64,000 nt of DNA from Candidatus Latescibacterota bacterium (GTDB lineage: Bacteria; Latescibacterota; UBA2968; UBA8231). The notes under the pieces are model-generated. The model ran no database searches. It was not told where the DNA came from and was given only the letters and a program-made list of their open reading frames with translations. This document shows, one piece after another, positions 1 to 64,000 of the stretch; the stretch's first letter is position 1, and each line of letters begins with the position of its first letter. The DNA lies in assembly GCA_965219385.1 (NCBI GenBank), contig CBDCNM010000002.1, forward strand, positions 2,164,936 to 2,228,935, given 5' to 3'. The position numbers and the translations under genes are program-made.

Positions 1-832
1 CACCTAGGTGCCGGACTTTCTGTTCTTCTAGCAGGCGCAGCAGTTTTGTCTGCGCCTGCACCTCCATATCCCCGATTTCGTCGAGGAAGAGGGTCCCGTT
101 ATGGGCTGCTTCAAAAAGTCCCTGCCGGGCCTGCGTGGCCCCGGTGAAGGAACCTTTCTCGTGTCCGAAGAACTGACTCTCGAACAGATTCATCGGCAGG
201 GCCGCGCAGTTGACGGCAACGAACGGCCCATTGCTCACGGGGCTGAGCGAGTGAATGACACCCGCCACCAACTCTTTCCCAGTGCCGCTTTCGCCCGTGA
301 TCAGGACTGTCGACTTGAACGGTGCCGCACGGCGGATCTGGTCGAACACCGCCTGTATCGAATTAGATGTCCCCAGCAATTCGCCGAATCCCGTCCTCTC
401 CTCCACATGTTCGGCTGCGACAGGGTTAAGCATCCGCTTGCGCTCAAGCGCACGGTGTACGGCAGTCAGCAGGTCATTGGCATCAACCGGTTTCACCACG
501 TAATCGACGGCACCTAGCCTCATGGCCCGAACTGCTTGCTTCACGGTCGTATACTCGGTGACGATGACTATCGGCGGCGGAGATGTCAGTGTGACCGCTG
601 TGCGTAGCAACTGCATACCACCCGGCATCTTGATAGCTACGACGACCACATCCAGAGATTGCGTTTTGAGCAGCCGCTCGGCGACGGTGCCATCAGTAGC
701 TTCGACAACCTCATAATAGCCACTGTCCCGTAGAATTTTGGCCATGATTGCCAGGTGTTTCGGTTCGTTATCGGCAACCAACACTCTGCCTTGCAAAGGT
801 GCGTAAGCTAATAGGCTGGAAGATGCATTCAT
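1..832 (-). CDS. Sigma-54-dependent enhancer-binding regulator (NtrC-like: receiver + AAA+), runs off the window edge
   Basis: Manual translation of the minus strand from ATG 832 gives RVLVADNE...DVVVVAIKMPG (receiver), TGESGTGKELVA (Walker A), VNCAALP, FGHEKGSFTGA and TLFLDEIG. Absent from the ORF track because the stop lies outside the window. Confidence 0.92.
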   Translation of the reverse strand, partial: MNASSSLLAYAPLQGRVLVADNEPKHLAIMAKILRDSGYYEVVEATDGTVAERLLKTQSLDVVVVAIKMPGGMQLLRTAVTLTSPPPIVIVTEYTTVKQAVRAMRLGAVDYVVKPVDANDLLTAVHRALERKRMLNPVAAEHVEERTGFGELLGTSNSIQAVFDQIRRAAPFKSTVLITGESGTGKELVAGVIHSLSPVSNGPFVAVNCAALPMNLFESQFFGHEKGSFTGATQARQGLFEAAHNGTLFLDEIGDMEVQAQTKLLRLLEEQKVRHLG

Positions 833-874
833 CGGTTGTCGATTGCGTACCGCGAGCACCGTCAAAGTGAGTTG

Positions 875-933
875 AAAGGGACGACAAAATGGGTTGAGAC
901 AAAATGGGCTGAAAGGGACGACAAAATGTCGTG
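875..933. promoter_or_regulatory. Putative upstream activator sites (GACAAAATG x3, including palindrome ACGACA-AAA-TGTCGT)
   Basis: Three copies of GACAAAATG about 120-170 bp upstream of the sigma-54 promoter, between the divergent genes. Confidence 0.55.
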
Positions 934-1051
934 ATTGCTATTCCGATTGTCAAGATCCAGCCCCGGGGCCAATCGCCTATGCAATATCAACCCATTCTCT
1001 GACAGTGAGTTATAATAAATCGGCACCGAAGCTCGAGACAGCTTTAAAAAG

Positions 1052-1067
1052 CGGCACAGAATTTGCT
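1052..1067 (+). promoter_or_regulatory. Sigma-54 (-24/-12) promoter
   Basis: CGGCACAGAATTTGCT has GG-N10-GC spacing and closely matches TGGCAC-N5-TTGCW. It lies about 80 bp upstream of RBS GAGGAG/ATG 1149. Confidence 0.75.
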
Positions 1068-1148
1068 CTGCTCTATTGACCTGACGGCGTGAAGAAGGTG
1101 CCGCTTCCTTTTCTCTTTGCGCCATTACTCAAATCGAGGAGCTTGACG

Positions 1149-2765
1149 ATGATGGTCAGTATAGAAAACGCGTTTCAATGGTGGGAGCAACATCTCTCAC
1201 CCTTTGTCGGCTTCATTGTGCCTTTCGTCACACTCGTGCTCGGATGGCTAGTGGCCCATCTGGTGTCCTTGGTCGTCCGTCGAGTCCTGCTCAGAACACG
1301 ACTGAACGACAAATTCCTCGGACTGATCATGGGCCGCGACGACGCCCCAAAAGTCCCTGTCGAACGCTGGATCAGCAGGATTGTGTTCTATCTGGTGATG
1401 CTTTTCGTGCTAGTCGGCTTCTTTCAGACGCTCGGCATGCCGGCACTGACCGAACCGCTCAACGAGATGCTGAACCAGATCTTCGTCTACTTGCCCAAGT
1501 TGTTGAGCGCCGCCGTTTTGCTTTTAGTTGCCTGGATCGCGGGTAGCCTGCTGCGGCGGGTCGTAACGGGAGTGCTTTCACGGGCCAATATCGAGCGACG
1601 TTTGGCTGAACCGGCCGGACTTGAGACCACGACAGAGAGTGTGCTGCCGCAGACAGTCGGCAACGTCGTGTACTGGCTCACTTTTCTCGTGCTGCTCCCG
1701 GCGGTCCTGGATGCCTTGGGATTGCAAGGATTGCTGCAGCCGGTACAGGAGATGCTGGCCAAAATCATCGGCTTCCTGCCCAACCTGTTCGCCGCCGCAC
1801 TCATCATGCTGATCGGCTGGCTTGGTGCGCGCATCGTACAGCACGTGGTCGCTAGTGTCCTCGACGCCACCGGGGTGAACAATTTCGGCCATCGCGTGGG
1901 ACTGGCTACTGGACTGGGCATCGAAAGTCTTTCGGGGCTTGCCGGTACTTTGTCTTATGCATTCATCTTGATCCTCGCGGCGATCGCCGCACTCGAATCG
2001 CTGAACTTCAAGGCTATTTCCGATCCAGCCAGCTCCATGCTGGCTGGGGTATTGGCGGCGGTGCCGTCTATCCTGGTCGGCGGAGCCATCCTCCTCATCG
2101 GCTATCTGGTGGCTCGATTCGTATCCCGCGTTGTCGACGACGTGCTCAGGCAAATTGGTTTCAACTCCTTGCTGCAGCGCCTCGGAATAGCGGAGGCAAC
2201 CTCTCCTGCGGAACGCTCACCTTCAATAGCGGAGGCAACCTCTCCTGCGGAACGCTCGCCTTCAATAGCGGAGGCAACCTTTGCTGTGGAACGCCCGCCT
2301 TCGCAACTGGCGGGATATGTCGCAATGGTGGCCGTACTCCTCTTCTCCGCCACCGCGGCAGCCGCGCAACTCGGATTCCAAGATCTGGCAGGGATGCTCG
2401 TGACGCTGACGCTGCTGTTCGGCAAGGTCGTCCTGGCCGCGGCGATCTTCGGTTTCGGGCTCTACCTCGCGTCTCTGTTCGGTCGCATCGTGGCCAGAAA
2501 AGGGGGTGCCTATGGCAGCATGCTCGGCGCGATCGTCCGGGTTGCGATCGTGACGCTGTCTCTTTTTATGGCGCTCAGGGAGATGGGCATCGCAAACGAG
2601 ATCATCACCCTCGCCTTCGGACTCACCCTCGGTTCAGCAGCCGTAGCCGCCGCGGTCGCGTTTGGCATGGGTGGTCGCGACCTGGCCAGAAAACACATGG
2701 AACAATGGGTGCAGAGTCTAGGGGAAACAAAGAAGGATGGCCCTTCGCCCCCAGAGGCCGGGTAA
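1149..2765 (+). CDS. MscS-like conserved TM-helix repeat membrane protein (CmpX-like)
   Basis: Repeated hydrophobic units (LPxLxxAxxxLxxGW) and C-terminal AFGLTLG...AFGMGGR. Start moved to ATG 1149, which follows GAGGAG. Confidence 0.8.
   Translation: MMVSIENAFQWWEQHLSPFVGFIVPFVTLVLGWLVAHLVSLVVRRVLLRTRLNDKFLGLIMGRDDAPKVPVERWISRIVFYLVMLFVLVGFFQTLGMPALTEPLNEMLNQIFVYLPKLLSAAVLLLVAWIAGSLLRRVVTGVLSRANIERRLAEPAGLETTTESVLPQTVGNVVYWLTFLVLLPAVLDALGLQGLLQPVQEMLAKIIGFLPNLFAAALIMLIGWLGARIVQHVVASVLDATGVNNFGHRVGLATGLGIESLSGLAGTLSYAFILILAAIAALESLNFKAISDPASSMLAGVLAAVPSILVGGAILLIGYLVARFVSRVVDDVLRQIGFNSLLQRLGIAEATSPAERSPSIAEATSPAERSPSIAEATFAVERPPSQLAGYVAMVAVLLFSATAAAAQLGFQDLAGMLVTLTLLFGKVVLAAAIFGFGLYLASLFGRIVARKGGAYGSMLGAIVRVAIVTLSLFMALREMGIANEIITLAFGLTLGSAAVAAAVAFGMGGRDLARKHMEQWVQSLGETKKDGPSPPEAG
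2186..2302 (+). repeat. In-frame 39-bp tandem repeat x3 (IAEATSPAERSPS)
   Basis: Units start at 2186, 2225 and 2264; the third is diverged. Confidence 0.95.
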
Positions 2766-2843
2766 CTCCACCGTTGATGTACGCGGGTTTGTAGCGCATT
2801 GGCCAAACAACCAACTCAATAACCTAATCCAAGGAGGCACACA

Positions 2844-4004
2844 ATGATAAACACTCGCACAGTCCTAGCTCTGCTCGCAGTCGCCTTTCTCGCGCCGCCC
2901 GAGCTGCGGGCAGTGTCACCCAATGACTACGACGTTCCGGTGAGCACTGCCCAGCAGCTACGCGTCGGAGGCACGTACGCCTACGCCGGTAGCGGGACCA
3001 ACACCGGAACCAACGACGGCTCAGCTTCGCTGGTATACAGCCGTTATTACAACTCCCTGCCCTACGCGTGGGACCTCAATTTCAACGGCGTCGGGGCGAC
3101 GCGTCGGACGGCTGACGACACGCAGGAAGGCTCCTACAATTTCGTGGCGGGTCCAGGGATCAGGAAGTACTTCAATCCAGAAGGTAATCTCTTCTATTCC
3201 GGCGATCTTCACGTCACTGGCAACAGCGACTACGATCGCCCGATCATTGACGTTACGCCGGGGGTAGGGTACGGGCGCTTCATCCGCGTCACGCCGCTTG
3301 CTCAGGCCGTGCGTATTGAGGAATTCCTGCTGAGTGAAGGAGTGATCGAGGGGCCCCTGCCGAAAAAGACGCTGGTCGCGCTGGCGCAGGTTATCGAGCG
3401 CCGGGGCGAGTTCGAGACCGAATTTGGCGATCGTTACAAGATCAAGTGGTTCGAAGCGATGGAGGAGGTTATCGCCGAGTCCGGGCTGTTGGCCAGTGAA
3501 GGGTTCAGCGCAGTCGGCTCGCTGCGCGTTGACGAAGTGCTCTTCCAGGAACATGTGAACGAACGCTTTATCGGCTGGGACCTGCGCACGGGCGTCCGCT
3601 TCGAGGCTTTAACGAAGGATTCAGACACAGACCGCCAGGACCCGGGAGCGTCCCTGCGAGTGCGTTACTCGCGGCCTGTGGGCTGGAGGTCCCAGTTCGA
3701 CGTCAGCGCCCAGTATACTTCGCCATTCACCGGTGATTTTGGGACTGACGTCTTCACGATCTCGAGTTCGCTGAACTACCTGTATGAGGTGACCAACCGC
3801 ATCGATTTTACGCTCAGCAACATCATAACCGCTTCGCGCAGCGACCCGAACATCAAGGCAACAGTGGTCGAGCAGGTGCGGTCGGGATTCATCTTCTTCA
3901 TCGAGAATCAGATCAACCTCAATGTCACAGGGACCTACGCCAAGGAGCGCGGCCAGGACGCCACTCAGAGCCTGAACGTAGCTATCGAGTACCGCCTGCG
4001 CTGA
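2844..4004 (+). CDS. Signal-peptide-bearing putative outer-membrane beta-barrel protein
   Basis: RBS AGGAGG, N-terminal signal peptide, alternating aromatic/hydrophobic strands, C-terminal LNVAIEYRLR. Confidence 0.65.
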   Translation: MINTRTVLALLAVAFLAPPELRAVSPNDYDVPVSTAQQLRVGGTYAYAGSGTNTGTNDGSASLVYSRYYNSLPYAWDLNFNGVGATRRTADDTQEGSYNFVAGPGIRKYFNPEGNLFYSGDLHVTGNSDYDRPIIDVTPGVGYGRFIRVTPLAQAVRIEEFLLSEGVIEGPLPKKTLVALAQVIERRGEFETEFGDRYKIKWFEAMEEVIAESGLLASEGFSAVGSLRVDEVLFQEHVNERFIGWDLRTGVRFEALTKDSDTDRQDPGASLRVRYSRPVGWRSQFDVSAQYTSPFTGDFGTDVFTISSSLNYLYEVTNRIDFTLSNIITASRSDPNIKATVVEQVRSGFIFFIENQINLNVTGTYAKERGQDATQSLNVAIEYRLR

Positions 4005-4099
4005 AAACTGCTGCCCGAATATAGCGGAAGCTGGCGAGTCTGGGTCTGGGTTTGCTCAGCTGGCGCATCCAATCCACGCTCGTTTTAGGCCGACGACCC

Positions 4100-4337
4100 G
4101 CCCCTTCGGCCCGCCCGTGGGCGGGCCGAAGGGGTCAACAACGCCCCGATCAACAAAAGCTGGGCCTGCGGCCACACCCGCCAAGAAAACAGTGGCGCAA
4201 AGAGGGTTAAATGCGGTATTATATCATCCATGGCGACTACCTCCGAGCAGGCATTTGAAGTCTGCATAACTCCAAATATACGGCTCGGCTCGGGTAGCCG
4301 CCTATTATTTTACGCGCTCAAAATGGCCAAAGTCCAG
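4100..4337 (-). mobile_element. IS701-like transposase 5' remnant with left end, terminating in a 16-bp perfect hairpin
   Basis: MDDIIPHLTLFAPLFSWRVWPQAQLLLIGALLTP resembles a DDE transposase N-terminus. End-like sequence CTGGACTTTGGCCATTT at 4337. Hairpin CCCCTTCGGCCCGCCC-GT-GGGCGGGCCGAAGGGG at about 4101-4134. Confidence 0.6.
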
Positions 4338-4400
4338 ATATAATAGAGTTGTCGCTTTATAAGAAAATTTCTGCTATAACTAGCAGAGAAAACAAGACGA

Positions 4401-4559
4401 TACGCCTGGGTGCTTAGAAACACGCGGGGAAGCCACCATAAGTTCACCCACCCCGAGAGGTCCGGGCGGGTCACGGTAAAGCCTCCGAGCAAAGACCTTC
4501 CGATCGGGACGCTGCGCAACATTTACCGACAAGCTCAATGGAAATGGGAGGATCGCTGA
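4401..4559 (+). pseudogene. hicA: HicA toxin, 5'-truncated
   Basis: WVLRNTRGSHHKFTHPERSGRVTV...DLPIGTLRNIYRQA (GSH motif). In-frame stop upstream with no full N-terminus. TGATG overlap with hicB. Confidence 0.8.
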
Positions 4560-4672
4560 TGCGGTTTCCAGCTGTGATTCACAAAGACGAAGAGAGCGGG
4601 TATGGGGTCACCGTACCAGATCTTCCTGGTTGCTTCTCAGCCGGAGATACGCTCGAAGAGGCTAAGGAGATA
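4559..4672 (+). pseudogene. hicB: HicB antitoxin N-terminus, truncated and joined to Uma2 sequence
   Basis: MRFPAVIHKDEESGYGVTVPDLPGCFSAGDTLEEAKE, after which resemblance to HicB is lost. Confidence 0.8.
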
Positions 4673-4719
4673 TACCCGCAGATAAACAATTTCAATGAGG
4701 GAGCACACAGGAGATTGCC

Positions 4720-5262
4720 ATGTGGAATAGACGATTCACCGTCGATGTCGGTCGCGGGTGGGCAGACCTGCTCACGCCGATCAATTATTACCGCATCCAC
4801 TGCAAGGCGTTTCGCCTGGACGTGGTCGTGCAGACCGGGGCAGAGATTCTGCCGGGTGTGGTTATCTACCCCCAGATCATGGCCGTCTGTGGACTTACCG
4901 TCGGCACGCGGCGCGACCGCGATATCTACCGCGGCCCCCCAAGCCTCGTAGCCGAGATTTTCCCGCACGACGAGCCATCGAACGACGTGATAGAAACGTC
5001 ACAGGCGCTACTGGCGGAAGCCGGGGTCATCGAATACGTGGCTTCGGGGGGCAACGTGGGGCGCCTGACCTGGTTCCGGCTGGAGGAGGGCCGGTATCAG
5101 GAGGTTCAGCCAGACGAGGCCGGCTTCATTCGCAGCGCGGCGCTGCCTGGGCTTTGGATGGACATCGAGGCCCGCAAGCAGAACGACTATAAGCGGCTCT
5201 TTAGAGGAATCCAAAAGGGCATTGCAACCGACCTCGAAGCGAAGTATCAGGCGCTGGAATGA
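4720..5262 (+). CDS. Uma2/DUF820-like endonuclease-fold protein, probably degenerate
   Basis: YRGPPSLVAEI, AGVIEY, WFRLEEGRYQEVQPDEAGFIRSAALPGLW are typical Uma2 C-terminal motifs. Confidence 0.7.
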   Translation: MWNRRFTVDVGRGWADLLTPINYYRIHCKAFRLDVVVQTGAEILPGVVIYPQIMAVCGLTVGTRRDRDIYRGPPSLVAEIFPHDEPSNDVIETSQALLAEAGVIEYVASGGNVGRLTWFRLEEGRYQEVQPDEAGFIRSAALPGLWMDIEARKQNDYKRLFRGIQKGIATDLEAKYQALE

Positions 5263-5548
5263 CTGCCTTCGGCTTCCGCGCCCGCGTCCTCGTCTTCGAC
5301 GCCCTTATCCCGCGAATGGGTTCGCCGGCCCCAGCACCGATTCCCTGACGCGGCTTAGGGGCCCTCCGCGCCGACCACGAGTTCCATTTGCGAACGGGCT
5401 GAAAGCGCTATTTAATAAGGAGCGGGCTTATGGTTGTCTGAAATCCTATGGGAAGCTCGTCTATCAGCCCGTGGAAAAAGTCCGGTGGGTGAGGTGGTGG
5501 GTGAGGTAGAGAGGTTGAGTTGAGGATCAGGTAGATAAGGAGTGTGTT

Positions 5549-7621
5549 ATGGGCAAATTAAAAAACAATCCACTGCTGGTAAAAAAAGGCTTACCGCGGT
5601 ACGATGAGATCAGGCCGGAGCACGTTGTGCCGGGGGTCGAGCATGTGCTGGCAGAGGCAGAGAAACAGATTGCGGCCTTGGAGCAGAATTTGACCCCTGC
5701 TTGGGATGGGTTGCTCGAGCCGCTCGAAGGGATTGACGTGCCCTTTTCTTATGCATGGGGGCCGGTGGATCATTTGATGGGGGTAAAAAACTCGGATGAT
5801 TTGCGCAAAGCACACGAGGAAGTTTTGCAAGATGTGGTGGCATTTGGTTTGCGCGTGCAGCAGAGCCGTCCGATTTACGAAGGGCTGGTGGCAATTCGAG
5901 ATGGCGAGGAATGGGCCAAGCTGAATGAGGCTCAGAAGCGATGTGTTGCGTTGAAGATTCGCGCCGCCGAACATGCAGGTGTGGGTTTGGAGGGCGAGGC
6001 AAGGGAACGCTTTAATGAGATCGCCAAAGAATTGTCGCAGATCAGCACGGATTTTTCCAACCATGTGCTGGATGCGACCAAGGCATTTGAGTTGATTATT
6101 GAGGACAAAAAAGATGCGGAAGGCTGGCCAAACAGTTTGCGGCAAGTGGCCGCACAGTCATACAGGCAGGCCAATGAGGGCAGTGCAGCAACGCCGGAAG
6201 ACGGCCCCTGGCGCATCACCCTGGATGTTCCGAGTTTTCATCCGTTTATGCAACACCATCGGGGGCGCGATCACCGCGAGCAAGTCTACAAGGCTTATGT
6301 AAAACGCGCATCGTCGGGTAAATTGGACAACAGCGATTTGATTGCTCAGACCTTGAAGTTGCGCAAAGAGCAGTCTGCGCTACTGGGATTTGAGACGTAT
6401 GCGGACTGGAGCTTAGACGCCAAGATGGCCCCTGATGTGGGCGCTGTCGAGCGCATGATCGGCGAGTTGCAGGCGGCTTCGCAGGCGCATAGCGAAAGGG
6501 ATTTTGGCGCGTTGCAGGCACTGGCAAAGGCGAATGGTCAGGAAGAGCCGGTGATGCACTGGGATGTGTCGTTCTGGTCGGAGCGGTTGCGCGAGCAGAA
6601 GTTCGATTACACCGACGATCAGTTGCGCCCTTATTTTCCTCTTCCCAAAGTGCTCGATGGCTTGTTTGAGCTGGCGGAGCGCCTGTTTGACATTGAGATT
6701 GCGCGGACAGATGGTGAAGAGGCGCACAGGTGGCATAAAGACGTGCAATTCTTCAAAGTGCTTCGCGATGGTGAGCGCATTGCATCGTTTTATCTGGACC
6801 CTTATTCGCGTCCGGCTGAAAAGCACGGTGGCGCATGGATGAACGATTGTTTGGGCCGCCAATGGCTCAATGGCGAACTTCGCCTGCCGGTGGTGCATCT
6901 GGTGTGCAATGGTACACCGCCAGTGGGTGATACGCCGTCGCTGATGAGTTTTTCAGAGGTGGAAACCCTGTTCCACGAGTTTGGACATGGGTTGCAGGGC
7001 ATGTTGACAACAGTCGATTATGCCGATGTGGCGGGGTTGAATGGGGTGGAATGGGATGCGGTGGAGATTGCCAGTCAGTTTATGGAAAACTGGTGTTATC
7101 ACCAACCCACGCTGATCGGGATGACGGCGCATGTGGAAACGGGCAAACCCTTGCCGGATGATCTGTTTGAGAAAATTGTTGCAGCGCGCACCTTTCAGGC
7201 TGGGTCTCTGATGATGCGCCAGTTGTCCTTTGGAAAAACGGACATGCTGCTGCATTCTGTCCACGATCCAGACGGAGAAGAAACGGCTTTTGATGTGGAA
7301 CGTCGCGTAAGTGAAGAGATGTCGGTGTTGCCGTCGCTGCCAGAGAGTCGCTTCTTATGCTCGTTTTCTCATATCTTTGCCGGGGGATATGCCGCCGGGT
7401 ATTACAGCTACAAGTGGTCAGAGGTGTTGAGCGCCGATGCGTTTGGTGCTTTTGAAGAGGCCGGGCTGGATGATGAAGCAGCCGTGCAGGAGACCGGGCG
7501 CAAGTTTCGGGATACGATTCTCGCCTTGGGCGGCGGCAAACATCCCATGGAGGTGTATCGGGAATTTCGAGGTCGGGCGCCGAGCACAGAGGCGTTGCTG
7601 AGGCACAATGGACTTTTGTAA
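5549..7621 (+). CDS. prlC: Oligopeptidase A (M3 family metallopeptidase)
   Basis: HEFGH zinc motif, KHGGAWM, FSHIFAGGYAAGYYSYKWSEVLSADAF; 690 aa. Confidence 0.95.
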   Translation: MGKLKNNPLLVKKGLPRYDEIRPEHVVPGVEHVLAEAEKQIAALEQNLTPAWDGLLEPLEGIDVPFSYAWGPVDHLMGVKNSDDLRKAHEEVLQDVVAFGLRVQQSRPIYEGLVAIRDGEEWAKLNEAQKRCVALKIRAAEHAGVGLEGEARERFNEIAKELSQISTDFSNHVLDATKAFELIIEDKKDAEGWPNSLRQVAAQSYRQANEGSAATPEDGPWRITLDVPSFHPFMQHHRGRDHREQVYKAYVKRASSGKLDNSDLIAQTLKLRKEQSALLGFETYADWSLDAKMAPDVGAVERMIGELQAASQAHSERDFGALQALAKANGQEEPVMHWDVSFWSERLREQKFDYTDDQLRPYFPLPKVLDGLFELAERLFDIEIARTDGEEAHRWHKDVQFFKVLRDGERIASFYLDPYSRPAEKHGGAWMNDCLGRQWLNGELRLPVVHLVCNGTPPVGDTPSLMSFSEVETLFHEFGHGLQGMLTTVDYADVAGLNGVEWDAVEIASQFMENWCYHQPTLIGMTAHVETGKPLPDDLFEKIVAARTFQAGSLMMRQLSFGKTDMLLHSVHDPDGEETAFDVERRVSEEMSVLPSLPESRFLCSFSHIFAGGYAAGYYSYKWSEVLSADAFGAFEEAGLDDEAAVQETGRKFRDTILALGGGKHPMEVYREFRGRAPSTEALLRHNGLL

Positions 7622-7622
7622 C

Positions 7623-7665
7623 AGGCCCGTAGCCGGGGGCACGGTGATATAGGATGTGCCTGCCC
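7623..7665 (-). repeat. Half attC-like site, homologous to 22645-22688
   Basis: aggcccgtagccgggggcacggtgatataggatgtgcc versus aggcccggagccaggggcacggtgttataggatgtacc. Confidence 0.7.
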
Positions 7666-7694
7666 GGGGGGGGTGGATCGTCGCCGAACTTCAG

Positions 7695-7728
7695 TTGACA
7701 TTTGCCGATAATATGCTATATTGCAAAT

Positions 7729-7739
<11 letters not shown>
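7695..7739 (+). promoter_or_regulatory. Sigma-70 promoter (leaderless) with overlapping inverted-repeat operator
   Basis: TTGACA 7695-7700, TG at 7714-7715, TATATT 7717-7722, ATG 7729. Inverted repeat ACATTTGCC (7698-7706) / GGCAAATGT (7731-7739). Confidence 0.7.
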
Positions 7740-9573
<1,834 letters not shown>

Positions 9574-9606
9574 CACGGACACTGACATTCTACGGAGGTA
9601 GGAAGA

Positions 9607-9978
9607 ATGGGAGCGACGCACGTAACGGTCAGGATTACGAACCCCGCCGACCCGGACAGGTTCTGGGAGGGGCTTTTTCTGGTTGACACCGGCGCCACGG
9701 ATTCCCTGGCGCCCAGGCCGCACCTGGAAGCCATCGGCCTCAAACCCGAGGGGAAACGCGTGTATGAACTGGCCGATGGCAGCGAGATCGCAGTGGACGT
9801 CGCCGTTGCCAAGATTGAGTTCATGGGCGAGTTCGTCGGCGGGACGATCATCTTTGGTGAGGCTGACGCGGAGCCGCTTTTGGGTGTGACGGCGCTGGAA
9901 TCCGTCGGCATCGAGGTGGACCCGCTGAATCAGCGGTTGAAGAGGCTGCCGGCCGTGCGGCTCAAGGGGCTGGCGTGA
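9607..9978 (+). CDS. Clan AA (retropepsin-like) aspartic protease
   Basis: LVDTGATDS catalytic motif, YELADG, PLLGVTALE. GTGA overlap with hsdS. Confidence 0.88.
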   Translation: MGATHVTVRITNPADPDRFWEGLFLVDTGATDSLAPRPHLEAIGLKPEGKRVYELADGSEIAVDVAVAKIEFMGEFVGGTIIFGEADAEPLLGVTALESVGIEVDPLNQRLKRLPAVRLKGLA

Positions 9979-11297
9979 CGACAAGGGAGACAACCCGCCT
10001 TGCGGACCTGTGCAATCTGATTGCAGATCCGGTAAGACCCGGCGCTCGGCCAGGAGCGCTCTATCTGGGCCTTGAGCACCTGGCCTCAGGGCGGCTCGTC
10101 CCCATCGGTGGCGGGTCGGCCTCGGACGTGCGAAGCACGGCTTCGGCCTTCCAACCCGGCGACGTGCTGTACGGCAAGCTTCGCCCTTACCTGGACAAGG
10201 CTATCCTCGCTATGGAGGCGGGCGTCTGCACGACGGAGTTGCTGGTGCTCCGGGCCAAAGCGGACATAGACCCGCGGTTCCTTGTCGCAGTCGTCCACTC
10301 ACCGCGCTTTGTCGAATATGCCGTCGCGGGCACGACAGGTGTCCAACACCCTCGGACGTCGTGGGCGCACGTACGCGACTTTGAAGTGCCCGCATTCCCA
10401 TTCGATGAACAACGACGGATTGCCGACCTACTTTGGCTTGTACATGAGGCAATCGGACTATCAGAGGCATTGGTTGAAGAAGGCCAAGCCCTGAAACGCG
10501 CCGCGATGCAGACGCTTTTCACGCGCGGTCTGCGGGGCGAGGCGCAGAAGAAAACTGAGATTGGGCCGGTGCCGGAGAGTTGGAAGGTCTCAACATTGGG
10601 ACAGATGGCACAACTCGAACGTGGACGCTTTATGCACCGTCCGAGGAACGAACCACGTTTTTACGGCGGGGCGATGCCGTTTGTCCAAACCGGAGACGTA
10701 GTCCGATCCGGCGGACGAATCCGCGAATTTGTCCAAACACTTAACGAAGATGGTGTTGCGATAAGTCGCGTTTTTCCTGCGGGAACGATTCTCATCACGA
10801 TTGCCGCAAACATTGGATTCACAGGAATCTTGCAGTTTGATAGTGCTTGTCCCGATAGCCTCATTGCTATAACACCAGATCAGTCACTCAATGTCGAGTT
10901 TCTGGAGTACTTTCTCCAAACTCAACAAGGGGAAATGGATAAACTTGCTCCGAAAGGAACGCAGAAGAATATCAACATTCAGTTCCTCACACCTTGGACA
11001 GTCGTCGTTCCTTCCAATGACGAACAGCGCGAGGTCGTCGCCATCCTAGAAGCCATTGACCGCAAGATCGACCTGCACCGAAGGAAGCGCGCTGTGCTCG
11101 ACGACCTGTTCAAGGTGCTGCTGCACAAGCTGATGACAGGTGAAATTCAGGTCGCCGATCTCGACCTCTCGGAAGTCGGAGACCCCACCGGTCTCCGCGC
11201 AGGACTGAGCCGATCGTGCGAGCCTGTTGTTCGTCCGCCCTTCGTTGCCCGTGCTAAGATCCAACATACTGCCCGACGCGCGGGCGCAGAGGAGTAA
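9975..11297 (+). CDS. hsdS: Type I RM specificity subunit HsdS
   Basis: Two TRDs (GDVLYGKLRPYL; GTILITIAANIG) with conserved helices P..EQRRIA / LKRAAMQTLFTRG and EQREVV / LLHKLMTGEI. Confidence 0.93.
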   Translation: MTTRETTRLADLCNLIADPVRPGARPGALYLGLEHLASGRLVPIGGGSASDVRSTASAFQPGDVLYGKLRPYLDKAILAMEAGVCTTELLVLRAKADIDPRFLVAVVHSPRFVEYAVAGTTGVQHPRTSWAHVRDFEVPAFPFDEQRRIADLLWLVHEAIGLSEALVEEGQALKRAAMQTLFTRGLRGEAQKKTEIGPVPESWKVSTLGQMAQLERGRFMHRPRNEPRFYGGAMPFVQTGDVVRSGGRIREFVQTLNEDGVAISRVFPAGTILITIAANIGFTGILQFDSACPDSLIAITPDQSLNVEFLEYFLQTQQGEMDKLAPKGTQKNINIQFLTPWTVVVPSNDEQREVVAILEAIDRKIDLHRRKRAVLDDLFKVLLHKLMTGEIQVADLDLSEVGDPTGLRAGLSRSCEPVVRPPFVARAKIQHTARRAGAEE

Positions 11298-11302
11298 CCG
11301 GC

Positions 11303-12382
11303 ATGATGCAGCCACAACGTCTTAGCAAAGACAGCCTGCAACAGAGCGAATACTGGATGCGCGCCATCTCGTTTGCCGGCCTACATCGTATCTTGAAGGC
11401 CGTTGCAGATTTTCCGAACGGACTGAGGGCTAGTGAGATCAATAAACTAGTGCAGGAAAAAGACATCTCGCTTACTCGGCGTAGTTCACCCCCAGCACCT
11501 ACGACCCTTTATCACTATCGGAATACCTTGCTTCACTTACGCGCACTCAAACGAGATGGACGGATGTTGCGTGTCAACTACGAGGATCCTGATGTCTACA
11601 AACTGCTACGTGAGCTGGTCCCAGCCAAAGGAGATCAGTCACTATGTGATGCCGCAAAAGACCTGTTTGCAGCACTGGTTCTGAAAAACGAACAATGCAG
11701 GTCACTTTTCTTCGATCTTTTCATGCCCTCGGATGCAAGTTCTGATTCCGTTTCCAGTTTCCGGCAAAACGGTGTTCCCGTTAAGTGGTCCCGACCCCGT
11801 TCCTCCCACGCCAAGGAGGTTATTCTTCAAAACAGCACAACGGGATACACAGCGTATCTTACGTCACACGCAAGTGTGGCTGCGATTTTATATGGCGTGC
11901 GCTACTGGGCACGTGATGAGTTGAAACTTATAGACGAATACTGTCAACGATCTGATGGTGGTACGATCATGTTTCCTGTGTTTCGTCCTGGACCATCCGT
12001 CAAAGGAATCGACTCCGCTGTACTGCAGACGGTGCGCTTCGTCCTTTCTCTACGTACACCCGGTGAGTGGACGTTATTCTCCGTTTTCGATCTCATCGCT
12101 CGTTGCTGCGAAGTGCACAGACAACCGATCAGCGTGCTTTTCGGCGCGATCGACTGGCTGCTTCACGAATGGCCCCATCACACCGTCCTAATTCCGACAT
12201 CTCGTGCCCTCGCGACGCTGACGGTGACATCTCCGCAAAGGGAAACTCTGGAATTACGAAGATATTACAAGACTTCGAACGGACCCTACATTTCCCACAT
12301 TCGCATACACAAAGACATAATAGTTGAAGCTAAGGAGTTGACAGACCATCATGCGCGACATCCTTCAAAAACTCAGGCTTGA
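11303..12382 (+). CDS. Hypothetical protein, probably several winged-helix-like DNA-binding units
   Basis: 359-aa intact ORF. N-terminal LHRILKAV..NGLRASEINKLV...TTLYHYRNTLLHLRALKRDG is wHTH-like. Overlaps the next gene by 32 bp. Confidence 0.7.
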   Translation: MMQPQRLSKDSLQQSEYWMRAISFAGLHRILKAVADFPNGLRASEINKLVQEKDISLTRRSSPPAPTTLYHYRNTLLHLRALKRDGRMLRVNYEDPDVYKLLRELVPAKGDQSLCDAAKDLFAALVLKNEQCRSLFFDLFMPSDASSDSVSSFRQNGVPVKWSRPRSSHAKEVILQNSTTGYTAYLTSHASVAAILYGVRYWARDELKLIDEYCQRSDGGTIMFPVFRPGPSVKGIDSAVLQTVRFVLSLRTPGEWTLFSVFDLIARCCEVHRQPISVLFGAIDWLLHEWPHHTVLIPTSRALATLTVTSPQRETLELRRYYKTSNGPYISHIRIHKDIIVEAKELTDHHARHPSKTQA

Positions 12383-13553
12383 TTCCAATCCTTTCGAGCC
12401 CGCTGCGACAGGTGCGCCCATCCGGGCAAATCTGTCGCCCCCAAACGCGCTGGAAACTCGAATGAAAGAGCTCCTCGACTTGCATCAAACAGGATCCGGT
12501 GTGAAGGCCATCGTCATCGTCGGCGAATATGGGACCGGAAAGACCTGCCTCCTGCAATGGCTCCATAGCGAGGTCTTTCCAAGTCGTCAAATCAAGCCGT
12601 TCTACTTCGACAACCCGGGGGTGCAATTCTACGATCTTGCCAATATGTTGTTGCGCACTATCGGACGCAAGGATTTCGCCAAGTTCATCTGGGAGCTTGC
12701 AGAAGCACATATAACCGATCCATACCAGAGAAGCCTTTTTCAAAAAGGTTACGAGGAATATTTATCCAGCTTATTCCGTCCGGGCCGACAACAGGACATG
12801 ACAAGCTCCCTCCAGGAGGCCATCAAAAGTGCGGATGTTACGACTGACGAAGAGATCGCGCACTGTCTCGCCCGGATCGTTACTGACGTCGTAAAGAAAC
12901 CATACTTCGAATATCGAGATTTCATACCTCGGCAGAAAGGTAGCGTGGTTCCAGAAGGAGAGGAAGCACCGTACTTCCGCGCAATCTTGAAAACAATCTC
13001 GCAGGGGACGGGCGCCAAGGCCATCGCGTTTCTGATCGACGAATTCGAGGAAATAGGTCTTCAAAAAAGACTTACTAAGCGAGCCGCGCACGATTATCTA
13101 GCCACGCTGAAGCGGTTGATCAACCTCGCTCAGAGAGGGCAAGTTGACTTCTGGGTCGTTTTGTCAATGACACCCGATGCATACGAGAGAACAGTAGGAC
13201 TTGAGCCCGCGTTGGTCGAACGTATATCCGGGCAAGAACACGCACTCAATGTCGAAGCCTTGGCACTCAATGTCGAAGCCTTGGATCGCGACGATGCGAT
13301 AGCCTTGATGAGATCACGTATAGACGCTGCTCGGCCAAGAGAAACGGACGAATCAACGGGAGCCCTTTTCCCATTCCCTGAAGATATTGTCTTCCGTCCC
13401 AACACCTACTCGAATCCCAGGCGGCTCGTAAAGACATGTTTTCGAGCGATTGCGCAGGCGGATGCTGACGTGCGGCTACCATTTACTGAAGACTATCTTC
13501 ACAAAATCGAAGATGAACTTTATCCCAGCTCGACTACTAGCGAGAATGCATAG
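12351..13553 (+). CDS. P-loop/AAA+ ATPase (BrxD/Cdc6-like architecture)
   Basis: Walker A GEYGTGKT, Walker B FLIDEFEE, PALVERI (arginine-finger-like), NPRRLVK (sensor-2-like). Confidence 0.85.
   Translation: MRDILQKLRLDSNPFEPAATGAPIRANLSPPNALETRMKELLDLHQTGSGVKAIVIVGEYGTGKTCLLQWLHSEVFPSRQIKPFYFDNPGVQFYDLANMLLRTIGRKDFAKFIWELAEAHITDPYQRSLFQKGYEEYLSSLFRPGRQQDMTSSLQEAIKSADVTTDEEIAHCLARIVTDVVKKPYFEYRDFIPRQKGSVVPEGEEAPYFRAILKTISQGTGAKAIAFLIDEFEEIGLQKRLTKRAAHDYLATLKRLINLAQRGQVDFWVVLSMTPDAYERTVGLEPALVERISGQEHALNVEALALNVEALDRDDAIALMRSRIDAARPRETDESTGALFPFPEDIVFRPNTYSNPRRLVKTCFRAIAQADADVRLPFTEDYLHKIEDELYPSSTTSENA
13242..13283 (+). repeat. In-frame 21-bp tandem duplication (ALNVEAL x2)
   Basis: gcactcaatgtcgaagccttg twice, perfect. 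Confidence 0.95.
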
Positions 13554-13555
13554 CC

Positions 13556-14335
13556 ATGAAAGAGGAGCAAACCTTTCGGAAAGTAGTGTTTCTGGACACG
13601 AATACATTACATTACATTCGGCTTTGCTTAGAGTACGCTAAGGAGGATGGTTTTCAATTTCCTACGGACGAGCAAGCGATATCCAAGTTGAAAGACCATT
13701 TTTGTAGTATTCGCGAAAAGCCTCTAAAGGAATCCCTTCAAAAAGGCTTGGAGACGATCATTCGACTGTCAACGGATGATGTACAAATCGAATACGCAGC
13801 CGTATCAGACCTTGAAATGCTCACTGGGCTTGCGGAGGGAAAAGCACGTATAAACGTGGCCAAAGAGGGTATTCCGCATCGAATGTGGTCAAGATTTTCG
13901 CAGAAGGAGATTCGAGATCGGATAACCGCCAAGGATTTGGCGACTATCAAGGAGCGCATTGATGCTCTCGACTCAATGCTAGAGGAGTCTGGCGTTACGA
14001 TTACACGAACTGACAGCAAACGAACAAACGAGATAATTGAGTTGGCGAAAGGCATAGTTGGTCTTATCTACATGGGCGAGATAGATAGTATCATTTACGC
14101 GAGTGCAGTGGCCGCCGAAGCGGACTATTTGGTCACTACCGATGGCTACCTCAGAGAAACTGTGAATAATATCCGCGATTCGGAGGATCAACGATACAAG
14201 AAAATTCGGCAAAAGTTGCGTAAGCTTATCAGCGAAGTGATACTTGAAACGAGCGGAGAGTTCGAGTTCGACCTCCCCCGAGCCTTTACAGTTACGTATA
14301 AAGGCAAGCTGAAAGGAGTGCAGTCTTTTCCTTGA
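13556..14335 (+). CDS. PIN-domain protein (extended)
   Basis: VVFLDTNTL at the N-terminus, central E (SDLEM), DSIIYASAVAAEADYLVTTD: the PIN acidic quartet pattern. Confidence 0.8.
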   Translation: MKEEQTFRKVVFLDTNTLHYIRLCLEYAKEDGFQFPTDEQAISKLKDHFCSIREKPLKESLQKGLETIIRLSTDDVQIEYAAVSDLEMLTGLAEGKARINVAKEGIPHRMWSRFSQKEIRDRITAKDLATIKERIDALDSMLEESGVTITRTDSKRTNEIIELAKGIVGLIYMGEIDSIIYASAVAAEADYLVTTDGYLRETVNNIRDSEDQRYKKIRQKLRKLISEVILETSGEFEFDLPRAFTVTYKGKLKGVQSFP

Positions 14336-14349
14336 GATAGGCGCTGGTC

Positions 14350-15564
14350 ATGAAATATCGAACCACTGAGCAAGCAGAGTGGAAACACTGGGTAACGCCA
14401 AGGGGTGCCAAAGAGAAGGCAATCCACCGTTGGTATCTATTTCCCCACAGCTTTACCGACGATCTCGTCCACGCGTTGATCAATGAATGGGGACTTAACG
14501 GCCAGGACAAGATCCTTGATCCCTTCGCAGGCGCAGGTACAACGCTATTGGCCGCGAAGGAAATGGGCATTCCGAGTAACGGCTATGATCTTTCCCCACT
14601 CGCCGTTCTCGCATCCAATACCAAGACCGCTACTTGCTCCCGACAGCGGTTGGAAGCAGCATGGCAAACACTCGAACGTACATTGATGCACAACAGCACG
14701 ACGCCCATGGACCGTTCCTACCCGGAACTGGTTCACAAGGCGCTCCCAGAGGGACGGCTTGAAGCACTCGATGCAGTTGCGACGGGCATTGAGAACATTG
14801 ATTGTTCGTCCTCGGAACGGGACTTCTTCCGATTGGCGTTGCTTTCCATCATACCGCGTTTCAGCCATGCGGTCGCAAATGGAGGTTGGTTGAGGTGGTT
14901 GAACCAAGGCGCTGGTGCCGAGAACGTTACGATTTTTTTTAAGGAACAAGTTGAGATGATGTTGTCGGACGTTTGTGACACAGCCCCCCAAGGCGATAGT
15001 TATTGGGAAGCCCGTGTCGCGGATGCGCGTGTCATGCCGGCATCCGATGCGGAGTACTCAGCCGTGATTACTTCGCCGCCGTACCCGAATCGTCACGACT
15101 ATACGCGGATTTTTGGTGTCGAATTGATGTTTGCCTTTCATGACTTGGAAGCAAATCGAGCACTTAGATATCAGACGTTTCATTCCCATCCCGAAGCTCG
15201 TCCGAATCGACCGTCGGCTAGAAGATACAAGCCCCCGGAAGCTTTGGAAGGCAGTGTTCGCGATCTAAGTAACAAGCGTCTGCAGCGCATGTTGAACGGA
15301 TATTTTCTGGACATGTATCTATGTCTTTGCGAAGTTGCCCGTGTTTGTCGCAAAGGTGCGAAGGCAGCGTTCGTCGTGGGGAATACACAATACGATGGCA
15401 CGGCTATCCTTGTTGATGAGTTCACGGCGGAAATTGGGGAGCGGGCGGGTCTCACCTGCAAGGAAATACGAGCAGTGCGGTGGCGTGGAAATAGTGCGCA
15501 GCAGATGGGAAAGTACGGACGCATGGCGGCCCGAGAGAGCGTTGTCATGTTTGAGAAGCCATGA
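14350..15564 (+). CDS. Amino-DNA methyltransferase, alpha order, likely m4C
   Basis: IHRWY.FPHSF; motif I LDPFAGAGTT precedes motif IV ITSPPY. Confidence 0.88.
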   Translation: MKYRTTEQAEWKHWVTPRGAKEKAIHRWYLFPHSFTDDLVHALINEWGLNGQDKILDPFAGAGTTLLAAKEMGIPSNGYDLSPLAVLASNTKTATCSRQRLEAAWQTLERTLMHNSTTPMDRSYPELVHKALPEGRLEALDAVATGIENIDCSSSERDFFRLALLSIIPRFSHAVANGGWLRWLNQGAGAENVTIFFKEQVEMMLSDVCDTAPQGDSYWEARVADARVMPASDAEYSAVITSPPYPNRHDYTRIFGVELMFAFHDLEANRALRYQTFHSHPEARPNRPSARRYKPPEALEGSVRDLSNKRLQRMLNGYFLDMYLCLCEVARVCRKGAKAAFVVGNTQYDGTAILVDEFTAEIGERAGLTCKEIRAVRWRGNSAQQMGKYGRMAARESVVMFEKP

Positions 15565-15650
15565 CAGCCAAATTGGGTATGGGTCCTGTTTTACGTAGCG
15601 AGCAAGGAGAACGGGGCGCATGACACTGTTGAAATGAGGGAGCAGAAGCA

Positions 15651-15956
15651 ATGAACCCACAGGTATCGGTATCGAAGACCGCGCTGGCCGCCTTCTGTCA
15701 AGAGTACGGAATCAAGCGGCTCGCCATCTTTGGCTCAGCGCTGCGAGAGGACTTCGGACCAGAGAGCGATATAGATGTGCTCGTCGAGTTCGAACCAGAT
15801 CGTATCCCAGGACTGCTGGGCGTTGCCGGCATGGAGCTGGAGTTATCTGAGCTGTTCACGGGACGCACAGTGGATCTGCGGACACCCGAGGATCTGAGCC
15901 CCTACTTCCGGCAAGATGTTCTGGCCACGGCGGAGGTTCAATATGATCAAGCATGA
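15651..15956 (+). CDS. MNT nucleotidyltransferase antitoxin (MntA-like)
   Basis: [19 protein letters not shown] (GSx10DxD). Confidence 0.9.
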
Positions 15957-16274
15957 CGAAATTCGCTTACGCCACATGATTGAAGCGGCCCGTGAGGTCG
16001 TGTCGTTTGCGTGCGGCCGAGTCCGTGACGACCTGGAGAGCGATCGCCAGTTGGTCTTGTCGTTGGTCAAAGACATCGAGATTGTTGGTGAAGCCGCGAC
16101 TCAGATAACCGAACCGACATTCCTTGGACCAGGGTTGTCGCAATGCGAAACCGACTTGTTCACGCGTATTTCAGCATCAACCTCGATGTCGTCTGGCAGA
16201 CCGTGCAGGAAGACCTGCCGACACTGATCGCCAAGCTTGAGCCGCTCGTGCCGCCTGAATCTGATCATGACTGA
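15943..16274 (+). pseudogene. HepT/DUF86 HEPN RNase, frameshifted
   Basis: [14 protein letters not shown]...IEIVGEAA in one frame; IPWTRVVAMRNRLVHAYFSINLDVVWQTV (Rx4H) continues in another frame after about 16118. Confidence 0.85.
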
Positions 16275-16590
16275 ATGAACCGCTGCGCCTACATCTTCCA
16301 TCATAGGGCCGAATGTCTATCATGTCAATATCACTAAACGAAGCGCGACCGCGATCTGTCGCCAGTCACTACAGCGAGACATTCGAGCCATGATCGAACA
16401 AGGGATCGTGGAAGAAGAAGCAACGAGTCCGACGGACCCCGGCAAACGATACGTATTCAATGATGGATAGCCTGGTTCGGGAGCTATGACAAGCTGTGAC
16501 GTGGAGCTATGACATGGCACACTGTGACAAGCCATCACAGAATCGCGGGAGAATTGTGAGGCGGCGTCTGCTGTGTGGGAGAACTCCCCC

Positions 16591-17402
16591 ATGACGCTTG
16601 ATCAAATCGCAGCGCTTGCCGCGGCCGGCGAATCCGAAACGCTGGAGTTCAAGAGCACGACGGGAACCCGCCGGGAAGCGGCCAGAACGGTTTGCGCCAT
16701 GCTCAATCAGTCTTGGACAATCGTCAGTTCAATGGCAACGCTTTCGCACTGCTCGCACACGCGGAGCGTTTCCTGCGCGACACTCTGCCCATCGCCGGTC
16801 GATTCGAGCCAGATCGCTTCGAGCGGATAGACGAACCGCTCTATCCTCCTCTGGCGACGCGAGAAGCGCTGGCCAACGCCCTGTGCCATCGCGACTACTC
16901 TATCGGCGGCGGCTCCATTGGCGTGGCGGTTTACGATGACCGTCTGGAGGTGACCTCTGCTGGTTCACTGCACTTTGGCCTAACGCCAGAGGAGCTGTTC
17001 GCCCCGCACGAATCGCGGCCGTGGAATCCGTTGATCGCTCGCACCTTCCACCGCCGGGGAATCATCGAAGAGTGGGGAAGCGGGACGCTCAAGATGGCGG
17101 AACTGACGAGTAGCGCGGGCCTTCCAATCCCGGAGATAGAGGATGACGGTGGGTGCGTGACCGTGCGGTTCCGACACGGCCAATTCGTGCCGCGCAGAGG
17201 GGACATGAGCGAGCGGCAGGAGGCAATCATCGCTCTGCTAGATCGTGTGAACGATGGATTGACGCTACGCGAAATCCAAGCGCGACTGGCTCCTGCCGTC
17301 AGCGAACGCCAAGTACGAAGGGCTCTAGAGGGGTTGAGAGACCGAGGGTTGGTGTCGGCAGGTCTCGGCCCATCGGCTCTCTGGAAACACACGAAAAAAT
17401 AG
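16591..17402 (+). pseudogene. AlbA_2 (Schlafen-like) + HATPase_c_4 + HTH protein with internal deletion and frameshift
   Basis: GESETLEFKSTTG...VCAMLN is joined out of frame to REALANALCHRDY...IEEWGSGT and a C-terminal HTH. Confidence 0.85.
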
Positions 17403-17437
17403 GTAGTGCCGAGCGTGACGACTCACAGAATCCCAGA

Positions 17438-17478
17438 GGCGCGATAGGGGCGCGATGGGGGCGCGATGGGGGCGCGAT
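17438..17478 (+). repeat. 11-bp tandem repeat (GGCGCGATGGG, about 3.7 copies) upstream of hsdR
   Basis: Read directly from the sequence. Confidence 0.9.
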
Positions 17479-17547
17479 TATGCCTCTGCCTCATTCGTAC
17501 GGGGGCCGCCCCTTTCACCCAAGGGCTTCCAGCGATAAGATCAGGCC

Positions 17548-20487
17548 ATGATTGAACTCAACATCACCGAAGCCGGCTCCGTCCAGTTCCCCATGGTCCG
17601 CCACGCGGCCGAAATCGGCTGGACGCCACTCCCCCCACAAGACGCCCTGCGCAAACGCGGCGGCGAAACCGGGCTGCTATTCCGCGATGAGCTTGAAGCG
17701 AAGTTCGGTGCATTCAACCCCTGGATGACAGACGATTCCATCCGCGCCGTCGTCGAACGGCTCGAAGCGATCCCGCCGACGATTGAGGGCAACCGGGAGA
17801 TGCTCGCCTATCTGCGCGGCGAGCGGCAGTGGTACGATGAGGCCGAAGAGCGATCCCGACCTGTCCAACTCGTCGATTTCGATACGCCCAGTAACAATAT
17901 CTTCCACGTCACTTGGGAGTGGAAGCTCAAGCCCCCGGCCCGCAAGGGCAACCGCGCCGACGTGATGTTCGTCGTCAACGGGGTGCCGGTCGCCATCGTC
18001 GAGCATAAGAATCCAAAGGACGCCGACGCCATCGAGCGGGGCGTCACCCAGTTGCGACGCTACGAGAAGGAGACGCCCGAGCTGATGGGCGCGGCACAGC
18101 TCTTCAACGTTACGCACCTTCTCGACTATTGGTATGGCGTCACTTGGAACATAGCGCGCCGGTCCATGGCGCGTTGGAAGGAACAGCCGGAGGAAAACTA
18201 CCGCTTCGCCGTCCAGTCGTTCTTCGAGCCGACCGATTTCCTGAGCACGCTACGCGATTGGATCCTCTTCTACGTCGAAGACGGCGAGACGAGGAAGTCC
18301 GTGCTGCGCCAGCACCAACGCCGAGCCGTGGACCGCATCGTCGAGCGCTGTGCCGAGCCAGCGAAACGGCGCGGACTCATCTGGCATACCCAAGGCTCCG
18401 GCAAGACCTTCACCCTGCTCACTGCCGCTCGTCTGATCTTGGAACGCAAGGATGAATTCAGCACTCCGACGGTGGTGGTGGTCGTGGACCGGACCGAACT
18501 CGAAGGACAACTCGAGGGCTGGGTCGAAAGGCTGCTCGGCGAGATGCAGCAGCAGGACATCGCGGTCTGGCGCGCCAACTCCAAGGCTGAGCTGCGGGAT
18601 ATGCTCAAAACCGACAAGCGCGGCCTAATCCTGTCCATGATCCACAAGTTTGAGGGGCTGGAGAAAGACGTCAATACCCGCGACAACGTGTACGTGTTCA
18701 TCGACGAGGCGCACCGCTCGGTCGCCAAGGAACTGGGTACCTATCTGATGGCGGCCGTGCCCAACGCGACGATCATCGGATTCACCGGCACGCCGATTGA
18801 CCAGACCGCATACGGAGAAGGTACCTTCAAGATATTCGGAGTCGATGACGAGTTGGGCTATCTCGACAAGTACTCCATCGCCGAGTCGATTAAGGACGAG
18901 ACGACGCTACCGATCCGCCACACCATGGCCCCGAGCGAGATGACGGTGCCGGCAGAGCGGCTCGACCGGGAGTTTTTCGCCCTCGCCGAGATGGAGGGCG
19001 TTACCGACGTCGACGAGCTCAACAAGGTCCTCGACCAAGCCGTCGGCCTGCGCACCTTCCTATCCGCCGACGACCGCATCGAGAAGGTCGCCGCGTTCGT
19101 CGCCGAGCATTTCCGCGAGAACGTGGCACCGCTCCATTACAAGGCGTTCCTCGTCGGCGTGAACCGCGAAGCCTGTGCCAAGTACAAGCGGGCGCTCGAC
19201 AAGCTGCTGCCCCCCGAATGGACTACGCCGGTCTATACCGAGAATGCCGCCGACATCGTCAACCGCCCGATCGTTGCGAAGTACCAGCTTTCGCCGGACC
19301 GCGAGGCAGATACGCGCCTGATGTTCAAGAAAGCGGATGCGAATCCGAAGATTCTCATCGTCACCGACAAGCTACTCACGGGCTACGACGCGCCACTCCT
19401 CTACTGCCTATATCTCGACAAGCCCATGCGCGACCACGTACTCCTGCAAGCCATCGCGCGCGTGAACCGCCCTTACGGCCCGCAAAAACGGATCGGCCTC
19501 GTAGTCGATTTTGTCGGCGTGCTGCGCGAACTGAAAAAGGCGTTGCAGTTCGACTCGTCCGATGTCAGCGGCGCAATTGAGGACCTCGATCTCCTGCTGA
19601 GCGACTTGCTCGACAAGCTCGGACGAGCGGAAGCTACCTACCTCGCCGATGGGGAAAACGGTGGCGCAGATGAACGACTGGAGAAGCTCGTCTATGGGCG
19701 TTTTCTAGCACCAGAGCAGCGCAAGGAGTTCTTTGAAGCCTACAAGGAGATCGAAGCACTTTGGGAGATCCTGTCGCCTTCGCCAGAGTTGCGCGACCAC
19801 ATCGAAACCTTCAGGCGGCTGGCGCGACTCTACGAGACCGTGCGCAACGCCTATGCCAGCGGCACCAACTACACGGTGGACTTGGCCAACAAAACGCGGC
19901 TTCTGGTACAGGAGAATGCTACTCAAGAAGGACTCGGCCATCTGACGAAGACCGTGACGTTTGATGTGTCCACTCTTAAAGCGCTTCGAATCGAGCCGGG
20001 CTTGGATCAGACTAAGGTGTTCAACCTCGTGCGCGGCCTCCGGCAGGAAGTCGAGAACGAGCCGGACATGGAGCCGGTCCTGCTGCCCTTAAGGGAACGC
20101 GCCGAACGCATCCTGAAGGAACTGGAAAATCGCAAGACGACCGCGCTGGCGGCCATGGATCGGTTGGCTGACCTCGCCGCGGAGAAGGATGCAGCCACCC
20201 GGGCCGAACGGGACAGCGGGCTATCGTCGCGCGCGTTCGCCGTCCATTGGGTGCTGAAGGATGACGCCAAGCTGAAGATCGCTGGCATCGACACCTTGGA
20301 CTTGGCGCAACAAGCAGAAGTGCTGCTCGGCCGCTTCCCCAATGCGGCGGTCAGCGCCGACGAGCAAAGACGGCTGCGGGCGGCCCTCTATCGCCCGCTT
20401 CTGCGACTGGACGGAGGCGAACGGAGCCGCGTCGTAGAGCGCATCCTCGCCATTCTCCTGGGCGCCGGCACCGATGCGGACGCATGA
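17548..20487 (+). CDS. hsdR: Type I RM restriction subunit HsdR
   Basis: [19 protein letters not shown] nuclease motif, [33 protein letters not shown]. Confidence 0.95.
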
Positions 20488-20782
20488 CCAACGGCGCGCG
20501 GCCATTTGCGACCGCGTCGCCTACTGGGCGCGGCGATTGAACGTGCGGCCGCGGCTGGTTCGCGTTCAGCGCATGACCCGGAAATGGGGCTCCTGCTCGA
20601 CCTCCGGAATCGTCACTCTGGCCGCCGATCTGGCCGACCAAGCACCGGGATTCCAGGATTTCGTCATCGCCCACGAGTTGTTGCATCTGCGCCTTCCCAA
20701 CCATGGAAAATTGTTCAAAGCACTGATGACCGTTCACGTGCCTGACTGGAAGAAATACGACGTTGGCAAGCAGAGCCGCTAG
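20474..20782 (+). CDS. Short YgjP/DUF45-like metallopeptidase-domain protein
   Basis: [14 protein letters not shown] (HExxH), NHGKLF. Overlaps the end of hsdR, the usual position for this family. Confidence 0.8.
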
Positions 20783-20835
20783 GCCGTCCAGGGCCAGGGA
20801 GATTGGTTAGATGGCCTCTAACAGGCCAAGGCGTT

Positions 20836-21380
20836 TTAGAAGAATACCTTGTGCAGCAAGCGCAGGTTGCGGCCCGGCTCGGGCAGGATGTCCTTGACGC
20901 GGTTTAGGTGGTTGCGGTACACCGCGTCGGTGGCGTTTTCCAAGGTCAGGGCAAAGGTGTGCAAATGCCCCCGCCAGTGCACGAAATACTGGCCCGAAAA
21001 ATCCAGGACCGCGTAGCCTTTGGTGGGCTCTTCAAACGCGCCGGGCCGGTTCTGGTCCGCGGCCAGGCGCAGGGCAATGGTGGCACTCAGGGCCTCGGTG
21101 GGTTCGCAGGTCAGGCTCAGGCGCCCGTGCAGGGGCGGCAGACGCGGCAGGGGTTCGTCGTCGCGGTCGGCGAGGTGGCCGCGCACATAGCTGAGGGTTC
21201 CAGCCACCTTCCAGGGCCGCGCCACGTGCTAATCGAAGGTGGCTTCGGCGCCGTGCATGAGGACGCGCTCCCCCACCATCTGGTAGAGGAAGAGATCGGC
21301 GCGCCGCCGGCTGCGCACGCCGCTATTCTTGGGGAAGATATAGCCCTCTATGTCATTGCGGAAGAAAGCCAGGTTCAGAT
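20836..21380 (-). pseudogene. TonB-dependent receptor C-terminal fragment with in-frame TAG
   Basis: FFRNDIEGYIF...GAEATFD*(21229)HVARPW...ENATDAVYRNHLNRVKDILPEPGRNLRL. Confidence 0.8.
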
Positions 21381-21945
21381 GGCCGTGTTCGAGGTTGTAG
21401 CGCACATCGTCGAAGCGGGCGTGGAAGAGCGGCCCCTTGCTGCCGCTGAAGGGCGAGCGGATAATGCGGTGCTCGGGGTCGTAGTTGGGCACCTGGGGAT
21501 CCTCGGCCAGGTAAAACCCGGCAAAGCGCCGGGCCCGCCGCATCATCTCGGTGTTGGTGGGATCGGACAGGCCCAGGGCGTAGAAGTAAATGTAGTTTTC
21601 GCTGTTGTGGAACCAGTCGTCGTCGTTGATGAATTCCCGCGAAGCGCGGCCGTAGTCGTAGGTGATCTGGCGGGTGAGGGCGTTCCACTCGTGCACGGCC
21701 ATCTCACTGGTGTACTCGCTGCCGCCCAGGGCGTAGAACACCGGCCAGTTGAAGAAGGCCTCGTACAGATCGTCGGCCCAGACCCCGTCGCCGGGATAGC
21801 TCTCCGTCCAGACCAGGGATCCGCCGGGGCGGGTGTACTTGTCGATGAAGAGGGGGGCGGCCTGATCCATGGTGTCGAACAGCCGGCGCTCCAGCACGGC
21901 CCAGGCGGGCGCCGGGGTGGGGGTGTGGCTCTGGATGGTAGACAT
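21381..21945 (-). pseudogene. Conserved hypothetical protein N-terminal fragment fused in frame to the TonB fragment
   Basis: MSTIQSHTPTPAPAWAVLERRL...ADDLYEAFFNWPVFYALGG switches abruptly to beta-barrel sequence at about 21380. Confidence 0.6.
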
Positions 21946-21959
21946 GCAGGTCCCTGGGG

Positions 21960-22492
21960 TTTTGACTACATAGAATTGCAGTGCCCGGTTCTCCCGTGAT
22001 GTGGACTGCCGAATTGAGATCATAGTCCTCGACTGGAAGAAACTCAGTGCCTTGTGAGCTTCGGGGGATAACGCTGAAACAATGCGTGTCATCCCTGACC
22101 TCTGTCAGATAGAAGATGAGATGTAGTATATACGTGTAGTATGGAGGATCCATGATTCTGGTGCCATCGCGGTGCCATTTGCACTGGGTGGGTCCATCTG
22201 GGTTCGGCGGCCGAATGACAACTTCATGCTGGTCGGCACAAAGGTCCGGTCCCATGATCTCCTCCATCAGAGGAAGCAATCTTGGTGGACGCATGGTTAC
22301 ATCAAACTCGGGATGAGATAGTAACATAAGGGTGTTGCTCCAACCTGGATAGTTCCCGCGACGCCATAGCCGGTGGTTTCCCTTGAAGTCGGTGTCGATT
22401 GCCGTGTTGACCTCCCCGACCTCTTCCGATGTGAGTAGTCCGGGAATCACGCAGTAACCATTTTTTGTGTAGTCAGCTAAATGCTTTTTCAT
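21960..22492 (-). pseudogene. Phytanoyl-CoA dioxygenase (PhyH) family, 3'-truncated cassette gene
   Basis: YTKNGYCVIPGLLTSEEV, WHRD, IFYLTEV, GEPGTAIL, then lost before the distal His. Confidence 0.8.
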
Positions 22493-22586
22493 TTCTAGAG
22501 TGCCCTACAGATTCGGGTACCAGCGCCCCGTGGTCTTCGGGCGGCACAGGACGTTCCGCCCCCCCGGGGGGGAACGCTGCACTTGC

Positions 22587-22674
22587 GCTTAATGTTCTCA
22601 TGCCCCCGCTCCGCACCGCCTAGCGGTTGGGTGAAGGGCCGAAAAGGCCCGGAGCCAGGGGCACGGTGTTATAG
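22587..22674 (-). repeat. attC-like site A (88 bp)
   Basis: Minus strand CTATAAC-acc-GTGCCCC...GGGGCAT-gagaac-ATTAAGC: imperfect palindrome, R' differs by one base from GTTRRRY. Confidence 0.65.
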
Positions 22675-22716
22675 GATGTACCAGCCGGGTTGGGATTGGC
22701 AGCCAAGGAATGGCTC

Positions 22717-23283
22717 TCATCCGTTCGCAGTATTATCCTGAGCATCTGAGAGTTGCCTGAATTCGGCCTCCAGGATCGAATAATTCACCCGGTCATACCA
22801 ATGTCCTCCAAAGAAGAACGTTTCGCGCTGCTGACCTTCCCGCTGGAAACCACACTTTTCGAGCACGCGGATCGCGGGACTGTTAAAAGCCACTGGATTC
22901 GCCGCTAGTCGATGGAGTCCCAGATGATCAAATGCATAGCTGATGATGAGTTGGAGGGCGTTCGTGCCATACCCTTTGCCGCGATCGGATACTCTGGCAA
23001 AGCCTAATCCCAGCTCTGCAGATCGGTCTTGCCAATCGATACTATGTAGCTGAACATGCCCGATAATCTTTCCATCCAAGTTAAAGACGCCGAAGTCAAC
23101 CCCAGTCTGACCTTGCTTACCTTGAATTTCTTCAAACCATTTGTCGGCGTTTTCTTGAGCAAGTCCTGGCTGAACGTGCTCCGTCGGGACATCCCCGGCG
23201 GTTTCCGTCATCTTCCACAGCGTATGGCAATGTTCTCGTTCCAAAGCCCTCAGGGTCGCATGCTCACCGCGAAGTTCGATCAT
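22717..23283 (-). CDS. GNAT (RimJ/RimL-like) N-acetyltransferase
   Basis: SAELGL, RGKGYGT, NSPAIRVLEKCGFQREG. Confidence 0.9.
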   Translation of the reverse strand: MIELRGEHATLRALEREHCHTLWKMTETAGDVPTEHVQPGLAQENADKWFEEIQGKQGQTGVDFGVFNLDGKIIGHVQLHSIDWQDRSAELGLGFARVSDRGKGYGTNALQLIISYAFDHLGLHRLAANPVAFNSPAIRVLEKCGFQREGQQRETFFFGGHWYDRVNYSILEAEFRQLSDAQDNTANG

Positions 23284-23329
23284 AATGTCCGCCTGTACTC
23301 TGCCTTCTAAGGGGAGGCTGGCATTTCCT

Positions 23330-23803
23330 AGTTAGCAACGTCAGGTCATCGAGGAACTGCATCTCAATATCCTCCTCATCAAGAGCGGCTAGCAACAAAG
23401 AAGCGCAGCGAACCATGCTCGTGCAGAGGGCAGGCAACAACTCTCCCTATCGCCTCGAAATCGTAGCGTTTTCCTCCATGCTCTTGAAGATCCCCGCACG
23501 AACGTCACGACCATAAAAAGCCTTCTGGCTAAAACCTAGCAACAGCCTGTAATAGCCAAGAAGCCGGGGATTCTGACAAAGGAGATAGGGCACTGGAAAA
23601 AGGAGTTCACCCCGCAAACCATGCGTAGCAAGAAGCTTGAGATCATCTTCGCTCACATACTCACGGAGTTGCGCGTCAATCTCTTGCAGGGAGGAATTCC
23701 GCACGGTTGTCAGGAGTGCTTGCTGCAGGAGTTCGTTTCTAATCGTCTTGAGTGACTTGGAGAAGTCAATCTGCAATTCGGGCACGGGGAGGTTTATCAT
23801 CAC
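23330..23803 (-). pseudogene. XcyI-family type II restriction endonuclease with in-frame TAG, 3'-truncated
   Basis: GLRGELLFPVP...NPRLLGYYRLLLGFSQKAFY. After TAG 23447 the frame continues LLPALC...FLDDLTLLT and then ends. Confidence 0.75.
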
Positions 23804-23939
23804 TGAGTTTCAGGTTAAGTTTGAGTTGCTGCTCGTGTTTCGATAGACGACTCGCAGCCAATTCTACATAGTCAGGGTGGAGCTCAATTCCTATGTACTT
23901 TCTACAGATTCTTTGCATACGAGACCGACAGTACCTGCA
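23744..23939. repeat. About 196-bp near-identical copy of 28609-28805 (MTase tail / REase head)
   Basis: Direct comparison shows a few substitutions and one indel. Confidence 0.95.
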
Positions 23940-25110
23940 GGCTTTGGTGCATGAATCGGCGGTTCTTCTTGTGTGCAGCGGTTGAATAAAGATAGGTTCC
24001 TTAGTAGATTGGGCATGACCTTCTTGCCAAAAATCAATGCCGTCTCGTCCAAGGAACCTGTCATGCCTAAAGTATCGTCCTCCTCGCCTTCCGTCAAGCC
24101 CCGTCGCTCCAAGGTCGTGTACCGGGTGCGTAATGGGCCCGCCTATGAGGCGGAGCTGCAACAGCGCGGTAGTCTAACGGTGTGGTTTACACCCCAAGCG
24201 GTCCAAGCCTGGTATTATCAAGGGCCGCCCCAGCGGGGGGCGCAATATACCTTTTCGGAAGGGGCCCTCCAAACGGCGTTGACCCTGCGCCTTTTGTATC
24301 ACTTGCCCCTGCGCCAAACCGAGGGGTTTGTCGCCTCCGTGTTGGCCCTGATGGGGCTGGATCTGCGGGTGCCCGATCACACGACGTTATCGCGGCGACA
24401 AGCCGGCTTGGCCGTGGATCTACCGCAACCACGGGGACGCGCACCGATCCACTTAGTAGTGGACTCGACCGGGCTGAAAGTGTATGGCGAAGGCGAGTGG
24501 AAGGTACGTCAGCACGGCTGGAGCAAGCGACGCACGTGGCGCATAGTGCACTTGGGCGTTGATGAAGCCACCGGCGAGATCGTCGCGCCGACCTTGACGA
24601 CGAAGAGCCACGATGATGCCGGGCCGGTCAAGCCGTTGCTGGCACCGGTCGAGGCGCCCGTGGAGGCGTTGGGGGGCGATGGAGCCTATGACCAGCGCAA
24701 GGTCTTCGACGCCTTGGCCGCGCCCGAGCCGGGACCGCCTATTCGACCGATCATTCCACCCCGCCGCAACGCCAAGATCGAGCAACATGGTAACACCAAG
24801 GCCGAACCGTTGCCCCGCGATGAGACGATCCGAGCCCTTCGCAAACAGGGCCGTCGAGCGTGGAAAAAAACCAGCGGCTATCATCGCCGCTCGGTAGCCG
24901 AAACGCAGATGTTTCGCTATAAGCGAATGCTGGGCGGCACCTTGCGCGCCCGAACCCTAACCAACCAACAGACCGAAACACGGTTGGGCTGTGCGCTGCT
25001 CAACCGGCTACTGCATCTGGCAAAACCCGAGTCCTATCCGCTAACCAAAAAAGCGTAAACCACAGACGGCAGGAGTCAACACTTCCGCCCGGTTTTCATG
25101 CAACAAAGCC
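23940..25110 (+). mobile_element. IS5 family (IS903-like) insertion sequence
   Basis: 16-bp TIRs GGCTTTGGTGCATGAA / TTCATGCAACAAAGCC with one mismatch; no target duplication. Confidence 0.92.
24063..25058 (+). CDS. IS5 family DDE transposase
   Basis: QRGSLTVW, PDHTTLSRR, VDSTGLKVYGEGEW, GDGAYD, GYHRRSVAET. Probable start ATG 24063. Confidence 0.92.
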   Translation: MPKVSSSSPSVKPRRSKVVYRVRNGPAYEAELQQRGSLTVWFTPQAVQAWYYQGPPQRGAQYTFSEGALQTALTLRLLYHLPLRQTEGFVASVLALMGLDLRVPDHTTLSRRQAGLAVDLPQPRGRAPIHLVVDSTGLKVYGEGEWKVRQHGWSKRRTWRIVHLGVDEATGEIVAPTLTTKSHDDAGPVKPLLAPVEAPVEALGGDGAYDQRKVFDALAAPEPGPPIRPIIPPRRNAKIEQHGNTKAEPLPRDETIRALRKQGRRAWKKTSGYHRRSVAETQMFRYKRMLGGTLRARTLTNQQTETRLGCALLNRLLHLAKPESYPLTKKA

Positions 25111-25161
25111 GTGTAGTCAGCTAAGTGCTTCTTCATTGTGAGGGGCCGATCTATCTTCTAG

Positions 25162-25364
25162 GTGGACTTTTGCAAAAATCGGAAAATTTGTAGAAAATCA
25201 CTATTTCACGAAAAGACAGCCGATTGAACCACCTTGACCTATTTCGTTTATAAATAATTTAAAATCAATATATTAAGTGTTTAATACGTCGCTGGCGGAC
25301 TCTATGCCGACTGCTGTAACAATATCAGCAAAGCGCGCAAAAAGTCAAATTTGCAAAAGTCTAG
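25162..25364. mobile_element. 203-bp non-autonomous MITE
   Basis: TIRs GTGGACTTTTGCAAA / TTTGCAAAAGTCTAG, flanked by a TTCTAG duplication (25156-25161, 25365-25370). The paralogous region at about 22494 has a single TTCTAG. Confidence 0.85.
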
Positions 25365-25465
25365 TTCTAGAGTGCCCTACAGATTCGGGTACCAGCACCC
25401 CGTGGTCTTCGGGCGGCACAGGACGTGCCGTCCCCCCCGGGGGAGGAAGCTGCACTTGCGCTTAA
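25365..25465. repeat. About 100-bp copy of the PhyH cassette leader (other copy 22494-22592)
   Basis: ttctagagtgccctacagattcgggtaccagc...gctgcacttgcgcttaa in both. MKKHLADY codons recur at 25111-25137. Confidence 0.92.
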
Positions 25466-25550
25466 CGTCTCCACAATTCCCGACAGCTCGAAGGGCTGTG
25501 CCGGAGGCCAAGCGCCGAATGGCGCGCAGAAGGAATTGCTGTGATATATG
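25460..25550 (-). repeat. attC-like site B (about 91 bp)
   Basis: Minus strand CATATATC-acag-CAATTCC...GGAATTG-tggagac-GTTAAGC. Confidence 0.7.
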
Positions 25551-25656
25551 ACGTGGGTATCCCTATCGGAAAGCCAATCAGTTGTACGGCCATAATGGCG
25601 CCATTACTGGTGCACAAAAAGCATGCGCATGGCATGGCTATCACGGTCACTTGTCC

Positions 25657-26148
25657 TCACCACGTAGTGGGTATCGGTAGCAGCAGATCCCCTTGAATCG
25701 GCACAAACCGTGTCGACGATTCAATTAGGTGATGGGCAGTTAGCCCTGGGACATCGTACACCTCAACGGACAGCATGAATTCGTTCACCAGCCTGTCAAT
25801 CGCCAGGGCGTAGTCCCCATCCCCCGAAGCGAGGACAACGGTATCTACTTGATCCGCGTATTCGAGCATGTCGAGCGCAATCCCTACGTCCCAGTCTCCC
25901 TTACTTGAACCGTCTGCTCTCTGGATGTAAGGCGTAAGCTTTACCTCGAATCCAATTCTTGCCAAAATCTGCTGAAACTGGGCCTGCTTTCTGTCGCCCT
26001 TATCAACAGCATATGCTATTGCTTTTACGAGCTTCCTGCCGATCGTCACCTCGTCATGGAAACGTCCGTAATCGAAATGGCAATCGTACTGTTGCCTGAC
26101 TGTGTAGTAAACATTCTGCACATCTGCGAATACGGCTACGCGATCCAT
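25657..26148 (-). CDS. NYN/LabA-DUF88 domain protein
   Basis: VAVFADVQN, KGDWDVGIALD, LASGDGDY. Confidence 0.88.
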   Translation of the reverse strand: MDRVAVFADVQNVYYTVRQQYDCHFDYGRFHDEVTIGRKLVKAIAYAVDKGDRKQAQFQQILARIGFEVKLTPYIQRADGSSKGDWDVGIALDMLEYADQVDTVVLASGDGDYALAIDRLVNEFMLSVEVYDVPGLTAHHLIESSTRFVPIQGDLLLPIPTTW

Positions 26149-26199
26149 GTAGTCCTCTCCGGTGCCTGCCTGTTTTGTGATTTCAACCGAGGCAATATG

Positions 26200-26335
26200 G
26201 ATTGGTGTTGTTCTTCCCAAGCGTGGACAACGGCGCCCAGCGTATCGAGCAGAGAATAAAGCGGATGACGCTCATCAGTGCCCACTTCATCGATCAGGCT
26301 GTTGAGCCGCTCCAAGGCCAAATCGTATTCCTGCA
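26200..26335 (-). pseudogene. HigA-like antitoxin internal fragment
   Basis: EYDLALERLNSLIDEVGTDERHPLYSLLDTLGAVVHAWEEQH; the HTH is missing. Confidence 0.65.
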
Positions 26336-26344
26336 TGAGGTACT

Positions 26345-26705
26345 TCACGCCTCAACGGGGGTCAGGCGGAATACCCGAGCCATCTGAGTCGCGTGCTCCA
26401 GATCACCGACCCTTAGAGCCTCACGAACGTCATCTAGCTTACCGGCGTCCCCCACCGAAAGATAGGGCGGCCATCCTGCCTCCCCATCGATCAACTCGAC
26501 CTCCACCTCCGCAGCATATTCCCCTGCGTAGTTACTCTGCTCGTCATGTTCGTCTCCTCACGAAGCGCTCGTCCCAATCCCGTGTGTTGGGGCTATAGGC
26601 CGTCACTACGACGGCGGGTGAAGTGTGTCCAGCTGGGATGCCCCACACAATGTGTATCGCTTGCCCTGCTCGGTCATGCTGTAATACGAGAACACAGGGT
26701 CCTTT
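26345..26705 (-). pseudogene. Remnant DUF4258-like toxin (3' part) and its frameshifted small partner gene
   Basis: GPCVLVLQHDRAGQAIHIVWGIP...VVVTAYSP, followed by GEYAAEVEVELIDGEAGWPPYLS...DDVREALRVGD. Confidence 0.6.
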
Positions 26706-26839
26706 AGCTTGAACTTTGCCCTTTATAATTCCTAAGTGTTTCGATCCATTTGGTCAAATAGGCGTCAGATCAACCTTTGCTGGGCCGTCACCGGCACTGC
26801 CCACCAATCAGTCGGGCCGCACCGCGACCCGAAAGCGGG

Positions 26840-28393
26840 CTACTTGAGGTAGAGTAGCCGCTGGGTCTCTACCCCGGTGGGGTAGTGCAGGCGGGTGAAG
26901 TAGACCCCGGCCGCCACCCTAGCGCCCCCCTGGTCGTGGGCGTCCCAGTGGGCCTGGTAGAAGCCGACGGGCTGGAACTCGTCCACTAGCGTGCGCACCC
27001 GCTGGCCCAGGGTATTGTAGATCACCAGCCGCACCAGGCCCGGGGTGGCCAGGCGGTAGGGGATCTGGGTGCTGGCGTTGAAGGGATTGGGCACATTGGG
27101 CTCCAGGCCGCTGGCGGCCGGTCTCTCCGCCGCCGCCTCGCTGATGTGGGTCGGGGCGCCACCTGTATCCCACAGCAGTACGGTGCCGTCCCAACTACCA
27201 CTGGCGAGGGTGGACCCATCCGGCGAGAATGCCACGGAAGTGACAAAATTAGTATGCCCTTGTAGGGAGGCCTTGGGTTGACCGCTGTCCACGTCCCATA
27301 GCCATATCTCGTGCTCACTCCCACCGGCTAGGGTGGTTCCATCCAGCGAGAACGCCACGGGGAGGACAACATCCGCATGCCCTTTAAAGATTGCTTGGGG
27401 TTGGCCGTTGCCCACATCCCATAGCCATATCTCGTGCTCACTCCCACCGGCTAGGGTGGTTCCATCCAGCGAGAACGCCATGTAAGTGATCCCGTCCCGA
27501 TACACAAGGAACTCAACGTTGCCCACCGTTCTACTATCTGGCGAGAACTTCACGGAAAGTACAGCATCATTCGTATGTCTTTGCAGGGTAGCCTTTTGTT
27601 GGCCGCTGTCCACGTCCCACAGCAGAATCGTGCCGTGCTCAGTCCCACTGGCCAGGGTGGATCCGTCCGGCGAGAACTTCACGGAAAGTACAGCATCATC
27701 CGTATGTCTTTGCAGGGTAGCCTTGCGTTGGCCGCTACCCATATCCCATAGCAGAACCATGCCGTGCTCAGTCCCACTGGCCAGGGTGGATCCGTCCGGC
27801 GAGAATGCCACGGAAGTGACCCGGGATATATACTCCTCAAGGCTAGCCAGCGAGCCTCCATCCGGCGAGAACGCCATGGTAGTGACAAAATCCGTATGTC
27901 CCTCCAGGGTCTCTTTGGGTTGGCCGCTGTCCACGTCCCACAGCAGAATCGTACCGTCCCAACTCCTACTCGCCAGGGTGGTTCCATCCGGTGAAAACGA
28001 TAAGGAAGAGACCCCAACCGCATGCCCCTCAAGGATCGTCTGGAGTTGACCGCTGCCCATATCCCACAACCATATCGTGCCGTCCCCGCCCCCACTGGCC
28101 AGGATTTTGCCATCTGGTGAAAACGCCACGGAATGGACAGGCCCCGTATGTCCGGTGAGCAGGGCCACTTCGGCACCAGTAGGCGCATCATAGAGCCAGA
28201 TGCCGATACTACTGGCTATCGCCAGCCGAGCGCCATCGGGCGAATAGGCGATTCCCTTTATCGAACCTTTGCCGAGGCGCGCCTTCGCCCCTTCGGGCAG
28301 ACTCCACCGGGTATAGTCTTGGGCGAGGCTGTTCGACACGAACAGGACACATACGAACAAGAGGGCGACGTTGAACAACCGGGTCTTTTTCAT
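26840..28393 (-). CDS. Secreted WD40-repeat protein with C-terminal FlgD-Ig-like tail
   Basis: Signal peptide, repeated GH...SVAFSPDG.TLASG..DGTI.LWD, tail PNPFNASTQI...AAGVYF. Confidence 0.92.
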   Translation of the reverse strand: MKKTRLFNVALLFVCVLFVSNSLAQDYTRWSLPEGAKARLGKGSIKGIAYSPDGARLAIASSIGIWLYDAPTGAEVALLTGHTGPVHSVAFSPDGKILASGGGDGTIWLWDMGSGQLQTILEGHAVGVSSLSFSPDGTTLASRSWDGTILLWDVDSGQPKETLEGHTDFVTTMAFSPDGGSLASLEEYISRVTSVAFSPDGSTLASGTEHGMVLLWDMGSGQRKATLQRHTDDAVLSVKFSPDGSTLASGTEHGTILLWDVDSGQQKATLQRHTNDAVLSVKFSPDSRTVGNVEFLVYRDGITYMAFSLDGTTLAGGSEHEIWLWDVGNGQPQAIFKGHADVVLPVAFSLDGTTLAGGSEHEIWLWDVDSGQPKASLQGHTNFVTSVAFSPDGSTLASGSWDGTVLLWDTGGAPTHISEAAAERPAASGLEPNVPNPFNASTQIPYRLATPGLVRLVIYNTLGQRVRTLVDEFQPVGFYQAHWDAHDQGGARVAAGVYFTRLHYPTGVETQRLLYLK

Positions 28394-28457
28394 CGGCAGG
28401 CTCTCCTTTGGTCTGAACGCTGATGTATCCGATATGGGGCTACCCCGTGTGTCCGGG

Positions 28458-28608
28458 CTACTTGAGGTAGAGTAGCCGCCGGGTCTGCACCCCGCCGGGG
28501 TGGTGCAGGCGCACGAGATAGACGCCCGCCGCTAACGTCGTGCCGCGCTGGTCGCGGGCGTCCCAGCGGACTCGGTACGAGCCGGCGGGTTGGAACTGGT
28601 CCACGAGC
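28458..28608 (-). pseudogene. Orphan FlgD-Ig tail of a deleted paralogue
   Basis: LVDQFQPAGSYRVRWDARDQRGTTLAAGVYLVRLHHPGGVQTRRLLYLK*, homologous to 26840-26990. Confidence 0.8.
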
Positions 28609-28630
28609 CGTCTTGAGTGACTTGGAGAAG

Positions 28631-29557
28631 TCAATCTGCAATTCGGGCACGGGGAGGTTTATCATCACTGAGTTTCAGGTTAAGTTTGAGTTGCTGCTCG
28701 TGTTTCGACAGACGACTCGCAGCCAATTCTACATAGTCAGGGTGGAGCTCAATTCCTATGTACTTTCTACAGATTCTCTGACATACGAGACCGACAGTAC
28801 CTGCACCGAAAAAAGGGTCTAGCACATAGTCCCCTGGTCGGCTTCCTGCCAGGATGCATGGTTCGATAAGTTTAGGGGGGAATGTAGCGAAGTGGGCATC
28901 CTTGCAGGGCTCCGTATTCACGTCCCAGACGGAACGACGATTACGCTTGCCTGTGCCGTTGTCACTGGGCTCCTTGATGGCTTCGTGGTCGTAGTAATAA
29001 CGCTCGCTTCTGGTGAAAAGGAAGATGTACTCATGGGCTCGCGTAGGACGATCCTTCACGCTTTCTGGCATGGCGTTCGGCTTATGCCAGACGATGTCAC
29101 TACGTAGGTACCAGCCATCCTCCTGCAGCGCCAGCGCCAGACGCCAGGGGACGCCGATCAAATCCTTTGGTTTGAGACCTTGCGGGGTGTCAGGTCGTAC
29201 GGACATCGCCCGGGCCGGGTTCTTCTTGTCAGGGGCACGCCAGCTTCTATTTCCGCTCGTGTAACCATCTCCGATATTTAACCAGAACGTCCCATCTTTC
29301 TTCAGGACCCACTTGGCTTCCTGGAAAACGGCGATTAAGCGGTTGATGAATTGGGGTAGCGTCGGCTCTAGACCAATTTGGTCTTCAATGTCGTAATCCC
29401 TAAGACCCCAGTAGGGGGGCGAAGTTACTACACACTAGATAGACTCACGCGGCAATCGGGAGAGGACATGGTGAGCATCTCCAAGGAGGATCATCGAGTC
29501 GGAGAGTTGGATGTCCGGTAAGTAGCTTGATAGCCTTTCACTTACAAGGAATGCCAT
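28631..29557 (-). pseudogene. Beta-class m4C DNA methyltransferase (XcyI/Cfr9I-like) with one in-frame TAG
   Basis: ...RESI*(29435)CVVTSPPYWGLRDY continues in frame to HFATFP and DPFFGAGT; overlaps a 20-codon REase stub at 28609-28668. Confidence 0.88.
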
Positions 29558-29677
29558 AAATTCTTCGCCAGTCTGCGTAACGGAATCGTGGGGAGTGCAT
29601 CTATATAGAAAAACTACAAAACAAAATGACCTTCTCCAATCCCATTTCAGCCTCATTGGGCCGCCGGCTTTATGGCG

Positions 29678-29772
29678 GCCCAACGTCTCACGGTTTGCGA
29701 ACCCCGAGCTTGTCGAGGGGTTGCCGAAGGCCAAGGCGCATTGGCACCGCAGCGCAAACCGATGTGTTACAG
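29678..29772 (-). repeat. attC-like site C (95 bp)
   Basis: Minus strand CTGTAAC-acat-CGGTTTGCG...CGCAAACCG-tgagac-GTTGGGC. The R'' side TTCCTGTAAC pairs with TTACAGGAA at the far end of the cassette (30361-30369). Confidence 0.8.
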
Positions 29773-29800
29773 GAAGCGAGAAAGATACAGCCTGGGTATG

Positions 29801-30028
29801 TCAACCGGTACTCTTGGTAGAGTCCACCGGTCCTTCTCCCGCGTCCATAAACGATCGAAGAGCATTGTTTACGGCCTCGTCCGTGGGAAATGCTTTCGCA
29901 ACGTCTGGGTGGAGTAGAACCAAATTTGTCCCTGACCGAAAGGATGCCAAATACTTACCCCGGACACCAGGACCGAGATCTCCACGGCGATATTCTGGAC
30001 GCAGCTCGTCTGGATCAGCCTTCTTCAT
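29801..30028 (-). CDS. BrnA-like antitoxin
   Basis: DELRPEY...GVRGKY...VLLHPDVAKAFPTDEAVNNALR, downstream of BrnT. Confidence 0.8.
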   Translation of the reverse strand: MKKADPDELRPEYRRGDLGPGVRGKYLASFRSGTNLVLLHPDVAKAFPTDEAVNNALRSFMDAGEGPVDSTKSTG

Positions 30029-30067
30029 AAATCCTCCTTTCCCGACGCGTCATTAAACGTGCACTGA

Positions 30068-30283
30068 TTATTCTTTTCCGGCTCGTTGGGTATGTGAGAT
30101 GACTACCAATCGATTCAATCTCGACAGGCCAAAAGTAAGATAGTGTTCTTCATCCACTGAGTGATCGGGATCGGGGAAGGTTATTGCCAGTGGGTCCCCA
30201 AAAACAGTGGCCCCTTCGTGAAAAGTGAGGTCGTGTTTTCGCTCGTTTGCTCTGGTTTTTTCTGGATCCCATTCAAATTCCAT
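30068..30283 (-). pseudogene. BrnT (DUF497) toxin, C-terminus disrupted
   Basis: MEFEWDPEKTRANERKHDLTFHEGATVFGDP. Stops before the IISAR-like motif, which appears out of frame at about 30070-30040. Confidence 0.8.
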
Positions 30284-30559
30284 CTGTTGACGGCTTCCTC
30301 ATCAATAATAGTAGCCCCAGTGGTCTATTATCCCGCAGCAAAAGCGATTTCCGATCTCTTTTCCTGTAATGAGGCGGCGGCTTTATGGCGGCCCAACTAC
30401 TGTATTCCCAACGTACGTCGTCTAACCCGCCTAAAATAAGGGGATGGACGACCTAGGTCAACTTTTGTCGTGCACTGTGGGCAATGGTGCAAAAGGGCCC
30501 TTGCCGGTTGGGGCCATCTTGGGCCATATTCAGTGCAAATGTGGAAGGAGGATGGCTGT

Positions 30560-31384
30560 ATGACCACCCTTGACGACTTCGAACCCCTGCGTCCTGAGCT
30601 GGAGGAAAGGCTGGGGTCGTGCCTCGATGCTTTGGGGACCAACCCTGTACCGGTAGTGGCGAGCGCCAAACGAGAGAGTGGAGAAAGTCCGCTGTGGGCT
30701 TTAAGGGTGGGGGAGCGCGCCGTTGTGAGCGCGCAAGCCCGGTGGGTGGAGCCCCTGCAAGGGATGGTTGAAAATCTCATCCCCGAAGAGCTGTTCTCCA
30801 TCTTCGGCGCCTACGAAATGGCCCGCATCACCCTGCCCGATGGAGTGGGAGTCTGGGGACCGAACTGGTATTATATCGGCGATGAACGCAGCTTTCGTCC
30901 TCCGGATGACGACCGGCCGGTCCAGCTTACCCAGGATGAAATGCTCGGATCCGTCGACTATGAAATCTTCTGGCACTGTCCTTCGGATGACGCCCTCATG
31001 GGATTCGGCATTTTTGAGGAAGAACAGCTGGTGGCTCTGGCCACGGTCCGCGCCACCTACGAAAGGATCTGGGAGATCGGCATGGAAGTGGTGCCCGATG
31101 CCAAGGGGCGCGGCCTGGGACGTGCGGTCGTGGGCGCGGCCGGACGCTGGATACTGCAAAATGGCCGGATCATCATGGCCACGGTCGCGGCCTGGAACGT
31201 GCCCTCCACCCGCACCCTGCGGTCCGTGGGGCTCAAGTATGTGCTGGCGGATATGCAGACTACGACCGATCATTTTCACATGCCTCCACAACCCCTGGGC
31301 CAGCCCTGTCCGGGAGCCGAGCTCTACAACCGCTATCCCGACTGGGCCATGAACCAGCAGATCCGGCCCAAGAAACCTTCTTAG
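30560..31384 (+). CDS. GNAT-family acetyltransferase
   Basis: EIGMEVVPDAKGRGLGRAVV, NVPSTRTLRSVG. RBS GGAGG before ATG 30560. Confidence 0.8.
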   Translation: MTTLDDFEPLRPELEERLGSCLDALGTNPVPVVASAKRESGESPLWALRVGERAVVSAQARWVEPLQGMVENLIPEELFSIFGAYEMARITLPDGVGVWGPNWYYIGDERSFRPPDDDRPVQLTQDEMLGSVDYEIFWHCPSDDALMGFGIFEEEQLVALATVRATYERIWEIGMEVVPDAKGRGLGRAVVGAAGRWILQNGRIIMATVAAWNVPSTRTLRSVGLKYVLADMQTTTDHFHMPPQPLGQPCPGAELYNRYPDWAMNQQIRPKKPS

Positions 31385-31662
31385 AAACCGAAGATGCTGT
31401 TGCCGGTCTTGCCGGTGAAGTAGTCCGCGACCTGCCAGGCGCCGTTGCAAAACATCTGGCCGGCGATCAATCCAAGGAAAAAGGTCTGACTGCGGCGGTA
31501 GAGGGTAGAGCCGCCGTAGCGCAGGTGGCGAGGAAAAAGCTGAGGAAGCAGCCCACCCAGAATCCGCGCAGGGTCAGTTTGTGCTGCCCCCCCGCCCTGG
31601 AGGATGGACTGGCTCTGGATGTCCAGGTAGTGGTGGTACTCCTTGGGGATGTCCTTGCTCAA
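31381..31662 (-). pseudogene. Internally deleted paralogue of the adjacent membrane protein
   Basis: N-terminus MSKDIPKEY resembles SKEIPGAY and C-terminus DYFTGKTGNSIF resembles DYFTGKIGNSIF; about 1.9 kb of the middle is missing. Confidence 0.85.
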
Positions 31663-31721
31663 GGGTTTGCACTCCGGGAATTGGTGATAGATAAAACTAT
31701 AGAGAGTTAACTTTTAGGGCA

Positions 31722-33884
31722 TCAAAGGTAGAAGATGCTGTTCCCTATCTTGCCGGTGAAGTAGTCGATGACCAGCCACATCCCATTGCACAGCATCTGG
31801 CCGGCGATCATACCCAGGAAGAAAGGCTGGCTGCGACGGTAGAGACCGGGACCTCCGTACCTGAGAATGACCACCTTGATGAACCAGGCCAGAAACACGC
31901 TGAAGGCAATCATGCGCATCAACCAGGTGCCGCAGATGGGAAAACCGATGGGGTGCAGCGGCCACCAGGTCAGGTGCTGGCGGGCCCACATCATCGCCAG
32001 CATGGCCGCGCCCCCGCCCACAAAAATCCCGATGCCGGGCCAGGAGGGTCCGGTGGGCTCGAGATTGCGCGCGGCGTTTTCGTATATCTCCAGGGGGGCG
32101 CGGTTGAAAAACCAGTGGCTCAGGTTGATGCCGCCGTGCTGGTAGGCCATGTGGAAGATCATCCAGAAGGAGCCCAGAGCGCCGATCAGCAGGGCCAGGA
32201 CAATGGCCCGGAAGATGGTCCGCCGGTGTCTCGGTTCCATTTCATCCACCAGCTTCAGGGCATTGGCGCAGGTGGCCATTACAAAGGAGCGCACCTCGGC
32301 ATTCCAGATATAGGTCAGGCACAGGTTGAAGGACCCGCTCGGGCCCGCCAGCGAAGATCCCAGTCCATAGAGGATAAAGTCCGGAGCGACCATGGGCGAG
32401 CGCAGGGTGGCTACCCCGGCCTCAACTATGACCCGGGTCATGCCGATGAAGATCAGCATGGCCAGGGCGATGCACAGCAGGCCGACCCAGAACGGGGTGC
32501 CCATGATCCACAGCCAGCCGGCCATGGTCAGGATGCCTCCAACGACCCCGATGACGGCGTGGCGGTAGGACATGATTTCGTCGCCGTCGTCGACGTGGGG
32601 CGCCTGGCCCAGGGCTTTGAGGACGACCTTTTTGAGGTGCTCGCGGGCGGTCCACAGCCCCACCAGCACCATGGCCAGCAAGGCGCCCAAACCCTGGTAG
32701 CCGAGGAAGGGGAAGGAGGCGATTCCATAGGTCATCTGCTGGTCGGACTTGAGGCCAGTTACGATGAAGAGTTCTTTCTCGAGATGGGACAGGAGCTGGA
32801 AAACCCATATGCTGGCCGAGATCCTGGTATTGATCAGGTAGGAAAATCCGATCATGGCGAAGCTGATATTCAGGTGCAGTTGTTGCTGGCCCACGAGATC
32901 CACCCACCAACTCGTGGTGGGCACGGGGACGGCCGTGTTGTAGCGACTCAAGCCGGTGAGGCTGCCCACGATCAGCGGCAGAGCAAAGCCGAGCCACATG
33001 GATTTCTGTTTAAAAAAGCCGTTCACCAGCCGGTCTTCGTCCTCGCCGCGGATCATGGCCAGGCCCACCTGGGCCAGCGGGTAGGCCAGGCGCTCGCGCT
33101 CCATCCACTGGCGCCGCAAAATCACCGCGGTCGAGACCATGGTCAGGTAGAGCGCCAGCAGGAAAATGCTCCACCACATCAAAGGCTCGGCCCAGGCTCC
33201 GTACGGGATGCCCTGATCCGCTTTAAATACACCCTCGTAAAAGGTGGTATTGCGGTTGCCATCGTCCACCAGGATGGGTTTTGCGGGGAAGTGGGGAAAC
33301 AAGGTTTCCCGCCACTTGTTCTCGGGCGAGGCAAAATAGAAGATGGCGGTGAGCGCCGGCAGGAGTTCCTCGCTCAGACCCATGGTGCACAGGGCCGAAA
33401 CGATCAGCAGCATGGCGTAGACCAGGATCAGCTCGGAGCGGTTCAGGGCCAGGCTGCGTCCCCGGCTGGTAAGAGGCAGATTGACCAGGGTGCACAGCAG
33501 CACAGAGGAGGAGAAGATCAGGCCGGGTGAATAAGGATCCAGGTCGGTGAGCGGCCAGTGGGCGCCGAGCCAGCCGGCCCCTGCCAGCAGGGCAAAGACG
33601 AGGGCGGCCCCTTTGTTGCGGCCGGCCAGTTTGAGCAGCAGGTTCAGCACCCCGATCAGGAAGAGGAAGAGAAAGATGGCGCCGGGGGTGCTGATATCCA
33701 GGGCCATGTAACTACCCTTGATGATCATGTTGCCGTAGGGGGCGCCGATGGCGAGAAAGAAACTCAGGAAGCAGCCCACCCAGAATCCTCGCAGGGTGGG
33801 TTTGAGTGGTCCGGTCCCCACGAACAGGGTCCGGGACTGGGTTTCCAGGAATTGACGGTACGCGCCGGGGATTTCCTTGCTCAA
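31722..33884 (-). CDS. Polytopic membrane protein (DUF6785/DUF6784-like, putative transporter)
   Basis: RRQWMERERLAYPL and WWPLHPIGF motifs, many TM segments. TTG start at 33884 chosen by comparison with the paralogue. Confidence 0.75.
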   Translation of the reverse strand: MSKEIPGAYRQFLETQSRTLFVGTGPLKPTLRGFWVGCFLSFFLAIGAPYGNMIIKGSYMALDISTPGAIFLFLFLIGVLNLLLKLAGRNKGAALVFALLAGAGWLGAHWPLTDLDPYSPGLIFSSSVLLCTLVNLPLTSRGRSLALNRSELILVYAMLLIVSALCTMGLSEELLPALTAIFYFASPENKWRETLFPHFPAKPILVDDGNRNTTFYEGVFKADQGIPYGAWAEPLMWWSIFLLALYLTMVSTAVILRRQWMERERLAYPLAQVGLAMIRGEDEDRLVNGFFKQKSMWLGFALPLIVGSLTGLSRYNTAVPVPTTSWWVDLVGQQQLHLNISFAMIGFSYLINTRISASIWVFQLLSHLEKELFIVTGLKSDQQMTYGIASFPFLGYQGLGALLAMVLVGLWTAREHLKKVVLKALGQAPHVDDGDEIMSYRHAVIGVVGGILTMAGWLWIMGTPFWVGLLCIALAMLIFIGMTRVIVEAGVATLRSPMVAPDFILYGLGSSLAGPSGSFNLCLTYIWNAEVRSFVMATCANALKLVDEMEPRHRRTIFRAIVLALLIGALGSFWMIFHMAYQHGGINLSHWFFNRAPLEIYENAARNLEPTGPSWPGIGIFVGGGAAMLAMMWARQHLTWWPLHPIGFPICGTWLMRMIAFSVFLAWFIKVVILRYGGPGLYRRSQPFFLGMIAGQMLCNGMWLVIDYFTGKIGNSIFYL

Positions 33885-33894
33885 GCCGGCGGAA

Positions 33895-34614
33895 TCACCT
33901 GTTTTTCGGGACCATTTTGCGGACCCCGTTTTCGTAGCGGAGTTCGAATTCATCCTCTGGTACGGGCAGGGCGCGGACGGCCAGTTCGCCGGAGGTGACC
34001 ATGGGCTCGGTGACGAGCAGGAGTTCGTCGAGGGATTCCCGTGGGGTCCTGTCCGTGGTATCGAGGGCGATGTAGGAGCGCTGCCTGAAGAGCGATTTTT
34101 CGCACTCTTCCGCAAAGCGTTCTTTGATTTCCGGGATGTCTTTTTCCTTGATGACCTGGTACTGGTGCGGGTCGGCCTGCATGCGCTCGCGGATGGCCTC
34201 GTCGCTGGCGGCGAGGTGGATCAGCACCACATCGGGCAGATGGGCTTCGAGCACCTTGGCTTCGTAACCGCGCTGGAAACCATAGTGGAAATTCGGGTAG
34301 TAGGGGCTGTCGGGGTCGTCTCCGTACATGGCAGTGTACACGGCTTCTTCGATATGCCATCCGGCGATCATGGTGTTTTCGTAATTTTTGATGACATCAA
34401 TGTGGTAGTGGATCTGCATGCGCTGCATGCGTTCCTTCACATCGTTGGGAAAGTTTATCGCCTGGGCCCGGGATTCGGGACTCAGGCTGTTGTCGGGCAG
34501 GGTGAAGTGATCGTCTCCGTGGACGGGGCGGCCCCGTTTTTGGTAGTATGCGGTCAGGAGTTCGATCAGGGTGGTTTTGCCGGCGTACTCGATGCCTACG
34601 AAGATACAGCGCAT
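33895..34614 (-). CDS. P-loop nucleotide-kinase-like protein
   Basis: IFVGIEYAGKTT at the N-terminus, PDVVLIHLAAS; RBS AGGAG. Confidence 0.75.
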   Translation of the reverse strand: MRCIFVGIEYAGKTTLIELLTAYYQKRGRPVHGDDHFTLPDNSLSPESRAQAINFPNDVKERMQRMQIHYHIDVIKNYENTMIAGWHIEEAVYTAMYGDDPDSPYYPNFHYGFQRGYEAKVLEAHLPDVVLIHLAASDEAIRERMQADPHQYQVIKEKDIPEIKERFAEECEKSLFRQRSYIALDTTDRTPRESLDELLLVTEPMVTSGELAVRALPVPEDEFELRYENGVRKMVPKNR

Positions 34615-34773
34615 ATGGAATACTCCTTTCGGTGGGGGGCAGAGGTTGGAAACCGTGCGCGTACAAGGTGGAAAAACTTGAAGATGTCGTCAAGTATCGG
34701 TATAATTGAGGTGCATCCGAGGCAATTGCCAGCAGCTTTGCACCAGAGCCAGGCTCTCCTCTCAGGAGGTACT

Positions 34774-35187
34774 ATGGCGTCCAATATCCGCCGCGTGGAC
34801 TATTTTCACATCACTGTCAAGGACCAGCCCGGAGAAGCCTACAAACTGCTCTCCCTGCTCGCCGAACTGGGGGTCAACCAGCTCGCCTTCACGGCCGTTC
34901 CCGTGGGCCGTGGACACACCGAACTCACGCTCTTTCCGGAAGATCCGCTGAAACTGATCAACGAGGGCGAAAAAGCCCGTTTGGAGCTGGATGGTCCCTA
35001 CCCCGCCTTTCTGGCGCAGGGCGACGACGAGCCGGGGGCGCTGGTCGATATTCACGTCAAACTCTACGAAGCCAAGGTCGACGTGTACGGCTCCAGCGGG
35101 GTGACGGATGGGAGGGGGGGATTCGGTTATGTCCTGTACATAGCCCCAGAGGATTGCGATCGGGCCAAGGCGGTTCTCGAGGAATGA
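34774..35187 (+). CDS. Tandem ACT-like domain protein
   Basis: VKDQPGEAYKLLSLLAELGVN and DDEPGALVDIH; RBS AGGAGG before ATG 34774. Confidence 0.75.
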   Translation: MASNIRRVDYFHITVKDQPGEAYKLLSLLAELGVNQLAFTAVPVGRGHTELTLFPEDPLKLINEGEKARLELDGPYPAFLAQGDDEPGALVDIHVKLYEAKVDVYGSSGVTDGRGGFGYVLYIAPEDCDRAKAVLEE

Positions 35188-35199
35188 GTTAAACTCCTT

Positions 35200-35847
35200 T
35201 CATCCGACCTTCACCGACACGGCCAGCCAGCCCCCCACCGCCAGGATGTGGGAGACCAGTCGCGGGTCCTCGGCCACGCGCTGGTTGTAGATCTGGATCC
35301 CCCGTCTTGTATCTCTTTCTTCCAGTACTTCGTGGGCATGGCCGTGTCCATTGGCATTGTCGGCAATGATCAGGCCCCCCAGCCGCACGTGTTCCAGGGC
35401 GAAGTCCAGGTAGCGGGGATAACTCTCTTTGTCGGCATCGATGAAGGCCAGGTCAAAGGGGCCTTTGGTAGCTACCTGAGGCAGGAGGTCCACGGCCGGG
35501 CCCAGGTGCACCTCGGCCCGGTCCGCTACTCCGGCGCGAGCGTAGTTCTGGCGCGCCAGTTCGGCATGCCTGGGCTCGATTTCCAGGGAGATGAGGCGGC
35601 CGTTTTCGGGCAGGGCCCGCGCCAGCCAGATCCCCGAGTACCCGGCCAGGGCCCCGAACTCGATGATCCGGCGCGCTCCGATCATTGTGGCCAGCAGGTG
35701 GAGGGTCTTGCCCGAGTCCGGGCTCACCGAAATCGGCGGCAGGCCCTGCTCCACGGCCTCGGGCATTACCCTCTTCAGGACTTCGTCTTCTTCTACGAAG
35801 AGGTTCAGGCGATAGGTCTCCAGATCGGGGTAAACTCGAGCCGTCAT
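35200..35847 (-). CDS. SAM-dependent O-methyltransferase (COMT/CCoAOMT-like)
   Basis: IIEFGALAGYSGIW, FDLAFIDADKESY, IIADN. Confidence 0.9.
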   Translation of the reverse strand: MTARVYPDLETYRLNLFVEEDEVLKRVMPEAVEQGLPPISVSPDSGKTLHLLATMIGARRIIEFGALAGYSGIWLARALPENGRLISLEIEPRHAELARQNYARAGVADRAEVHLGPAVDLLPQVATKGPFDLAFIDADKESYPRYLDFALEHVRLGGLIIADNANGHGHAHEVLEERDTRRGIQIYNQRVAEDPRLVSHILAVGGWLAVSVKVG

Positions 35848-35869
35848 GTTGTTTCCTTTCTGGTAGACA

Positions 35870-37492
35870 TCATTCCCCCGGAATTCCACCCTCAATAGGC
35901 ACGTGCACCAGGACCGGCACCTGTTCATCCAGTCCCCGGCGCATCAAGTTCACCAGTTCGCTCTTATGCTCGGCGCGAGCGCCCAAGGCGCCCAAGCCCC
36001 GGGCCACCTCGGCGAAATCCACCGGTCCCAGGGTGCTGCTCATGGCCTCGCCGTAGCGCTGCAAATGCCCGCTCTCGGTGATGCCCCAGCTCTCGTCGTC
36101 CGCCACGATCATTACAAAGGGCAGCTTCTGGCGCGCCGCGCATTCCAGCTCCGCAATGGTAAAGGTTGCGGCCCCGTCCCCGGAGAGCAATACCACCGGC
36201 CGCCGGGGGAAACCGGCCCGCGCGGCCATGGCCCCGGGGATGCCGAAACCCACCACCCCGCTGGCCCCGCAGGTCAGGTAGTGGCCCGGATAGCGCCGGC
36301 GCGCCAGAGTCTGGTGGAACCACTGGCCGATATTGCCCCCGTCCACCACCACCACGGCCTCTGGACTCAGGACTTCTTCGAGGGCTTCCATGATGTCCAG
36401 GGCGTGCAGGCCCTTGTCCCGCTCCGCCTGATTGACCACCCAGGATTGAAAGGCGTCCCGCAGCTTGCAGGCCTCTGCCAGCCAGTCCTCGAAGCCGTCC
36501 ACCTGGCGCTCGGTGCAGGCCTGGTGCAGCTGCTCCAGCACAACCGCCGGATCCGCCTGGATGTCCAGTTCCGTCAGCTTCTTCTCCGCCAGGCGTCCCG
36601 GGTCCACGTCCACCCGTATCACCCGGGCCTGCGCCTCCAGGGCCGGGGCCTGCAAATAGCCCAGGCGGTAGTCCGCTGCCGCGCCCAGTGATAAAACCAG
36701 ATCCGCTTTCCGCAGCAGGGCAGGTCCGCCGCTGGCCGCGCCGATGACGCCCATGAATTCCGGCCTGCTGCCGGATATGGTTCCTCTATCCCAGATGGGT
36801 ACCACCACCGGAACGGCATACGCTGCGACAAAGGCCGCCAGGGGACTGCCGGCGCCGGCGTAGTAGGCGCCGCTGCCCGCCACCAGCAAAGGCCGCCGGG
36901 CGCCGGCCAGCAGGTCCACGGCCCGGGCAACGTCCCTGGGGGCCGCGCCCATCCGTCCGGGCATGGGTGCCGGCCCGGACGGCAGCCCCACCTCCACTCC
37001 GACTTCCTGTATGTCCATTGGGAAGGTCAGGTGCACCGGACCGGGCCGCCCGCTCAGGGCCGCGGCAAAGGCCTGGTGCACGAACTCGGGGATGTGCTCG
37101 GGCACGTCCATGACCCGCGCGTACTTGCACATGGGCGCGGCCAGGCCCACCTGGTCGAAGTCCTGGAAGTGCCCCATGCCCGCGGTGCGCAGCGGGCCGG
37201 CCCCGGTCAGCAGGAGCATGGGCGCCCCATCGAAGTGGGCATTGACCACCCCGGTCATGGCATTGGCGTGGGCCACCCCGCTGCTCACCGCGCACACCCC
37301 CACCTGCTGGCTCAAGCGGCCCCAGCACTCGGCCATGTAGGCTGCGGTTTGCTCGTTGCGGACGTCGATCAGTCTTATGCCGGCGCGTCGGCAGGCCGCG
37401 TAGACCTCGTTGAGGCCGTGCCCGCACAGGGTGCCGATCCACTCCACCCCCTGGGCCCGCAAACTGCGGGCGAACAGGTCTGCTCCGTTCAT
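35870..37492 (-). CDS. Thiamine-diphosphate-dependent enzyme (acetolactate synthase-like family)
   Basis: VRNEQTAAYMA, RPGPVHL, SGDGAATF. Confidence 0.9.
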   Translation of the reverse strand: MNGADLFARSLRAQGVEWIGTLCGHGLNEVYAACRRAGIRLIDVRNEQTAAYMAECWGRLSQQVGVCAVSSGVAHANAMTGVVNAHFDGAPMLLLTGAGPLRTAGMGHFQDFDQVGLAAPMCKYARVMDVPEHIPEFVHQAFAAALSGRPGPVHLTFPMDIQEVGVEVGLPSGPAPMPGRMGAAPRDVARAVDLLAGARRPLLVAGSGAYYAGAGSPLAAFVAAYAVPVVVPIWDRGTISGSRPEFMGVIGAASGGPALLRKADLVLSLGAAADYRLGYLQAPALEAQARVIRVDVDPGRLAEKKLTELDIQADPAVVLEQLHQACTERQVDGFEDWLAEACKLRDAFQSWVVNQAERDKGLHALDIMEALEEVLSPEAVVVVDGGNIGQWFHQTLARRRYPGHYLTCGASGVVGFGIPGAMAARAGFPRRPVVLLSGDGAATFTIAELECAARQKLPFVMIVADDESWGITESGHLQRYGEAMSSTLGPVDFAEVARGLGALGARAEHKSELVNLMRRGLDEQVPVLVHVPIEGGIPGE

Positions 37493-37671
37493 GGGGTATC
37501 CTCCCTGCCCGTGGTGGTGCTCAAGGTACGCAATGCCCTACCACCCAACAAGTATCAGTACTTCACGGAATCGGCGGGTGGCCGTGCGGGGATTGAGGTC
37601 CAAATAGTTACGGGTATTTCGTGAAGTACTGATTATATTTAGACATTAGAAAAAGACGGAAAATCGCTCCC

Positions 37672-37930
37672 ATGCTCACCCACGACCAACTCGCACACTT
37701 CAGGGAACAAGGCTATCTGGTCATCGGCCATGCCGTCCCCCCCGATCTTTTCGAATCCTTGCGCCAGGCCACGGCCCGGGTCACGGCCCGGACCCGCCAG
37801 GGCGACTGGCCCCACAACCGCGACGCCGGCGACGGGGATATCTGGGGCGTCAGCCACCTCCTCCACCCGGACCTGGGCGAAAGCATTTTCGCCCGCTACA
37901 TGGCCGCACCCGAGGTGCTGGAGGTGGGCC
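37672..37930 (+). pseudogene. PhyH-family N-terminal fragment
   Basis: MLTHDQLAHFREQGYLVI; resemblance is lost after about 85 codons. Confidence 0.65.
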
Positions 37931-38084
37931 GATCTGCTCGGGGTAGCCCCAGGCAGAAAAGCACGCCAACCTGCTGCATCGGGGGGTCTATCATCCCTCA
38001 GCGGACCTGCCTTTCACGCAATTTCCGCACCCGGCGGATCGCTCACAACACAGATCTCACTGCTAAAAAAAGGAAACTCTAGCC

Positions 38085-39458
38085 GTGAAAATCGATCGCC
38101 GCACAAGCCCGAAAAAACTCCTTCCCGCCATCCACCACTTCCTCGAACTCACGGCCCACAAGATCCTCGACCTGGACGCCGGGTGGGATCCCGGCCAGGG
38201 CACGCCGGTCTTCACCCGGGCCGGTCGCTACACCACCCAGGGCTGGACCGAGTGGACCCAGGGATTCCAGTACGGCTGTGCCATCCTCCAGTACGACATG
38301 ACCGGAGAAGAGCGCTTTCTCGCCATCGGCCGCCGGCGCACCATCGCCCATATGGCTCCGCACCTTTCCCACGTCGGGGTCCACGACCACGGCTTCAACA
38401 ACCTCTCCACCTACGGCAATTTGCGCCGCCTGGTGCTGGAAGGCCGCATCCCGTTCGACCAGAGCGAACTCGACCTGTACGAACTGGCCTTGAAGGTTTC
38501 GGGCGCGGTGCAGGCCGCGCGCTGGACTCCCACCGCCTACGGCAGCGGGTTCATTCACTCCTTCAACGGGCCGCACTCCCTGTTTGCCGACACCATGCGC
38601 TCCCTGCGCATCCTCGGCCTGGCCCACGAACTGGGGCACGTGCTCATGGGCGAAGGGGACCGGCCCATCAACCTGCTGGGCCGGTTGCTCGAACACGCCA
38701 CCACCAGCGCGCGTTTCAATGTGTACTACGGCGAGGGCCGCGACGCCTTCGATGTGCCGGGCCGGGTGGCGCACGAATCCATCTTCAACGTCCACGACGG
38801 CCAGTACCGCTGCGCCAGTACCCAGCAGGGTTATTCCGCTTTCTCCACCTGGACCCGAGGCCTGTCCTGGGTCTTGAGCGGCTACGCCGAATTGCTGGAG
38901 TACATCGCGACCCGCAAAAACCGGGACCTGGAAGGCCTGGGCAAGAAGCGGTCGCTTATCGCAATGATGGAAAAGGCCGCCGTGGCCACCGCCGAGTTTC
39001 ACCTCGAAAACAGCTTTGCCGATGGTATCCCCTTCTGGGACACCGGCGCGCCGGGCGTGGCCTCCTTCGGCCGCATCGCCCACACGCCCTCCGACCCTCA
39101 CAACGATGTGGAGCCTCTGGACAGCTCGGCCGCGGCCATCTGCGGCCAGGGTTTTTTGCGTCTGGGCAACTACCTTCTTTCCAGAGGGGATGAAAAAAAC
39201 GGCCGGCGCTACAAAGCCGCGGCCTGCACCATCGCCCACGCCCTCCTGCACGAGCCCTACCTCTCCACCGATAAAAAACACCAGGGCATCACCCTGCACG
39301 CCATCTACCACCGTCCCAATGGCTGGGATTGGGTGCCCAAAGGACGCAGGATCCCCTGCGGCGAGTCCTGTATGTGGGGCGACTACCACACCATGGAGCT
39401 GATTCACCTGATCAAACGCGAGGCCGAAGGCGGCCCTTACCCACTGTTCTTCAAATAG
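38085..39458 (+). CDS. GH88-like (unsaturated glucuronyl hydrolase-like) glycosidase
   Basis: EWTQGF, HDHGF, STWTRGLSW, DSSAAAI, WGDY. Confidence 0.82.
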   Translation: MKIDRRTSPKKLLPAIHHFLELTAHKILDLDAGWDPGQGTPVFTRAGRYTTQGWTEWTQGFQYGCAILQYDMTGEERFLAIGRRRTIAHMAPHLSHVGVHDHGFNNLSTYGNLRRLVLEGRIPFDQSELDLYELALKVSGAVQAARWTPTAYGSGFIHSFNGPHSLFADTMRSLRILGLAHELGHVLMGEGDRPINLLGRLLEHATTSARFNVYYGEGRDAFDVPGRVAHESIFNVHDGQYRCASTQQGYSAFSTWTRGLSWVLSGYAELLEYIATRKNRDLEGLGKKRSLIAMMEKAAVATAEFHLENSFADGIPFWDTGAPGVASFGRIAHTPSDPHNDVEPLDSSAAAICGQGFLRLGNYLLSRGDEKNGRRYKAAACTIAHALLHEPYLSTDKKHQGITLHAIYHRPNGWDWVPKGRRIPCGESCMWGDYHTMELIHLIKREAEGGPYPLFFK

Positions 39459-39468
39459 GAGTCGAGTC

Positions 39469-40422
39469 ATGCAGGATGATCTCGCAACCCACCTGTGGAT
39501 GCGCATCCTGGAAAGGACCCAGCACGCCCTTCGCTGCGGTGCCCTTCGGCCTCTTTCTACCCGGTCCGAATTCGTCGAAGAGGAAGGCATTCGCTTCCTG
39601 GTCCGCATCCTGACCGAGCGTTCGCCCGGGGACGAGGCCGGCGAGAAGCAAAAAGCAGAGAAGATCGCCACCGGCAAAGAGCCCAACCCCTTCCTGCCCT
39701 ACGAGCAGGACCTCTTCGTTGCCGATGTCTCCGCCACCCATCTGTGCCTGCTGAACAAGTTCAATGTCGCCGACCACCACCTGCTGATCGTCACCCGCCA
39801 CTACGAAGACCAGGAATCCGTCCTCACCCTGCAGGACTTCGAAGCCATGTGGACCTGTCTGGGCGAATTCGAGGGCCTGGCCTTCTACAACGCCGGCCGG
39901 ACCGCCGGCGCCAGCCAGCCCCACAAACACCTGCAACTCGTGCCCCTGCCTTTTGCTTCTACAGGGCCGGCGATCCCCATCGTAGCGGCGCTCGAGACGG
40001 CCCGGTTTTCCGGCCCGGTTGGCACAGTGCCGAATCTGCCCTTTAAACACGCCGTGATCCGGCTGGATCCTCACTGGGCCCGGTCCCCGCTCGAAGCGGC
40101 CCGGGCCACCTTCGAATGCTACGACCTCATGCTAGAAGCAATGGGATTACACAGCGACACTGGAAGCGGTCCACCCGGTCCCTACAACCTCCTCGTCGCG
40201 CGGGAGTGGATGCTGCTGGTGCCGCGCTCCAGGAAAAAGTTCGCCTCCATCCCGATCAATGCCCTCGGCTTTGCCGGCGCCTTCCTGCTGCGCAGCCCGC
40301 AACAGATGCAGACTCTGAAAGCCCACGGCCCCCTGAACCTCCTCAGGGGAGTTGCCGTACCTTCTTCCCCAGCACCGCGATCTGATCGGCGTGGCGGATG
40401 GTGGTCGGGCGGTGGGCGATGA
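39469..40422 (+). CDS. ATP adenylyltransferase / Ap4A phosphorylase II
   Basis: NPFLPYEQDL, LLNKFNV, AGASQPHKHLQ, INALGFAG. Confidence 0.88.
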   Translation: MQDDLATHLWMRILERTQHALRCGALRPLSTRSEFVEEEGIRFLVRILTERSPGDEAGEKQKAEKIATGKEPNPFLPYEQDLFVADVSATHLCLLNKFNVADHHLLIVTRHYEDQESVLTLQDFEAMWTCLGEFEGLAFYNAGRTAGASQPHKHLQLVPLPFASTGPAIPIVAALETARFSGPVGTVPNLPFKHAVIRLDPHWARSPLEAARATFECYDLMLEAMGLHSDTGSGPPGPYNLLVAREWMLLVPRSRKKFASIPINALGFAGAFLLRSPQQMQTLKAHGPLNLLRGVAVPSSPAPRSDRRGGWWSGGGR

Positions 40423-40432
40423 CCACCATGTC

Positions 40433-43114
40433 CTACGATGCCATCCGCCGCAGCACGGTGTGCAGGATGCCCCCGTTCTTGTAGTAGTTGATTTCCACCG
40501 GGGTATCGATGCGGCAGAGAACCTGGAAGCGCTTTTCGCCGTTTTTCCCCCGGGTGACTACCTCCAGCTTCTGCCCGGGCCGCAGGCTATCGTCCAGCCC
40601 CTCGATGTCGAAGACCTCCTTGCCGCTCAGTCCCAGCCGCTCGCGGCCCTGGCCCTCCTCGAACTGTAGTGGCAGGATGCCCATGCCGATCAGGTTGGAG
40701 CGGTGAATCCGTTCGTAGCTTGCGGCGATTACGGCTTTCACTCCCTGGAGGAAGGGGCCCTTGGCGGCCCAGTCGCGGCTGGAGCCCGTGCCGTACTCCA
40801 CGCCGGCCAGGATGATCAGCGGGGTACCCTCTTCCATGTAGCGTGCCGCCGCCTCGTACATGGTCATCCGTTCGCCGCTGGGCAGGTGGCAGGTGTAGCC
40901 GCCCTCGACCCCGGGCACCAGTTCGTTGCGGATGCGGATATTGGCCAAGGTGCCGCGCACCATCACCTCGTGGTTGCCGCGCCGCGCACCATAGCTGTTC
41001 CACTCGGAGCGCTCTACCCCGCGCTCCTCCAGGTAGGAGGCCGCTGGACTGCCCGAGGCGATGGAACCGGCCGGGGAAATGTGGTCCGTGGTGACGCTGT
41101 CCCCCACCTTGGCCAGGACCCGGGCCCCCTGGATCGGCGCGATCGGAGAGACCTGGTGGCTCAAGTCCTCGAAGAAGGTGGGCCGGCGGATATAGGTGCT
41201 CGCCTCGTCCCAGGTGTAGATTTCGCCCTCGGACACGCGGATGTCGTTCCAGGTCTCGTTGCCGCTGAACACGTTGGCGTACTCCTCCTCGAACATCTTG
41301 GGCTGCACCGAGCGGGCGATCTCGGCGCGGATCTCTTCCTGAGTCGGCCAGATATCGCGCAGGTACACCGGCTGTCCGTCTTTGTCCGTGCCGATACTTT
41401 CGCTCTCGAAGTCGATATCCGCTCGCCCGGCCAGGGCATAGGCCACCACCAGCGGTGGCGAGGCCAGGTAGTTGGCCCGGCTCAGGGGATGCACCCGGCC
41501 CTCGAAGTTGCGGTTGCCGCTGAGCACGCTGCACACCACCAGGTCGTTTTCGTCGATCGCCTTTTCGAGCGGTTCGGCCAGGGGACCGGAGTTGCCGATG
41601 CAGGTGGTGCACCCGTAGCCCACGGTGTGGAAGCCCAGGGCCTCCAGATCTTCGGTGACATTGGCCGCATTCAGGTAGCGCGTCACCACCCGCGAGCCGG
41701 GGGCCATACTGGTCTTTACGTAGGGGGGCACCTGGAGTCCTCTGGCAACCGCGTTGCGCGCCAGCAAGCCGGCGCCTAGCATCACCGCTGGATTGCTGGT
41801 GTTGGTACAGGAGGTGATGGCGGCGATGGCCACGGCCCCGTCGAACAACTTGGTGCTGCCGTTTTCCAGCTCCACCTGGACGTTCTCGCTCTTTTCTTTG
41901 TTGAAGGTTTCCTCCAGGGCGGTTTCAAAGGTGCGCTTCATGGCGCTTAAAGCCACCCGGTCCTGGGGCCTGGTGGGCCCGGCCAGACTGGGCTCCACCG
42001 CGGCCATGTCCAGTTCGAGGGTTTCGCTGAAGACCGGATCGGGGGTGTCTGGGGTGTAGAACATGCCCTGGGCTTCCATGTAGGCCCGGACGCGCTCGAC
42101 CACGGCCGGCTTGCGGCCGGTCTGGCGCAGGTAGGACAGGGTCTCCTCGTCGACCGGGAACAAACCTGTGGTGGCCCCGTACTCCGGCGCCATGTTGGCG
42201 AGGGTGGCGCGATCGGCCAGGCTCAACTTGCTCAGGCCCGGCCCGCAGAATTCCACCAACTTGGCCACCACGCCGTGCTGGCGCAGCATCTGGGTGGCGG
42301 TCAGCACCAGGTCCGTGGCCGTGGTCCCCAAAGGCAACTCACCCTGGAGCCGGAAGCCCACCACGTGGGGCAGCAGCATGTAGATCGGCTGTCCCAGCAT
42401 CACGGCCTCGGCCTCGATGCCGCCCACGCCCCAGCCCACCACGCCCAGGCCGTTGATCATGGTGGTGTGGCTGTCGGTGCCCACCAGGCTGTCCGGAAAG
42501 AAGACCTGGCCGCTCTCTGTGGCGGCGGATTGCACCACTGAGGCCAGGTACTCCAGGTTCACCTGGTGCACGATCCCGGTGGCCGGGGGCACCACGCGGA
42601 AGTTGTCGAAGGCCTCCTGGCCCCAGCGCAAGAATTCGTAGCGCTCCTTGTTGCGGGCGAACTCGCGCTCGGCGTTTAGCTCCAGAGCGCGGCGCACGCC
42701 GTAGTAGTCCACCTGCACCGAGTGGTCGATCACCAGGTCCACGGGGATTTGCGGGTTTACTTTTTTGGGATCGCCTCCCATGGCGGCCGTGGCATCGCGC
42801 ATGGCCGCCAGATCCACCACTGCGGGCACTCCGGTGAAGTCCTGCATGACCACGCGCCCGGGCTTGAAGGGGATCTCTTCCCGCCCCGCTGTGTCCGGGC
42901 TCCAGCGGGCGATCCGCTCCACGTCCTCGCGGGTGATCTCAAAGCCATCGCACTGTCGCAGGGCCGCCTCGAGCAGCACCTTGATCGAAAAGGGCAGGCG
43001 ACCGACCGGGGCGATGCTGTCTTCTTCGAGCTTTTGAATCCGGTAAATGGCGCCGGATTCACTGCCGGCTTGCAGGGTGGTCCGGGCGCCAAAAACATCG
43101 TCGCCATCTGCCAT
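40433..43114 (-). CDS. acnA: Aconitate hydratase A
   Basis: [53 protein letters not shown]; 893 aa. Confidence 0.97.
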
Positions 43115-43335
43115 AGAACGACCTTTCGTCGATATTATAGTTTAAAGTCCAGAAGTATTTTAGACTTCTCTGGAAAGCATGTCAAGCTCTCTAACCGACA
43201 GACAAAATCAACCGCGATGGGTGGCGGGCCGCATGGTAGATCTGTAATGGTTCCTCGAATCAGCGAAGGTTTACCAACCCAGTGAAATTGCGTACAATCT
43301 TTGGGCCCTTGTGGCAATGTCCTCCAGGAGGAGAA

Positions 43336-45147
43336 GTGAAAAATCTACGCAATCTTCTAGATCTGCTCAAAAAGGAAAACCAGCTGGTGACCGTAGAGGC
43401 CCCGGTGGACCCGGAACTGGAGATCGCCGAAATCCATCGCCGCGTCATCGCCAGCGGCGGCCCCGCCCTGCTTTTTGCCAATGTCAAAGGCGCGGATTTC
43501 CCCTGCGCAACCAACCTCTTCGGCACCCCTGGGCGGGTGGACCTGGCCTTTGGCAAACGTCCGGAACACTTCATCCAGCAGCTGGTGCAGCTGGCTCAGG
43601 ACCTCACTGCCCTGTCCCTGCGCAAGCTGTGGCAGCACCGCAATTTGGCCGCCGAGGGACTCAAGGTCGGCATGAAAACCACCGATCGGGGCCCCATCGT
43701 CGAGTGCCTGCAAGCGCCGCCCCGACTCACTCGCCTGCCCCTGCTCAAGACCTGGCCCGAGGACGGCGGCTGCTTCATCACCCTGCCCCTGGTCTACACC
43801 GAGCATCCGGATACCTACCACCACAACCTCGGCATGTACCGCATCCAGCGCTACGACGACCAGACCACCGGGGTGCACTGGCAGATCCAGAAAGGCGGCG
43901 GTTTTCACTACCATGTGGCCGAGCAACGCCAGGAGCCCCTGCCCTTGACCATCTTCGTGGGCGGCCCCCCGGCCCTGATCCTGGCGGCCATCGCCCCCCT
44001 GCCCGAGGGCCTGCCTGAGTTGCTCCTCGCTTCCCTGCTCCAGGGGGGCCGTTTGCAACGGGTGAAAAATCCGCGGGGCGGCCACCCCCTGATCGCCGAG
44101 GCCGAATTCGCCATCCAGGGGGTGGTGCCGCCCCATACCCACCGGCCCGAAGGTCCCTTTGGCGACCACTACGGCTACTACTCCCTGCAACACGACTACC
44201 CCATTTTGCAGGTCAGCCACCTCTTCCACCGCCGCGACGCCGTCTTCCCGGCCACGGTCGTGGGCAAGCCGCCGCAGGAGGACTTTTTCCTGGGCGACTA
44301 CATCCAGCAGCTCATGGCGCCCCTGAGCCGGTTGGTCATGCCCTCGATCCAGGCCATCTGGAGCTACGGCGAGACCGGGTACCACTCCCTCTCGTGCATC
44401 GTGGTGCAGGAGCGCTACCCGCGCGAGGCCATGAAATTCGCCTTCCGCATCTTGGGCGAAGACGGCGGCCAGCTCAACCTGACCAAGTTCCTGGTGGTCA
44501 TCGATCGACCCCTCGAACTGGCCGATTTCCGCCAGGTGCTGGAGCACGTCTTGGCGCGGGTCCAGTTTGAGACCGATCTCTTCATCATCGCCAACCTGGC
44601 CATGGATACCCTGGACTACACCGGCCCGGCGGTCAACCAGGGTAGCAAGGGCATCCTCGTCGGCGTGGGCGAGGCCAAACGGGACCTGCCGCGCGCTTTC
44701 ACGGGCGAGTTGCCCGCGGGGGGGCTTGCCGCGGCGCCTTATTGCGCCGGCTGCCTGGCCCTGGCCGGGCCGAGCTATATCCGGGACCCCGACTACGCTC
44801 GCCAGCTGGCCCAGGACCCGGCCGTGGCCGACTGGCCGCTGATCTTCCTGGTGGACGATACCCGCATCGTCGAGAGAAACATCACCTTTTTGTGGAGCAC
44901 CTTCACCCGCTTCGAACCGGCCGCCGACACCTATGCTGCCTCTACCTGGTTGCGCCGTCACCACCTGTGTTTTACGCCTCCTGTGGTCCTGGACTGTCGC
45001 AAAAAACCGGGGTACCCGGACGAGTTGATCGCCGACGAGGAGGTATCCGACAAGGTGACGCGGCGCTGGAGCGAGTACTTTCCCGCGGGGGGAGTGGAAG
45101 GGGTGGAAGATCGCCTCGGCTATACCGGTTTTGCCCTGAAAGACTAG
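43336..45147 (+). CDS. UbiD-family prFMN-dependent decarboxylase
   Basis: NLGMYR, EGPFGDHYGYYS, GKPPQED. RBS AGGAGG before GTG 43336. Confidence 0.9.
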   Translation: MKNLRNLLDLLKKENQLVTVEAPVDPELEIAEIHRRVIASGGPALLFANVKGADFPCATNLFGTPGRVDLAFGKRPEHFIQQLVQLAQDLTALSLRKLWQHRNLAAEGLKVGMKTTDRGPIVECLQAPPRLTRLPLLKTWPEDGGCFITLPLVYTEHPDTYHHNLGMYRIQRYDDQTTGVHWQIQKGGGFHYHVAEQRQEPLPLTIFVGGPPALILAAIAPLPEGLPELLLASLLQGGRLQRVKNPRGGHPLIAEAEFAIQGVVPPHTHRPEGPFGDHYGYYSLQHDYPILQVSHLFHRRDAVFPATVVGKPPQEDFFLGDYIQQLMAPLSRLVMPSIQAIWSYGETGYHSLSCIVVQERYPREAMKFAFRILGEDGGQLNLTKFLVVIDRPLELADFRQVLEHVLARVQFETDLFIIANLAMDTLDYTGPAVNQGSKGILVGVGEAKRDLPRAFTGELPAGGLAAAPYCAGCLALAGPSYIRDPDYARQLAQDPAVADWPLIFLVDDTRIVERNITFLWSTFTRFEPAADTYAASTWLRRHHLCFTPPVVLDCRKKPGYPDELIADEEVSDKVTRRWSEYFPAGGVEGVEDRLGYTGFALKD

Positions 45148-45161
45148 AAAGGATATTCTCC

Positions 45162-46589
45162 ATGGACGACACCCTCTCCTTTGCCAGCCTCCACGAACTG
45201 GCTGCGTTGCTGCGGGAAAGACATCTTTCCCCCGTGGAGCTGACCGAGCACTTCCTGGGGCGCATCGAGCGCTACAACCCCAAACTCAATGCCTATATTG
45301 CGGTGACCGCGGAGCGCGCCCTGGCCACGGCCGGCGCTGTTGAGACCGCCCTGGCCGGCGGGCATTACCTGGGGCCTCTGCACGGCATCCCGGTGGCCCT
45401 CAAGGACCTCATCGACATCGCCGGATTGCCCACCACCGGCGGGTCCGTCCTGCTCAGGGAAAACATAGCTGAAAACGACGCCACCGTGGCCGGCAAAATG
45501 GCCGAGGCCGGGACCGTGCTCCTGGGCAAGACCCACATGGTGGAGTTCGCCTTCGGGGGGGTGGGCATCAACCACCACTACGGCACCCCGTGGAACCCCT
45601 GGGACAGCCAGACCCGGCGCATCCCGGGCGGCTCCAGCAGCGGCTCGGCCGTGGCGGTGGCCGCGGGGCTGGCCCCGGCCGCCCTGGGCAGCGACACCGG
45701 GGGCTCGGTGCGCATCCCATCCTCCTTCTGTGGCCTGGTGGGTCTCAAACCCACCTATGGCCGCATCAGCAACCACGGGGTTTTGCCCCTGGACACTACC
45801 CTGGACTCGGTCGGGCCCATGACCCGTAGCGTGGGGGACGCGGCCCTGCTCTACCAGGTCCTGGCCGGGCCGGACCCGGCCGACCCCCAGACCTGGGACC
45901 AGCCCTGCGGCAATGTGCTGGAGGATCTCGAAGGGGATATCACCGGTATGCGGCTCTGCCTGCCCCAGGAGTACTTCTGGGACGAGGTGGACACCGAGGT
46001 CGAAGAGGCCGTGTGCGCCGGCGCTCAGGTTTTTGCCGAGCTCAATACCCACGTCGAAGAGATCTCCCTCGAGGGACTCGACGATCTGACGGACCTGCGG
46101 GCCCGCGGCAGCCTGGTGCCGGTGGAGACCTACCTCAACCTGAGGGACGACCTCGAAAACAACCTGGATAAGTTCGACCCGATCGTCTCGGCCCGGATGA
46201 TGGACGGCAAGAGTTTTGCGGCCGTGGACTACCTGGAAATACAGCGGGGCTACGCCGACCTGCGGCGCCGGATCGCCCGCTCCCTGCACGCCGTGGACGC
46301 CCTCATCACCCCCACCACTCCCTTCGCGGCCCCACCCGTGGAGGAGGTGGACCGCGAAGATAGCTACTTCCCGATCAACGGGATGTGTCTGCGCAATACC
46401 ACGGCCGTCAATCTCCTGGGGCTGTGCGCCGTTTCCCTGCCCTGCGGCTTCACCCGGGGGGGGCTGCCCATCGGCCTGCAGCTGGTCGGCCGCGCCTTTG
46501 ACGAGGGCCGGCTCCTGCGCCTGGCCCGCGCCTACGAAGAGGCCACGGAATGGGGCCGAAAACAGCCGGAAATGGATGCTTTTGCCTGA
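45162..46589 (+). CDS. Amidase signature family protein
   Basis: GIPVALKDL, GGSSSGS, GSDTGGSVRIP. Confidence 0.93.
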   Translation: MDDTLSFASLHELAALLRERHLSPVELTEHFLGRIERYNPKLNAYIAVTAERALATAGAVETALAGGHYLGPLHGIPVALKDLIDIAGLPTTGGSVLLRENIAENDATVAGKMAEAGTVLLGKTHMVEFAFGGVGINHHYGTPWNPWDSQTRRIPGGSSSGSAVAVAAGLAPAALGSDTGGSVRIPSSFCGLVGLKPTYGRISNHGVLPLDTTLDSVGPMTRSVGDAALLYQVLAGPDPADPQTWDQPCGNVLEDLEGDITGMRLCLPQEYFWDEVDTEVEEAVCAGAQVFAELNTHVEEISLEGLDDLTDLRARGSLVPVETYLNLRDDLENNLDKFDPIVSARMMDGKSFAAVDYLEIQRGYADLRRRIARSLHAVDALITPTTPFAAPPVEEVDREDSYFPINGMCLRNTTAVNLLGLCAVSLPCGFTRGGLPIGLQLVGRAFDEGRLLRLARAYEEATEWGRKQPEMDAFA

Positions 46590-46601
46590 GTTCCGGGGGG
46601 C

Positions 46602-46630
46602 TTGCCAAGATCAGCATCTGCCTCTATATT
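46602..46630 (+). promoter_or_regulatory. Sigma-70 promoter of the tRNA
   Basis: TTGCCA-17 bp-TATATT. Confidence 0.65.
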
Positions 46631-46662
46631 TTAATTTTTCCCACCTAAAAAAGAATCCAAGT

Positions 46663-46737
46663 GCTCCCATCGTCTAGCGGTCAGGACCCAGGGTTTTCAA
46701 CCCTGTAACCGGAGTTCGACTCTCCGTGGGAGCACCA
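46663..46737 (+). tRNA. tRNA-Glu (TTC)
   Basis: Acceptor stem GCTCCCA/TGGGAGC, anticodon arm CAGGG-TTTTCAA-CCCTG, GTTCGAC T-loop, encoded CCA. Confidence 0.96.
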
Positions 46738-46775
46738 ATAATTCAAGCCTATTTTTTGCATTGTCAGACGAGTAG

Positions 46776-46808
46776 AAAGGCCCTTGGAATGAGGGCCTTT
46801 TCTCTTTG
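46776..46808 (+). terminator. Rho-independent terminator
   Basis: AAAGGCCCT-loop-AGGGCCTTT followed by a T-rich tract. Confidence 0.75.
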
Positions 46809-46876
46809 TTGTGTCCTCCCACATCCGGCCAGACCCCACCAAGGCCGCTGATAGAGAACGGCAACCGCGAGTAGGA

Positions 46877-47000
46877 CTGACCTGCGATTGCGAACCGACC
46901 CTGAACGACCGGCAGGTCTTTGGATTCTGCCGCAGGGGCTACCTGATGCTCGAGGCCGTGGTCGAGGACGAAATCAATCAGCGCGCGATGGCTTTCATCG
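46877..47000 (+). pseudogene. PhyH-family N-terminal remnant
   Basis: CEPTLNDRQVFGFCRRGYLMLEAVVEDEINQR. Confidence 0.55.
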
Positions 47001-47027
47001 CCGTGTATCCCTCGTCTAAACTCGCTT

Positions 47028-47066
47028 AATTACTCTATTGACTATTTTTGCTCAATAGAGTAATTT
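47028..47066 (+). promoter_or_regulatory. Promoter overlapped by a perfect 14-bp inverted repeat
   Basis: AATTACTCTATTGA-N10-TCAATAGAGTAATT; TTGACT-17-TAATTT; ATG 47075. Confidence 0.75.
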
Positions 47067-47074
47067 TGCCTATT

Positions 47075-48325
47075 ATGGCCCCTTTCCAGCGCTCGCAGGT
47101 CAACACGCTCGGCCACCGGCTGGCCGAGGCGCCCCACCGGCTCATCGCCCTGTTCGGGCCGCGCCAAACCGGCAAGACCACCATCGTGCGCCAAGCACTG
47201 CGGCAGATTGACCTCGAAAGCCGCTACCTGGCCGTTGACGAACCCGACTCTTCCGTGCTCCGCGTCCCGTCCGCTGCGGCCGAGGCAACCTTCCTTGCGC
47301 CACAGGTGCGAGACGCGGAATGGTTGGTGCAAAACTGGGAAGAAGCCCGGCGCGAGGCGGAACGATCAGGCGGATTCGTGCTGGCGATCGACGAGATTCA
47401 GCAGATTCCCCAATGGTCGGAGACCGTCAAGGGCCTGTGGGACGCTGACCGCGCCAGAGATTGTCCCTTGCACGTGGTTATCCTGGGCTCGGCCCCGCTG
47501 CTCATGCAGTCGGGCTTGAGCGAGAGCCTCGCCGGCCGCTTTGAATCTATCCGCGTCACCCACTGGTCGTTCGCGGAAATGGCCGAGGCCTTCGGCTTCG
47601 ACCTGCCGCAATACCTCTATTTCGGCGGCTACCCGGGCGCGGTGCGTTTCGTTCGAGACCCGGACCGGTGGCGCGACTATATCCTCGGCGCGCTCGTCGA
47701 GCCGAACATCGAGCGGGATCTCCTCGCCATGACCCGGGTGGACAAGCCGGCGCTGCTGAAGCGGCTCTTCGAATTGGGCGCCGCCTATTCCGGGCAGATC
47801 TTGTCCTACACCAAGATGCTGGGCCAACTCCAGGACGCCGGAAATACGACCACCCTGGCGCGCTACCTCGATTTGCTCGCGAGCGCCGGCCTGCTCGCCG
47901 GGGTGCCGAAGTATTCCAACCAACTGCAGAGGCGCAGGGCCTCAAGTCCCAAGCTCAATGTGCTCAACACGGCCCTGATGACGGCCGGTTCGGGGTATTC
48001 CTTCGCCGAGGCGCAGGCAGACCGCAGCTTCTGGGGGCGCATCGTCGAGAGCGCGGTCGGCGCGCACTTGTTCAACACCGCGACGCCGGACATTCATCTT
48101 CATTACTGGCGAGAAGGATCGCACGAGGTCAACTTCGTCCTGCAACGGGGGCCTCGGATCGTTGCCATCGAAGTGAAGAGCGGCGCACAGAGGATGTCCT
48201 TGGGAGGAATGGACGAGTTTGAGCGGCGCTTTAGGCCCCGTTGTTCGCTGCTTGTTGGGGAAGGCGGTATACCGCTCAACGAGTTTCTCACGGTGCCCGC
48301 CCATCACTGGTTCGAGGAAATATGA
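47075..48325 (+). CDS. AAA_14 ATPase with DUF4143-like C-terminal domain
   Basis: GPRQTGKTT, IDEIQ, LGSA, ESLAGRF, GGYP, WREGSHEVNFV...AIEVKSG. Confidence 0.9.
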   Translation: MAPFQRSQVNTLGHRLAEAPHRLIALFGPRQTGKTTIVRQALRQIDLESRYLAVDEPDSSVLRVPSAAAEATFLAPQVRDAEWLVQNWEEARREAERSGGFVLAIDEIQQIPQWSETVKGLWDADRARDCPLHVVILGSAPLLMQSGLSESLAGRFESIRVTHWSFAEMAEAFGFDLPQYLYFGGYPGAVRFVRDPDRWRDYILGALVEPNIERDLLAMTRVDKPALLKRLFELGAAYSGQILSYTKMLGQLQDAGNTTTLARYLDLLASAGLLAGVPKYSNQLQRRRASSPKLNVLNTALMTAGSGYSFAEAQADRSFWGRIVESAVGAHLFNTATPDIHLHYWREGSHEVNFVLQRGPRIVAIEVKSGAQRMSLGGMDEFERRFRPRCSLLVGEGGIPLNEFLTVPAHHWFEEI

Positions 48326-51300
48326 GCATGATCGTTCCCCGCACCTGCACCGAGATCTCGACAGGGGATGCGGATCAGCATCGGGAGAAGGAGCCCCGGC
48401 CTCTCGAAACGTTTCGGGATGCGCCAGCCTATGTGTTGCTCGGCGACCCTGGTGCCGGCAAGACGACCACTTTTGAGGCCGAGTGCAAGGCGCTTGGGGA
48501 GAATGCCTGTCTGATCACCGCCCGCGACTTTCTCGCCTTGGACATGGATAGCCATCCTGAATGGCGCGGTAAGACGCTCTTTATTGACGGACTCGATGAA
48601 ATCCGCGTCAGCGCGTACGACGCACGCACGCCCTTCGACCAAATCCGCAGGCGTCTCGACTCGCTGGGCAAGCCGCGCTTTCGCCTCTCGTGCCGGGAAG
48701 CGGACTGGCTAGGAGCAAATGATCGGAGGCACTTGGAATCCGTTTCGCCGGACTCCCCAGTGAAGATCCTGCGGCTCAATCCCCTGACGGATTCGGATGT
48801 TGCCGGTATCCTGAATGCCCGACCGGACATCGGCGGTGCCCAGGCATTCATCGCCTCAGCTCAGGGGCGTTGACGGACTGCTTGCAAACCCGCAGACCCT
48901 CAAGATGCTGGGCGATGTCGTTGGCGGCGGCGGAGGGTGGCCTGATAGCCGCAAAGAGACCTTCGAGAGGGCTTGCGGTCAGATGGTTCGCGAGCACAAC
49001 GAGGAACATCAAGCGGCGCAAGCGTCGAAAGGTTCACCTTCATCCGGCCAGCTTCTCGACGCCGCCGGACGCCTCTGCGCCGTTCAATTGATTGCGGGTG
49101 CCGCCGGGTACAGGTTGCACGGGCAGGCGGACGAAGAGTACCCTGCTTTGGACCAGGGCGACTATGCTCCCCCCGAAATGCTCCGGCCGGCACTCGCCAC
49201 CAAGTTGTTCAAGGGCGCATCCAGTAACCACTTCGCCCCGGTTCACCGCCACATTGCCGAATTCCTCGGCGCCCGGCACCTCGCCCAAATCATCGGCGAC
49301 GGGCTGCCCGCTCGGCGCGTAATCGCCCTGATTACGGGAGAGGACGGCACCGTGGTTACGGAGATGAGGGGCTTGTCCGCCTGGCTCGCGGCCCATTGCA
49401 AGGACGCCCGGGCGGACCTCATCGAACGCGATCCCATCGGCGTCGGGCTATACGGCGACATCGGCGGGTTCTCCACCGGCGAGAAACGGGCGCTCTTGGC
49501 ATCCCTGAACCGCGAAGCGTCCCGGCTCGATTCCGTGTGGAGGACGGCCGCGGCCTTTAGCGCGCTTGCCACGCCCGACATGGAACCCGTGCTCAAGGAG
49601 ATCTTGACTGATTCCAGTCGAGAAAAAGAGCATCAGTTGGTTGCCGATTTCGTACTGCGCGTTTTGACGGAAGGTGGCCCCCTGCCGAATCTTTCCGAGA
49701 TTCTACTCGGAATCGTCTGCGATGACACGCGGTGGCCGCGCGTCAGTTATGCCGCCCTCGATGCCTTCATCCACAACTGCCCGGACAGCGAGGACAAAAC
49801 GAGCAAGCTCAAAGCACTGCTGGCAGATATTCAAAAGGGGAGCGTCTCCGATCCCGACAACGAACTCCTCGGCACCTTGCTGACTCAGCTCTACCCCCAG
49901 GAACTGCCGCCATCGGAGGTGTGGGACGACCTTTCCGAGGCAGGGAACCCGGAATTCTTTGGAAGATACTGGCAGTTCTGGGATACCGAACTTCTCGCCA
50001 AGTCCTCGGACGAGCAGATAGGTGAACTCCTCGACCATCTGCAGCAGCGGTTTCCTGGCTTGCAGCCTGCTCTGGATGTCCGTGACTTGAACTCCCTTCC
50101 CTTCAAACTCTTAGCCCGCGGCCTGAAAGCGCACGGAGACCAACTGGACACGAAGCGTCTGTACGACTTGCTCGATGTGGGTTTCGCAGGGAATCAGGAC
50201 GGATTCTCGGTCGGTGACGAAGAAGCCATTCAGGAGATACGTGTGTGGCTGGAGCAGTGTCCCGAGGTCCAGAAGGCCGTCGTCATGGAGGGACTAGAGC
50301 GGTGTCCCGAATCCGACGAATTCAGGGCGCACGCATCCAATGTCCGAAAGCGCCTGTACGGTGCTAGCCCGCCGCCTGACTTCGGTCTCTGGTGCCTGAA
50401 GCAGGCCGTCGCCATGGCGGACACCAAACCGCTAGTTGCCGAACACCTGCTTAGGTGGGCTGTCATGGCGCATACTGATCAAAGCGGCAACGAGGGCCTG
50501 TCCCTCAAAGTCCTGCGAGAATACACGCGGAAGAACGAGACGCTAAGTTCTAACTTGACTAGACTGCTTTCTCCTCCGCCCATCCCGCCCATTTCGCCGA
50601 GGCAACAGGAATTGCGAGAACGGGCGCGGATATTCACCGAAGAACGAAAGCAGCAAGAGGAGCAATGGCTTGAATATGTCCGCTCCAATGAAGCCGCGCT
50701 GCGCGAGAACCGAGCCGCCCCTTACTTGCTTCACCAGATGGTCTATAAGCACTTCAGGCGCTTCTTCAATCGCAGCGGCGATGCCGGATTGAAGGCCATC
50801 GAGGAGGAACTCCGAGGCGACCGTGGTTTGATCGATGCCACGCTTCAGGGCCTTCGCGGTGCGATTGACCGGGAGGACGTTCCGGACGTCAATGAGATTC
50901 TCGGCCTCCGAGAAAGAGGCCGCATGCACCGTCTCGGCTTGCCGTTCCTGGCGGGCTTGGAGGAAGTCGAAAGAACAGCATCGGAAGACCCATCTCGATG
51001 GGACGACAGCCGGATTCGCAAGGCGATTGCATTCTATTACTGTATGGCCCTCTTGAATTATCAGCCCCAATGGTATCGACGACTTCTTGCGGCGCGTCCT
51101 GAGATCGTCGCCGAGGTGCAGGTGCAATTCGCCGTTTCTGGGTTCCGAAGCGGTCGCGAGCACATTCACAAGCTCTGGGAACTCGCGCACGGCCCGGACC
51201 ACGCTCAAGTCGCTCGGTACGCGAGCCTGCCCTTGCTTCGCGCCTTTCCGACTCGTTGCAAGCTGAAGCAGATCCAATCACTGGATTATCTGCTCTGGGC

Positions 51301-52426
51301 CGCACTGCAATATGCCGACAGGGCACCGCTTCAGGAACTGATCGAAACGAAGCTCTCTCGGACGAGCATGAACGACGCCCAGCGCGTGCATTGGTTGGCG
51401 GCGGGCGTCATCGTTGCGCCAGGGGCGTACAATGGTTTCCTGAGAGACTTCGCAGAGGGGCGAGAAGGCCGAATTCGGCATCTAACGGAGTTCTTTGAAA
51501 ATTGCGTACGGTTAGGGGTCTCGTCCGATGAGTTGGGGGTTAGGGTCTTGGAACCCCTCATCCGTCTTGTTGGAAGTTACGCCGGACCCGATCAGCGATG
51601 GAGTGATAAACCGGAACCCGTTGGCGTTGAAATGAACGCCTCTGAACTTGTCCATAAGCTGATTCAGAACCTCGCCACTTCTCCTACTAAGGACGCGAGC
51701 GACGTTCTGGATAGCCTTTGTTCCGATCCGGCGCTATCCCGCTGGCGCGACGTACTATCGCAGGCGCAAGATGCCCAACGAGTGACTTGGCGCGACGCCA
51801 GCTATCGCCACCCCAATATCGAGCAGGTCTGCCAGGCACTGAATGGCGGTACGCCCGCCAACCCCGGCGACCTCGCGGCCCTCGTGATGGACCGGCTGCT
51901 CGAGCTTGCCGACCAAATACGACGCGGCAATACCGACGACTGGCGCCAGTACTGGAATCTCGACTCGCACGGCAGACTCGAGGAACCGCGACCCGAGGAA
52001 CCGTGCCGGGATGCGCTGCTTTCGGATCTGCGACAACGCCTCCCGCAAGGAGTCGATGCCCAACCCGAGGGACAGTACGCCAACGACAAGCGAGCCGACA
52101 TACGGGTTTCATACGGGGATTTTCAGGTGCCGGTGGAAATCAAGAGGAACAAGCATCCTGATCTCTGGAGCGCGTTGCGAAACCAGCTAATCGCTCAGTA
52201 CACGAGCGACCCAGACACGGACGGGTACGGGATTTACCTGGTGTTCTGGTTCGGCAAAGACCTCACCCAGCCCCCGCCCTCCGGTGCTCGCCCGGCTGAC
52301 GCCGAAGGGCTGAAAGAACGACTGGAAGCGACGCTGGCGCCCGACAAAGCGCGCAAGATCTCGGTCTGTGTAATCGACGTAAGTCGAAATGCCGAGCAAC
52401 AAAGCAGATCGCCGGTGAAGTCTTGA
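48322..52426 (+). pseudogene. NACHT/STAND-like NTPase with helical region and C-terminal PD-(D/E)xK nuclease, split by one frameshift at about 48865
   Basis: LLGDPGAGKTT, FIDGLDE and SCR lie in ORF 48322-48873; GLLANPQTL, PVHRHIAEFLGA and RADIRV...VPVEIK lie in ORF 48815-52426. Confidence 0.82.
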
Positions 52427-52465
52427 ATAAGGCAATGTCCTCTTGGACCACGGAGAGTAACTGAT

Positions 52466-55400
52466 ATGCCCGGCCAATTGTTCACCCACTACTTCCTCAC
52501 CGACGGCATACGCGAGACGCCGGAGTGGCAAGCGTCTGTGGCCCAACCGGAGGTATTTGCCGCATTCAGGGAGGGTGCTGCCCGACATCACGACGCCCTC
52601 AGCCGTTCCCAAGACCCCAACGAAGCCCGCACGGAGGAAGAACTGATTCGTCCGGTTCTGGAGCTATTGGGATGGACCGAGTACGTACCTCAGCCAAGCG
52701 CAGCCGGCCATGAGGATATTCCCGATCATCTACTGTTCGCCGATGCTGAATCCAAGGCGCGTGCCACCGAACGCAACCCCGGGAATCCCTTCCAGCACGC
52801 GGCGGTGGTCGAGGAGAGCAAGCGCTTTGGGCTTGCGCTCGACAGCCGGGACCAGAGTGACCGGGCGCAGCGCGGCACGCCGCACGGCCAAATCCTCGGG
52901 TACCTCTCCACGGCTGAGATCAAGTCGGAGGGCCGCATGCGCTGGGGCATCCTCACCAATGGCGGCGTCTGGCGGCTCTACGACTACCGCGCCCGGCCCC
53001 GCGCCAGCGGCTATTTCGAGACTGACTTGGCTGAAGTACTCAAGGCCGATGACGAACATGGTCTCCGCGTTTTTCATCTACTGTTCCGCCGTGAGTCCTT
53101 CACACTCCGGGACGGGGCCACGACCACCTTCCTCGAAGCGGCGCTGGCCGAGGGCCGCCGCTATGAGGAAGAGGTCGCGCAGGACCTTTCGGGGGTGGTG
53201 TTCGAGCGCGTCTTCCCCAGCCTCGTCAATGCGCTTGCCAAGGAATCGGGCGAGGACCTCGCCGAGAGCCGGGATGCGGCGCTGATCTTCCTCTATCGCC
53301 TGCTCTTCGTGCTCTACGCTGAGGACCGGGGCCTGCTGCCGGTCAATGACGCGCGTTACGACGACTATGGTTTGCGCAAACCTGTCCGCGACGACATTGA
53401 GCACAGGATGGCGGAGGGGGATACCTACTCGGCCATTGCCACCAACTATTACGACCACCTGACGACATTGTTCAAGCTCATTGACCAGGGCGACCCGTCC
53501 ATTGGCCTGCCGCCCTACAACGGGGGGCTATTCGCGTCGGAAGCCGCTCCATTGCTGGAAGCGGTCCGCCTATCCGACGCGAACATCGCGCCCATCATCT
53601 ACGACCTGAGCCACACCGGGGATCCGCAGGGGAAGCGCCGCTTTGTCAACTACCGCGACATGTCGGTGCAGCAGCTTGGCTCGATCTACGAGCGGCTGCT
53701 GGAGCGCGAGCCGGTGCGCGGCGACGATGGCAAGATCGTCATCCGCCCCAATCCCTATGCCCGCAAGGACAGCGGCAGTTTCTATACCTCTCAGGAACTC
53801 GTCGATCTGATTGTCGAGCGGACCTTGAAGCCGCTGGCCGAAGAGCGTCTCAACGCCTTTAAGGACAAGGCCGCGGCGCTCAAAAGCGACCGCCGGCCAA
53901 AGCGGGAACGACGGGCTGAGCTTGAGCAACTCGACCCGGCGGAGGCGGTCCTGGACCTGAAGGTCCTGGACCCGGCCATGGGCAGCGGGCACTTCCTGGT
54001 CACCGCGGTGGACTTCCTGTCGGACTACATCGCCGAGTTGATCGAGTACGCGCCCGCCGCGGTCCCGGAGTGGCTCAATGGCGGGTACGTGTCGCCCCTC
54101 GTGAAACGTGTGGCGACGATTCGGGCCGACATTCGCAAACGGGCCAACGAATCGAACTGGGTCCTGGACGAGGCCCAGCTTACCGACCAGGCCATCATCC
54201 GCCGCATGGTGCTCAAGCGCTGCATCTACGGGGTGGACAAGAACCGTCTGACGGTCGAGCTGGCCAAGGTGTCGCTGTGGCTGCACAGCTTTACCGTGGG
54301 CGCGCCGTTGTCCTTCCTCGACCACCACCTGCGTTGCGGCGACTCGCTGGTCGGCCTGCGGGTGTCACAGGCGGTGCAGGACTTGGCCCAATGGATCGAA
54401 CTGTTTACCGTCAGCGCCATTGCCGGGGCGGAGATGGCCACTGACGGGATGCAGCGCATTGAGGAGATGTCCGACGCCGACGTGGCCGAGGTGCAGGCGT
54501 CGGCGGCGCTGTTTCACGGGGTGGAGCAGACCACGGCGGACCTCCGCGGTCTGCTCGACTTCCTCTGCGGCTATCGCTGGCTGACCGCGGGAATGAAGAA
54601 GAAAGAACGCGACACATTCGAGGAGCCGCTGGTCATGGCGCTCGGCTGGCATACGGCGACGGCTTACGAGCTTTTGGCGCGAGGCCCGGAGGAGATGGGC
54701 GACGCTCCGCCCGATTCCGGCGCCACCAAAACCTGGTCGCGGTTTGCCGAGCTGTGGCGCGAGGCCCGCACCCTCGCCGACCAGGAGGGCTTCCTGCACT
54801 GGGAGGTGGCCTTTCCGGGGGTGTGGCGCTATTGGCAGAATATCCGCCCGCAAGGCGGCTTCGACGCGGTCATTGGCAATCCGCCGTGGGACCGCATCAA
54901 GCTGCAGGAGGTGGAGTGGTTTGCCACTCGCGCCCCCGAACTCGCGCTGGCGCCGACCGCGGCGAAGCGGCGAAAAGGCATTCAGCGGCTGCGCGACCAA
55001 GGCGCCCCCCTTGCGGCCGAGTTCGATGCAGCCAAGGCGCAGTCCGAGAGTCTGAGTCAAATGATGCGCTCCGGTGGTGACTACCCTTTGCTCAGCGGCG
55101 GCGACATCAACCTCTACTCGCTGTTTGTGGAAAGGGCCATGAGCCTGATTAAGCCGGATGGCTTTGTCGGCCTGCTGACGCCGTCGGGCATTTACGCCGA
55201 CAAGACCGCGGCCCGCTTCTTCAAGTCCGTTTCGACCAAAGGCCGGGTAGGCGGCCTGTTGGATTTTGAGAACCGTCGCCTCGGAACCGATCTGCCGCCT
55301 TTCTTCCCGGATGTGGACTCCCGCTTCAAATTCTGCGCCCTCATCTTGGGTGGCGAGGAGCGTCGGTTCGACCAGACCGAATGCGCCTTCTTCCTGCACG

Positions 55401-56527
55401 ACACGGAAACGATCCATGACGAGGACCGTTGCTTTCCATTGACGCCGGACGACTTTGCCCGCGTAAACCCCAACACCGGCACCGCGCCCGTCTTCCGCAC
55501 CCGGCGGGACGCCGAGATCACTCGCCGCATCTACGAGCGGCATCCGGTGCTGGTGGATCGCTCCGGGGGCGGGGAATGCAAGGTATGGCCGGTGAAGTAC
55601 GTGCGCATGTTCGACATGGCCAACGACTCCCACCTCTTCCACACTGCCGAGCAACTCGAAGCCGAAGGTTTCTACCCGGTCGAGGGTAATCGCTGGAAAC
55701 GGAGCGAGGATCTGTATTTGCCGTTGTACGAGGGCAAGATGGTGCAAGCGTTCGACCATCGTGCCGCTAGCGTCGTGGTCAACCCAGAAAACCTGAATCG
55801 TCCGGCCCAACCCCGCGAAGCTACGCTTGAAGAACACGAAGCTCCGGACTGGTTACCTGATCCTCAGTTTTGGGTGAGCACAGACGCAGCCGAATGGCCT
55901 GAAGGCTTGGGGTGGGCCGTAGCCTTCAAGGATGTAACTGCACCGACGAATGTTCGGACTATGATCGCATCGGTGGTCCCGCGATCAGGGTTCGGTAATA
56001 CGCTGCCACTCCTGATGCCTGATGCAGCTAAGATAGTCACTTATCGAGAAAACGCATGGCTTTTGGCTGCGTGCCTCAATTCTTTTGCTCTCGACTTTAT
56101 AGGCCGACAGAAAGTTCAAGGACAACATCTCAATTGGTTCGTGGTTGAACAGCTTCCTGTGCTGAAGGCTGACGACTACGACCGCCCATTCGGCGCGACG
56201 ACCGCCCGCGATCTCGTCCGCGACCACGTGCTCCGCCTCACCTACACCGCCCACGACATGGCGTCCTTCGCCCGCGACCTCGGCTACCACGGCCCGCCCT
56301 TCGTCTGGAACGAAGAGGAACGCCGCCATCTGCGCGCCCGCCTTGACGCGCTCTACTTCCACCTCTACGGCCTGTCGCGGGAAGACGCGAGCTACGTGCT
56401 CGACACCTTCCCGATTGTTCGGCGGGACGATGAGAAGGCGTTCGGCGGCTACCGCACCCGCGATATGACGCTGGCCTACATGAACGCGCTGGCCGCCGGG
56501 GATACGGAGACGAGGGTGGCGGTGTAG
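52466..56527 (+). CDS. Type IIG (Eco57I-like) fused restriction-modification enzyme
   Basis: PDHLL...VEESK nuclease, GILTNG, YNGGLF, LGSIYERLL, DPAMGSGHFL, GNPPW; 1353 aa. Confidence 0.92.
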   Translation: MPGQLFTHYFLTDGIRETPEWQASVAQPEVFAAFREGAARHHDALSRSQDPNEARTEEELIRPVLELLGWTEYVPQPSAAGHEDIPDHLLFADAESKARATERNPGNPFQHAAVVEESKRFGLALDSRDQSDRAQRGTPHGQILGYLSTAEIKSEGRMRWGILTNGGVWRLYDYRARPRASGYFETDLAEVLKADDEHGLRVFHLLFRRESFTLRDGATTTFLEAALAEGRRYEEEVAQDLSGVVFERVFPSLVNALAKESGEDLAESRDAALIFLYRLLFVLYAEDRGLLPVNDARYDDYGLRKPVRDDIEHRMAEGDTYSAIATNYYDHLTTLFKLIDQGDPSIGLPPYNGGLFASEAAPLLEAVRLSDANIAPIIYDLSHTGDPQGKRRFVNYRDMSVQQLGSIYERLLEREPVRGDDGKIVIRPNPYARKDSGSFYTSQELVDLIVERTLKPLAEERLNAFKDKAAALKSDRRPKRERRAELEQLDPAEAVLDLKVLDPAMGSGHFLVTAVDFLSDYIAELIEYAPAAVPEWLNGGYVSPLVKRVATIRADIRKRANESNWVLDEAQLTDQAIIRRMVLKRCIYGVDKNRLTVELAKVSLWLHSFTVGAPLSFLDHHLRCGDSLVGLRVSQAVQDLAQWIELFTVSAIAGAEMATDGMQRIEEMSDADVAEVQASAALFHGVEQTTADLRGLLDFLCGYRWLTAGMKKKERDTFEEPLVMALGWHTATAYELLARGPEEMGDAPPDSGATKTWSRFAELWREARTLADQEGFLHWEVAFPGVWRYWQNIRPQGGFDAVIGNPPWDRIKLQEVEWFATRAPELALAPTAAKRRKGIQRLRDQGAPLAAEFDAAKAQSESLSQMMRSGGDYPLLSGGDINLYSLFVERAMSLIKPDGFVGLLTPSGIYADKTAARFFKSVSTKGRVGGLLDFENRRLGTDLPPFFPDVDSRFKFCALILGGEERRFDQTECAFFLHDTETIHDEDRCFPLTPDDFARVNPNTGTAPVFRTRRDAEITRRIYERHPVLVDRSGGGECKVWPVKYVRMFDMANDSHLFHTAEQLEAEGFYPVEGNRWKRSEDLYLPLYEGKMVQAFDHRAASVVVNPENLNRPAQPREATLEEHEAPDWLPDPQFWVSTDAAEWPEGLGWAVAFKDVTAPTNVRTMIASVVPRSGFGNTLPLLMPDAAKIVTYRENAWLLAACLNSFALDFIGRQKVQGQHLNWFVVEQLPVLKADDYDRPFGATTARDLVRDHVLRLTYTAHDMASFARDLGYHGPPFVWNEEERRHLRARLDALYFHLYGLSREDASYVLDTFPIVRRDDEKAFGGYRTRDMTLAYMNALAAGDTETRVAV

Positions 56528-56649
56528 ATTGGTGAAGTGCGGCGACAACGGCGGCGCTTGACAGGACGCTAAAGCAGCTTCAACACAAGAATCTGTTATT
56601 CGAGCCTCATCAGACCATTCTGATCTTTCACCGCACCGGGCGTACCTCC

Positions 56650-56678
56650 TTGACAAAATATAACAAGTTTGTTATATT
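56650..56678 (+). promoter_or_regulatory. Leaderless TA promoter with palindromic operator
   Basis: TTGACA-17-TATATT, ATG 56685; operator AATATAACAA-GT-TTGTTATATT. Confidence 0.82.
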
Positions 56679-56684
56679 GCCAAA

Positions 56685-57065
56685 ATGGAATGGGAGATTG
56701 CATACCACGGCGAAAGAGTGCAACAAGACCTCTTGCGTTTCCCGCAGGGGCTTCAGGTGCGATATGACCATCTAACTTCAATGATGGAAGAATTTGGCCC
56801 CAATCTCGGGATGCCACACACGCGAGCGCTAGGTAACGGTTTGTTTGTGCTTAGGCTGAAAGCCAAAGAAGGTATCGCTCGCGTGTTCTTCTGCACGATT
56901 ACTTCGCCTGCTCCATCCACAGGCTCAGAGCGCCGGATCAACACAGGCGTCAACAGAAAAATTGTGATGCTCCACTGCTTCGTGAAGAAGTCTCAAAAGA
57001 CGCCCAAGAAAGAACTTGACACCGCAAGAAAAAGACTGTCAGAATTCAAGGACTCTCAAAATTAG
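56685..57065 (+). CDS. RelE/Gp49-like toxin
   Basis: GPNLGMPHTRALGNGLFVLRLKAKEGIARVFFC...IVMLHCFVKKSQKTP. Confidence 0.9.
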   Translation: MEWEIAYHGERVQQDLLRFPQGLQVRYDHLTSMMEEFGPNLGMPHTRALGNGLFVLRLKAKEGIARVFFCTITSPAPSTGSERRINTGVNRKIVMLHCFVKKSQKTPKKELDTARKRLSEFKDSQN

Positions 57066-57079
57066 GAGGAGATAAAAAG

Positions 57080-57364
57080 ATGATGAGGCACAAAGAATTG
57101 ATCGCAAAAATGCGGTCGCAACCTAAATACAAAGAAAAGTATGATGAAGCAGCACCCGAGTTTGAATTGCTGCGCAAGATGCTTGAAGCGCGAAAACGCG
57201 CTGGCCTGACTCAAGAGCAGGTAGCTGAGAAGATGGGCACGAAGGCAACGGCGATTACCCGCTTAGAGTCTGCTAGCAGCGCACACTCTCCCAAAGTAGA
57301 AACACTGCGAAAATACGCTGAGGCTGTAGGATGTCGGCTCAACATTGAGTTGATCCCTGATTGA
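57080..57364 (+). CDS. XRE HTH antitoxin
   Basis: [28 protein letters not shown]...TLRKYAEA. Confidence 0.9.
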
Positions 57365-57394
57365 CCTGTCTGCCACAGCACAGGCAGGGCGTCA

Positions 57395-57520
57395 CCTGCA
57401 CTCACCGCCCGGCAATCGTCTCGAGGCTTTGCGGGCGGACCGCCGAGGTCAATACAGTATTCGCGTCAACGACCAATGGCGCATCTGCTTCCTCTGGCGC
57501 GATGGGAAAGCTCGACTATC
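57395..57520 (+). pseudogene. HigB (proteic killer) toxin C-terminal fragment
   Basis: [29 protein letters not shown]. Confidence 0.75.
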
Positions 57521-57521
57521 C

Positions 57522-57695
57522 GCCGCCATCTGCGCGCCCGCCTCGACGCCCTCTACTTCCACCTCTACGGCCTGACCCGGAAAGACGCGGAGTACGTGCT
57601 CGACACCTTCCTGATCGTCCGCCGGGAAGACGGGGCCGCATTCAGCCACTACCACACCCACGATATGACGCTGGCCTACATGAACGCCCTGGCGG
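57522..57695 (+). pseudogene. Diverged copy of the type IIG gene 3' end (compare 56322-56495)
   Basis: [18 protein letters not shown]...YVLDTF.IVRRED...DMTLAYMNALAA in both. Confidence 0.9.
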
Positions 57696-57725
57696 CGCTT
57701 GACAGGATGCGGGTGACACGATACA

Positions 57726-57814
57726 ATACTTTAGGCATGACAGGCCCCCTGGACGAGGCGGCATCCATTCAACGGCTTCACTGAAGAGTGAGCACGGATT
57801 CCTGCAAAAATGCC
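57726..57814 (-). mobile_element. Left-end remnant of an IS related to the IS5 at 23940
   Basis: atactttaggcatgacagg...tggacgag.cggcat matches the reverse complement of 24037-24075; degenerate TIR GGCATTTTTGCAGGAA. Confidence 0.7.
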
Positions 57815-57832
57815 TATAATTACACATACTAC

Positions 57833-57874
57833 ATGGAGTTCGTAGCATGGATAATGGAGTTCGTAGCATGGATA
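57833..57874 (+). repeat. 21-bp tandem duplication covering the BrnT RBS and start
   Basis: atggagttcgtagcatggata twice. Confidence 0.95.
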
Positions 57875-58152
57875 TCGGATTTATATGGGACGAAGACAAA
57901 TACCAAGAAGTCCAAAAGAATCATCAAGTCCAGTTTTATGAGGCAGTTTCCGCATTTTATGATCCGGATGGATACGAAGTCTCGGATCCAGCAGAGCATG
58001 AAGACCGGTGGATGTGGATAGGGGCAACCGCCGGTGGTCGGGTATTAGCCCTGGTCTACTCCGAAGAAGATTTACCGCTCTATCGTTTTATCACCGTATT
58101 TGATGTAGAAGGGAGATTGCTCGATGAATACTACAGCAGAGATAGAATTTGA
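57868..58152 (+). CDS. BrnT-like toxin
   Basis: FIWDEDKYQEVQKNHQVQFYEAVSAFYDP...EDRW. Confidence 0.78.
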   Translation: MDIGFIWDEDKYQEVQKNHQVQFYEAVSAFYDPDGYEVSDPAEHEDRWMWIGATAGGRVLALVYSEEDLPLYRFITVFDVEGRLLDEYYSRDRI

Positions 58153-59575
58153 TTATCAAACTCATATGAATAAAAACACACGAGATCCAGTCGAAATTCA
58201 TCGTGGACCAAAAGCGCGTGAAAAACGACGCGAGGCCGCCAAAGCACGGATTTCCCAAAACGACCAGTTAAGCAGAGTTTTGGAAAAAATCCAAGAGATA
58301 GCGGAAAAATCGGCCGACGGCGGCTACATCTATCGCGGAGAACCTGAGCACTATGAGAAAGTGTCTTCAAGTCTTTATCGCGAACACTCGGAAATTGATG
58401 CAGAGCATTTTGATATTGAGGTTGTCCAGAAAGAAATTCTGGAAGCAGCCAAAAGATACACTAGCGAAACTGATGACTTTGAAATACTGACCGAACTCCA
58501 ACACTATGGTGGTGCAACCAACCTGATAGACTTCACTAGCGATTTCCATATCGCTCTTTTCTTTGCCTGCGATGGCTCTGACTTCCTGGACAAAGATGGC
58601 AGGGTCATCTTGTTGCAAAAAAACGAGCAACTAAAAAAACAGGTTAGATCCCCTCAGAATCCAAGAAACCGCGTCATTGTCCAGAAGAGCATATTCGTGC
58701 GACCGCCCGAGGGTTTTATTAAACTTGACCATGTAATCAACATTCCAAAAGATCTTAAACTTCCCATGCTAAACCACTTGCGAAAGTACCACAGCATATC
58801 TACGGAGACTATCTACAACGACCTCCATGGCTTTATCAGATACCAGAGTGTTCATCAAAGTGCCTATGCGGAGTTTTACGCCGGTCTTACTTGCCAAAAT
58901 AAAGAGGACTACCCCAAAGCCATCAAACATTACGACAAAGCCATTGAACTCAATCCGCAAATGGTCCAGGCTTATAACAATCGTGGCAATGCTTACAGTA
59001 GCGGAGGCGAGGTTGACCGTCCCATTGCAGACTATAACAAGGCCATAGACATAGACTCGGAGTTTGCCTTAGCCTATTTCAATCGCGGCAATTTTTACAG
59101 CGACAAAGGCGCGTATGACCGTGCTATCGAAGACTACAGCAAGGCCATAGAACTGAACCCAAAGTTTGCCGAGGCCTATTATAACAATCGCGGCAATGCT
59201 TACGTCCACAAAGGTGCGTATGATCGTGCTATCGAAGACTGCAACAAGGCGATAGACCTAAACCCAAAGTTTGCCATGGCCTACTGCAATCGCGGCCATG
59301 CTTACGTTGGAAAAGGCAATCTTAACCATGCCATCGCAGACTACGACAAAGCGATAGGACTGAACCCGGATGACGCCGAAGTCTATACCAACCGTGGTAT
59401 GTGTTGGCTGCACTTGCAAAATTGGCAAGTAGCCAAATCCGACCTGACAGTTGCCAAGAGCATGGGCACAGATATTATCGCGACGTTTCGTAATACCTAC
59501 AGAAACGATGAGGAATTTGAGCAGAGAAATGGTGTTCAGTTGCCGGAAGACATCGCAGCCATGCTGATGCCATAG
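58124..59575 (+). CDS. FRG-domain + TPR-repeat protein with antitoxin-like N-terminal leader
   Basis: YIYRGE, LQHYGGATNLIDFT..IALFFAC, RVIVQKSIF (FRG), followed by about 6 TPRs (AYNNRG..Y...AIEDY.KAIELNP). Confidence 0.88.
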   Translation: MNTTAEIEFDYQTHMNKNTRDPVEIHRGPKAREKRREAAKARISQNDQLSRVLEKIQEIAEKSADGGYIYRGEPEHYEKVSSSLYREHSEIDAEHFDIEVVQKEILEAAKRYTSETDDFEILTELQHYGGATNLIDFTSDFHIALFFACDGSDFLDKDGRVILLQKNEQLKKQVRSPQNPRNRVIVQKSIFVRPPEGFIKLDHVINIPKDLKLPMLNHLRKYHSISTETIYNDLHGFIRYQSVHQSAYAEFYAGLTCQNKEDYPKAIKHYDKAIELNPQMVQAYNNRGNAYSSGGEVDRPIADYNKAIDIDSEFALAYFNRGNFYSDKGAYDRAIEDYSKAIELNPKFAEAYYNNRGNAYVHKGAYDRAIEDCNKAIDLNPKFAMAYCNRGHAYVGKGNLNHAIADYDKAIGLNPDDAEVYTNRGMCWLHLQNWQVAKSDLTVAKSMGTDIIATFRNTYRNDEEFEQRNGVQLPEDIAAMLMP

Positions 59576-59752
59576 CAGGCATTTTCATGTCCTGGGGAGC
59601 GACGATTTCGCCGGTGGCTTCATTAACGCCCACATGCCGTTTGCGCCAGGTTCATCCACTGAAGTGCCTCAAAGCCCTTGACGCATTTCGGAATCCGGCG
59701 GTACATTACCGTTATTGCAAAAATCACACCCTCGAAAGAAGGTACTAACGCT

Positions 59753-60877
59753 ATGTCCCAAGAACGACTCGACAACCGCCTGCATCTTCCAGACCTGTCG
59801 ATAGAGGGGTTTCGGGGGATCGCGGAGCTTTCCATTGCGCGGTTGGGCCGCGTGACGCTGCTGGCGGGAAAGAATAGTGTCGGCAAGACGACCGTTTTAG
59901 ATGCCGTCCGAGTCTATGCGGCGCGCAGTCGCCCTTCCGTTCTGTCCGAGCTGCTGGAGAGCCGCCAAGAGGTCTCTGTCGCTACCGGCGATGGCAAAAG
60001 AATATTTGTAGCCGATTTTGCGGCTCTATTCCACGGACGGGATGTGTCGAGGCTTGCCTGCATCTCAATCGGTCCCAAAAGCGGCACAGACCAACTCAGG
60101 ATCGAGGAGGCCTCTTTGAGCGAGATGCAGTCTGGCTATGTTGTAGACGGCTATCAGGCATTCAAAGTCGTGTTTCAAGACACTGAACAGGCACTCCCAT
60201 GGTTGCTCCCCATCCCAGGATCGGCTGCGGCCAGACCCGTAGAACGTTATAGCGATAGCGCATATCGATATATAGAGGCTTTATTTAACGAAGCCAAATC
60301 GCCATCCCCAATAGGATATGAGTCTTTGGGGCCGGGCCTGTTGAGCAACCAAGAATTCGCACGTTCTTGGGAAGCTATCGCGCTGACGGATGATGAGGAC
60401 CGAGCAGTGCAGGCACTGAGACTGATCTTCGGCAGCGACTTGGATCGCGTGGCGGTGCTCGGCGACAACCAAGGACTACCTCGGCGGGTAGTCGTAAAGC
60501 TCCGGGGTCAAGCCCGTCCAGTCCCTTTGAAAAGTCTGGGCGACGGGGCACTGCACCTGTCCGGCACCGCCTTGGCACTGGCCAATAGCCGGGACGGTTT
60601 TCTGCTCATTGACGAGGCGGAAAACGGCATTCACCATTCCTTGCAGCGCGATTTCTGGCGCATGGTCCTGCAGGCAGCGCACGCAAACAACGTGCAGGTC
60701 CTAGCAACGACGCACAGCTTTGATTGTGTGAGCGGCTTCGCACAAGCGCTGGCCGAGTGCGAGGGGATCGAAGGGGTGCTCGTGCGCCTTGAACGAAAGG
60801 ATGAGGAGACGTGGGCGGTCGAGTATTCAGAGCGCAACCTCAAGGCCGCTGCCGAACAACGTATTGAGGTGAGGTAG
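59753..60877 (+). CDS. AAA_21/AAA_15 ABC-type ATPase
   Basis: IEGFRGI, GKNSVGKT, SLGDG, LLIDEAENGIH, TTHS. Confidence 0.9.
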   Translation: MSQERLDNRLHLPDLSIEGFRGIAELSIARLGRVTLLAGKNSVGKTTVLDAVRVYAARSRPSVLSELLESRQEVSVATGDGKRIFVADFAALFHGRDVSRLACISIGPKSGTDQLRIEEASLSEMQSGYVVDGYQAFKVVFQDTEQALPWLLPIPGSAAARPVERYSDSAYRYIEALFNEAKSPSPIGYESLGPGLLSNQEFARSWEAIALTDDEDRAVQALRLIFGSDLDRVAVLGDNQGLPRRVVVKLRGQARPVPLKSLGDGALHLSGTALALANSRDGFLLIDEAENGIHHSLQRDFWRMVLQAAHANNVQVLATTHSFDCVSGFAQALAECEGIEGVLVRLERKDEETWAVEYSERNLKAAAEQRIEVR

Positions 60878-60881
60878 GTGG

Positions 60882-61496
60882 ATGGATAATAATGGCCGCG
60901 TTCTTCTCGTTGAAGGGCCAAACGACAAGCATGTCGTCCGGCATCTCTGTAATCTCCATCAAGAGATGCCAGAATTCTGCATTCTGGATAAGGGCAACGT
61001 CGATAAGGTTCTTGATTCCATTGGACCGGAAGTCAGAGTTTCCGGCCGCAAAGCTGTCGGCATCCTCGTGGACGCGAACAACTGCTTGGATAATCGCTGG
61101 AAGGCCGTAGCCAACAGACTTCGAGAGGTGCATATTGAGGTGCCTTGTCGCCCTGAACCAACCGGTACCCTCATAGACGGCACCACCCGCACCCCTCGCG
61201 TCGGCATCTGGTTGATGCCCGACAATGAGTCGTCCGGCGAACTCGAAAATTTCGTCGCGAAAATGATCCCCGACGACGATCCGGTATGGCCGCGGTCCGA
61301 GCGCTACATTGATGGCATTCCAGAGGCGGACCGCAAGTTTACCGGGAAAAAGATACTGCGAGCCAAGATCCACGCCTGGCTGGCGACGAGAGAGGACCCC
61401 AGGCAAATGGGTCTCGCCATTGGCGTGCAGGATTTGTACGTAGATGGAACACTCAGCACAACATTCGCAGATTGGCTACGGCAACTGTTCAAGTGA
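60882..61496 (+). CDS. DUF3226-like TOPRIM-fold protein
   Basis: LLVEGPND, GILVDAN, GIWLMPDNESSGELE, KAKIHAWLA-like motif. Confidence 0.78.
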   Translation: MDNNGRVLLVEGPNDKHVVRHLCNLHQEMPEFCILDKGNVDKVLDSIGPEVRVSGRKAVGILVDANNCLDNRWKAVANRLREVHIEVPCRPEPTGTLIDGTTRTPRVGIWLMPDNESSGELENFVAKMIPDDDPVWPRSERYIDGIPEADRKFTGKKILRAKIHAWLATREDPRQMGLAIGVQDLYVDGTLSTTFADWLRQLFK

Positions 61497-61520
61497 TCAG
61501 AATTTTCGCAATATTGATGA

Positions 61521-61770
61521 GCGACGGACTGGATCATTTGCCGCGAATAGGGGATGGGCATAGGAGATCGCTGTGTTGGAGAGGACCCTTACGTCCGAGG
61601 CTCGGATCATAAGCTCGGCCTTGAGGTGGTCCTGCTGGAAGCGGGATCCTGCCTGATGAGCCGGCAACTCAATGCGGACGCGACGGCGTTGCTCGACACG
61701 CGGGTCTGCGAGACGGGCATGCGCACGATCGTTGGCGTCCGTGCTCGCCGGATCGAGACCCGAGACGACC
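61521..61770 (+). pseudogene. Deleted nirB-like copy: leader and first codons fused to an internal segment
   Basis: 61521-61620 repeats 63621-63722, followed by LGLEVVLLEAGSCLMSRQLNAD, a flavoprotein internal motif. Confidence 0.7.
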
Positions 61771-61813
61771 AACCTGATGAACCTGAAGAGGCCAACGATG
61801 AAGGTTGTAACCC

Positions 61814-62980
61814 ATGAGTAGACGACGCTTGCAGATAACATTGCAGCCTGACGTGTTGAGGTGGGCGCGGGAGCGGGCAGGCATTGACACCGAGCAACTG
61901 GCGTGCAAGATGCAAGTGAAGCCGGAGAGTGTGTTGGCGTGGGAACGCGATGGCAAGATCAGTATTGCCCAGGTAGACAAACTTGCCCAACGCACGCATA
62001 CCGCTCTGGGCTTTCTATACTTGACAGAGCCGCCCGAAGACCACTTGCCAATACCCGATTTTCGTACCCGAGACGATGCCCCGCCGCCGAGTTCCGATCT
62101 GCTTGAGACCGTTTACCTTATGCAGCGTCGTCAAGCTTGGATGCGCGACGAGTTAATCGGAGAGGAAGCTGCGCCGCTGAACTTCATTGGAGGCTACGGG
62201 CTAAATGACAATCCCCTGCAAGTCGCCCGCGCGATACGCGATGCACTCCAACTTGCTGACGACTGGGCGGCCCCTATGCCCACTTGGTCGGATGCGCTCG
62301 GGCATTTGCGAGATAAAGCCGAGGCTGCCGGTGTGCTGGTGGTTTTCAATGGCGTCGTGGGAAACAACACAAGCCGCACACTCAATCCGGATGAATTTCA
62401 GGGCTTCGCTCTCGTGGACGCACATGCCCCGCTGGTCTTTGTGAATAATGCCGACTTCAAGGCCGCCCAGATGTTTACCTTGGCCCACGAACTGGCGCAC
62501 CTTTTTGTTGGAGAGACCGGCGTCTCCAGTTTTAAAGACCTACAGTCCGCGTCCAATGACACAGAGCAATTTTGCGACCAGGCAGCGGCGGAGTTCTTGG
62601 TGCCGGAGGTCAAGTTGCGCGCTTTCTGGCCTACAGCTACGCGGACAAGTGACCCTTATCGGTCTGTTGCGCGCCAGTTCAAGGTAAGTTCTCTTGTAGC
62701 CGTGCGCCGCGTACTCGACCTCGACTTGATTGACTTGGAGTCCTTCTTCAGGTTCTATAGAGAATATAAGGACAAAGAATGGCACAGCAGTCGGCAGGGC
62801 GAAGCAAGTGGCGGAAATTTCTGGAACACTCAGAAATGGCGCATTGGCCTCCGCTTTGGCACTGCAATCGTCCGTGCGGTCAGGGAAGGCCGTCTGCTCT
62901 ATCGCGAGGCGTACAATCTCACCGGTCTGAAGGGAGAAACCTTTGAAAACATGCCGGAAAAGATGGGGATACCGCTGTGA
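61814..62980 (+). CDS. HTH + ImmA/IrrE (M78) metallopeptidase
   Basis: VLRWARERAG HTH, PDFRT, FTLAHELAH, CDQAAAEFLVP. Confidence 0.9.
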   Translation: MSRRRLQITLQPDVLRWARERAGIDTEQLACKMQVKPESVLAWERDGKISIAQVDKLAQRTHTALGFLYLTEPPEDHLPIPDFRTRDDAPPPSSDLLETVYLMQRRQAWMRDELIGEEAAPLNFIGGYGLNDNPLQVARAIRDALQLADDWAAPMPTWSDALGHLRDKAEAAGVLVVFNGVVGNNTSRTLNPDEFQGFALVDAHAPLVFVNNADFKAAQMFTLAHELAHLFVGETGVSSFKDLQSASNDTEQFCDQAAAEFLVPEVKLRAFWPTATRTSDPYRSVARQFKVSSLVAVRRVLDLDLIDLESFFRFYREYKDKEWHSSRQGEASGGNFWNTQKWRIGLRFGTAIVRAVREGRLLYREAYNLTGLKGETFENMPEKMGIPL

Positions 62981-63498
62981 TGAACCGGGATCGCTCCTTG
63001 TTCGTGCTGGATACGAATGTTTTTATAGAGGCGCATCGCCGCTACTACGCGCAAGATATATGCCCGGGATTCTGGGAATGTCTGACGCATTATTGCAGCG
63101 AGGGGCAGGTGTTGAGCATTGATCGCGTTCGTGACGAAATGCTCATCAGCCCAGATCAACTATCTGAGTGGGTGAATCAGGCACCGGACGATCTATTTGT
63201 ATCATCAGCGGAACAATCGGTTGTAAATGCTTTCATGGAAATGATGGGCTGGGTGCAAGGGAATGGGCAGTTCCGGTCTGAAGCAAAAGAGAAGTTCGCA
63301 AGCGTAGCTGATGGGTGGCTCGCGGCCTACGCCAGAGTTCACAACGCGGTTGTAGTTACTCACGAGGTATTTAACCCGAACGCGAAGAAAAAGGTACACC
63401 TGCCAAATGTATGTAGGCAGTTCGATGTTGATTACCGAGACACCTTTGAGATGCTGCGCGAGCTTGAGGTTTGTTTTCACTGGAGGCGCTCCCCATGA
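62977..63498 (+). CDS. DUF4411-like PIN-fold protein
   Basis: VLDTNVFIEA..YY, ADGWLAAYA, VVTHE, LPNVC; coupled to the IrrE gene. Confidence 0.85.
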   Translation: MMNRDRSLFVLDTNVFIEAHRRYYAQDICPGFWECLTHYCSEGQVLSIDRVRDEMLISPDQLSEWVNQAPDDLFVSSAEQSVVNAFMEMMGWVQGNGQFRSEAKEKFASVADGWLAAYARVHNAVVVTHEVFNPNAKKKVHLPNVCRQFDVDYRDTFEMLRELEVCFHWRRSP

Positions 63499-63550
63499 CC
63501 ACCGACACCAGCGAAAGGAGCCTTGAGTGTTTCATCCACGCGGATTGCAT
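63495..63550 (+). pseudogene. Probable HsdR N-terminal stub
   Basis: MTTDTSERSLE resembles type I HsdR starts; ATGA overlap with the upstream gene. Confidence 0.5.
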
Positions 63551-63674
63551 CTCTGGTGAGCGCGGCGTCCGTTGGCCGCGGCGCGTCTGCCCGATGAATC
63601 CGGTGCACCGGAGCCAATTGACGAGACGAACTGGACAACTTGCCGCGGATAGGGGATGGGCATAGGAGATCGCT

Positions 63675-64000
63675 GTGTTGGAGAGGACCCTTACGTCCGA
63701 GGCTCGGATCATAAGCTCGGCCCCAATTGCTCGGCCTGGAGAACGAGGCAGGCTCCCGGCACCCGAGCGGCGCCAACGGCTGGTGGTGGCGGGATTCGGC
63801 ATGGTAGCGTACAAGCTCGTCGAGCGCCTGTCTGCTCTGGAAGCACTGGGACGCTACGCCGTCACCCTCATTGGCGAGGAGCCCTACCTGGCGTACGACC
63901 GAGTCCGTCTCACCGGGTGGCTCGACCACCGCGACTCGCAACGGCTTGCCTTGGGGCGGCCAGGCTGGAGCGAGGCGCTGGATATCCGCGTCATCACCGG
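63675..64000 (+). CDS. nirB: NAD(P)H nitrite reductase large subunit-like flavoprotein, runs off the window
   Basis: RBS AGGAG, GTG 63675; RLVVAGFGMVAYKLVERL...TLIGEEPYLAYDRVRLT. Confidence 0.72.
   Translation, partial: MLERTLTSEARIISSAPIARPGERGRLPAPERRQRLVVAGFGMVAYKLVERLSALEALGRYAVTLIGEEPYLAYDRVRLTGWLDHRDSQRLALGRPGWSEALDIRVIT

Follow-up and report, generated by a model that had tools for sequence, protein, structure and literature searches.

An unnamed four-gene unit, likely a restriction-modification-like immune system with a predicted RNA-cutting toxin in place of a DNA-cutting enzyme

The four genes described here, found in a contig of a Candidatus Latescibacterota bacterium, form an unnamed unit that is likely a restriction-modification (RM)-like immune system, predicted to answer unmethylated foreign DNA with an RNA-cutting toxin in place of a DNA-cutting enzyme. 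A defence role of this cassette, taken alone, is quite probable. We tentatively favour, with a confidence that approaches an even chance without reaching it, a conserved and patchily distributed methylation-gated immune unit in which a VapC-type PIN nuclease would be activated, attack tRNA or rRNA and so bring the cell to a halt. That it is an RM system without DNA cleavage, in which a FokI-like reader and an ORC/Cdc6-type ATPase would relay a missing cytosine methyl mark on the invader to a VapC-type RNase and thereby to abortive infection, with at least two deeply divergent bacterial subtypes and gene A homologues also in archaea, is possible though still short of probable. The cassette and its surroundings lie as follows in the window, the whole stretch of 64,000 nucleotides that was analysed:

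7702..11297, + strand: HTH-hsdM, an aspartyl-protease-like gene and hsdS of a type I RM locus; host site, outside the cassette
9975-11297, + strand: hsdS, upstream of the cassette
11303..12382, + strand: gene A, 359 aa, predicted triple winged-helix DNA-binding protein with a FokI/BrxA/SspB-type recognition module; likely target reader
12351..13553, + strand: gene B, 400 aa, putative stand-alone AAA+ ATPase, BrxD/STAND/ORC-Cdc6-like
13556..14335, + strand: gene C, 259 aa, predicted VapC-fold PIN nuclease with a helical insertion, without VapB; likely effector
14350..15564, + strand: gene D, 404 aa, putative alpha-class amino (N4C-type) DNA methyltransferase, DPFAG ahead of SPPY
15651..17402, + strand: MNT and HepT, the latter broken, and AlbA_2/RecG-C, likewise broken; unrelated cargo
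17548..20782, + strand: hsdR (17548-20487) and a YgjP-like peptidase

The open reading frame calls agree with a preliminary description of this DNA, which had reported four intact co-oriented genes at 11303-15564, and its account of their tight packing is exact (A and B overlap by 32 bp, B and C are separated by 2 bp, C and D by 14 bp). As had also been noted, the cassette is low in GC relative to the type I genes (0.50, 0.52, 0.46 and 0.53 for A, B, C and D versus 0.65 for hsdM and 0.61 for hsdR); its GC3 is 0.50-0.56 and the genome GC 0.60. Because dN/dS was 0.09-0.37 in 26 of 28 window-versus-relative comparisons (the non-saturated ones), A to D are more than chance open reading frames, and these comparisons indicate that the four genes are under purifying selection. 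The neighbouring HepT and AlbA genes are indeed broken: of the 120 profile positions, the HepT frame covers just 1-47, and AlbA is split across two frames; neither the MNT/HepT nor the AlbA_2/RecG-C cargo has a counterpart in the cassette loci of relatives (L001-L009). Nesting between hsdS and hsdR holds for the window copy but not as a fixed feature of the cassette, which has several landing places: this flank is found also in L001, L002, L004 and L007 and is absent from most other loci. Since many cassette copies sit elsewhere, we regard its association with type I RM genes as incidental.

The quartet does recur as a unit elsewhere, all four genes being present in 21 of the 30 loci tallied; seven others were cut by contig ends, one was decayed, and L020 had only about 0.3 kb upstream. 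This short-flanked L020 aside, D was present in every tallied locus where A-B-C is intact and both flanks are long. The distribution of the cassette is rare and patchy, and it is kept across very distant bacteria. A remote subtype with 13-23% identity, the order D-A-B-C and a PIN extended by an additional C-terminal domain keeps all four genes (5/5 loci followed up); it was found with a profile built without it, and one further genome was found through its PIN alone. The remote PIN is assigned from aligned motifs (LDTN, E, DS, TND), one HMM match (E 0.003) and gene position. Main-clade and remote PIN profiles match weakly by hhalign (probability 2%, E 0.02), and the remote PIN had no meaningful solved-structure sequence match and no plasmid match.

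Three arrangements occur: A-B-C-D, D divergent upstream of A-B-C (L016, L017), and D-A-B-C. The order A-B-C is constant in all of them and D is mobile in position and orientation; M and R genes of type II RM systems are likewise free in arrangement. The predicted recognition helices of gene A and the variable region of gene D are each conserved among main-clade copies but different in the remote clade, a pattern that general sequence divergence could also explain. Decay cases are few: B and C are lost and D kept in L024, and C and D are lost together in G072, G075 and G090, which are of one genus and probably reflect one event. Genes A and B form a natural fusion of 712 aa in P0308, whose two members come from ENA and Logan. 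Apparent fusions in L004, where one base in a G run differs from the window, and in P0061, which carries other frameshifts, may be assembly errors, and only P0308 is therefore counted as natural. Frequent neighbours are type I, IIG, III or ISP RM genes, SIR2, HNH and ABC ATPases, and neighbours vary between the sampled loci. Contigs of relatives in two metatranscriptome runs covered parts of the cassette at low depth and do not demonstrate transcription.

The AF2 model of gene A (pLDDT 84) has three winged-helix domains. Its best fold match was FokI (2fok; Z 9.2, rmsd 3.7, 168 aligned, model residues 14-228), confined to FokI residues 7-270, the recognition region. Other matches were to BrxA (7zge, Z 7.2, rmsd 4.2, 159 aligned; 3bhw, Z 7.5), N.BspD6I (Z 7.0, 152 aligned) and SspB (Z 7.3 with 218 aligned but an rmsd of 13.2; Foldseek E 0.05). 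All are middling (Z 7-9, identity 7-12%), and BrxA and SspB fit about as well as FokI. The earlier winged-helix call for this 359-aa protein stands, refined to three FokI/BrxA/SspB-type domains, while its role as reader is one that we infer. A BrxA-like identity found no sequence-profile match, and solved-structure sequence searches with gene A profiles returned nothing meaningful. Gene A comprises 226 clusters at 50% identity, and homologues occur in archaea too (PXF53091.1, MCW3130546.1); no relatives were found in viral contigs, and a distant homologue had no plasmid match. A weak gene A match (E 6e-4) was seen in G1141.

For gene B, the P-loop ATPase call is borne out by the Pfam profiles AAA_22 (E 2e-10) and BrxC_BrxD (E 1.4e-7; 31 bits with a cut-off of 22.2, over short stretches), both of which match 19 of 19 aligned members, and by Walker motifs that are conserved among homologues. 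The motifs read earlier are all in place, Walker A GEYGTGKT, Walker B LIDEFEE and NPRR in gene B, and DPFAG and SPPY in gene D. NCBIfam BrxD scored 24.7 bits (cut-off 350), and SspC matched in the Walker A region only (E 0.03). Gene B did not align with the L040 ATPase, which is McrB-like (best E 17), and had no plasmid match and nothing meaningful in solved-structure sequence searches.

Gene C was modelled with a pLDDT of 90. Its top fold matches were PcrIIC1 (Z 10.5), PAE0151 (Z 10.4) and VapC2 (Z 10.0), and the rows that follow are mostly VapC toxins; the best 50 fold matches listed include no FEN/Exo DNase. The PIN assignment proposed at the outset is upheld by this match to VapC-group structures (Z 9-10.5) and by four conserved acidic residues, D14/E87/D177/D196, which all 49 aligned homologues share; Atlas PIN clusters scored 0.90-0.91. 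A small upstream VapB gene is absent, gene C lying directly 3' of the ATPase gene in both subtypes (2-bp gap in the window). Gene C is also the most variable of the four: L002 and L004 share 82% in A, 85% in B, 83% in D and 48% in C, and C appears to have been swapped between copies, judging from these identities.

Gene D matches the PADLOC profile MTase_II PDLC03224 over residues 15-404 (E 2.9e-60), as a full-length stand-alone type II DNA methyltransferase (MTase) does, and it matches Pfam N6_N4_Mtase; the DPFAG and SPPY motifs are conserved among homologues. The putative N4C type, in line with the m4C call made earlier, follows from SPPY and the motif order under the established MTase classification. 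No phage match was found. On plasmids, distant relatives of gene D (25-28%) adjoin a type II restriction endonuclease (REase) and a McrBC-like trio. The Cryobacterium plasmid cluster was rejected as a cassette relative, its DNA-binding protein and ATPase being unrelated to A and B, and serves as analogy only.

In keeping with the preliminary description, no named system was recognised, and A and C had no family match above cut-off in PADLOC (2023 version), Pfam or NCBIfam. We found no description of the four-gene set in the literature; supplements, such as the neighbourhood tables of PMC12839542 and PMC10853773, could list it. PglZ, PglX, helicase, McrC and REase, all claimed to be missing, have no match among the four conserved genes. 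The REase profiles sought (PD-(D/E)XK, HNH, GIY-YIG and PLD endonuclease) did not match A, B or C, and McrB or McrC profiles had no match in the cassette. The cassette has individual components in common with BREX, BR, MANTIS, Ssp and Dpd, but by profile matching it lacks the genes that define them.

The type II-like MTase, the FokI-like winged helix and the overall layout recall type II and multi-subunit NTPase-dependent RM systems, namely FokI and the McrBC-like sets of the LlaI/BsuMI type; however, no PD-(D/E)XK, HNH or McrC nuclease was detected in the cassette, where the nuclease is a VapC-fold PIN. SspABCD has a triple winged-helix protein (SspB) followed by a Cdc6/ORC-type ATPase (SspC), a pair that A and B may resemble, whereas the cassette mark would be made by an amino-MTase, B has 400 aa and a PIN stands in place of SspE; cysteine desulfurase and PAPS reductase (phosphorothioation) are absent from it. 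The possibly BrxA-like predicted fold of A and the weak match of B to BrxC_BrxD recall BREX/BR, but PglZ, a PglX-type N6 MTase, BrxB, BrxL, DUF499 and helicase are missing, and the PIN is core to the cassette, whereas it is only an uncommon auxiliary in the available part of PMC12839542. MANTIS (Gao_RL) resembles it in having four genes, an AAA+ ATPase with an MTase, and methylation-based self/non-self discrimination; it differs, in the available text (10.64898/2026.09.23.753747), by adenine hemimethylation, MtsB and the helicase-nuclease MtsD, where the cassette has an SPPY MTase, a triple winged helix and a PIN. No Gao_RL/Rlm profile was among the PADLOC matches listed for A to D, and the cassette has no helicase. 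Weak leads pointed to DpdG-DpdH of Dpd/BRIGADE, through an Atlas DpdG-like cluster for A (0.87) and a PADLOC DpdH match to gene B (E 0.001 over 68 residues), but deazaguanine genes, a YprA helicase and a PLD nuclease are absent from the cassette; the DpdG lead was not confirmed, as 0 of 62 diverse A homologues match PADLOC DpdG at E 0.1. DS-3, DS-5 and VapBC share a catalytically intact PIN, without VapB antitoxin in the cassette, but are, as described in the accessible portions of their sources, one- or two-protein systems with no MTase, ATPase or triple winged helix.

In the mechanism that we favour, the gene D methylase would mark a short host sequence as self, and copies of it that arrive on foreign DNA without this mark would be recognised by A through its predicted winged helices. 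With ATPase B joining A as a switch, sensing by the pair would turn on PIN C, probably an RNase causing growth arrest, and with tRNA or rRNA cut the infected cell would stall. The FokI-recognition fold predicted for A, the type II-like D and a modelled VapC-like C with an intact quartet and no VapB argue for this reading, and the gene-order, fusion and decay patterns of the loci fit it. Recurrence of the full quartet, also in the remote subtype, the parallel difference in A and D between clades, the apparent swapping of C, the plasmid neighbours of D relatives, the frequent RM and SIR2, HNH or ABC ATPase neighbours and the patchy distribution likewise count in its favour. DS-3 and DS-5 both depend on a PIN that lacks an antitoxin, according to the available part of PMC13092281. 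A point against it is that an RNase fired by any unmethylated site would risk autoimmunity after replication, so that the reading has to presuppose some threshold or a multi-site rule. Against the RNase, the top PIN match in the model comparison, PcrIIC1, is not a VapC toxin, and the fold does not fix the substrate; against the reader, the middling fold matches predicted for A are shared with BrxA and SspB, which belong to modification or core machinery. The housekeeping-type surroundings of the remote copies L059, L060 and L062, which are not defence islands, count against defence. A complex prediction for A, B and C with C as partner (score 0.08, mark 0.32) was not used as evidence. The domain calls, the recurrence and the lack of a match to a named system in the libraries and papers covered stand from the original interpretation, and the mechanism is what we infer.

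The same marking and reading could instead serve a true multi-subunit restriction enzyme, whose ATPase-loaded PIN would nick or cut foreign DNA. LlaI/BsuMI-type systems are three-gene NTPase-dependent RM systems, and such an enzyme would be alike with different parts. Its layout of MTase, DNA binder, NTPase and nuclease is shared with the McrBC-like set on the Cryobacterium plasmid, the model of A is similar to the FokI and N.BspD6I recognition halves, and the cassette has no other nuclease candidate; the fold matches of C, however, are to VapC-group PINs, tRNA-cleaving RNases in the available part of PMC13092281, and the FEN/Exo DNases are missing from the best 50 listed. We consider this reading unlikely. 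It is quite unlikely that A and B load D for (possibly hemi-)methylation, in a division of labour like that of MANTIS, BREX or Ssp, with C a back-up suicide nuclease that disturbance of the complex would set free. In the available account of MANTIS (10.64898/2026.09.23.753747), the MTase is loaded by an ATPase of the ORC/Cdc6 clade, and the accessible parts of PMC10853773 and PMC12839542 give both triple winged-helix and Cdc6-type ATPase pairs, in SspB-SspC and BREX, and PIN RNases as back-up effectors. Yet D is compact (404 aa), matches stand-alone type II MTase profiles, shifts position and orientation independently of A-B-C and is intact where B is deleted (L024), and no primary effector (helicase-nuclease, PglZ, BrxL) is present that would need a back-up.

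A PrrC/PARIS-like guard, in which A and B would fire the PIN after detecting a phage anti-restriction protein or DNA mimic that blocks either D or the adjoining RM system, draws on the position of the window copy and of L001, L002, L004 and L007 between hsdS and hsdR, where prrC also sits, and on the RM genes that adjoin many copies. We hold it to be very unlikely, given that most copies lie outside a type I locus, some without an RM neighbour in the available stretch, that the cassette has its own MTase, and that B is an AAA+ rather than an ABC ATPase. Most improbable is a selfish module for addiction or regulation that plays no part against phages, in which MTase and regulator would restrain the PIN toxin and stabilise a mobile element: T4SS coupling-protein genes adjoin L016 and L061 and transposases adjoin some copies, but such a module needs neither the conserved ATPase nor the large DNA-recognition protein, and defence genes often adjoin the cassette. 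Addiction and defence roles are not mutually exclusive.

At present, annotation libraries flag this cassette only as an orphan MTase. If the favoured reading is true, it would join methyl-based self/non-self discrimination to RNA-toxin abortive infection, strategies usually kept apart, and would offer the simplest setting in which to ask what the pair of triple winged-helix protein and Cdc6-type ATPase does, a question that also arises for BREX, Ssp and Dnd/Dpd. Were DNA the target of the PIN instead, the cassette would encode a restriction enzyme based on a VapC fold. With four small genes in 4.3 kb, the cassette is clonable and testable.

Re-measurement of the four open reading frames gave the same boundaries and spacing as the preliminary description (a 32-bp overlap followed by gaps of 2 bp and 14 bp), and likewise bore out their location between hsdS and hsdR, their low GC (0.46-0.53 versus 0.60 for the genome) and the broken state of both the HepT and AlbA_2 genes downstream.

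11303..12382, + strand: gene A, candidate DNA-binding protein (359 aa)
12351..13553, + strand: gene B, AAA+ ATPase (400 aa)
13556..14335, + strand: gene C, PIN protein (259 aa)
14350..15564, + strand: gene D, predicted methyltransferase (404 aa)

Genes A, B and C are present once each in the host genome, and D has a distant SPPY-type methyltransferase paralogue (26%; G000:C2:980362-981453). Between the window and seven relatives, dN/dS is 0.09-0.37 in 26 of 28 cassette-gene comparisons, the other two being saturated. At 7702-9978, the N terminus of hsdM is an Xre-type HTH, and hsdM is separated from hsdS by a small aspartyl-protease-like gene; this arrangement is kept at 78-93% identity in loci L001, L002, L004 and L007 and in genome G409, with a variable hsdS.

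Neighbourhoods in other genomes contain the same quartet. The GTDB scan returned nine loci from Nitrospira, Latescibacterota, Rhodothermaceae and Gammaproteobacteria, of which eight carry A-B-C-D and the ninth is truncated where its contig stops; the metagenome scan returned 16, with identity down to 36%. A profile search of the full library with A gave 226 clusters at 50% identity, among them one with A homologues from Methanophagales archaea (cluster P0348: PXF53091.1, MCW3130546.1). All four genes occur in 21 of 30 tallied loci (L018 and L019, both among the 21, are near-identical); another seven run off their contigs, one (L024) has decayed, and in the last, L020, A-B-C is preceded by only about 0.3 kb of sequence. 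This tally omits the window's own loci, four remnant loci, a single weak match and same-genome duplicates (among them L011, which equals L001); its profiles were built in part from tallied loci, and the genes were detected independently in the GTDB, metagenome and remote-subtype analyses. The cassette is rare: A is found in 9 of 168 genomes of the host phylum (six full-length, three remnants) and in 2/301, 1/176, 1/201, 6/401, 1/401 and 2/341 genomes of other samples, the seed genome being counted each time.

The order A-B-C is constant. D may follow the trio, precede it in the same direction or, in L016 and L017, lie upstream in divergent orientation, and protein cluster P0308 is a natural fusion of A with B. 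Gene C changes fastest. L002 and L004 share 82% identity in A, 85% in B and 83% in D versus 48% in C, and judging from such sequences C appears to have been exchanged between otherwise close cassettes. Decay takes the form of loss of B/C with D kept or joint loss of C and D. Three loci of one genus (L046, L047 and L048, in G090, G072 and G075) have an intact ATPase gene after hsdR-YgjP and a frameshifted remnant of A, with C and D gone; in G090 a transposase-like ORF and a short remnant of C are also present. Insertion into the type I locus is one of several placements, others adjoining type IIG, III and ISP RM genes, SIR2, HNH, ABC ATPases and T4SS coupling genes. In L003 (3761-7805) and L005 (6498-7724) the cassette comes after a DUF3800 gene, and L003 has in addition an ABC/SMC ATPase and a small nuclease-like ORF upstream.

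A broad A profile gave four weak matches in the phylum to which the Rhodothermaceae record belongs, taken here to be Bacteroidota; all four loci hold methyltransferase-A-ATPase-PIN, in the order D-A-B-C, and a fifth genome reached by PIN search alone has the same four genes. Neighbours of this remote subtype include Por-secretion and TonB genes, and three copies lie amid housekeeping genes. Its D is about 21-23% identical to that of the window and its A 13-17% identical to main-clade A proteins. PADLOC and NCBIfam recognised only the methyltransferase, plus a weak BrxD similarity. In the remote PIN the acidic motifs are retained, and there is an added C-terminal extension of >100 residues ending NLxFxHPD, which has no Pfam or PDB match in sequence searches and could be a nucleic-acid reader domain.

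Remote-subtype PIN genes with the extension
L059:9491-10576
L060:5694-6758
L061:8909-10003
L062:9084-10193

Gene A matches no family in Pfam, PADLOC or NCBIfam, and PADLOC searches with 62 diverse homologues yielded no more than isolated hits. Three winged-helix-like units are seen in the AlphaFold model of A (pLDDT 84). Its best fold match among 48,161 representative chains is to FokI, in the recognition region (model 14-228; Z 9.2, rmsd 3.7, 168 aligned), with further two-domain matches to 3bhw (Z 7.5), BrxA (Z 7.2) and N.BspD6I (Z 7.0); residues 235-338 are matched by separate wHTH chains, and the alignment with SspB spans 218 residues (rmsd 13.2). Because these Z values are middling, we read the modelled likeness as a shared module, not family membership. 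Triple-wHTH modules of this kind are described for FokI, SspB, DndG and BrxA in PMC10853773 and PMC12839542.

Gene B is an AAA+ ATPase, with Pfam AAA_22 and BrxC_BrxD matching 19 of 19 members and a score far under the family cut-off for NCBIfam BrxD. An exact in-frame 21-bp tandem duplication (13242-13283; ALNVEAL twice) is absent from aligned relatives and falls within a loop whose length varies. The model of C (pLDDT 90) has a VapC-group PIN fold, matching PcrIIC1 (Z 10.5), PAE0151 (Z 10.4) and VapC2 (Z 10.0); the acidic quartet is invariant among aligned homologues and a conserved helical insertion bears ExPxRxW. Gene D matches a type II methyltransferase profile (E 2.9e-60), and since DPFAG precedes SPPY it is presumably, by standard motif rules, of alpha class and N4C type. 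Distant D relatives adjoin a type II REase in one case and an McrBC-like trio in another. The Cryobacterium plasmid NZ_MN657145.1 (L040:4956-11190) encodes two SPPY-type methyltransferases followed by a 389-aa protein, an ATPase and a further protein, the last two McrB-like and McrC-like respectively as labelled from motifs; PADLOC gave weak matches for the ATPase and none for the 389-aa and McrC-like proteins.

The most economical reading, its steps being inferred, is that D would act as an autonomous self-mark and A-B-C as the response arm: D would mark self, A would read unmethylated sites, and B would assemble and license C, which would cleave RNA and bring about growth arrest. We tentatively favour RNA cleavage with growth arrest, at somewhat under an even chance, because C is VapC-like and because PINs without an antitoxin are essential in the PIN-based defence systems DS-3 and DS-5, according to PMC13092281. 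Three points speak against it: an RNase tied to unmethylated sites would carry a risk of autoimmunity, the fold scores of A are middling, and the cases of decay are few. Direct cleavage of DNA by the PIN is the next possibility, albeit an unlikely one. A scheme like those of MANTIS and BREX, in which the ATPase assists methylation and the PIN is a back-up, seems improbable, and a guard role for the cassette slightly more so. That the genes form a non-defence module is the most doubtful of these proposals.

In its proposed working the cassette resembles NTPase-dependent RM systems, and it may share the wHTH-plus-Cdc6-type pair of Ssp and BREX. By their membership criteria it falls outside type II RM, BREX/BR, MANTIS (Gao_RL), Ssp, Dpd and the McrBC types, and a full-text literature search, covering main texts of mostly open papers, turned up no account of the gene set. 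We conclude that the cassette is a real four-gene system without a name.
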